Source: an archaeon (lineage in GTDB: Archaea > Iainarchaeota > Iainarchaeia > Iainarchaeales > CSSED10-239). From it: a stretch of DNA of 32,000 nucleotides. The stretch spans positions 1 to 32,000 of the forward strand of contig DAOOUC010000003.1 in the NCBI GenBank assembly GCA_035390665.1, given 5' to 3'. Position numbers and translations under genes: made by a program. The notes below the pieces were generated by a model. That model saw only the letters and a list, made by a program, of their open reading frames with translations, was not told the DNA's origin and made no database searches. This document shows positions 1 through 32,000 of the stretch, piece after piece (within the stretch, counting starts at the first letter, position 1; the number at the start of each line of letters is the position of its first letter).

Positions 1-1022
1 TGATCTTTTTTTTCAAAGTTTCTAAAAAATAACCATTTAGTTATTAATATTCTTAATATAATGATTAAAGCAACAAGAGCAAAAGTAATTAATATAATAT
101 CTAAATTAATTACTTTAAAGTCAATAATTACACCTAAATATATAAAGAAAAAAGTTTTTATAACAAGTGAGATTTCTGTCTGGAAATGATGTATTGTTTT
201 GTCTAAGGTGAAATCTTTCATTTTGAATGTTTTAAATAAATCAGAAGCATTACCTAAAACTAGGCCAAAAACTAAAACCCCAAAAGCCCCATTGCCTCCA
301 AGATACTCAGTCACAGCATATAATAAAAATAAAAAAGATAATGTTAAGAAATAACTAAAATCTTTAACTGCTTCAGAATCTCTTAAAATCCTAGACCAAA
401 TTATTCCTCCAATAAGCCCAATTACTGCGGCTATTGCAAATGCAGAAAATATTCCTTGAACAATTAATTTTGTATTTGCTGCTTGAGAAACAATTATTCC
501 AACAATAGTTACCGTAGCAACAACACAAAAAACATCTGTCATTGCGGATTCTAAAGTCATTATTGTTTTTGTTTTATCTGTTGCACTTGATTTTGTGACT
601 AATGGTATGACTATTTCTGAACTTGTTCCACCAATTATTACTCCTAATAATAATCCATATATCCATTCAAATCCAAAAATATAATGTAATAATACTCCTG
701 AAAGAATAGAGGTTAATACAAATACCAACAAAGTATAGAAAAATGCATTTTTAATTTCTGTAATAACTTTATAAAAATTAAGATATAATCCACCATCAAA
801 AATTAAAACAATTAAAGCAATTGCTGCAAAAATCGGAGTATATGTTCTTAATTGAGTTATTGCTGTTTGTGGGATAATGTGAAATATAGGGCCCAACAAT
901 AAACCAATTAAAATCAGTATAAAAATATCGGAAATTTTTGTTTTTTTAAAAAATAAGTTTCCTAGAAATCCTAATAAAAATATTCCTGCAATAAAAACCA
1001 AAAATAAAAGTGGATTAATCAT
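1..1022 (-). CDS. cation:proton antiporter (Na+/H+ exchanger / CPA superfamily), N-terminal ~340 aa; gene continues past the left edge of the window
   Basis: Absent from the ORF track because no stop lies in the window. Manual minus-strand translation from ATG 1022..1020 stays open to base 3. It reads MINPLLFLVFIAGIFLLGFLGNLFFKKTKISDIFILILIGLLLGPIFHIIPQ...LLLGVIIGGTSSEIVIPLV...TLESAMTDVFCVVATV...GLIGGIIWSRIL...GVLVFGLVLGN. It is hydrophobic throughout, with the N-terminal G..L.K.KI..I..LI..G.LLGP and ES...D signatures typical of NhaP/Kef-like exchangers. Confidence 0.75.
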   Translation of the reverse strand, partial: MINPLLFLVFIAGIFLLGFLGNLFFKKTKISDIFILILIGLLLGPIFHIIPQTAITQLRTYTPIFAAIALIVLIFDGGLYLNFYKVITEIKNAFFYTLLVFVLTSILSGVLLHYIFGFEWIYGLLLGVIIGGTSSEIVIPLVTKSSATDKTKTIMTLESAMTDVFCVVATVTIVGIIVSQAANTKLIVQGIFSAFAIAAVIGLIGGIIWSRILRDSEAVKDFSYFLTLSFLFLLYAVTEYLGGNGAFGVLVFGLVLGNASDLFKTFKMKDFTLDKTIHHFQTEISLVIKTFFFIYLGVIIDFKVINLDIILITFALVALIIILRILITKWLFFRNFEKKD

Positions 1023-1124
1023 GATTATCATTTCCTTAATTTCTAAAATATATATTATTAAATTAATTTATAAATTTAACTAAAATATATATTTATAACA
1101 TATATAAAAAATTCGAGGTAAAAT

Positions 1125-1817
1125 ATGAGAAAAATAGACAAGAAAAATAATTTTAATAAAAAAACAATTGCTCAAATAACTGCTTTAGTTAATGAAATGG
1201 CAAATAAAAAGAAGGGCTCTTTTTTTATAATAACTAAACAAGATATTTCAAGCAAATATGAAAGATTATATCCTGATCTTTTTTCACATAAAAAAATAAA
1301 TATTAAAGATAAAGAAACCCAAACTCTTTTGATTGCTCTTGCTGAACTTGATGGTGCAATTGTTGTTGATGATTCTGGTTATGTTATAGATTATGGCGTT
1401 AAGATTAAAAGAACAAAAATACTTTTAGGACACGGCACAAGACATTCTGCTGCAAGAGGTATTTCTCAAACAAAGAACGTTTTACCAATTATTTCTTCTG
1501 AAGAAGATGGAAGAGTAAGAATTTTTAGAGAAGGAGAGATGGTTGCAGAGATTAATCCAAGGACAGGAAAAGACAAACAATTTTTTGAAAAGATTGGAGA
1601 ATTATTTTCTAGGCCTGATCTTCAAGTTGCTACTGCTGGTGGCGTGGCATCATTATTATTAAGAGTAAATCCTTTTATGGCTGGAGCAGTCTTTACAGGT
1701 AGCTGGATAATTACAAAATATGGACTTGTAAGTATGAAAGAATTCTTAGCAACAGGAAGACTTGTTGTTAAAAAGAAAACAAAAGAAATAAAGAAAAAAA
1801 ATGCTAAAAGAAAGTAA
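1125..1817 (+). CDS. diadenylate cyclase (DAC / DisA_N domain) protein with C-terminal hydrophobic segment
   Basis: DAC motifs are present in order: KKGSFFIIT (cf. GALIVI), LDGAIVVDDSG (DGA motif), GHGTRHSAARGIS (GTRHRAA motif), SSEEDGRVRIF. A C-terminal hydrophobic stretch reads VATAGGVASLLLRVNPFMAGAVFTGSWII. GAGGT lies upstream of the ATG. Confidence 0.7.
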   Translation: MRKIDKKNNFNKKTIAQITALVNEMANKKKGSFFIITKQDISSKYERLYPDLFSHKKINIKDKETQTLLIALAELDGAIVVDDSGYVIDYGVKIKRTKILLGHGTRHSAARGISQTKNVLPIISSEEDGRVRIFREGEMVAEINPRTGKDKQFFEKIGELFSRPDLQVATAGGVASLLLRVNPFMAGAVFTGSWIITKYGLVSMKEFLATGRLVVKKKTKEIKKKNAKRK

Positions 1818-2247
1818 CTATAGTGAAACTAAAGAAATTTCAAGTGGAATAGTTAATTCAATTATAAGAGTTATTAAAAAAACAATTATCTTTGGAATAA
1901 TTATTCCCTTTGTTATCTATATCTTTATAAGATTTCTAGAAATAGCTTTTGGATATTCTTGGCAACAACAATTAACCTTTCAATATATTGCTTATATTTA
2001 TGTTGTTGGCTATGTTGCTTTTCTTGTATATATGTCAGTAAAAAGTCAGATTCACTCTACTCTTTATTATTCTATTGGATGGTTGCTTGGATTATTATTA
2101 CTCTATAGATTCGGGATATTTCAATGGGAACAATTTAAAGACCTTTTAATTGCCCCGATTATTTTTGTTATATTAAAGATTGCTTATCTTTTTTTTAGAA
2201 AACCAAGAAAATTAGAACAAAGAAAAACCAAAACCTCTAGAGTGTAA
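1801..2247 (+). CDS. small integral membrane protein (about 4 predicted TM helices), function unknown
   Basis: ORF overlaps the DAC gene by 17 nt, suggesting co-translation. Hydrophobic helices include IIFGIIIPFVIYIFIRFL, IAYIYVVGYVAFLVYM, IGWLLGLLLLY and LIAPIIFVILKIAYLFF. Confidence 0.5.
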   Translation: MLKESNYSETKEISSGIVNSIIRVIKKTIIFGIIIPFVIYIFIRFLEIAFGYSWQQQLTFQYIAYIYVVGYVAFLVYMSVKSQIHSTLYYSIGWLLGLLLLYRFGIFQWEQFKDLLIAPIIFVILKIAYLFFRKPRKLEQRKTKTSRV

Positions 2248-4227
2248 TCTTATATATCTCTTTAATCTGTTTTGGCTAATTCCTGAATCTTCTAAATCTT
2301 TATAAGTATATCCTGCTTTAACTAATTGATCTAAACTATACCCTGCTTTGTATAATTCTTTTGCTGGAAAACCAATTGTTTTAAGTTCTTTAGCAGAATA
2401 TCTTATTATTCTTAATTGTCTTGCAGAACAACCTATTTTCCAAACATCTTTTGCTGGAAATCCTGCATAAGATAATTCTCTTGCTGAAAATCCAACAGCA
2501 TAAAGTTCGGATGCTAAAAAACCTGCATCTCTTAATGATGCTGCATCAAATCTTGCTGATTTTAATTCTTGTGCAGAGTATGCTTTTTTAAGATCATAAG
2601 CACTATATCCTGCTGCTCTCATTTCTTTAGCAGTGTACCCTGCATTTTTAAGATCTGTAACATCAATATCAAGATCATTAAGTTCCTTAGCAGTATATCC
2701 TGCATCTCTTATTGTCTTAAGATCAAAACCTGCAAAATATAATTCTCTTGCAGAAAAACCAAGATTGTGAAATTGTCTTGCAGAATAACCTATACCTAAT
2801 AATTCTTTAGCATTGAAATCTGCTTCTCTTAAATCATATAAACTATAACCTGCTAAATGAATCTCTACTGCTGAAAATCCTGCTTCTTTTAATTCTTTAA
2901 CAGTATATCCTTTTGATATAAATTCAGGTAAGCCACAACCAATAAGTCTTACTTCATGTAATGGACAACCAGCATTCATTAATTGAACACAAGAAAGTCC
3001 AGCATTAGATAATTCTCTTGTTGTATAGCCAGCAAAATAAAGCTCTTGTGGAGAATACCCAAAATTAAGAAGCTCTCTTGCAGAATAATTAAGATATCTT
3101 AATTCTTCTAAATTAAATTCTTTTTTCTTTTCTTCTAAGGTTAAAATATCCATTAAATCAAAGATTTCTTTAAGCTTATATCCTGCTTCTTTTATTTCTT
3201 TAATTGAATATCCTGCTTTATACATGTCTCTTGCAGAAATTCCTGCGTCTCTAAATTGAGTTGCAGTAACTCCAACTGCTGATAATTCTTTAATTCTAAA
3301 TCCTTCTTTTAAAAGATCTGCAATTGTTATTCCTTCTTCTAAAAGTTGTTTAATGTCTATTTTTTCTTTATCTATTAAATCAACTAAAGTATATCCTATT
3401 TCACAAAGTTCTTTAATTGTGAATGCTTTTTTTAAATCTTCTAAAGTATATCCTGCATCAATTAATTCCTTTGGTGTATATCCTGCAATCTTTAATTTCT
3501 TTACAGGAAATTCAAGAGAATGTAATTCCTTTGCATCATATTTAGCATAAGCAACAACGTCTTCACTAAATTTTACTTTTAATAAATCTCTTGCTGAATA
3601 TCCCAGATCTTTTAATTCTTTTGCTGAATATCCTGCTAATTTTAATTCCTTTAATGAAAATTTTGCATTATGTAAATCTAAAGCACTAAAGCCTAATGTA
3701 AAAAGATATTTTGCTCCGAATTTCATTCTTTTAAGTCTTGTAGCATTGTATTTTCTTTGTTTTAGCTTTGTAGAATTATATCCTAATAATAACATTTTTT
3801 TTGATGGTGTTTTTTTTTTTAATAATTGCGGTAAACTTATTTGTTTTATTTTTTTCTTAACTGATTTTTTTGCTTTTTTCTTAGCTACTTTTTTTATATT
3901 TTTCTTTGACTTTGCTGGTTTTTTCTTTGGTTTTTGTTTTTCTGTTTTTTTCTGTAAAGGGTTTATTGTGTATCCTAGTTCTTTAATTTCTGTGTCTGTA
4001 AATCCAGAGTCTAATAGGTCCTTTAATGTATATTTTAATCCAAGATAAATTGTTTTATTTGCATTAACTTTCTTTAAGTCTTTTGAATAACTTTTGTAAT
4101 CTATTTTTCTTTTCCTTAACAAACTTAAATCCACAGGAGAAATTATAAATCTCTTTGGAGAATTAAGTTGTTTGTTTAATAATTCAATTACTTCTTTTTT
4201 TTTAAGTGTTTGAGTTATCTTTTTCAT
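2212..4227 (-). CDS. large tandem-repeat protein (~48 x 10-aa units, consensus about G-[YF]-[ST]-A-[KR]-E-L-x-x-A) with lysine-rich linker; function unknown
   Basis: 671-aa uninterrupted ORF. Residues ~170-660 are back-to-back 10-residue units, e.g. AGYSAKELKD LGYSARDLLK ... AGFSARELSY AGFPAKDVWK. A K-rich tract KKKPAKSKKNIKKVAKKKAKKSVKKK is present. No signal peptide or TM segment. Confidence 0.8.
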   Translation of the reverse strand: MKKITQTLKKKEVIELLNKQLNSPKRFIISPVDLSLLRKRKIDYKSYSKDLKKVNANKTIYLGLKYTLKDLLDSGFTDTEIKELGYTINPLQKKTEKQKPKKKPAKSKKNIKKVAKKKAKKSVKKKIKQISLPQLLKKKTPSKKMLLLGYNSTKLKQRKYNATRLKRMKFGAKYLFTLGFSALDLHNAKFSLKELKLAGYSAKELKDLGYSARDLLKVKFSEDVVAYAKYDAKELHSLEFPVKKLKIAGYTPKELIDAGYTLEDLKKAFTIKELCEIGYTLVDLIDKEKIDIKQLLEEGITIADLLKEGFRIKELSAVGVTATQFRDAGISARDMYKAGYSIKEIKEAGYKLKEIFDLMDILTLEEKKKEFNLEELRYLNYSARELLNFGYSPQELYFAGYTTRELSNAGLSCVQLMNAGCPLHEVRLIGCGLPEFISKGYTVKELKEAGFSAVEIHLAGYSLYDLREADFNAKELLGIGYSARQFHNLGFSARELYFAGFDLKTIRDAGYTAKELNDLDIDVTDLKNAGYTAKEMRAAGYSAYDLKKAYSAQELKSARFDAASLRDAGFLASELYAVGFSARELSYAGFPAKDVWKIGCSARQLRIIRYSAKELKTIGFPAKELYKAGYSLDQLVKAGYTYKDLEDSGISQNRLKRYIRLHSRGFGFSLF
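2250..3720 (-). repeat. 30-bp-periodic, diverged coding tandem repeat inside the 671-aa ORF
   Basis: The plus strand shows a recurring ...tatatcctgc / aaaacctgc / aaatcctgc... every ~30 nt. This corresponds to the (A)GY/GF codons of the 10-aa unit. Copies are diverged, not identical. Confidence 0.8.
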
Positions 4228-4294
4228 ATGTTTTTCACATTTTAATTATAATTAACTAAATCCGGTTATTTATTATATATATTATATAAGAAAA

Positions 4295-4306
4295 GCTTTA
4301 TAAAGC
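4295..4306. promoter_or_regulatory. perfect palindrome GCTTTATAAAGC (TATA-like core) in the divergent intergenic region; possible bidirectional promoter element
   Basis: The 12-nt sequence equals its own reverse complement. It lies ~70 nt from the minus-strand ATG (4227) and ~80 nt from the plus-strand ATG (4384). That spacing matches the TATA-to-ATG distances seen at 23798 and 26074. Confidence 0.3.
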
Positions 4307-4383
4307 AAAGGTTTATATATAAAATTTAATATATATTATATATTAGCACAAATTCTTATAAAAAAAATAAGGGGGAAATATCT

Positions 4384-4746
4384 ATGGCTAAAAAAAATAG
4401 CGAAAAATTAAAGAAATTCGGAGCAATTGCTTTCATAGTAGGTGTAGTAATTGCTTTAATTGCAGGACTTTTGTCTCAAATGATTGGTGAAGTAGTTACA
4501 ACATCTATCTTAGTACTACTTGGATTAATTGTTGGTTTCTTAAATGTAACAGACACAGAAGTAAAGGATTACTTACTTGCATCAGTTGCTCTTGTAATTG
4601 TAACTGCTCTTGGTAGTGCAGTACTTGGAGGAATAATGTATATTGGTCCTTACTTAGGAAGTGTTTTACAAGCAATAATGACTTTTGTCATACCAGCTAC
4701 AATAATTGTTGCTTTAAAAGAAATCTATGGTTTAGCTAAAAACTAA
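4384..4746 (+). CDS. small membrane protein (3-4 TM helices), function unknown
   Basis: 120-aa ORF preceded by AAGGGGGAAAT (SD-like). Almost entirely hydrophobic after a basic N-terminus (MAKKNSEKLKKFGAIAFIVGVVIALIAGLL...). Confidence 0.6.
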   Translation: MAKKNSEKLKKFGAIAFIVGVVIALIAGLLSQMIGEVVTTSILVLLGLIVGFLNVTDTEVKDYLLASVALVIVTALGSAVLGGIMYIGPYLGSVLQAIMTFVIPATIIVALKEIYGLAKN

Positions 4747-4768
4747 ATCTTTTCTTTTTCTTTTTTTC

Positions 4769-5782
4769 TTATTTTATATAAATAGTTGATGCTTTTTTTA
4801 ATCTATTCATTATGGCTTTACCTAATTGATCTTCTTCAATTCCTTGAGCAATAATTATGTCTGTTTTGTTCTTATCGAAATCTCTAAAATAAGAAAATAG
4901 TTTTTGGGCATAAATCTTAGAATCAGAATTAAGATATTTTACATTTTTTTCTTTTAAATCAAAACTATAAGAAAGTATACCTATTTTTTTCTTTGGATTT
5001 TTCTGTTTAATTAATTCAATTTCTCTTAAGAAATTTCTGTTATAATCAATTAAGATTACTTTTGCTTTTGGAGAATAATGAGTATATTTCATTCCTGGTG
5101 CTTTTGGTTTATCTTTATTTTTAGAATTTAAATTAGAAAATTTAACTTCTCCAATTACTTCTTCAATATCTTCTTTAGTAATATATCCTGGTCTTAATAT
5201 TGTTGGAACAATAGAAGTAAAATCAATAACTGTTGATTCTATTCCAATTTTACAATTCCCTCCATCTATTATATATTCTATTTTTCCAGAAAGATCATCA
5301 ACAACATGTTTTGCTTTTGTTGGGCTAGGTTTTCCTGAAAGATTAGCACTAGGAGCAACAATTGGAACTTTTGATTGTTTTATTAATTCTAAAGCAATCT
5401 TATTGTTTGGCATTCTTATTGCTATACTGTCAAGTCCAGCAGTAACAACATCAGGAACAATTTTTTTCTTTTTAAGAACTATCGTTAAAGGCCCAGGCCA
5501 AAACTTTTTTGTTAATTTTTTAGCAGATTCAGGGAAATCTTTTGCAAGTTTCTTTACTTGTAAAGAATCAGAAATATGTGCAATTAATGGATTATCTTGT
5601 GGTCTACCTTTTACTTTAAATATTTCTGAAACTGCCAAAGGATTAAAGGCATTAGCTCCAAGACCATAAACCGTTTCTGTAGGAAAAGAAACAAGTTTAC
5701 CGTTTCTTATTGCTTTTGCAATTAATTTTATTTTTTCAGATTCTGGAGTTTTCGGGTTTATCTTAATAATGGTTGTTTGCAT
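4769..5782 (-). CDS. sua5: L-threonylcarbamoyladenylate synthase Sua5/TsaC (tRNA t6A biosynthesis), long form with C-terminal Sua5 domain
   Basis: YrdC-domain signatures SFPTETVYGLGANAFNP, KGRPQDNPLIAHI, WPGPLTIVL, IAIRMPNN and VAPSANLSGKPSPT. The 337-aa length fits the Sua5 two-domain form. Confidence 0.9.
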   Translation of the reverse strand: MQTTIIKINPKTPESEKIKLIAKAIRNGKLVSFPTETVYGLGANAFNPLAVSEIFKVKGRPQDNPLIAHISDSLQVKKLAKDFPESAKKLTKKFWPGPLTIVLKKKKIVPDVVTAGLDSIAIRMPNNKIALELIKQSKVPIVAPSANLSGKPSPTKAKHVVDDLSGKIEYIIDGGNCKIGIESTVIDFTSIVPTILRPGYITKEDIEEVIGEVKFSNLNSKNKDKPKAPGMKYTHYSPKAKVILIDYNRNFLREIELIKQKNPKKKIGILSYSFDLKEKNVKYLNSDSKIYAQKLFSYFRDFDKNKTDIIIAQGIEEDQLGKAIMNRLKKASTIYIK

Positions 5783-5812
5783 AGTTTGTCATATTTTGTC
5801 CAACAATTAGTA

Positions 5813-7642
5813 TTATTCAACTGTTACAGATTTTGCTAAGTTTCTTGGTTGATCAATTGCACAATCTCTTAAGTCTGCAATATAATATGCTAACAATTGC
5901 ATAGGAATTACATTAACAAAAGGAGTTAGATTAACACAAACATCTGGTACATAGATTACATGATCACAAATCTTAGATATTTCCGTATCTCCAACTGTTG
6001 CAATTGCAATAATTTTTGCGCCTCTTGCTTTTGCTTCGTGAATATTTGATAAAACCTTATCATAGTTAAGGTCTTGGTTTGCAATAACAACAACTGGAAC
6101 TTCTTTATCAACTAAAGCAATTGGTCCATGTTTCATCTCTGCTGCAGGATATCCTTCTGCATGGATATAAGATATTTCTTTAAGTTTTAGTGCTCCTTCT
6201 AGAGCTATAGGGTAATTTATGCCTCGTCCAAGATATAATGCGTCTTTTGAAGTGTAATATTTTTTGGCAATATTCTTTATTTCTTCTTCTGTTTTAAACA
6301 TTTCTTTAATTACGCCTGGAAGTTCTAAAAGATTATTTATTAGTTTTTTGGAATCGTTATCGTCCATAGTTCCAAGTATTCTTCCAAGATAAAGTGTTAA
6401 AAGATTTAAACAAACTAATTGGCTAGTAAATGCTTTAGTTGAAGCAACGCCAATTTCTGGTCCTGCTCTAATATAAATTCCACCATCACATTCTCTTGCT
6501 ATTGTTGAACCAACAACATTAACAATACCAATTACTTTTCCACCTTTTCCTTTAGCTTCTCTAACTGCAGCTAAGGTGTCTGCTGTTTCTCCTGATTGAC
6601 TTATTGCTATTATTAAAGTATTATTATCAATAATTGGATCTCTATATCTAAATTCAGAAGCATAATCTACTTCTACTGGAACTCTTAAGAAACGTTCCAT
6701 AGAAAATTTAGCAACTAAACCACAATGCCAAGAGGTTCCACAAGCAACAATAATTATTCTTTTTATTTTTTTTATATTTTCTGCAGAAAGATTAATGCCC
6801 CCTAGTTTTGCTGTATTATTTTCAAAATCAATTCTTCCTAATATTGCTTGTTTAATAGTTTCTGGTTGTTCATGTATTTCTTTTAACATAAAATGTTTAT
6901 ATCCTTGTTTTTCTATCTGTTCTAAATTCATAGAAACTTCTATTATTTCTTTATCAAGACTTATATTATCTAAAGAAGTTATTTCACAACCTCCATTAAT
7001 AGAAGCCATTTCATTATCGTCTAAGTAAATTACTTTTTTTGTATGTTCAATAATTGCTGAAATATCGCTTGCTACAAAATATTCTTCCTTTCCAATCCCA
7101 ATAACTATTGGAGAGCCACGTCTAGCAACTATTAATTCTTTTCCTGATTTATGCATAACAACTAGACCAAAGGTTCCAACAACTTCTCTTAAAGCTTTTT
7201 GTACTGCTTTTTTTAAATCTCCTTGATAAAATTTTTCAATCAAATGTGTTAAAACTTCAGTATCTGTTTGAGATTTAAAAATATGTCCTTCTTTTTCTAA
7301 AAGTTTCTTTAAAGATTCAAAGTTTTCTATAATTCCATTATGAACTAATGCTATTTCTTCCTTACAATCTGTGTGTGGATGGGCATTAATTGTGGTGGGT
7401 TCTCCGTGTGTTGCCCATCTTGTATGTGCTATCCCTATGTTTGCTTTAAGGTCTGGGTATTTCTTTATTTCTGATTCTAAATTACCTGTTACTTTGCCTT
7501 TAGTCTTAATTATCTTTAACTCTCCAGAATCAATAACCGCTATACCACAAGAATCATAGCCTCTATATTCTAATCTTTTAAGACCATTTACCAAAATAGA
7601 AATACAATCTCTTTTTCCAAAATAAGCATTAATTCCACACAT
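5813..7642 (-). CDS. glmS: glutamine--fructose-6-phosphate aminotransferase (isomerising)
   Basis: N-terminal MCGI (Ntn catalytic Cys), HTRWATHG, two SIS-type regions (ACGTSWH..., ISQSGETADT) and the canonical C-terminal ...NLAKSVTVE. 609 aa. Confidence 0.95.
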   Translation of the reverse strand: MCGINAYFGKRDCISILVNGLKRLEYRGYDSCGIAVIDSGELKIIKTKGKVTGNLESEIKKYPDLKANIGIAHTRWATHGEPTTINAHPHTDCKEEIALVHNGIIENFESLKKLLEKEGHIFKSQTDTEVLTHLIEKFYQGDLKKAVQKALREVVGTFGLVVMHKSGKELIVARRGSPIVIGIGKEEYFVASDISAIIEHTKKVIYLDDNEMASINGGCEITSLDNISLDKEIIEVSMNLEQIEKQGYKHFMLKEIHEQPETIKQAILGRIDFENNTAKLGGINLSAENIKKIKRIIIVACGTSWHCGLVAKFSMERFLRVPVEVDYASEFRYRDPIIDNNTLIIAISQSGETADTLAAVREAKGKGGKVIGIVNVVGSTIARECDGGIYIRAGPEIGVASTKAFTSQLVCLNLLTLYLGRILGTMDDNDSKKLINNLLELPGVIKEMFKTEEEIKNIAKKYYTSKDALYLGRGINYPIALEGALKLKEISYIHAEGYPAAEMKHGPIALVDKEVPVVVIANQDLNYDKVLSNIHEAKARGAKIIAIATVGDTEISKICDHVIYVPDVCVNLTPFVNVIPMQLLAYYIADLRDCAIDQPRNLAKSVTVE

Positions 7643-7687
7643 AACTAATAATTAGTATAAAAAAATTTAAAAATAGGAAAGAAAAAA

Positions 7688-10279
7688 TTATTTTCCAGCC
7701 CAAGCATAGGTATCTGCGAGATATCCGGTCATTGCAGTGACATAAGAGTCTCTACCATTCCAACTTTTAGAAACTGCAGAAAATGTTTTATTACGATATA
7801 AATTTGGACTATATGTGGTTCCTTTTGTTAAATTCAAGTATGTTGCTTCAATTCCTTGTTCAAGTGTTGGATATCTACAATAATTGCCGGTATCTACTCC
7901 ACCACACCTACATGCAGAAATTCCGCTTATATCGTTATTGTTTATCATTGTTGTGGTAACACTTGAAGAATTTTGATTAAACATTGATCTTTCTGCTTTA
8001 AAAAAGGAAAGAACAAATACTGGATCTATATCATATAACAATCCTAAATTATAAAATGCTGGTGAAGCATCTTTTACTTTTTGTGGTATATTTGTTCCAG
8101 ATCTATTAAATGCAGTTCTTATTTGAGCAATAGTTAAACTAGGATCATCATCTGTTCCTGTATTTGTTGTTGGTAAAACTATACTACTCATTGTTCTTTT
8201 ACCACTAAATTGTTGTTTTGTTATCCCAATTCCACCTTCTTGTCTTATTTTTGCTAAAGTAGTTGGATTACTTGTATAACAACCATCTGTTCCTTTTTCT
8301 AAAGTTGTTGATTGTGTTTGTGCAGGAGGATTTTCTATTGTTGGTGGTTGAACAACAGGTTGTGTTGGTGTTACTGGTTCTACAGCTTTTCCTGTTAATC
8401 CTTCAAAAATCTTAGGATCAAAATCCCATCTGCCGTATTTTAGACAACTTACTGTAGAATTACAATTATGTCCTTTACAATAGAAATTTACAATATTTCT
8501 ATTAATTATACAAAAATTATATTGAGATAATTCTTTATTATCTAAAACATATAAATTAGCATAAGATAAATTTACTTTAGAATTATCTTCTGATTTTTGC
8601 ATAAGAATAATTACTAAATTATTTTTTGTGTTTTGACTCTTAATATTTAGTTTTATATTTTTATTATTATTGTTTAATATATATTTTAATTGCTTAAAAC
8701 CTGTAAATGTGCCATCTATGTTAAATATATTTGTTGTTTGATCAACATAATTATTACTAAAAACACCTGTTTGATATATGTTTTGTAATTCTGTGTCTAT
8801 TTCTGTTTTCTTATCTGTTGTTGCAATTATAGCATAAACTGTTCCTTCTCTAAACATACTTAAATCAATACTTAAACTCTTATCTTGAGTTTTATTATTT
8901 AATAAGAACTCTTTTGGAATATCCATTTTATTAACCATATACCAATTAGTATTATTTAATGAAAAATTAATATCTGAAATATTTTTTTCAATATCATTAA
9001 CGATATTTAATGTTGCTACCGGAGTTGAAGATGTTTGAGTACTAGAATCTGTTGTTTGAGTAATAGATGAACAAACAGTTAATTTAAACTGTTCGGAATT
9101 ATTTTCAAAAGCAATAATATCTGAAATAATTACTGCATCATTAATAATAGAACAAGATTGATATTTAGGAATGGATCCTTCAATTACACATTTGAATTTT
9201 TTATTAGGATATAATTCATAAGTTATATTATAATCTGATGAACACTCAGATGCAGCAACTTGTTGAGATTCAGAACCTCCTCCAGTATCTGTATTTTGTG
9301 CTGAAGTTGTTCCTGAGCCACTGTTTGTGTTTGTTGTTCCAGCATTAGGACAGATTTCTCTTTTTAAATCAGGATAATTTGTTAAATTTAAAGTAAATCC
9401 TGATTTTTGACCATTAAATGGATTACATCTATCTGCCATTGCACCAGAATCATTACACTTATAACAAACTTGCCCTTTACTTAATGATTGACCACCTACT
9501 GTTACAGCAGATGTTGGATAAGTTGTAGATTTAGTGTATCCTGAACATTTTGTAGAACAATCTACTGGATTTGCTGCTGCATTATTGCCTGAAACAGGAA
9601 CATCATATGCGTAATCTAAATTATAAATCCAATTATTTGAACTTATTAAAGGTATAGATGTATATCCACTTGGGGCCAAATCTGTTTGAAACCAAGTATC
9701 TAATTTCCCATTTATTAATTTACAACTAAATGTATCATCTTGACTACCTTGCAGAAACATTCCACTCAATTGCTGTGGTTTAAATATTACGACATCTATT
9801 TTTGGACTATTACAAATTGAGGGTTTACTTATAAACAATTTAATTGTTTTAGAATTTGGTGTTGAAGGAGAATATGCCATAATTGTATCGGTACCTACGT
9901 CAACACCTTTTCCTGCTTTCCCTGCTCCCCCCGCATATATTGCATCCATATAATATAGTCCAGATCTATATAAATCTCGATTAGTAACAATATTCGCTGC
10001 AGGACTTGGAGAAATTAAAACACCCATACCGAAGGATTTATCTGTAGTATAGGTATAAGAATTAGTAGTAATTAAAATTACCCCACAAACACCTCTTTCT
10101 GTAACTTCTGGATATTTACTTGCTTTTAAATCTAATATTTTTATATCTCTTACATCTGTTCTACAAACTGGATTTTTTGTTATTGTGGATTTAATACCTG
10201 TAATAGCAAAAACACCATTGCTTATAAAAAGTACACAAATTAATATTATAAAAATTGAAATTAGATTTTTTTTGTTCAT
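7688..10279 (-). CDS. large secreted Cys-rich protein with Thr/Ser/Pro-rich linkers; C-terminal ~190 aa weakly resembles a glucosaminidase/lysozyme-like (muramidase-fold) domain
   Basis: N-terminal signal/anchor LISIFIILICVLFISNGVFA. Low-complexity linkers TTNTNSGSGTTSAQNTDTGGGSES, TQTTDSSTQTSSTP and EPVTPTQPVVQPPTIENPPAQTQ. The C-terminus reads DIDPVFVLSFFKAERSMF...NNNDISGI...YCRYPTLEQGIEATYLNL, which parallels glucosaminidase-family blocks. The domain call rests on by-eye similarity only. Confidence 0.45.
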   Translation of the reverse strand: MNKKNLISIFIILICVLFISNGVFAITGIKSTITKNPVCRTDVRDIKILDLKASKYPEVTERGVCGVILITTNSYTYTTDKSFGMGVLISPSPAANIVTNRDLYRSGLYYMDAIYAGGAGKAGKGVDVGTDTIMAYSPSTPNSKTIKLFISKPSICNSPKIDVVIFKPQQLSGMFLQGSQDDTFSCKLINGKLDTWFQTDLAPSGYTSIPLISSNNWIYNLDYAYDVPVSGNNAAANPVDCSTKCSGYTKSTTYPTSAVTVGGQSLSKGQVCYKCNDSGAMADRCNPFNGQKSGFTLNLTNYPDLKREICPNAGTTNTNSGSGTTSAQNTDTGGGSESQQVAASECSSDYNITYELYPNKKFKCVIEGSIPKYQSCSIINDAVIISDIIAFENNSEQFKLTVCSSITQTTDSSTQTSSTPVATLNIVNDIEKNISDINFSLNNTNWYMVNKMDIPKEFLLNNKTQDKSLSIDLSMFREGTVYAIIATTDKKTEIDTELQNIYQTGVFSNNYVDQTTNIFNIDGTFTGFKQLKYILNNNNKNIKLNIKSQNTKNNLVIILMQKSEDNSKVNLSYANLYVLDNKELSQYNFCIINRNIVNFYCKGHNCNSTVSCLKYGRWDFDPKIFEGLTGKAVEPVTPTQPVVQPPTIENPPAQTQSTTLEKGTDGCYTSNPTTLAKIRQEGGIGITKQQFSGKRTMSSIVLPTTNTGTDDDPSLTIAQIRTAFNRSGTNIPQKVKDASPAFYNLGLLYDIDPVFVLSFFKAERSMFNQNSSSVTTTMINNNDISGISACRCGGVDTGNYCRYPTLEQGIEATYLNLTKGTTYSPNLYRNKTFSAVSKSWNGRDSYVTAMTGYLADTYAWAGK

Positions 10280-10454
10280 TTCTTATCTTTCCTTTATTTT
10301 TTACGAAGTTATAACTTATTTTAGTTAATCTATATTTTGTCTATAAATTATTTATGTTGTTAAATATTTATAAATGTATTCTATACTTAATTATATATAA
10401 TATATTTAAATAACTTGCTTTTAAGCTTGCTTTTTATAACGGGGTGAAAAAACT

Positions 10455-11417
10455 ATGATTGAAATTCTAAAATTTTCTGAACAGGGCTTGCAAAGACATG
10501 AAAGGCCAACTAAAGATGCATGGATTAATGTAGTTAACCCCGATGCTTATGAGATTAAATATTTAGCAGAAATTTGTAAAGTTAAAGAAGTGGATTATCA
10601 AGAGTTTAAAGATGATATTAATTCACTTCAAGATATGGAAGAAATTCCTTTCATGGAAAAATATAGACAAGAGTATTTTATAATTACAAGAACGCCTCAT
10701 AAATTAAAATCTATAGATCCTGAAAGCAAGTATAAGTCTGCTGTTGAATATATTACTATTCCTTTAGGAATTATGATTAACAAAGATTATATAATTACAA
10801 TAAGCTTTAGAGAAAATGAAAATATAGATGTTTTAAAAACAAAGAAATTTAAACATGAAAAATCATTAGTTCTTTTAAGATTGTTACTTGTTTCTTCTAA
10901 AACCTATATTAAATATCTAAAAGAAATTGATGCAAAAATAAAAAGTATTGAAGAAAAGTTCGAAAGTGTTCAGAGGAATAAAGAAATTTCTGATCTTTTA
11001 GATCTTAAAAAATCTCTTGTGTATTTTAATACTTCTTTGAAAAGCGATCAAATACTTCTTGAAAAGATTGCAAGAAATAAAGATTTTGTTAATTCTGAAG
11101 ATGATAAAGATGTTATTGATGATGTAATTGATGAAAATAAACAAGCAATTGTTGTTACTGCAATCTATAAGAATATTATTGCAGATGCTACTGATCTTTT
11201 TAACTCTGTTACTTCAAATAATCTAAATAAAACTATGAAGTTATTAACTTCAATTACTGTTGTTATTGCAATCCCTACAATGATTGCTGGAATATATGGA
11301 ATGAATGTCCCTTTGCCTTTCGATAATCATCCTCATGCATTTCTTGTAATCATGGGAATAGTTATGCTATTTTCATTAATTGGAGTATTCTATCTTTGGA
11401 AGAATGACATGTTCTAG
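10455..11417 (+). CDS. corA: CorA-family Mg2+/Co2+ transporter
   Basis: YGMNV (GMN signature) sits between two C-terminal TM helices (LTSITVVIAIPTMIAGIYGMNVPLPF...FLVIMGIVMLFSLIGVFYLW). The N-terminal soluble domain has typical length. GGGGTGA SD-like motif upstream. Confidence 0.9.
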   Translation: MIEILKFSEQGLQRHERPTKDAWINVVNPDAYEIKYLAEICKVKEVDYQEFKDDINSLQDMEEIPFMEKYRQEYFIITRTPHKLKSIDPESKYKSAVEYITIPLGIMINKDYIITISFRENENIDVLKTKKFKHEKSLVLLRLLLVSSKTYIKYLKEIDAKIKSIEEKFESVQRNKEISDLLDLKKSLVYFNTSLKSDQILLEKIARNKDFVNSEDDKDVIDDVIDENKQAIVVTAIYKNIIADATDLFNSVTSNNLNKTMKLLTSITVVIAIPTMIAGIYGMNVPLPFDNHPHAFLVIMGIVMLFSLIGVFYLWKNDMF

Positions 11418-11484
11418 AGCCGGTTGCGGTCAGCTCGCGCCCAGCCAAATAATGTATTGTTCTAGAGCCGGTTGCGGTCAGCTC
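11410..11484 (+). repeat. two perfect 27-nt GC-rich direct repeats (TGTTCTAGAGCCGGTTGCGGTCAGCTC) 48 nt apart, filling the corA / methyltransferase convergent spacer
   Basis: Copies at 11410..11436 and 11458..11484. The first contains the corA TAG stop (11415..11417). Each can fold as GAGC-CGGTTGCGGTCA-GCTC. A T7 run follows at ~11500. Confidence 0.85.
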
Positions 11485-11491
11485 CCAAAAT

Positions 11492-12256
11492 TCACAATTT
11501 TTTTCCAGCTACAAAGAATATTGTCTTCTTTTCAAAAAGATTTAAAATTTCTGATTTTTCATTTCTTATATTTTTTTGACCGAGAATTTGGATATTATTA
11601 TTCTTAAACCATTTCTTTACTTCTTTTAATGTGTGATAACTTTCATATGGAACACAATATCTATCATAAAGTGTAGATTTTGGAGCATTATGAAATTTTT
11701 TTGTTCTATAAAGAAAAGAAATTATCTTATCTGGATCTTTAGAAACAAATGTGTGTAATAAAAATCTTTGAAAAAAATATCTTAAACGAGAATATTTGTG
11801 ATATAATCCTATAATAACAATGCCGTCACTTTTAAGTTGTCCAACAATTCGCGTAAATCCCTTTTTTGCATTTTCTGTGTGATGAAGAACACCAAGAGAA
11901 ACCACAATATCAAATTTGCCCAGATCTTCGAGATTGTCTTTTAAAATATCTTTTTCTTTAAAGATAACATTGTCTATTTTTTCTTTTTTTGCTTTTTTCT
12001 TAGCTTCTTCTAATTGACTTTTTGAAAAATCAATAGCAATAACTTCTTTTGCTCCTGCTTTTGCAAAAAAAATAGATTTTTCTCCGGTTCCGCAACCAGC
12101 ATCAAGTATTCTTTTACCAATTAAATCTTTTTCTTTCAATCCTGCTGTTTCAAGAATATTAAGTATAATTTTGTTATTGGTTCTAATTTGATTAGAAGTA
12201 TATTGATTTGCTTTTGGATATGGCTGTTTATTATAGAACTCTTTAACTTTTTCCAT
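11492..12256 (-). CDS. class I SAM-dependent methyltransferase (substrate unknown)
   Basis: Motif I ILDAGCGTGEKSIFFA, acidic motif II VIAIDFS, and motif IV-like FDIVVSLGVLHH. Confidence 0.85.
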   Translation of the reverse strand: MEKVKEFYNKQPYPKANQYTSNQIRTNNKIILNILETAGLKEKDLIGKRILDAGCGTGEKSIFFAKAGAKEVIAIDFSKSQLEEAKKKAKKEKIDNVIFKEKDILKDNLEDLGKFDIVVSLGVLHHTENAKKGFTRIVGQLKSDGIVIIGLYHKYSRLRYFFQRFLLHTFVSKDPDKIISFLYRTKKFHNAPKSTLYDRYCVPYESYHTLKEVKKWFKNNNIQILGQKNIRNEKSEILNLFEKKTIFFVAGKKL

Positions 12257-12258
12257 TT

Positions 12259-12933
12259 CTATTTCTTTCTTCTTAATTTAATTTTTGCTAGTAATGCAGA
12301 TAGAATTAATGCGGACTTAATTGCAACTCCTGCACCTGCACTAACACCTAATATTGTCCCATACATATTTGCTTCTCTTTGAATATATTGCAATTCTGGT
12401 GCTGGAATTGTTTTTATTATATTTTCTAATCTTTGAATTTGATTAGGTGTTAAATCTTTATATATATCTCCTAATGGCTTTTCTAAAAAATATTTTTCCC
12501 AAACTTGCCCACCTGCTTCTTGTAAAATTTTTTCAATTTCTTTTATTTGAGATTTATATTCTAGAATATTATAAATATTTCTCATTTTAATTGGATCCAA
12601 AGTAATTTTACTTATCTTTTGAGCATAACTATCCCAAAAATATATTTCTCCAAGTTTAGATTTTTCATTTAGTTTTCTTAAATTTGATTTAATTGTGACT
12701 TCTTTCCCTTTTGGATAAGATACATTAGATAAATGATTTCCATAAGCAGATGTTGTTAATCTATCTTTTTGAAAATCCATTACTGCCCCTTTAGTTATAT
12801 TTCCTGCAAATAAAGAAGCTCCAACAATTGTACCTGCTGCTGCAATCTTTATTTTTGTTTTTAATGATCTATTTGGATCGGCCTTTTTTTTTGGTTTTGA
12901 TTTTATAGTGGTTTTTGGTTTAAATATTCCCAT
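12259..12933 (-). CDS. hypothetical protein with N- and C-terminal hydrophobic segments
   Basis: 224-aa ORF whose TAG stop lies 2 nt before the methyltransferase ATG. Contains IAAAGTIVGASLFAG and a C-terminal GVSAGAGVAIKSALILSALLAKI. No recognisable domain. Confidence 0.5.
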   Translation of the reverse strand: MGIFKPKTTIKSKPKKKADPNRSLKTKIKIAAAGTIVGASLFAGNITKGAVMDFQKDRLTTSAYGNHLSNVSYPKGKEVTIKSNLRKLNEKSKLGEIYFWDSYAQKISKITLDPIKMRNIYNILEYKSQIKEIEKILQEAGGQVWEKYFLEKPLGDIYKDLTPNQIQRLENIIKTIPAPELQYIQREANMYGTILGVSAGAGVAIKSALILSALLAKIKLRRKK

Positions 12934-13013
12934 AATTTTTCACAATTTTTATCTCTAATAAATAAAAGATTTAACAAAACACTTTATATTTCTTTTCTTT
13001 TTTAATTCTTTTT

Positions 13014-14510
13014 ATGTCAGAAACCGGTTTTAATAATGCAAAAAAAGATTTATTATCTTTACTTGAAGCTTCCTTAGCCATACGAACAAAAGATAAATCT
13101 AAAAAATATAGTTTGTTATTTAGTGGTGGAATTGATTCTTGCCTTATAGCAATGATTCTTAAAAAACAGAAAATAAACTTTACTTGTTTTTTTGCTTATG
13201 TTAAAGATAACACAGAAGCAAAAGATTTAATTTATGCAAAAAAAGCAGCAAAAGAACTTAATCTAAAACTTGACATTATTTCTGTAGACAAAAAAGAAAT
13301 ATCTAAAATTGTCCCCGAGATTATAAAAATTATTGATTCTGATAATCCAATTAAAGTTGGTGTGGCAATTCCAGGATATTTATCTTGTAAAAAAGCTAAA
13401 TCTAAAAAGACAGACATTATCTTTTCTGGACTTGGCTCTGATGAATTATTTGCAGGATATAGTAGATTTACACTAAAAAATCAAAAAAAAGAAACCAAAA
13501 AGTGTCTAGATAATATTTACAAAGATAATCTGTCAAGAGATGAAGCAATTGCAAAACATTTTAATCTATATGTAGATTGCCCATATCTTGATAAAAAAAT
13601 TGTAGATTATTCCTTACAATTAGATTCAAAATTTTTTATTTCAAAAGTTCAGAATAAAATAATTATTAGAGAAATTGCAAAAGATCTTGGATTATCTAAA
13701 GAATTAGCTGAAAGAAAAAAATTAGCTTGCCAATATGGAAGTAATAGTGACAGAATTCTTGAAAAGCTTGCAAAAGAAAATAAATTTAAAACTAAAACAG
13801 AATATCTGTCTTCTTTTTCAAAAGAAAAAATTGGTGCACTTTACTCTGGAGGTAAAGATTCTAATTTATCTTTATGGCTTGCATTCAAAGAAGGGAAAGA
13901 AATTTCTTGTTTAATTTCTTTAATTCCTGAAAATATTGATTCCTATATGTTTCAAACACCTGATATTAATTTCCTGAAATTACAAGCTCTTGCTTTAGAT
14001 ATTCCACTCCTTATTACAAAAACAAAAGGAGAAAAAGAGAAAGAACTCTCAGATTTAAAAAATGCAATTAAATTTGCTAAAGAAAAATACAATTTAACCG
14101 GGATTGTTGCTGGTGCTCTTTATAGTGTTTATCAAAAAGATAGAATTGAAAAGATTTGTAAAGATCTTAATCTAAAATTAATTGCACCACTTTGGCATAT
14201 GAAAGAAGAAGATGAAATTAAACTACTTTTAAAAAACAAATTTAAATTCATTATTTGCAAAATTGCAGCATATGGTTTTTCTGAAAAATTACTTGGAAAA
14301 GTTATTGATAATAAAGATTTAGGAGAATTAAAAAGATTAAATGAAAAATATAAAAGCAATATTGCAGGAGAAGGCGGAGAATATGAAACCCTTGTTCTTG
14401 ACTCTCCAATGTTTAAACAAAAAATATCCGTAATTGATCTTGAAAAAATAATGCAAAATGAGTTTACTGGGAATTTAATTATTAAAAAAGTAAAACTAGA
14501 GAAGAAATAG
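13014..14510 (+). CDS. fusion of an asparagine-synthetase-like PP-loop domain (no glutaminase domain) with a Dph6/MJ0570-type diphthine--ammonia ligase domain
   Basis: N-terminal half: LLFSGGIDSCLIA (PP-loop SGGxDS), SGLGSDELFAGYSRF (AsnB C-domain signature). C-terminal half: ALYSGGKDSNLSLW (second PP-loop), GIVAGALYSVYQKDRIE, GEGGEYETLVLDSPMF (ATP_bind_4/Dph6 signature). Confidence 0.7.
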   Translation: MSETGFNNAKKDLLSLLEASLAIRTKDKSKKYSLLFSGGIDSCLIAMILKKQKINFTCFFAYVKDNTEAKDLIYAKKAAKELNLKLDIISVDKKEISKIVPEIIKIIDSDNPIKVGVAIPGYLSCKKAKSKKTDIIFSGLGSDELFAGYSRFTLKNQKKETKKCLDNIYKDNLSRDEAIAKHFNLYVDCPYLDKKIVDYSLQLDSKFFISKVQNKIIIREIAKDLGLSKELAERKKLACQYGSNSDRILEKLAKENKFKTKTEYLSSFSKEKIGALYSGGKDSNLSLWLAFKEGKEISCLISLIPENIDSYMFQTPDINFLKLQALALDIPLLITKTKGEKEKELSDLKNAIKFAKEKYNLTGIVAGALYSVYQKDRIEKICKDLNLKLIAPLWHMKEEDEIKLLLKNKFKFIICKIAAYGFSEKLLGKVIDNKDLGELKRLNEKYKSNIAGEGGEYETLVLDSPMFKQKISVIDLEKIMQNEFTGNLIIKKVKLEKK

Positions 14511-14570
14511 ATTTAAAATCTATTTGGATTCCTATTTAGTTATAGTTAAACACATAAAAAATGAAAAATT

Positions 14571-15377
14571 ATGCCTGCATTACTAGCACACATGCATTTG
14601 GTTAAAGACCTTATAAAGGAAAATCCAAAACTATTTAGTTCTGTAGATTATAAATATTTAATTCAGGGGGCTACATTTCCGGATATTTATTATATTACTG
14701 AATTAAAATCAATTACTAAAAAACCAAACTTCAGTAAATTCATACATGAAGCAGATAATGAATATGATTTTGCAAAAACATTATTAAGAAAATCTAAAAA
14801 TAAACAAGAAAGATTGTTTGCAATTGGATTTTTATCTCATATGATATTAGATAAAAATGTGCATAATTATCTTAAGAAAAAAGGAATTTATACTGATATT
14901 AAACATATGGTTTCAGAATATTATTTAGAAACAAAATTTCACAACAGTAAAATACCATTGCCAAGATTTCCAAGCACATTAATAAAAGAAAGCTTAAAGG
15001 ACTGCTATCCTAAAGATTATGACACATATAAAAATAAAATAAAAATATCTATTAGGTCTTTAATATTTTATGAATTTGCAAATACTTTTATAATTAAAAA
15101 GATAATTAACGGAAGATATAGAAAAGAAAATAACAAAACTAGATGGTCTTTATTAAATCTTCCATTTAAACTTGCTAGGCTTTCTAAATATAAAAAAATG
15201 GGTTATGATTATACTGCTTTATTAAACCCTGATATCACTATAAAAGAAAAATATCTTGAAGATATCTATAAAGAATATCAAAAATCTAAAAAAGAGCTAA
15301 TAAATACAATAATAGAAGAAGAATTAAATGTAGTAGATTATACAACCCATCAAACAGAAATAAGAGATTTTGTTTAA
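14571..15377 (+). CDS. zinc-dependent phospholipase C-like family protein (putative metal-dependent hydrolase)
   Basis: N-terminal LLAHMHL, GATFPDIYY and GFLSHMILDKNVHNY match the His/Asp pattern of the Zn_dep_PLPC superfamily. By-eye assignment. Confidence 0.5.
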   Translation: MPALLAHMHLVKDLIKENPKLFSSVDYKYLIQGATFPDIYYITELKSITKKPNFSKFIHEADNEYDFAKTLLRKSKNKQERLFAIGFLSHMILDKNVHNYLKKKGIYTDIKHMVSEYYLETKFHNSKIPLPRFPSTLIKESLKDCYPKDYDTYKNKIKISIRSLIFYEFANTFIIKKIINGRYRKENNKTRWSLLNLPFKLARLSKYKKMGYDYTALLNPDITIKEKYLEDIYKEYQKSKKELINTIIEEELNVVDYTTHQTEIRDFV

Positions 15378-15390
15378 TCTATAAATTTTA

Positions 15391-15624
15391 TTAATATTTA
15401 TTAAAAGGCGTACTTGATACAGAATAATCATCTAATTCTGTGTATTTCATTTGCAATTCTTTTAATTCTTTCTTTAGTTCTTCTATTTGTTTTTTATCTA
15501 ATTTAGATTCAGTCAATTGTTTTTTTATTTTAGATTGTAAATTTAAAATTTCTTTTTTTAATCCTTTAACTGTTCTTACTGCTGGCCTTTTTCTTAAAAT
15601 TGGTGATTTGTGTATTGTTACCAT
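15391..15624 (-). CDS. small coiled-coil protein, function unknown
   Basis: 77 aa with a heptad-like K/E/L-rich sequence (KKEILNLQSKIKKQLTESKLDKKQIEELKKELKELQMKYTEL). Its ATG directly abuts the TAA of the upstream ORF (15625), which suggests translational coupling. Confidence 0.45.
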   Translation of the reverse strand: MVTIHKSPILRKRPAVRTVKGLKKEILNLQSKIKKQLTESKLDKKQIEELKKELKELQMKYTELDDYSVSSTPFNKY

Positions 15625-15975
15625 TTAAATCATATTAATATTTATTTTTTGTTCTGTCTTGTTATCTACGTAATTATAATCTCTTGAATGTTCCCCTACT
15701 CTTATTTTTATTGATTTTAAACCTGGATTTGACCCAATTGCAGGATATATAAAAAACTTTATTTCTTTACTTTGATTTGGTTCAAATTCTCCAAGTCTTT
15801 TATAATCTGTATTAATGGGTTTAACTTTATCAAAACTTAAATCTTCATCTAAAACAAGATCTATACTTAACATTTTCTTTGTTATTCCGTTTGTAAGTTT
15901 AATAAATAATTCTAATGGCTCTTTGCTTTTACTATCTAATCTATAGGGATATGTTCTTGTGCTTATTCCAATCAT
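15625..15975 (-). CDS. hypothetical 116-aa protein (probably beta-rich), function unknown
   Basis: ORF in the same orientation as its neighbours. No recognisable motif. Confidence 0.45.
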   Translation of the reverse strand: MIGISTRTYPYRLDSKSKEPLELFIKLTNGITKKMLSIDLVLDEDLSFDKVKPINTDYKRLGEFEPNQSKEIKFFIYPAIGSNPGLKSIKIRVGEHSRDYNYVDNKTEQKININMI

Positions 15976-16021
15976 TTTTTATCACCATTTAAATTTATAA
16001 TAATACAATAAACAAAAGAAA

Positions 16022-16498
16022 TTATAAATCTTTTCTTGCGTGTTTTGTATTAAGTAAATAACCTTTAATTAATTTAATTCTTTCTAAATATTTATCTTTA
16101 TTATATAATTTATATGCAAAATCATAACAAGTAAGTAAATTTTCTAAAGTACTAATATTTACATTTGTATTTCCTAGTATTGTATCTCCATAGTCTTTAT
16201 TTTTTAAAAGAACATAAGATTGCTTATCAAAAGAGTTATCTACCCCAATAAATTCAATTTCTATATTATTTAGATTTAAATCTAAATAATTTTTTCCTTT
16301 TTTAGATACATTTATTTTAGGGTCATATATTTTTTTTAACTTTTTAAAATCTTTATAATTTACAATAAAATCAAGATCTTTTGTTTCATTTATTATTTTT
16401 TTAAAATAAAGGACCGTTCCTCCAGTTATAAAATAATCAATTTTGTGTCTATTTAATTCTTTGACAATTTCTATTACTGTTGGTTTTATTGATTTCAT
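16022..16498 (-). CDS. minimal nucleotidyltransferase-fold protein (Pol-beta superfamily)
   Basis: The G[GS]-x(9-13)-D-h-D signature is present as ITGGTVLYFKKIINETKDLDFIV. Small size (158 aa) resembles LnuA/ANT-type NTases. Its start lies 6 nt downstream of the deaminase gene stop. Confidence 0.55.
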   Translation of the reverse strand: MKSIKPTVIEIVKELNRHKIDYFITGGTVLYFKKIINETKDLDFIVNYKDFKKLKKIYDPKINVSKKGKNYLDLNLNNIEIEFIGVDNSFDKQSYVLLKNKDYGDTILGNTNVNISTLENLLTCYDFAYKLYNKDKYLERIKLIKGYLLNTKHARKDL

Positions 16499-16504
16499 TT
16501 TTTC

Positions 16505-17590
16505 TCATTTATAGGTAGTAGAATATTTCTCTTTGTCATCAATTATATCGTTATTTTTCCAATCCTCGACCCAGTCAGAGACATTATATGACTTATAACT
16601 CCCATCTGGCATAGAACAAACAACTCTAGCAATTCCTGCATTAATAATCATCTTTTTACAAATAAAACAAGGTAAAGAATTTGTAGGGGCTACTATTCCT
16701 TGATAGGTTCTTTTTCCAACAATATACATTGTACCTCCAACAATTGAAACTCCATCTCTTGCTGCATTAATTATTGCATTCTGCTCAGCATGAACACTTG
16801 TACAAAGTTCAAATCTATGACCTGAAGGAATATTTAATTTTCTTCTAAGACAATAACCTTTTTCGAAACAATCCTTTGTTCCTCTTGGTGCTCCTACATA
16901 TCCTGTAGATTTTATTACATTGTCTTTAACAATGATTGCTCCAAAATTAACACATAAACAACTTTCTCTTTTTGATATTTCGTCTGTTATTTTTATAAAA
17001 TATTCATCCCAAGATGGTTTACTTCTATTCTTTATTTGTATTTTTAAAAGTAATTCTTCTATTTGGGGGTTAAGTGCATCAAGTGGACCATCATTATTTA
17101 TTCTAAACTCTGCAAGTTTTTTACAAGCCTCTAAATTTTGTGAGTTTGGATCTGTGCTAGTTAATTCTTTTTTCTCAGAAGCCATAAATTCTTCATAACT
17201 TGAGATTTGTTCTTTTTCTCTTAATCTTTCTTTTGCGCGTTTGTATCTTATTTTTGAATCAGCTTCAACTGAGACAAGATTAAAGTTTGGTAATTTCTTT
17301 AGTTCTTCTATTTCTCCTTGTGTCCTAATAGATTCAACAACAAAGTTTTTTTCAAGACCTTTAATTGTTATTCTATCTACTAGTCTTTTTGCTAAGATGT
17401 TTGGACCAAATTTCTGTCTTAATTCATTACCCACTCTTTGAAGATTTTCTCTTGTAAGTTCAATATTGTTTTTTCTACATTCTTCTCTTATTTCATCTGA
17501 GCAAGAATAAACAATAAATCCTTTTGCTTTTAATATTTCAGATACTGCTCCTTTTCCGCTTGCCAAAAATCCAGTTATACCAATTATCAT
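16505..17590 (-). CDS. bifunctional-looking fusion: N-terminal P-loop nucleotide/nucleoside kinase-like domain plus C-terminal ComEB-type dCMP (deoxycytidylate) deaminase
   Basis: N-terminal Walker A in IIGITGFLASGKGAVSEIL. C-terminal PSWDEYFIKITDEISKRESC, GYVGAPRG, zinc motifs HAEQNAI and PCFICKKMIINAGI. Confidence 0.8.
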   Translation of the reverse strand: MIIGITGFLASGKGAVSEILKAKGFIVYSCSDEIREECRKNNIELTRENLQRVGNELRQKFGPNILAKRLVDRITIKGLEKNFVVESIRTQGEIEELKKLPNFNLVSVEADSKIRYKRAKERLREKEQISSYEEFMASEKKELTSTDPNSQNLEACKKLAEFRINNDGPLDALNPQIEELLLKIQIKNRSKPSWDEYFIKITDEISKRESCLCVNFGAIIVKDNVIKSTGYVGAPRGTKDCFEKGYCLRRKLNIPSGHRFELCTSVHAEQNAIINAARDGVSIVGGTMYIVGKRTYQGIVAPTNSLPCFICKKMIINAGIARVVCSMPDGSYKSYNVSDWVEDWKNNDIIDDKEKYSTTYK

Positions 17591-17603
17591 TTTTTCACCT
17601 AAT

Positions 17604-18086
17604 TTATTTTCTTAAATATGTTATAAAAGAATAGCCTTCTTTTTTTTCTTCATTAACTATTGTCCAGGTATTAGTGTTAATTTCTGGAAAGAAGGTATCT
17701 CCGTCATATTCTTTATCCAGTTGTGTTATTTCTAATTTATTTGCAAGCTCTTGTTCCATTGCTTGTCTATAAATACTAGCTCCTCCAATTATATAAACAA
17801 TATCATCGAGAGTGTGAGCATAATCAATTGCTTCTTTTAATGAATTTTTTATTGTTATATCTTCTTCTTCCCAAGAATCATCTTTAAAACAAACAACAAT
17901 ATTTGTTCTTTCTGGTAATGGCTTTATTGGAAGAGAAAAATATGTATTTTTTCCCATAATTACGGGATGCCCTTTTGTTAATCTTTTAAATCTTTTAAAA
18001 TCCTCAGAAATATGCCAAGGAATTTTATTATCTTTACCAATAGCATGATTCTTTGCAATAGCTACAATAATTATTGTTTCTTTCAT
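17604..18086 (-). CDS. folA: dihydrofolate reductase
   Basis: IIVAIAKNHAIGKDNKIPW, VIMGKNTYFSLP, PLPERTNIVV and YIIGGASIY. 160 aa. Directly abuts thyA. Confidence 0.9.
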   Translation of the reverse strand: MKETIIIVAIAKNHAIGKDNKIPWHISEDFKRFKRLTKGHPVIMGKNTYFSLPIKPLPERTNIVVCFKDDSWEEEDITIKNSLKEAIDYAHTLDDIVYIIGGASIYRQAMEQELANKLEITQLDKEYDGDTFFPEINTNTWTIVNEEKKEGYSFITYLRK

Positions 18087-18953
18087 TTATACCGCGATTT
18101 CGAATTTTATTGTTGGTTGTGCTTTATAGTCTATTACTTTTGTATCTGTGTATTTCCAATCAAAGATAGAAGTAAAGTTTTCTGTTTCTAATTTTGGAAG
18201 AGCTGTCGGAGTTCTTGATAATTGTTCTTTTAAGCCATCTATGTGATTAACATAAATGTGTGTGTCTCCTAAAAAACCAATTAATTTCCCTTCTTTTAAA
18301 TTTGCTTCTTTTGCTAGAAGATGAAGAAGTAAACCATAACTTGCAATATTAAATGGTAGCCCTAGAGCAGAATCAACAGATCTTTGATTCCATAATAGAT
18401 TTAATTTATCATTAATAACTGTAACTTGAAAACCATAATGACAAGGGGGTAAAGCCATGTGTTTGATGTCAAGTGGATTCCATGCAGAAACTATCATCCT
18501 TCTGTCTGTTGGGTTTGTTTTAAGAGTATCAACTAATTTTTTTAATTGATCAACACCATCGCCAGTTGGTGTTTTATCATGTGCTTGATAAGTTTTTCCA
18601 AAATTTCTCCATTGATAACCATAGATTGGACCAAGTTCTCTTTCTTCAAGCATTTTCTTTTTTGTGTTTTCGTCATTTCCATAAGGAATAACATCTGGAG
18701 AACACCATTCATCCCATATGTGATTATCTTTTTCTCTTAACCAATTTTTATCTGTAATACCTTTTATGAAAAATTCTAATTCTGAAGCAACTAATCTAAA
18801 TGGAACTTTCTTAGTTGTTAGAAGTGGAAACCCTTCTAACATATCATGTTCAAACATACAACCTGCAACAGCAATTGTATCAATTCCTGTTCTATTATGT
18901 TTTAGTTCTCCTTTGTCTATAATTAATTTTATAATATCTAGATATGCTTTCAT
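18087..18953 (-). CDS. thyA: thymidylate synthase (ThyA type)
   Basis: NRTGIDT, FPLLTTKKV, IWDEW, LGPIYGYQWR, catalytic Cys in MALPPCH, QRSVDSALGLPFNIASY (Asn specifying dUMP), GDTHIY. 288 aa. Confidence 0.95.
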   Translation of the reverse strand: MKAYLDIIKLIIDKGELKHNRTGIDTIAVAGCMFEHDMLEGFPLLTTKKVPFRLVASELEFFIKGITDKNWLREKDNHIWDEWCSPDVIPYGNDENTKKKMLEERELGPIYGYQWRNFGKTYQAHDKTPTGDGVDQLKKLVDTLKTNPTDRRMIVSAWNPLDIKHMALPPCHYGFQVTVINDKLNLLWNQRSVDSALGLPFNIASYGLLLHLLAKEANLKEGKLIGFLGDTHIYVNHIDGLKEQLSRTPTALPKLETENFTSIFDWKYTDTKVIDYKAQPTIKFEIAV

Positions 18954-18954
18954 T

Positions 18955-19410
18955 TCACTTCACATTTCTCCTTGTATTTACTCTAATTGCTTTTCTTTTC
19001 TTATCTTTTTTTTCCTTTATTGCTTTTTGAAAATTAGGTTCTGTTCTATATATTTCATTAATTAAATCTTCATATGCTTTTCTAATAGTTTCTATCTTTT
19101 CTGTTTGTTCTTGAATTCTTCTTTTCAATAATATTTTATCTGCAGTTTGTATTCCTGCTTTTTCAATTTTAGTCAATAAAGAATTAAATGCTGCCGTTAA
19201 CATTTTCATTTCTTTTATTCTTAATAGATGTTCGTTTGGATTTTCACAAACATAAACTTCTCTTAATTTTTTTAATATCATTTCTGAAATTGAATCAATT
19301 TTATGTTCTTGTTCTTTAATATATTGATAATATTTTTTAGATTTATTAGATTGTGTATTTGATAAATCCAATCTTTTCTTTGCTTCTTCAAAATCAATTA
19401 TTTTTGCCAT
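18955..19410 (-). CDS. coiled-coil protein of unknown function embedded between glyA and thyA
   Basis: 151-aa K/E-rich ORF with 1-nt and 8-nt gaps to its neighbours. No recognisable domain. Confidence 0.45.
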   Translation of the reverse strand: MAKIIDFEEAKKRLDLSNTQSNKSKKYYQYIKEQEHKIDSISEMILKKLREVYVCENPNEHLLRIKEMKMLTAAFNSLLTKIEKAGIQTADKILLKRRIQEQTEKIETIRKAYEDLINEIYRTEPNFQKAIKEKKDKKRKAIRVNTRRNVK

Positions 19411-19418
19411 AATACCAC

Positions 19419-20636
19419 TTATATTTTATCTATTGGATAGTCTTTCAGCATTTCTATTATCTTTAGCTTTATACTTTGCTTTAATTCTTGGTTATCTGGT
19501 TCAGAGATTACTTGATTAATATAATCTGCAATTACTCTAATTTGTTCTTCTTTAAACCCTCTTGTTGTTATTGCAGGAGTTCCAATCCTTATACCTGAAG
19601 TTATAAATGGTTTTTGAGGGTCTTTTGGTATTCCATTTTTGTTAACAGAAATATTTATTTCTTCTAAGATTTCTTGTGCTTTTTTGCCTGTAATGTTTTT
19701 GTTTCTTAAGTCTACAAGTATAAGATGGTTATCAGTTCCATCAGTTACAAGTTTAAAACCATAATTTTGAAGTTCTTGTGCTAAAGTTTTAGAGTTTTTT
19801 AGAACTTGTTCTTGATAAGTTTTAAACTCTGGTTTTAAGGCTTCTTCAAAACAAATTGCTTTTCCTGCAATTATGTGTTCTAATGGCCCTCCTTGAAAAC
19901 CAGGAAAATTATTTTTGTTTATTTTTTCTCCAATTTCGTCATTATCTGTTAAGATTAGTCCACCTCTTGGGCCTCTTAAAGTTTTATGAGTGGTTGAAGT
20001 AACAATATCTGCATAAGGTAAAGGCGATTGGTGAAGGTTGGTTGCGACCAAACCAGCAATATGTGCCATGTCTGCCATTAGATATGCATCAACAGAATCT
20101 GCAATTTCTCTAAATCTTTTAAAATCAATCTTACGAGGATAAGCAGAAGCACCACAAACAATCATTTTTGGTTTTATTTCTTTTGAAAGCTTTTGGATTT
20201 CATCATAATCAAGATAACCATTTTCATCTGTTCCATAACTATAACTTTCAAGAAGTCTACCTGAAAAATTAAGTTTAAAACCATGTGTCAAGTGTCCTCC
20301 ACTATCAAGAGACATGCCAAGTATTTTATCTCCTTTTTCAAGTAAAGAAAAATAAGCTATTAAGTTTGCAGAAGAACCAGAGTGTGGTTGAACATTTACA
20401 TATTTACATTTGAAAAGTTCTTTTGCTTTTTCTCGTGCATAATCTTCAATCTCATCAACAACCTCACACCCAGAGTAATATCTTTTTCCAGGATATCCTT
20501 CAGCATATTTGTTTGTAAGAACAGAACCACAAGCTTCTCTAATCTCTTTAGAACAAATATTTTCAGAAGCAATCATTTCTACAGTTTCTTGTTGTCTAAT
20601 CTTTTCTTTCTCTATTAGTTCTTTTATTTTTGACAT
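19419..20636 (-). CDS. glyA: serine hydroxymethyltransferase
   Basis: ELIASEN-type N-terminus (EMIASENI), [14 protein letters not shown]-lysine block [15 protein letters not shown]. 405 aa. Confidence 0.95.
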
Positions 20637-20644
20637 AATAAATC

Positions 20645-21604
20645 CTATTTAATTATTTCATCTAATATTTTTGACATCTTTGTTTTGATTTTTTCTTTTG
20701 AATCATAGATATTAAATCTATAGATTTCTGGAAGATATTTTGAAGTATGCATTTTACATCCTTCTGTGTAAAGTTTATCAAGCCATTTACCTGCATATCT
20801 TTTATTAACAAGTAATTGATAGTCTGAATTTAATTCGTGATCATCAAGTATTCTTCCTTCACTTCTTTTGTTCTTTAATTCTAAATATTTTTCTTTCTTC
20901 CAAGATTTTGGACCACACACAACAAAGATATGTGTTGGTGGAAACCTAAAAGCAACTTTGTGACCTGGAAGAGAAAGATATTTTTTTAGTTTTATACCTT
21001 TCTGGTTATTTTCTTTATCATAAACTTGATAACAAGCAGATTCTTCGCTTCTGCTTCTAATAATTATTCTTTTATTATCTCTTAATATCTTTCTTATTCT
21101 ATAAAATTCATCAATTCTATATGCTTGATGTACAAGAGCTGCAGAATATCCATCAATTGTTTCTTCAAAATCATAAGAACTTCTGTTCTGTTCAATCACT
21201 CTATTTACTTGGCCAGCGCCTCTTTTTGTTGGTTCTTCCAAAACCCAAACATCTGCAGAATCTGGATTAATATAAGTAGTTATTTTATTTTTCTTAAAAG
21301 AGCCAACTAAAAGGTCTGAATTTTTATTATATCCGGAAAGTAAAGAATAAATTTCTAATAATAATTTATCTTTTTTTTCTTGTGAAAAAGAATCTGAATT
21401 CAAAAAATCTCTTAAAGACATAAAATCTTTATTGTATTCTTTAAAAATCTCAGCATGAAACAAAAGATCCATTTCTGTTCCTCTAATGTCTCTAATTGTT
21501 TTTCCTTTTTCCTTAAAATAATTTATAAAATCATTAATCTGTGTGCTTGTTCCAGACATATCTGGTCCACAAATTACTATATCAAAGAATTCGGTTGTTG
21601 TCAT
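20645..21604 (-). CDS. thymidylate-kinase-like (dNMP kinase fold) protein with degenerate P-loop and a ~90-aa insertion
   Basis: Blocks are collinear with Tmk. [15 protein letters not shown] matches (V)IEGxDGxGKSTQ, [10 protein letters not shown] matches [20 protein letters not shown] matches DRxxxSSxAYQ, and [10 protein letters not shown] matches PDLTxxLD. The Walker-A Lys is replaced by Thr. By-eye alignment. Confidence 0.45.
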
Positions 21605-21679
21605 TTTTATCCCAAATATAATAACTAGTAAAGTGTTTATAAATTGTTTCTACAAATATTTATGTATATATAAAAAATT

Positions 21680-22501
21680 ATGATTTATATGAATATTTTA
21701 CTTATTTGTTCAAAAAACGATCTTGCATCTGTTAATTTTTTTGAAACTCTAACCACAGAAAGCTTTGAATTTACTACATTTTCAAAAAATCTTTGGTTTT
21801 TAAACAAAGAAAATAAAATTTATCTAACATTAACAGAAAAAATGCATCTCTATCTTGAAGAAAAAGACATTTTAGATATTGAAAAAGAAGCCGATGTAAA
21901 ATTTGAACAAATAATTTTTCTTTCAAAACATTCAACTCTTTCAGAAATAAAGCCAAGAACAATCTCTGTTCATTCAATTGGAAATTGGGGAAAAGCAGAG
22001 CTTGGTGGAATTGATGAGACTGTTGTAAAAACAGATCCAATATTAATTCGTTATTTGCTTTTGGATTTCTATAATAATAAACCAAAAACTTTGCCATTTG
22101 AAATAAAACAAGAAGCAACACATCATGGACCTTTCCTTTCTAAATCAACAATATTTGTGGAAATTGGCTCAAATGAAAATGCATGGAAAGATAAGGAGGC
22201 TTCTATTTTTGTTTGTAAGGAATTAATAAAAATTATTTCGGATTATAATAAAATAAAAATTAAACAAGAAACTGATTGGAAAGAAGCAGTTGGCTTTGGT
22301 GGCTCTCATTATTGTACAAAATTTAATAGATTAACTTTTGACCGAAACAATAAGTTTTGCTTTGGACATGTTATCCCTGATTATGCCATTACACAAATTA
22401 CAGATAAACAAAAACTTAATCAAATATTAGAACAAGCAAAAGAAGAAAGTAATTCTTCTATGGTTTTAGATGAAAATTTAAAAGACATTATTTCTTTTTA
22501 A
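21680..22501 (+). CDS. dtdA: archaeal-type D-aminoacyl-tRNA deacylase (DtdA / tRNA_deacylase family)
   Basis: SVHSIGNWG...AELGG, QEATHHGP and FVEIGSNENAW are signatures of the archaeal DTD family. 273 aa. The true start may be the second ATG at 21689. Confidence 0.75.
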   Translation: MIYMNILLICSKNDLASVNFFETLTTESFEFTTFSKNLWFLNKENKIYLTLTEKMHLYLEEKDILDIEKEADVKFEQIIFLSKHSTLSEIKPRTISVHSIGNWGKAELGGIDETVVKTDPILIRYLLLDFYNNKPKTLPFEIKQEATHHGPFLSKSTIFVEIGSNENAWKDKEASIFVCKELIKIISDYNKIKIKQETDWKEAVGFGGSHYCTKFNRLTFDRNNKFCFGHVIPDYAITQITDKQKLNQILEQAKEESNSSMVLDENLKDIISF

Positions 22502-23612
22502 TTTCTTTCTTAATTCTCTCTCTAATTTTCTCATCTAAAGCAAATATTGTTTGAATGTTTGGATTTTTAGAATAGAATGTTTTATCCTCTAATATTTTTG
22601 AAAATATTTTAACAAATGAGTCTTTAGGTAAATTATTTTTATAAAGCTCTTCAGCACAAACATCATAAACCATTTGGAAAAGAATTGGATAACTGCCACC
22701 TTTTTTTATTGATAAATAAGCTAATTTAAGAGTTGCTATTTCTTCAAAATTTATCTTTTTAATATTTATATTGATATTATCTTCTAATTTGTTATTTTCT
22801 TTTATTTGAGAATTGTCAAGATAATATAAATTATATATTGATTCTTTATTATTATCTGTATAATTAAAAACAGTACATCCGTTCTTTAGTTGTAATATCA
22901 AGTTTATTTTTTCTGTATTTGACTTATAGAAATCAAAATTATCTAATTCTAAATTATATAAGTTAGACATTACAATTAAATGTCTAGACAACCACATTTT
23001 ATTTTTAAAATAAAATATTTTTTTAAATTCAGATAATGTTTTAGAGGGATTTGTATAATTTGTTAAATTTTCTTTATCTTCCTTTGTATCATAATCTATA
23101 AGTATTATTTTATCAATTTCATTTAATTTTTTAGTATTTGAAAATAATGACATAGATTGAAATTGAGGGGTAATATAATTTAATTCAATTCCTTTGTTTT
23201 TTGCTTCATTAATGATTATCTTTCCAGAATATAAAATTGGTTCAAGATTAAGTAATCCAATGTCTTTATATTCTCCGATAGATGCTAATATTAATTTCAC
23301 AGAATCAATTCCAGTAAAATCAGAAATTATCAAATCACAGTCTGTAATTTTTAGGAAAGAAGTATATTGAGAATAATCGTGATAACATTTAATATTAAAT
23401 TCTAATTCTAATTTTTCTGCCAAATCTTTATTAGGAAAGAAAATAACAGATGGTTGTAATTCTTGAATTTGCTTTTTAAATAAATCAAATTGTTTTTCAT
23501 CATTACAAAGTAGTGCTGAAATCTTATATTTTTGATTATGTCTTTTAAAAAAATCAATAATCTCTTGAGATTTTTTTCTTTGACTTCCTAAAATTAGCAT
23601 TTTTTTTATCAT
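22488..23612 (-). CDS. DXR-like (1-deoxy-D-xylulose-5-phosphate reductoisomerase fold) protein with degenerate cofactor and catalytic motifs; function unknown
   Basis: Length (374 aa) and collinear by-eye blocks match DXR. MLILGSQRKKSQEIIDFFKRH..YKISALL aligns with ILGSTGSIGxxTLDVI..P..FxVxAL, LLNLEPIL with LANKESLV, YITPQFQS with PVDSEHNA, and LKLAYLSIKKGGSYPILF with LKLAxEAxxxGGxxPxxL. The GSTGSIG, DSEH and downstream His/Glu residues are not conserved. Confidence 0.35.
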   Translation of the reverse strand: MIKKMLILGSQRKKSQEIIDFFKRHNQKYKISALLCNDEKQFDLFKKQIQELQPSVIFFPNKDLAEKLELEFNIKCYHDYSQYTSFLKITDCDLIISDFTGIDSVKLILASIGEYKDIGLLNLEPILYSGKIIINEAKNKGIELNYITPQFQSMSLFSNTKKLNEIDKIILIDYDTKEDKENLTNYTNPSKTLSEFKKIFYFKNKMWLSRHLIVMSNLYNLELDNFDFYKSNTEKINLILQLKNGCTVFNYTDNNKESIYNLYYLDNSQIKENNKLEDNININIKKINFEEIATLKLAYLSIKKGGSYPILFQMVYDVCAEELYKNNLPKDSFVKIFSKILEDKTFYSKNPNIQTIFALDEKIRERIKKEIKKK

Positions 23613-23664
23613 CTTTTTCTTTCTTAGTTATAAAAAATAAAAGAAAAAAAGAGAAATAATATCT

Positions 23665-23736
23665 CTTAATTTCTTACTTTATCAAAAAGATTTATTTTTT
23701 TGCTGGTTTTTTTGCTGCCTTTTTCTTTGCTGCCAT
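23665..23736 (-). CDS. candidate small ORF, 23 aa lysine-rich peptide MAAKKKAAKKPAKKINLFDKVRN
   Basis: Not in the ORF track (too short). The ATG at 23736 is preceded by the strongest SD-like motif in the window, AGGGGGGAAGGAAC (23737..23750). TAA stop at 23665..23667, 52 nt upstream of the DXR-like gene start. A conserved promoter-like module lies ~70 nt upstream. Confidence 0.4.
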
Positions 23737-23777
23737 GTTCCTTCCCCCCTATTTTTAATATGAATATTAAAAATTAT

Positions 23778-23807
23778 CTATATATATGTATGAAAGATAT
23801 ATAAAGC
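23778..23807 (-). promoter_or_regulatory. promoter-like module (minus strand GCTTTATATATCTTTCATACATATATAT), copy 1 of 2
   Basis: TTTATATA (TATA-box-like) starts ~69 nt upstream of the sORF ATG. It shares TTTATATATCTTT...CATATATAT with the copy at 26057..26083. Confidence 0.4.
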
Positions 23808-23982
23808 TTATTATTTTATATTGTCCAATATTTCTCACAGGTTTTTTTGTGTGCGTTTATTAGTCCTGTCTGAGAAAATAGGTGTTTATTATTTCTATAG
23901 GCAAAAAAAAATAATTTGTCCAATTGTGTGTGTGTTGTCCAAGAAATTGTGAGATAAACAAAAAGATAAAAATATAAAAAAA

Positions 23983-25392
23983 TTAATCAAGAGGAATAAC
24001 GCATCTAAACCCAATCGAATCTGATTTATAACTTGGCGCCCATCTTAAATTCATTGCAAAAACACCTGATGCATTTTCATCAAAATGTGTTCCACCCCTT
24101 ACTATTGCGTGAACATTTGAATTATATGCAAGTCCTGAATTTGCTTGTCCTGGAGCAATATAAATTTTTCCAACACCTTGTTCTGAATCATAATCATTAA
24201 ATGGTTTTATTTGACTATATGTTAAAGAACCCGATCTTGCCAAATTTGTAAATTCATACCAATCTCTTTCAAATAAATCTTCAAATCCTGGAGATCCATG
24301 CTGTACACCGCCACTATCATTTCCTTTATTATTTAAATCAGGATAATCCTCGCAGGTTCCATCACAACTTTCTATAATTGTTAAATCTACCCATTCTGCT
24401 AAATTTCCAGAGAAATCCCATATTTCTTCGCCATTAGATAAAACTAACTTAGCAAGTTCATTTCTATTATCTCCATAATCAATTAAACCCTTTAAATAGG
24501 ATGCAGAACTATCTATTCCTACATTTCCTTTTTTTAATGACCCTATTCCTGTTATTCCGCTATCCCAATTAGTTGAAACTTGTTCAATATTTCTTGCAAT
24601 TGTCATCCATTCATCATTTGTTATTAAATGTGCACCAGAATTCTCACAAATTTTTTTTACTGCACATAAATTTAAAATGGTTTCTGGAGGATCAGAAATT
24701 TTGTTTTCTAAAACCGCCATTGAACCATTAATTTCATTTCCTTCTTCACACATTCCATCAGAAATATATCCATCATTTATTCTAGCTTCATATTTTTGAA
24801 CACAAAATTCAGAAGTATTATAATTTGGATTCCCTGGAACTGTAATATATCCATCTGGACAGCTTGTTGTTACTATTTCAGGATTATAACTTTCACAATA
24901 TCTAAAATCAAAATCTTGTGAATTAACTTTTAATTCTATATATTTATTCTCAATGGTATATAAATTTAAAATAAAAGAACTTGATGGAAAACAAGCAATT
25001 GGAATTATAGTCAAATCTCCGCTATTTATTTCAATTTGTGGATTTAATGCAATTCTTTTTGTAAGATATTTAGCATCCTGCAATTGATTATCAACTATAG
25101 TATATCCTTTAATAACTAAATCTTTTGTACTTGTATTTTGAATTAAAACAGATCTATTTATTGCTTTTTTTACAAATATAAATCCTGTTATATCATCTTT
25201 TTCTGCTATTATATCTTTAGATGAAGACAATGTTGTATTTGTAAAATTTGTTCCCCAATTTATTATTATAGTAACTATAACTACACAAATTACTACAAGT
25301 AAAATAATTGCAATAATAGGAGATATTGCTTTTTCTTTTGTTCTCATATCTTTCTTTCTTTTTTTATTTAATTTATTTTTTTTTAAATTCAT
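23983..25392 (-). CDS. surface protein: archaeal type IV pilin-like (class III) signal peptide plus C-terminal FGE-sulfatase/SUMF1-type domain
   Basis: The N-terminus has a basic stretch followed by KEKAISPIIAIILLVVICVVIVTII (Pilin_N pattern A-[IV]-SP-[IV]-I). The C-terminus reads HLITNDEWMTIARN, SGNLAEWV, VRGGTHFD, SIGFRCV, typical of the FGE-sulfatase fold. Confidence 0.7.
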   Translation of the reverse strand: MNLKKNKLNKKRKKDMRTKEKAISPIIAIILLVVICVVIVTIIINWGTNFTNTTLSSSKDIIAEKDDITGFIFVKKAINRSVLIQNTSTKDLVIKGYTIVDNQLQDAKYLTKRIALNPQIEINSGDLTIIPIACFPSSSFILNLYTIENKYIELKVNSQDFDFRYCESYNPEIVTTSCPDGYITVPGNPNYNTSEFCVQKYEARINDGYISDGMCEEGNEINGSMAVLENKISDPPETILNLCAVKKICENSGAHLITNDEWMTIARNIEQVSTNWDSGITGIGSLKKGNVGIDSSASYLKGLIDYGDNRNELAKLVLSNGEEIWDFSGNLAEWVDLTIIESCDGTCEDYPDLNNKGNDSGGVQHGSPGFEDLFERDWYEFTNLARSGSLTYSQIKPFNDYDSEQGVGKIYIAPGQANSGLAYNSNVHAIVRGGTHFDENASGVFAMNLRWAPSYKSDSIGFRCVIPLD

Positions 25393-25415
25393 TTAAATTA
25401 CCTTAAAATAAAAAA

Positions 25416-25644
25416 TAGAGCTGACGGGATTCGAACCCGCAAAACAAGAAATAAATTAACCATGATAACGCACCCTTTCGGAATGCACGACCAACATAAG
25501 TTAGGATCACTACCTACTCCCTACAATTACTTGCAAAGAGAACACCCAAAGGGCTTATACTCCTTCGTTTTTTACATCATCTTCAATTTATTTCCATAAA
25601 CTGGCTTCGGAGACCAGTGTTTCTTCCAACGAAACTTCAGCTCC
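25416..25644 (-). tRNA. tRNA-Arg(CCG) gene carrying a ~155-nt insertion (putative non-canonical intron) between the anticodon stem and the T stem
   Basis: The minus strand reads GGAGCTG AA GTTT CGTTGGAAG AAAC A CTGGT CTCCGAA GCCAG [160 nt, 25441..25600] GCGGG TTCGAAT CCCGT CAGCTCT A. The acceptor has 7 bp (G1.U72 wobble). The T arm is textbook (G53 T54 T55 C56 ... C61). The anticodon loop has U33 and anticodon CCG. CCA is not encoded. Caveat: A8 and C14 replace the usual U8/A14. Confidence 0.75.
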
Positions 25645-25663
25645 TATATAAAATGTAATTAAT

Positions 25664-25671
25664 TATCTAAA
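25664..25671 (-). promoter_or_regulatory. TATA-box-like TTTAGATA about 20-27 nt upstream of the tRNA 5' end
   Basis: The minus strand reads ...GCTTTAGATAATTAATTACATTTTATATA|GGAGCTG. The position fits archaeal TATA-to-TSS spacing. It overlaps the 3' end of the upstream 110-aa ORF. Confidence 0.35.
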
Positions 25672-25673
25672 GC

Positions 25674-26006
25674 TCACCGGGGACTAATTTCTTCTATTTC
25701 ATCTTCTAAAATATTTAATGATTCAAAAATATAATTGTCTTCTGTTATTTCATCAAAATAAATTGTATCATCAATTTGTAATTCATTTATTGTAATGCTA
25801 TCATTTACTATTTTTGCTTTTTCAAACCTATCTGAAGAATTGTTTACAGAATTATCTGTTTTTTGATTATTTAAAACAATAGTTCTGAAATCAATATTTT
25901 TGGATAAAAATAAAAGCATAACGAGAAATAAAAAAATCACAGCAGTAATTTGCTCTTTTTTATTCTGATATTTTCTATATCTTTGTCTATTTATTTTTAT
26001 ATTCAT
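25674..26006 (-). CDS. hypothetical single-pass membrane protein with acidic C-terminal region
   Basis: 110-aa ORF with a basic N-terminus, the TM segment ITAVIFLFLVMLLFL, and a D/E/N-rich tail. A promoter-like module lies upstream. Confidence 0.5.
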   Translation of the reverse strand: MNIKINRQRYRKYQNKKEQITAVIFLFLVMLLFLSKNIDFRTIVLNNQKTDNSVNNSSDRFEKAKIVNDSITINELQIDDTIYFDEITEDNYIFESLNILEDEIEEISPR

Positions 26007-26056
26007 ATTCTGTCTTATTTCTCTAATTATCTAAATTAATAAGTTCAAAAGGTTTA

Positions 26057-26083
26057 AATATATATGTTAAAGATATATAAAAA
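26057..26083 (-). promoter_or_regulatory. promoter-like module (minus strand TTTTTATATATCTTTAACATATATATT), copy 2 of 2
   Basis: TTTATATA starts ~75 nt upstream of the ATG at 26006. It shares TTTATATATCTTT...CATATATAT with 23778..23807. Confidence 0.4.
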
Positions 26084-26117
26084 TTAATAAAAAAATAGAA
26101 AAGAATTATTCTTCGAT

Positions 26118-28316
26118 TTAATCGAAGAAGAATTCTGCTGGCTTTGGTTCTGGTTCTAATCCTTTTCTTGTTCTTATCTCTGTTATGGTTGGCATTAATA
26201 AGGATTTTGGAAGTTTTTCATAACCTGCATATTCTGCTGTCCAGATTGCTCTTCCTTGTGTTTCTCCTCTCATTTCTTGGCTTAAACCAATTAAGGATTT
26301 AACAGGAATATTTCCTACAATAATACAAGAGTCTCCTTCCATATCTATTCTTTCAATCTGCGCTCTTCTACTTGCAAGAACTCTATTAACTGAACCCATA
26401 AAGTCTTGTGGTACTGAAACAGATAATTTCTGTTTTGGTTCAAATAAAGTATAGTCTGATAAAAGAATACATGCCCAAATTGCTCTTGTTATTGCTGGAA
26501 GTACTTGTGCTGGTCCTCTATGGATTGCATCTTCGTGAAGTGTTGCATCTTCAAGATTAACAAGAATTCCAGAAACCTTTTCTTTAGCAACAGGTCCTTC
26601 TTTTGTTGCATCATTGAATGCATCAATTACAAGTTCTCTTGTTTCGAAAAGATTTTGTATTCCTTTAGTTCTATTAATTAAAATAGAATTATTATGGACT
26701 GCCCAAATATTTTTAGACTCATCTTTTGTAAATCCTGCTTCTTCAAATTTCTTTTGAATATCTACATCTTTGTTTAATCTTATTCTTCCATCAAACTTCA
26801 TTGCTTTAATTTTTGCAAGCATTTCTGGTTCGATTGGCTCAATCGATATCTTAAATTTGTTGTGTTTGTTTGGAGATTTTCCTTCAATTGTTGGTGATGC
26901 CTTTTGTATTGTTTCGTAGTATAATACAATTGGTGGACTTACTGTGATTGGGATATTATTATCTTTTTCAATCTTATATTGTGTAATTTCTAAGTGTAGT
27001 TCTCCCATACCTGAAATTAAGTGTTCTCCTGTTTCTTGATTTAATTCAGCTCTAACGTTTGGATCTTCTTTTGTGATGTTGTGAACAACTTCAATTAATT
27101 TTGGAAGATCTTTACTGTTCTTTGCTTCAATAGAAACGGTCATAACTGGTTCAACATCTGACATAAAGCTTTCAAATGGTTTAATGTCTTTATTTGATAA
27201 TGTTTGACCAGCATAAACTTCTTTCATTCCGATAACACAAGCAATATTACCTGCAATAACTTCATCTAAGATAACTCTTTCAGGACCTAAATAAATTCCA
27301 ACTTGTTGAACTTTTGCAGTTTTATCTGCACCAAGAACTTTTAAGTCCATTCCTTTCTTTATACTTCCTGCATAAACTCTTCCAGATGCAATATCTCCTG
27401 CATGTTTATCTAAAACAATATCTGTAACCATCATTGCAATGTTTTCTTCTGAGTGATTACATTCTGTCATTGCTTTTCCTTCTTCTGTTTCTAAATCTCC
27501 ACCCCAAATTATTGGAATTCTATATTTTTGTGATTGCATTGGATTTGGAAGATGTTGTGAAACCATTTCTAAGAATACTTCACTTACTGGTATTTTTTGT
27601 GCTAATTCTTTTTGTTTTTCATTCTTACAATAATCTACAATATCACTAAACTTTATATTATATTTAGTCATTGCTGGAACTGATAATGCCCAATTGTGAA
27701 AACCAGAACCGAAACATACAGAACCATCTTTAATATTTACTTGCCAATCTTTTGCAAATTCTTCTGGTGCATTCTTTGCAATTAAGTTATTAATATCCAT
27801 TACAACTTTTACAAATCTTTTTTGCATATCTTCTGGTGCAACATTCATTTCTGTAATTAATCTATCAACTTTATTAATGAATAATACAGGCTTTACTCTT
27901 TCTTTTAATGCTTGTCTTAGAACTGTTTCTGTCTGAGGCATAACTCCTTCAACAGCATCAACAACTAAAACAGCACCATCAACTGCTCTCATAGCTCTGA
28001 TAACATCTCCACCAAAGTCAACGTGTCCTGGTGTATCAATAATATTAACTAAGTATTTCTCTCCATTGATTTCACAAGGAACAGAAACATTTGAAGCATT
28101 GATTGTAATTCCTCTTTCTTGTTCTAAGATATAAGAATCCATGAATACTTGTTGTCCTGCAAGTTCTTTAGAAATAAGTCCTGCTGTAGCAACTAAGTTA
28201 TCTGTTAATGTTGATTTTCCGTGATCAATGTGAGCAATAATTGCAATATTTCTAATATTTTTAGTATTAGCCATTAATTTTTGTGCAAGTTCTGCAACTA
28301 ATTCTTTTCGTCCCAT
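26118..28316 (-). CDS. fusA: translation elongation factor 2 (aEF-2)
   Basis: G-domain motifs AHIDHGKST, DTPGHVDF and NKVDR, plus the diphthamide-site block LHEDAIHRGPAQV. 732 aa. Sits downstream of S12-S7 as in other archaea. Confidence 0.97.
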   Translation of the reverse strand: MGRKELVAELAQKLMANTKNIRNIAIIAHIDHGKSTLTDNLVATAGLISKELAGQQVFMDSYILEQERGITINASNVSVPCEINGEKYLVNIIDTPGHVDFGGDVIRAMRAVDGAVLVVDAVEGVMPQTETVLRQALKERVKPVLFINKVDRLITEMNVAPEDMQKRFVKVVMDINNLIAKNAPEEFAKDWQVNIKDGSVCFGSGFHNWALSVPAMTKYNIKFSDIVDYCKNEKQKELAQKIPVSEVFLEMVSQHLPNPMQSQKYRIPIIWGGDLETEEGKAMTECNHSEENIAMMVTDIVLDKHAGDIASGRVYAGSIKKGMDLKVLGADKTAKVQQVGIYLGPERVILDEVIAGNIACVIGMKEVYAGQTLSNKDIKPFESFMSDVEPVMTVSIEAKNSKDLPKLIEVVHNITKEDPNVRAELNQETGEHLISGMGELHLEITQYKIEKDNNIPITVSPPIVLYYETIQKASPTIEGKSPNKHNKFKISIEPIEPEMLAKIKAMKFDGRIRLNKDVDIQKKFEEAGFTKDESKNIWAVHNNSILINRTKGIQNLFETRELVIDAFNDATKEGPVAKEKVSGILVNLEDATLHEDAIHRGPAQVLPAITRAIWACILLSDYTLFEPKQKLSVSVPQDFMGSVNRVLASRRAQIERIDMEGDSCIIVGNIPVKSLIGLSQEMRGETQGRAIWTAEYAGYEKLPKSLLMPTITEIRTRKGLEPEPKPAEFFFD

Positions 28317-28362
28317 AATTTCTCCATTTTATTTTTATGTAAATATATATAATTGATAAATA

Positions 28363-28381
28363 TTCTTTTTTGAAAAAAGAA
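28363..28381. other. perfect 9-1-9 A/T palindrome TTCTTTTTTGAAAAAAGAA between rps7 and the EF-2 gene
   Basis: Seen directly in the sequence. It provides a T-run on both strands and could act as a weak hairpin, an oligo-T termination signal or a pause signal. The function is not established. Confidence 0.25.
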
Positions 28382-28406
28382 AAAATAAAAAAGGTTCTTT
28401 TTTGAT

Positions 28407-29006
28407 TTATCTTGAACCTTGTGCAATTCTTTCGATTTCGTCTTTTCTTTTTACTGAAAAGCTTTTTTGGTCGTTCTTTGATGCATCAATTATTTCTTCT
28501 GCTAAAGCAATGTGTGTTTCTTTCTTACTTTTGTAAGTATTCTTGAAACAAGCAAGAGCAATATTTTTTAATGCCTCATCAAGTCTTTTGATTGGTGCAA
28601 GATCAACAGATTGTGTGTAAGTAATACTTCCTTTCTGTAATTTAGTAATATCTTCTCTTGGTGCTGAATATTCAACAGCTGTAACTAAGACTTGTACTGG
28701 ATTTTCTTTTGTTGTTTTGTGTATATAATCAAATGCATCTTCAACAGTTTTAATCATTTGCTCTTTCTTTCCACAACCCATTCTGTGTCTTACAAATTTA
28801 CCTGAAAGTTTCTTCTTTCCTTGTCCAGATCTCATCATCTTATTTACTAATCTTTCAACCAGATTAATTTTTGTTTTTCTAGATGGTTCTTTATTTGTTG
28901 CACCAAAGGTGTGTGGAATTACTTTTTCTTCTAAGTTCATGTACTTGTAAAGTCCTTGATCCTTAAAGTTTATTCCTTTTGTTTCCCATTTATCAAATAA
29001 TTTCAT
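28407..29006 (-). CDS. rps7: 30S ribosomal protein S7 (uS7)
   Basis: Archaeal uS7 blocks LVERLVNKMMRSG, NPVQVLVTAVEYSAPRED and KRKDEIERIAQGSR. 199 aa. Operon position after S12. Confidence 0.95.
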   Translation of the reverse strand: MKLFDKWETKGINFKDQGLYKYMNLEEKVIPHTFGATNKEPSRKTKINLVERLVNKMMRSGQGKKKLSGKFVRHRMGCGKKEQMIKTVEDAFDYIHKTTKENPVQVLVTAVEYSAPREDITKLQKGSITYTQSVDLAPIKRLDEALKNIALACFKNTYKSKKETHIALAEEIIDASKNDQKSFSVKRKDEIERIAQGSR

Positions 29007-29016
29007 ATTTTAACAC

Positions 29017-29442
29017 CTATCTCTTAGATTTTTCCTTCTTTCCTTTTCTTAGCATTTCAAGTGATTGTCCATTTACTTTAATGACTTTATATCTCACACC
29101 CCAAAGATCACCGATTGGACCGCCTTTTCTTCCACCGATACCTTCAACAGTAACTTGATCGTGTGCATCAATAAACTTGATTGCTTTATCTTTTGGAGCA
29201 AATGCTGTAAGTTCTTTTCCATTCTTAATTAATTGAACTCTTACACATTTTCTAATACCTGAGTTTGGCTGTCTTGCAGTAATTCCTTTTTTATCAAGAA
29301 CGATTCCTCTTGCTTGAGGTGCTCCTTTCATAAGTCCTGCTTTTTTATCAACCTTTAATTTTCTTTTTGTTCTTGGATCTTTTTTAGTCCATTTCTTTCT
29401 TTCTTTAATTAATTTTCTTGCTGAAAATTCTCCATTTGCCAT
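29017..29442 (-). CDS. rps12: 30S ribosomal protein S12 (uS12)
   Basis: [51 protein letters not shown]. 141 aa. Confidence 0.95.
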
Positions 29443-29457
29443 TATTTTTCACCTTAA

Positions 29458-30018
29458 TTATTTTTTCTTGATTTTAATTATGTCTTTAAACATCTTGTCT
29501 TCCATTATTGGAACTTCTTCTTTTTCTTCGTCTTTTTCCTTAGCTTCTTTTGGTTTTCTTGAAGTTCTTTTCTTTGTGTTTAATTCATCTTCAGAATAAT
29601 CAGCATCGGATTCAGCCTTTTTCTTCTCTCTTGTTTTCTTTGCTTCTTTTTTCTCTTCTTTCTTTGCTTTCTTTGCTGTTACTTTTACGCTTTCTTTTTT
29701 ATCTGAATCTTTTTCTTCAATTACTTCAAAGATTGATGATTTTCCTTCATTTAGAATTGTTATAATTGATATACCAAATGGTTTTCCACATACAGAACCA
29801 AGTTCTATACTCCCTTCTGGATATTCAATTACTTTTATTCCTAATAATTTTGCATAATAGAAAAAAAGATCCTTATCTTGTGAATCAATTGTTGAACTAA
29901 CAATTATTAATTTTGGTTCACCAACTAAACATTCTTTTTTTGCTTGATTTGCACCGTAAATTATTTTACCTGTATCTATTGTATTTCTTAATTCTTGATT
30001 GAATTTTGTCCAATTCAT
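29458..30018 (-). CDS. rpl30e: 50S ribosomal protein L30e with an ~85-aa K/E-rich C-terminal extension
   Basis: The N-terminal ~100 aa match L30e (GKIIYGANQAKKECLVGEPKLIIVSS...YYAKLLGIKVIEYPGSIELGSVCGKPFGISIITI). The remainder is low-complexity KKAKKEEKKEAKKTREKKK...EEKEE. It lies between rpoA'' and rps12. Confidence 0.8.
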   Translation of the reverse strand: MNWTKFNQELRNTIDTGKIIYGANQAKKECLVGEPKLIIVSSTIDSQDKDLFFYYAKLLGIKVIEYPEGSIELGSVCGKPFGISIITILNEGKSSIFEVIEEKDSDKKESVKVTAKKAKKEEKKEAKKTREKKKAESDADYSEDELNTKKRTSRKPKEAKEKDEEKEEVPIMEDKMFKDIIKIKKK

Positions 30019-30118
30019 ATGATATCCCTTTTTTTAATTTTTTTTTGTTGTCTTGCACATTTTATAGTTTTATAAACTTAAATATAATATTTAGGTTACA
30101 AAAACATTATAAATTAAA

Positions 30119-31339
30119 TTATTTATCAGATTTTAATTTTTCTTGCTGTTCTTTAGCTTTTATCATCTTTTGTAGCCCTTTAGCATCAAGAGTTAATCTG
30201 ACTTTTCCTGTTCCTGCTGAAATTGGCTGTCCAACAATTATGTTTTCTGTAATTCCAACAAGGCCTTCAACTTCTCCATTAAATGCTGCATTGATTATAT
30301 GTTTTACTGTTTCTTCAAATGAAGCTCTAGCAAATGGACTTTTCTTTTTACCTGTAATTCCAGTTCTTACAACTCCTTGTATTATTCCTGAAGAAGTCAT
30401 CATGTCTGCTAAGATATACAAGTGTCTTGTATTAATTGCAATACCGTTAGTATCAAATGTAAACTTTAATTCTTTAACAATTGCATCTCTTGCGGCTTCA
30501 ACACCAAATGCCTTATATATTTCAAAAATATCATTTGTTATTGTTCTGTAAGTATCAACACCTTCTACTTTTAGAACTTCTTTTAAGTTTGATCCTTTTG
30601 TTTGAATCATTTTTTCTCCGTTCTTTTCTATAACAACGGCTTTTTCAATTCCTTTAACTCCATATAATTGAATTTTATTCCATTTTAATATTGCTTTTCT
30701 AATATCATAAAGTGGAGTTTTATTTCCAAAATGTAAATTTATTTGTTGCTTATTGTTTGTAAATCTTTTAGAATCATATACTGTTGTTTTGGCTTTAGCT
30801 TTTGATTTTGTGTCTTCTTTTTTATCATTATCAATTTTTTCATAAATTGATTCCATTACTTCTTCTTGATCTAAACCATAAATACTTGCTTTTTCTGAAT
30901 CAAATTTAAATGAAACTACTCTTTCGGTGTAATTTTCAATAAAAGTCCCTACATCTCCAATCTTAACATCGACTAAATTTTTACAAAAATTATCAACATC
31001 TTTGTCTTTTTTTATAATTTCTCTATTAAGATAAATCTTCATGGATGGATATCTTGCTTGTGAACGAGCATCAACAATTTCAATAACTCTTTGTATTCCT
31101 TGACCAACAGAAACTTCCAAAGAACCAGCATAGTGCTTTGTTCTAAGAGTTAACTGTGTTCCTGGTTCTCCTATTGATTGAGCTGCAATTAAACCAACTG
31201 CATCTCCAGGAACAACTAGGCCATCATTATACTTTTTTGTAACAATATCTAGAAGTTTCTTTTTCTTTTCAGTGCTTAATTTTTTTATACTTGCGTATTT
31301 TTCTATTTTTTCTACAATTGAAATTGGTAATGACTTCAT
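30119..31339 (-). CDS. rpoA2: DNA-directed RNA polymerase subunit A''
   Basis: [42 protein letters not shown] and [16 protein letters not shown]. 406 aa. Follows the A' gene. Confidence 0.95.
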
Positions 31340-31383
31340 TATATCACGTTTTTTTAAATTTCATTAAATTTTTTTAAATCTTT

Positions 31384-31412
31384 GCGCGCGAGCCCGAGCG
31401 AAACCGGCTCTA
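31384..31412 (-). repeat. third, diverged copy of the GC-rich repeat (minus strand TAGAGCCGGTTTCGCTCGGGCTCGCGCGC), starting on the rpoA' TAG stop
   Basis: Shares TAGAGCCGGTT..CG.TC.GCTCGCGC with 11415..11440. Potential hairpin GAGCC-N11-GGCTC. It is the only GC-rich island in the 70-nt rpoA'-rpoA'' spacer. Confidence 0.7.
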
Positions 31413-32000
31413 CTCGTTGAAGAAATTTATGTTCTTTCCAAGATATGATTTATCTGGGGAAAGTCCATCTTCTCCATACATGAACTGAATTACTTGTCCA
31501 TCAGCTGTTGTTACTTTTAGTTCATCATTGACTACAAGGTCTTTTAAAGCATTTGATAATCTTCTATAAAGATAACCAGATACTTTTGTAGCAACACCTG
31601 TATCGATTTCACCTTGTCTACCACCCATACAGTGACAGAAATATTCTCTTGGATTCATTCCATCAAAGAAATTACTTTGTACAAATCCATAATCCATCAT
31701 TTGATTTGTTCCTTTAGGACTTAAACTTAATAATCTATCAGAAAATCCAGCTTTTGGTCTTCCTGTTCTAACAGTAACTTGTCCCCAAAGTCCAAGCATA
31801 TTAGAAACATTTAGAACTCTTCCACGAGAACCACCAACACTAGCAAGTAGTATAGAATTATTATTTGTTTTCTTGGTTTCAGAAAATAATTCATCTACTT
31901 TTATTTCTAAAATCTTATCTGTAATCTTGTCTTTCATTTCTGCAGAGATTTTTAAAAGCTCATTTTCAAATGTTTCTTCAAGATTCTTTCCTGGAGTTAA
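31410..32000 (-). CDS. rpoA1: DNA-directed RNA polymerase subunit A', C-terminal ~196 aa; gene continues past the right edge of the window
   Basis: The frame is open from 32000 (LTPGKNLEETFENELLKISAEMKDK...). Conserved blocks SVGGSRG, GQVTVRTGRP, YGFVQSNFFDGMNPREYFCHCMGGRQGEIDTGVATKVSGYLYRRL and QFMYGEDG. The track ORF 31410..31937 is only the ATG-delimited part. Confidence 0.92.
   Translation of the reverse strand, partial: LTPGKNLEETFENELLKISAEMKDKITDKILEIKVDELFSETKKTNNNSILLASVGGSRGRVLNVSNMLGLWGQVTVRTGRPKAGFSDRLLSLSPKGTNQMMDYGFVQSNFFDGMNPREYFCHCMGGRQGEIDTGVATKVSGYLYRRLSNALKDLVVNDELKVTTADGQVIQFMYGEDGLSPDKSYLGKNINFFNE

What the first reader, a model, noticed from the sequence alone, without database searches (positions are those of the whole stretch)
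25416..25644. tRNA-Arg(CCG) with a ~155-nt structured insertion in the variable-loop region rather than at the canonical 37/38 intron site
All tRNA arms are recognisable on the minus strand: acceptor GGAGCTG/CAGCTCT, D arm GTTT-CGTTGGAAG-AAAC, an uninterrupted anticodon arm CTGGT-CTCCGAA-GCCAG, and T arm GCGGG-TTCGAAT-CCCGT. However 160 nt (25441..25600) lie between the anticodon stem and the T stem, where 4-5 nt are expected. The ends of the insert pair as a perfect 10-bp helix, GAAATAAATT (25594..25585) with AATTTATTTC (25457..25448). This is followed by an ATGAT/ATCAT helix and GC-richer hairpins (GCCC-TTT-GGGT; GCA-TT-CC-GAAA-GG-G-TGC with a GNRA-type loop). It therefore looks like a folded RNA domain, not random AT-rich filler. 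Archaeal tRNA introns at non-canonical positions are known but are typically short. I could not find a clean bulge-helix-bulge motif by eye. Options: an unusually large non-canonical intron, possibly yielding a stable or circular RNA; a novel RNA element hosted in a tRNA; or a disrupted pseudo-tRNA (A8 and C14 are also atypical).
Basis: partly seen in the sequence, partly recalled or inferred. Interest (0 to 1): 0.7.

Follow-up and report, generated by a model that had tools for sequence, protein, structure and literature searches.

The report
tRNA-Arg gene with giant variable-region insert
A small symbiotic-type archaeon carries a real, conserved arginine tRNA gene interrupted in its variable loop by a folded RNA domain of about 160 bases; this is most likely an unusually large intron, and if it is never removed it would be by far the largest arm known on any tRNA.

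Summary
A complete tRNA-Arg(CCG) lies on the minus strand at 25644..25416, with a 160-nt insert (25600..25441) between the anticodon and T stems.

Five further versions, all in close relatives, keep the insert (154-170 nt). Exons are almost invariant and the anticodon stem changes by compensatory substitutions, so this is not a pseudogene.

The insert has a fixed layout:
- U-rich tethers
- a covarying 13-bp stalk (P1)
- two invariant 9-mers (AGAUGAUGU / AUCAURGUU) forming a 5-bp helix (P2) beside a purine loop
- a hairpin-rich interior of 102-118 nt whose sequence is replaced between lineages

No Rfam family, ribozyme core, C/D box pair, repeat copy or strict bulge-helix-bulge motif is present. 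Two relaxed splice-motif candidates can be drawn, neither convincing.

Best reading (about 0.4): an unusually large archaeal-type intron at the 45/46 region. Main rival (about 0.3): a permanently retained arm or tRNA-scaffolded RNA. Only RNA data can separate them.

Also noticed:
- The tRNA sits in a 2.1-kb strain-variable cassette.
- The only CGG codon in about 31,000 codons of this clade is the last codon of the ORF just upstream of this tRNA.

The parts
25416..25644 (-). Whole tRNA-Arg(CCG) gene including the insert (229 nt)
   Evidence: Rfam tRNA model 1-71, 28.1 bits, E 7.5e-4. Fold z = -4.5. Orthologues in L008, L025, L026, L027, L028.
25601..25644 (-). 5' exon: acceptor 5' strand, A8 A9, D arm with a possible fifth pair C14-G21, and anticodon arm. 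Anticodon CCG lies at 25610..25608.
   Evidence: Sequence. Invariant except D-loop U/C17. Two compensatory pairs in the anticodon stem.
25596..25600 (-). 5' tether UUUAU. UUUA is invariant in all orthologues.
   Evidence: Alignment A3. It can also form a weak alternative hairpin, UUUAY-GNRA-RUAAA, with the start of P1.
25583..25595 (-). P1 stalk, 5' strand (GGAAAUAAAUUGA)
   Evidence: 13 bp with 25447..25459. The P1+P2 helix is 96% paired across 6 sequences, and 4 pairs change on both sides.
25574..25582 (-). Invariant 5' motif AGAUGAUGU. A1 G2 lie in the 2x2 internal loop, AUGAU is the P2 5' strand, and G8 U9 lie at the inner junction.
   Evidence: Identical in all 6 orthologues.
25467..25573 (-). 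Variable interior (107 nt). It is a multi-hairpin domain that includes GCCC-UUU-GGGU (25554..25544), a 10-bp GUAA hairpin (25540..25517) and a GAAA hairpin (25486..25470).
   Evidence: Hairpins covary between the window and L027 (3 compensatory, 4 one-sided, 0 broken pairs). The sequence is unalignable with L025/L026 and L008. Folding z-scores run from -1.3 to -3.6.
25458..25466 (-). Invariant 3' motif AUCAURGUU. AUCAU is the P2 3' strand, R G lie in the internal loop, and UU gives the first pairs of P1.
   Evidence: Identical in all orthologues except R (G in five, A in L008).
25447..25459 (-). P1 stalk, 3' strand (UUAAUUUAUUUCU)
   Evidence: Pairs with 25583..25595.
25441..25446 (-). 3' tether UGUUUU. 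The pattern G-N-U-U before the T stem is conserved.
   Evidence: Alignment A3.
25416..25440 (-). 3' exon: T arm GCGGG-UUCGAAU-CCCGU, acceptor 3' strand and discriminator A. No CCA is encoded.
   Evidence: Sequence. Invariant except T-loop G/A57.
25671..25685 (-). Invariant 15-mer AGTCCCCGGTGAGCT, 26 nt upstream of the tRNA. It holds the last three codons and the stop of ORF110 (AGT CCC CGG TGA). The CGG at 25679..25677 is the only CGG codon in the window.
   Evidence: Conserved in the window, L008, L025, L027 and L028, with one change in L030. Codon counts.
23948..26085 (-). Strain-variable cassette of about 2.1 kb: ORF110 (26006..25674), the tRNA, and ORF469 (25392..23983). ORF469 has an archaeal pilin-type signal and an FGE-sulfatase-like C-terminus.
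   Evidence: Present in the window, L003, L004, L008 and L027. Absent between EF-2 and the DXR-like gene in L001/L002 (EF-2 100% identical), L006, L007 and L017. Pfam results.

Best explanation
This is a functional, selectively maintained tRNA-Arg(CCG) gene of an AT-rich DPANN archaeon whose EF-2 is closest to sequences labelled Ainarchaeum/Diapherotrites. A lineage-specific structured insert of 154-170 nt interrupts it at the variable region, the 45/46-equivalent junction.

Shown: the insert folds as a separate domain that leaves the cloverleaf intact. Its parts are short U-rich tethers, a covarying 13-bp stalk (P1), an invariant module (a 2x2 purine loop plus the 5-bp helix AUGAU/AUCAU), and a hairpin-rich interior whose sequence turns over quickly.

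Inferred: the insert is an unusually large archaeal-type intron. It would be removed from the pre-tRNA by the splicing endonuclease and RNA ligase at a relaxed (hBH/BHL-like) site rather than a strict bulge-helix-bulge. The invariant 9-mers and tethers would supply that site. Splicing would release a stable, possibly circular, structured RNA and a tRNA able to read CGG.

Not determined: the exact cut sites.
For: Real tRNA:
- Full-length Rfam tRNA alignment.
- Exon-only constructs are called tRNA-Arg(CCG) by ARAGORN.
- Exons are almost invariant, with two compensatory pairs in the anticodon stem, across six orthologues whose neighbouring ORF110 is 32% identical.

Archaeal host:
- EF-2, S7, S12, L7Ae-family and RpoA genes flank the locus. 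The named EF-2 relatives are Ainarchaeum/Diapherotrites.

Intron-like pattern:
- A conserved base with a freely varying interior is what the literature describes for archaeal tRNA introns.
- 45/46 is a listed non-canonical site (PMC4090602).
- DPANN endonucleases carry loops linked to relaxed specificity and to many still-unidentified disrupted tRNA genes (PMC5829648).
- Relaxed motifs with 1-4-nt bulges or a missing bulge are cleaved (PMC3239211).

Candidate motifs:
- An hBH-type motif (h = GA/UU, 3-nt bulge U-R-G, H = UGAU/AUCA, then G-U-N) can be drawn that covers exactly the 9+9 invariant nucleotides. It keeps the cloverleaf intact, at a cost of 7-9 kcal/mol over the MFE.
- A second candidate at the base of P1 would leave a 3-4-nt variable loop.

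Decoding:
- A class I isotype (Arg), and a cognate CGG codon kept right next to the gene, argue that the tRNA has to work on the ribosome. That is easier without a 160-nt appendage.
Against: - No strict 3-4-3 hBHBh' motif exists at any position conserved among the orthologues.
- The P2-based relaxed motif would leave the 13-bp stalk behind as a variable arm of about 45 nt.
- The P1-base motif has only 3 of 4 central pairs, needs two anticodon-stem pairs opened, and costs 11-13 kcal/mol.
- Matches of that quality are common by chance in this U/G/A-rich sequence.
- The length of 154-170 nt exceeds the 11-129 nt reported for archaeal tRNA introns.
- A long covarying stalk, a size kept within 16 nt, and compensatory changes in interior hairpins are not needed for mere excision.
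- No intron-less allele was seen.
- The atypical core (A8, C14-G21) accompanies the insert in every orthologue.
- No RNA data were available, and the endonuclease type of this organism is unknown.
Confidence: 0.42

Rival explanations
1. The insert is never removed. The mature molecule is a tRNA-Arg(CCG) that carries a folded domain of about 155 nt on a 13-bp stalk at the place where class II tRNAs carry their long variable arm. The domain would act as a handle, for example a protein-binding site at the invariant loop/P2 module or a steric gate. Alternatively, the tRNA body would serve as a processing and stability scaffold for the inserted RNA.
For: - The MFE of every orthologue keeps an intact cloverleaf plus P1/P2.
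- The insert leaves the core through 4-7-nt tethers at the class II arm position, with U44 U45 and G-N-U-U conserved.
- P1 covaries over 13 bp, insert size is kept within 154-170 nt, and interior hairpins covary.
- The core lacks U8-A14 and has an extended D stem in all orthologues.
- Engineered tRNAs with hairpin aptamers on a long variable arm remain translationally active (PMC7590224).
- CGG is virtually unused, so a clumsy tRNA would cost little.
- No convincing splice motif was found.
Against: - Class II arms are a little over 10 nt up to a few tens of nt (PMC7609411), so 155 nt is several times larger than any known arm.
- Whether the ribosome or EF1A would accept it is unknown.
- The interior has no conserved sequence or architecture across the three lineages (GNRA loops in some, none in L025/L026). 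That is odd for a functional payload.
- The isotype is class I.
Confidence: 0.3
2. The element is a tRNA-like cis element of the ORF110-tRNA-ORF469 transcript and not a decoder. It would act as an RNase P/RNase Z punctuation or regulatory structure that separates or controls the two cistrons. The insert would serve as a stabilising or regulatory domain.
For: - The tRNA lies 29 nt after the ORF110 stop and 23 nt before the ORF469 start, on the same strand.
- An invariant 15-mer overlaps the ORF110 stop.
- The three parts are gained and lost together.
- The 3' motif URGUU can alternatively pair with anticodon-stem nucleotides 38-42. Its only variable base covaries with C41U in L008, which hints at a possible switch.
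Against: - A punctuation element would not need an invariant CUCCGAA anticodon loop, Arg identity features (A20, C35, G36, A73) or compensated anticodon-stem changes.
- The alternative pairing rests on one event, and 75 of 500 shuffles do as well.
- Short complementarities of this kind are expected by chance.
Confidence: 0.1
3. The insert is a self-splicing or self-cleaving RNA: a miniature group I-like intron or a small ribozyme.
For: - A structured RNA with GNRA tetraloops in the window, L027 and L008.
- Strong folding z-scores.
Against: - No Rfam family reaches even a weak score on any orthologue.
- Ribozyme cores are conserved, but here the interior is replaced between close lineages and the GNRA loops are absent in L025/L026.
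- An interior of 102-118 nt is too small for known group I or group II cores.
Confidence: 0.03
4. The gene is a dead tRNA disrupted by a mobile insertion (MITE-like, with terminal inverted repeats).
For: - The ends of the insert are inverted repeats of 10-13 bp.
- The tRNA is missing in some strains and CGG is almost unused.
Against: - No second copy exists in the window, in related loci or in the collections scanned.
- There is no target-site duplication.
- The insert sits at the same site in lineages as far apart as 92% EF-2 identity.
- The exons stay under strong purifying and compensatory selection.
Confidence: 0.03

Closest known systems
Archaeal non-canonical tRNA introns removed by the splicing endonuclease (BHB, hBH/HBh' or BHL motifs; for example position 45/46 in Thermoproteales and 59/60 in ARMAN-2)
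   Same: - Archaeal host.
- Interruption outside the anticodon loop at a region where such introns are known (45/46).
- Conserved junction module with a freely varying interior.
- DPANN lineage, where relaxed-specificity endonucleases and undetected disrupted tRNA genes are reported.
   Different: - No strict BHB, and only weak relaxed candidates.
- 154-170 nt against the reported 11-129 nt.
- A long covarying 13-bp closing stalk.
- Two invariant 9-mers whose sequence, and not only pairing, is fixed.
- The interior is under selection for structure.
Long variable arm of class II tRNAs (Leu, Ser, bacterial Tyr, Sec, allo-tRNAs)
   Same: - A stem-loop leaves the core between positions 45 and 46.
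- The atypical D arm/core (no U8-A14, extended D stem) is reminiscent of tRNA-Sec.
   Different: - Isotype Arg (class I).
- Normal 7/5 acceptor/T arms.
- The arm is several-fold longer than any known and is joined by 4-7-nt tethers instead of 1-2 nt.
tRNA-Trp intron of Euryarchaeota that houses a box C/D sRNA
   Same: A large tRNA intron that contains a functional structured RNA. The 5' motif AUGAUGU resembles a C box (RUGAUGA).
   Different: - No D box (CUGA) in any orthologue.
- The nucleotides opposite the motif are RG, not GA, so no k-turn can form.
- The position is not 37/38.
- The interior is not conserved.
Engineered tRNA scaffolds and aptamer-tagged tRNAs
   Same: A foreign folded RNA is grafted onto a tRNA arm while the tRNA body still folds and is processed. 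V-arm-tagged versions still translate.
   Different: Those are artificial and carry small hairpins. Here the graft is natural, about 155 nt long, and variable.

Membership tests
tRNA (Rfam RF00005), isotype Arg, anticodon CCG | Cloverleaf with 7-bp acceptor, D, anticodon and 5-bp T arms, G18G19 and a T-loop UUCRAAU | tested here: met
   Full-length CM alignment 1-71. All arms are 100% paired in 6 orthologues. ARAGORN calls the exon-only constructs tRNA-Arg(ccg).
tRNA (Rfam RF00005), isotype Arg, anticodon CCG | Score at or above the curated gathering threshold | tested here: not met
   28.1 bits against 29. The shortfall is due to the 157-nt insertion penalty. ARAGORN finds nothing in the unspliced gene.
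tRNA (Rfam RF00005), isotype Arg, anticodon CCG | Canonical core nucleotides U8, A14, A21 | tested here: not met
   A8, C14 and G21 occur in every orthologue. C14-G21 can extend the D stem.
tRNA (Rfam RF00005), isotype Arg, anticodon CCG | Evolutionary constraint of a functional gene (compensatory change, conserved anticodon loop) | tested here: met
   Anticodon stem pairs G29-C41 and G30-C40 become A-U in L008 while the loop stays invariant.
Archaeal endonuclease-spliced tRNA intron | Strict hBHBh' motif (3-nt bulge, 4-bp helix, 3-nt bulge) spanning both exon-intron junctions | tested here: not met
   An exhaustive scan of four orthologues found no strict motif at conserved positions.
Archaeal endonuclease-spliced tRNA intron | Relaxed hBH / HBh' / BHL motif acceptable to broad-specificity enzymes | tested here: inconclusive
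   There are two candidates. One is P2-based and covers the invariant 9-mers. The other is at the P1 base with P1 as h'. Both cost 7-13 kcal/mol over the MFE, and matches of that quality occur by chance.
Archaeal endonuclease-spliced tRNA intron | Position among known intron sites, and removal restores a normal tRNA | tested here: met
   The insert lies in the 44-48 region, and 45/46 is a listed site. Any 4-7-nt replacement loop gives a tRNA-Arg call. The exact junction is unknown.
Archaeal endonuclease-spliced tRNA intron | Length within the described range (11-129 nt) | tested here: not met
   154-170 nt in six orthologues. The range comes from PMC4090602.
Archaeal endonuclease-spliced tRNA intron | Spliced product and excised intron detectable; EndA and RtcB encoded | not testable with these tools
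   No RNA data were available. No EndA or RtcB domain was found among the window ORFs scanned.
Class II tRNA long variable arm | Stem-loop emerging between positions 45 and 46 and retained in the mature tRNA | tested here: inconclusive
   The position fits. Retention cannot be tested.
Class II tRNA long variable arm | Isotype Leu, Ser, Tyr or Sec, with an arm of roughly 10-25 nt | tested here: not met
   The anticodon is CCG with Arg identity features, and the arm is 154-170 nt.
Box C/D sRNA hosted in a tRNA intron | C box RUGAUGA and D box CUGA forming a k-turn next to a terminal stem | tested here: not met
   AUGAUGU is present, but no CUGA occurs in any insert. The opposite strand reads RG, not GA.
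Self-splicing intron or small self-cleaving ribozyme | Match to a curated covariance model, and a catalytic core conserved among orthologues | tested here: not met
   No Rfam hit beyond noise. The interior is unalignable between lineages.
MITE or transposon insertion | Multiple dispersed copies, and a target-site duplication | tested here: not met
   The insert is single-copy in everything searched. The flanks UUUAU and UGUUUU are not a duplication.

The most novel reading that the evidence does not exclude
The insert is never spliced out. A tRNA-Arg(CCG) carrying a structured domain of about 155 nt on a 13-bp stalk in the class II arm position would then exist solely to read the single CGG codon that ends the adjacent ORF110. 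CGG is otherwise unused in this genome. That would make a private codon-tRNA pair inside a strain-variable surface-protein cassette, perhaps a translational gate or stall device for that operon.
Probability: 0.2. Interest if true: 0.9.

Novelty: new variant of a known kind. Interest (0 to 1): 0.62.

Why it matters
If it is an intron:
- It extends the size range and the structural rules of archaeal tRNA introns.
- It gives a concrete example of the "unidentified disrupted tRNA genes" suspected in DPANN archaea. Standard finders miss it: ARAGORN finds nothing, and Rfam scores it just under threshold.
- It predicts a stable excised RNA with a conserved protein-binding-like module.

If the insert is retained:
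- It would be the largest natural tRNA appendage known.
- It would be a natural counterpart of engineered tRNA scaffolds.

In either case, the pairing of a dispensable tRNA(CCG) with the only CGG codon of the genome, inside one accessory cassette, is a clean natural case of a nearly unassigned codon in a low-GC archaeon. That is the situation thought to precede codon reassignment.

Tried and rejected
- Rfam at gathering and at E-value thresholds on the window and on four orthologous loci gave only the tRNA itself plus noise. The noise included snoR35 (E = 7) and c-di-GMP-I-UAU (19 bits against a 65.9 gathering score).
- A metagenome scan with AGATGATGTAAAA...GGTTCRAATCC found one real hit, identical to L008. 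The other seven were ordinary tRNAs downstream of chance matches.
- A genome-collection scan with the D-arm pattern found only the L008 MAG. The other four hits were chance.
- Viral-collection scans with three patterns found nothing real.
- BLAST of the insert against phages and plasmids found nothing.
- A coding reading was rejected. AUGAUGUAA gives Met-Met-stop in the window. A 48-codon antisense ORF exists only in the window's version. This was read directly from the sequences.
- A k-turn or C/D box was rejected: no CUGA, and RG rather than GA opposite the motif.
- An 11-nt GAAA receptor (UAUGG/CCUAAC in the window) was rejected because it is not conserved.
- A strict BHB was not found by exhaustive scan.
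- Alternative pairing of the 3' motif with anticodon-stem nucleotides 38-42 is 100% paired with one compensatory change, but 75 of 500 shuffles do as well. It is kept only as a weak lead.
- Strain-level "module swapping" in the insert (L026 against L028) turned out to be ordinary recombination with a crossover near the 3' exon.
- No other tRNA was found in about 150 kb of related loci, so the odd A8/C14/G21 core could not be compared with other tRNAs of the lineage.
Full report
**1. Observation**

On the minus strand, 25644..25416 reads as a complete tRNA with a 160-nt insert.
- Acceptor GGAGCUG/CAGCUCU.
- D arm GUUU(C)...(G)AAAC.
- Anticodon arm CUGGU-CUCCGAA-GCCAG, anticodon CCG at 25610..25608.
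- T arm GCGGG-UUCGAAU-CCCGU, and discriminator A.
- 160 nt (25600..25441) lie between the anticodon and T stems.

Detection by tRNA tools:
- The Rfam tRNA model aligns over its whole length and places the insert in the variable region. It scores 28.1 bits against a gathering score of 29, E = 7.5e-4.
- ARAGORN finds nothing in the native sequence.
- ARAGORN calls tRNA-Arg(ccg) once the insert is replaced by any 4-7-nt loop.
- The 229-nt RNA folds into cloverleaf plus insert domain at -72.5 kcal/mol, z = -4.5.

The 10-bp helix extends to 13 bp with G-U pairs.

**2. Host and context**

The window is 22-32% G+C.
- It encodes RpoA subunits, an L7Ae-family protein, S12, S7 and EF-2 immediately upstream of the tRNA, on the same strand.
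- The ORF just downstream has an archaeal pilin-type signal peptide.
- The best named EF-2 relatives are "Candidatus Ainarchaeum" and Diapherotrites MAGs.

The host is therefore an AT-rich DPANN archaeon.

**3. Orthologues show a real gene**

I retrieved further versions through the neighbouring proteins.

| Locus | Route / relation |
|---|---|
| L003 | identical to the window |
| L027 | EF-2 95% group |
| L025, L028/L029 | neighbouring ORFs |
| L026 | 5'-truncated at contig end |
| L008 = L013 = L022 | EF-2 92% identical; MAG "archaeon isolate SO_2017_LW1_34" |
| L030 | fragment |

Conservation of the exons:
- Across these loci the 72 exon nucleotides differ only at D-loop position 17, at T-loop position 57, and in the anticodon stem.
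- In L008 the anticodon stem changes from CUGGU/GCCAG to CUAAC/GUUAG. That is two fully compensatory pairs and one G-U to C-G change, while the loop CUCCGAA is untouched.
- Over the same distance ORF110 is 32% identical, ORF469 57% and the DXR-like protein 62%.

That is the signature of a working tRNA. The pseudogene option is rejected.

**4. Anatomy of the insert**

Every version has an insert of 154-170 nt at the same place. From outside to inside it has five parts.
- **5' tether.** It begins with an invariant UUUA. The 3' tether ends G-N-U-U before the T stem.
- **Stalk P1, 12-13 bp.** The combined P1+P2 helix is 96% paired in six sequences, and four pairs change on both sides. For the whole structure, 1 of 500 shuffles reaches the observed covariation, and all slid controls are far lower.
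- **2x2 purine loop** (AG opposite RG).
- **5-bp helix P2** (AUGAU/AUCAU).
- **Interior of 102-118 nt.**

The loop and P2 lie inside two strictly invariant 9-mers: AGAUGAUGU (25582..25574) and AUCAURGUU (25466..25458).

The interior comes in three mutually unalignable versions: window/L027, L025/L028/L026, and L008.
- All are richer in G+C than the genome.
- All have negative folding z-scores, from -1.3 to -3.6.
- Within a version, helices are kept by compensatory changes. Window against L027 gives 3 compensatory, 4 one-sided and 0 broken pairs out of 34. L025 against L026 gives 2, 4 and 0 out of 21.
- GNRA hairpins are present in the window, L027 and L008, but not in L025/L026.

So there is selection for a folded domain of a certain size, but there is no conserved core.

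**5. What it is not**

- Not a known RNA family: no Rfam family matches any version.
- Not a ribozyme or self-splicing intron: a conserved catalytic core is absent.
- Not a box C/D element: there is no D box, and the residues opposite the C-box-like AUGAUGU are RG, so no k-turn can form.
- Not a mobile repeat: the insert is single-copy in the window, in about 150 kb of related loci, and in the metagenome, genome, viral, phage and plasmid collections searched. It has no target-site duplication.
- Not coding: the reading frames are not conserved.

**6. Splice-motif analysis**

I scanned four orthologues exhaustively for the archaeal motif. On each strand that motif is a 4-bp helix followed 3' by a 3-nt bulge, cut after the second bulge nucleotide. 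This geometry was checked against PMC4090602. No strict motif occurs at conserved positions. Two relaxed candidates exist.

(a) P2-based hBH
- H = UGAU/AUCA, 3' bulge U-R-G, h = GA/UU, 5' site G-U-N.
- It uses exactly the 18 invariant nucleotides and leaves the cloverleaf intact.
- It costs 7-9 kcal/mol over the MFE.
- It would leave P1 behind as a hairpin of about 45 nt in the tRNA.

(b) P1-base HBh'
- P1 serves as h', with bulge U-A|N.
- Its 3-bp H is formed by A43 G44 U45 with the G-U-U of the 3' tether.
- It would give a 3-4-nt variable loop.
- It requires opening the anticodon stem and costs 11-13 kcal/mol.

In this U/G/A-rich sequence, matches of that quality are frequent. Relaxed motifs are nevertheless genuine substrates of broad-specificity endonucleases. 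DPANN lineages are reported to have such enzymes and many undetected disrupted tRNA genes.

**7. The gene is dispensable, and its codon is private**

The cassette:
- ORF110, the tRNA and ORF469 form a segment of about 2.1 kb (about 26085..23948).
- The segment is present in the window, L003, L004, L027 and L008.
- It is missing from the same EF-2/DXR-like interval in L001 and L002 (whose EF-2 is 100% identical to the window's), L006 (98%), L007 (94%) and L017 (80%).

The codon:
- In about 9,600 codons of the window, CGG occurs once, as the last sense codon of ORF110 (25679..25677). AGA occurs 298 times.
- In eight related loci the only CGG codons are again the last codon of the ORF110 orthologues.
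- Cassette-free loci have none.

The 15-mer:
- That codon lies in an invariant 15-mer, AGTCCCCGGTGAGCT, which contains the ORF110 stop.
- The 15-mer sits 25-26 nt (30 in L030) upstream of the tRNA.
- Its synonymous positions are frozen and use GC-rich rare codons, so it is probably also a nucleic-acid signal.
- From memory of Nanoarchaeum, leaderless tRNA transcription starts at a fixed promoter distance. A promoter-type element here is therefore plausible but untested.

CGG becoming nearly unassigned in low-GC genomes is well described (PMC8629427).

**8. Interpretation**

Shown:
- A functional tRNA-Arg(CCG).
- An independently folding, evolutionarily maintained insert at the 45/46 region.
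- A sequence-invariant module at the top of a covarying stalk.
- A fast-evolving structured interior.
- Strain-level dispensability.

Inferred, best reading (0.42): the insert is a very large archaeal-type intron removed at a relaxed motif, releasing a stable and possibly circular RNA.
- It matches the conserved-base, variable-interior pattern, a known intron site, and the DPANN context.
- A class I decoder has to fit the ribosome, which favours removal.

Main rival (0.30): the insert is retained as a giant variable arm or as a tRNA-scaffolded RNA.
- The cloverleaf-compatible MFE supports it.
- So do the tethered stalk at the class II arm position and the atypical core (A8, C14-G21).
- So does the lack of a convincing splice motif.
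- Engineered V-arm-tagged tRNAs still translate.

Minor rivals:
- A non-decoding tRNA-like operon element (0.10).
- A ribozyme (0.03).
- A MITE-disrupted pseudogene (0.03).

**9. Comparison and novelty**

It works most like a non-canonical archaeal tRNA intron.
- It fails the strict-BHB feature of that family.
- It fails the length feature.
- The relaxed-motif feature is inconclusive.

It resembles a class II variable arm in position only. I rate it a new variant of a known kind. It would be categorically new only if the insert is retained.

**10. Limits**

- All versions come from one narrow clade. They give six usable sequences and three independent interiors.
- No RNA data, no complete genome and no endonuclease gene were available.
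- Cut sites are unknown.
- Several assemblies break inside or next to the insert (L004, L026, L030). This may reflect strain heterogeneity at this spot.

Noticed in passing
window 25671-25685 (minus strand); also L008:8618-8632, L025, L027, L028, L030: An invariant GC-rich 15-mer, AGTCCCCGGTGAGCT, overlaps the end of ORF110 (AGT CCC CGG TGA). It sits 25-26 nt (30 in L030) upstream of the tRNA 5' end. ORF110 itself is only 32% identical between the window and L008, so the constraint acts on the nucleotides. It may be a promoter or processing element. CCC-CGG is also a potential +1 slippery site followed by a hungry codon.
   Followed up: partly
window 25677-25679; loci L001, L006, L007, L008, L017, L025, L027, L028: CGG is used once in about 9,600 codons of the window. 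Across about 31,000 codons of the clade it occurs only as the last codon of the ORF110 orthologues, always beside the tRNA-Arg(CCG) gene. Cassette-free strains have no CGG codon in the regions seen.
   Followed up: yes
window ~23948-26085, compared with L001:8199-8591: The block ORF110 + tRNA + ORF469 (pilin-like, FGE-sulfatase-like C-terminus) is a presence/absence polymorphism among strains with identical EF-2. It is patchily distributed among relatives at 80-98% EF-2 identity. No direct repeats or integrase lie at the boundaries.
   Followed up: partly
L028 against L025 and L026: L028 carries the L025-type upstream ORF and insert, but a downstream gene that is 98.7% identical to L026 (82.6% to L025). 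This indicates homologous recombination with a crossover near the tRNA 3' exon.
   Followed up: partly
window 25587-25600 (minus strand): The 5' tether plus the first half of P1 can form a small alternative hairpin, UUUAY-GNRA-RUAAA. It shows a U-A to C-G covariation in L025/L028 and is not formed in L008. It may be a transient co-transcriptional structure.
   Followed up: no
window 25458-25462 with 25602-25606 (minus strand): The 3' motif U-R-G-U-U is complementary to anticodon-arm nucleotides 38-42. Its single variable base (G to A in L008) matches the C41U change there. This rests on one event only, and 75 of 500 shuffles do as well.
   Followed up: partly
L004 (ends at window-equivalent ~25552), L026 (starts in the D arm), L030 (ends at the start of P1): Three independent assemblies break inside or at the edge of this tRNA/insert. 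This suggests strain-level heterogeneity or an assembly difficulty at this spot.
   Followed up: no
window 7688-10279 (minus strand) and 2212-4227 (minus strand): An 863-aa ORF has no Pfam match at all. A 671-aa protein is made almost entirely of decapeptide repeats (PF25296, E = 1.6e-129).
   Followed up: no
L008:8706-8793: The interior of the L008 insert gives a weak full-length match to the c-di-GMP-I-UAU riboswitch model (19.1 bits against a gathering score of 65.9, E = 0.15). It is probably chance, driven by GNRA hairpins.
   Followed up: no
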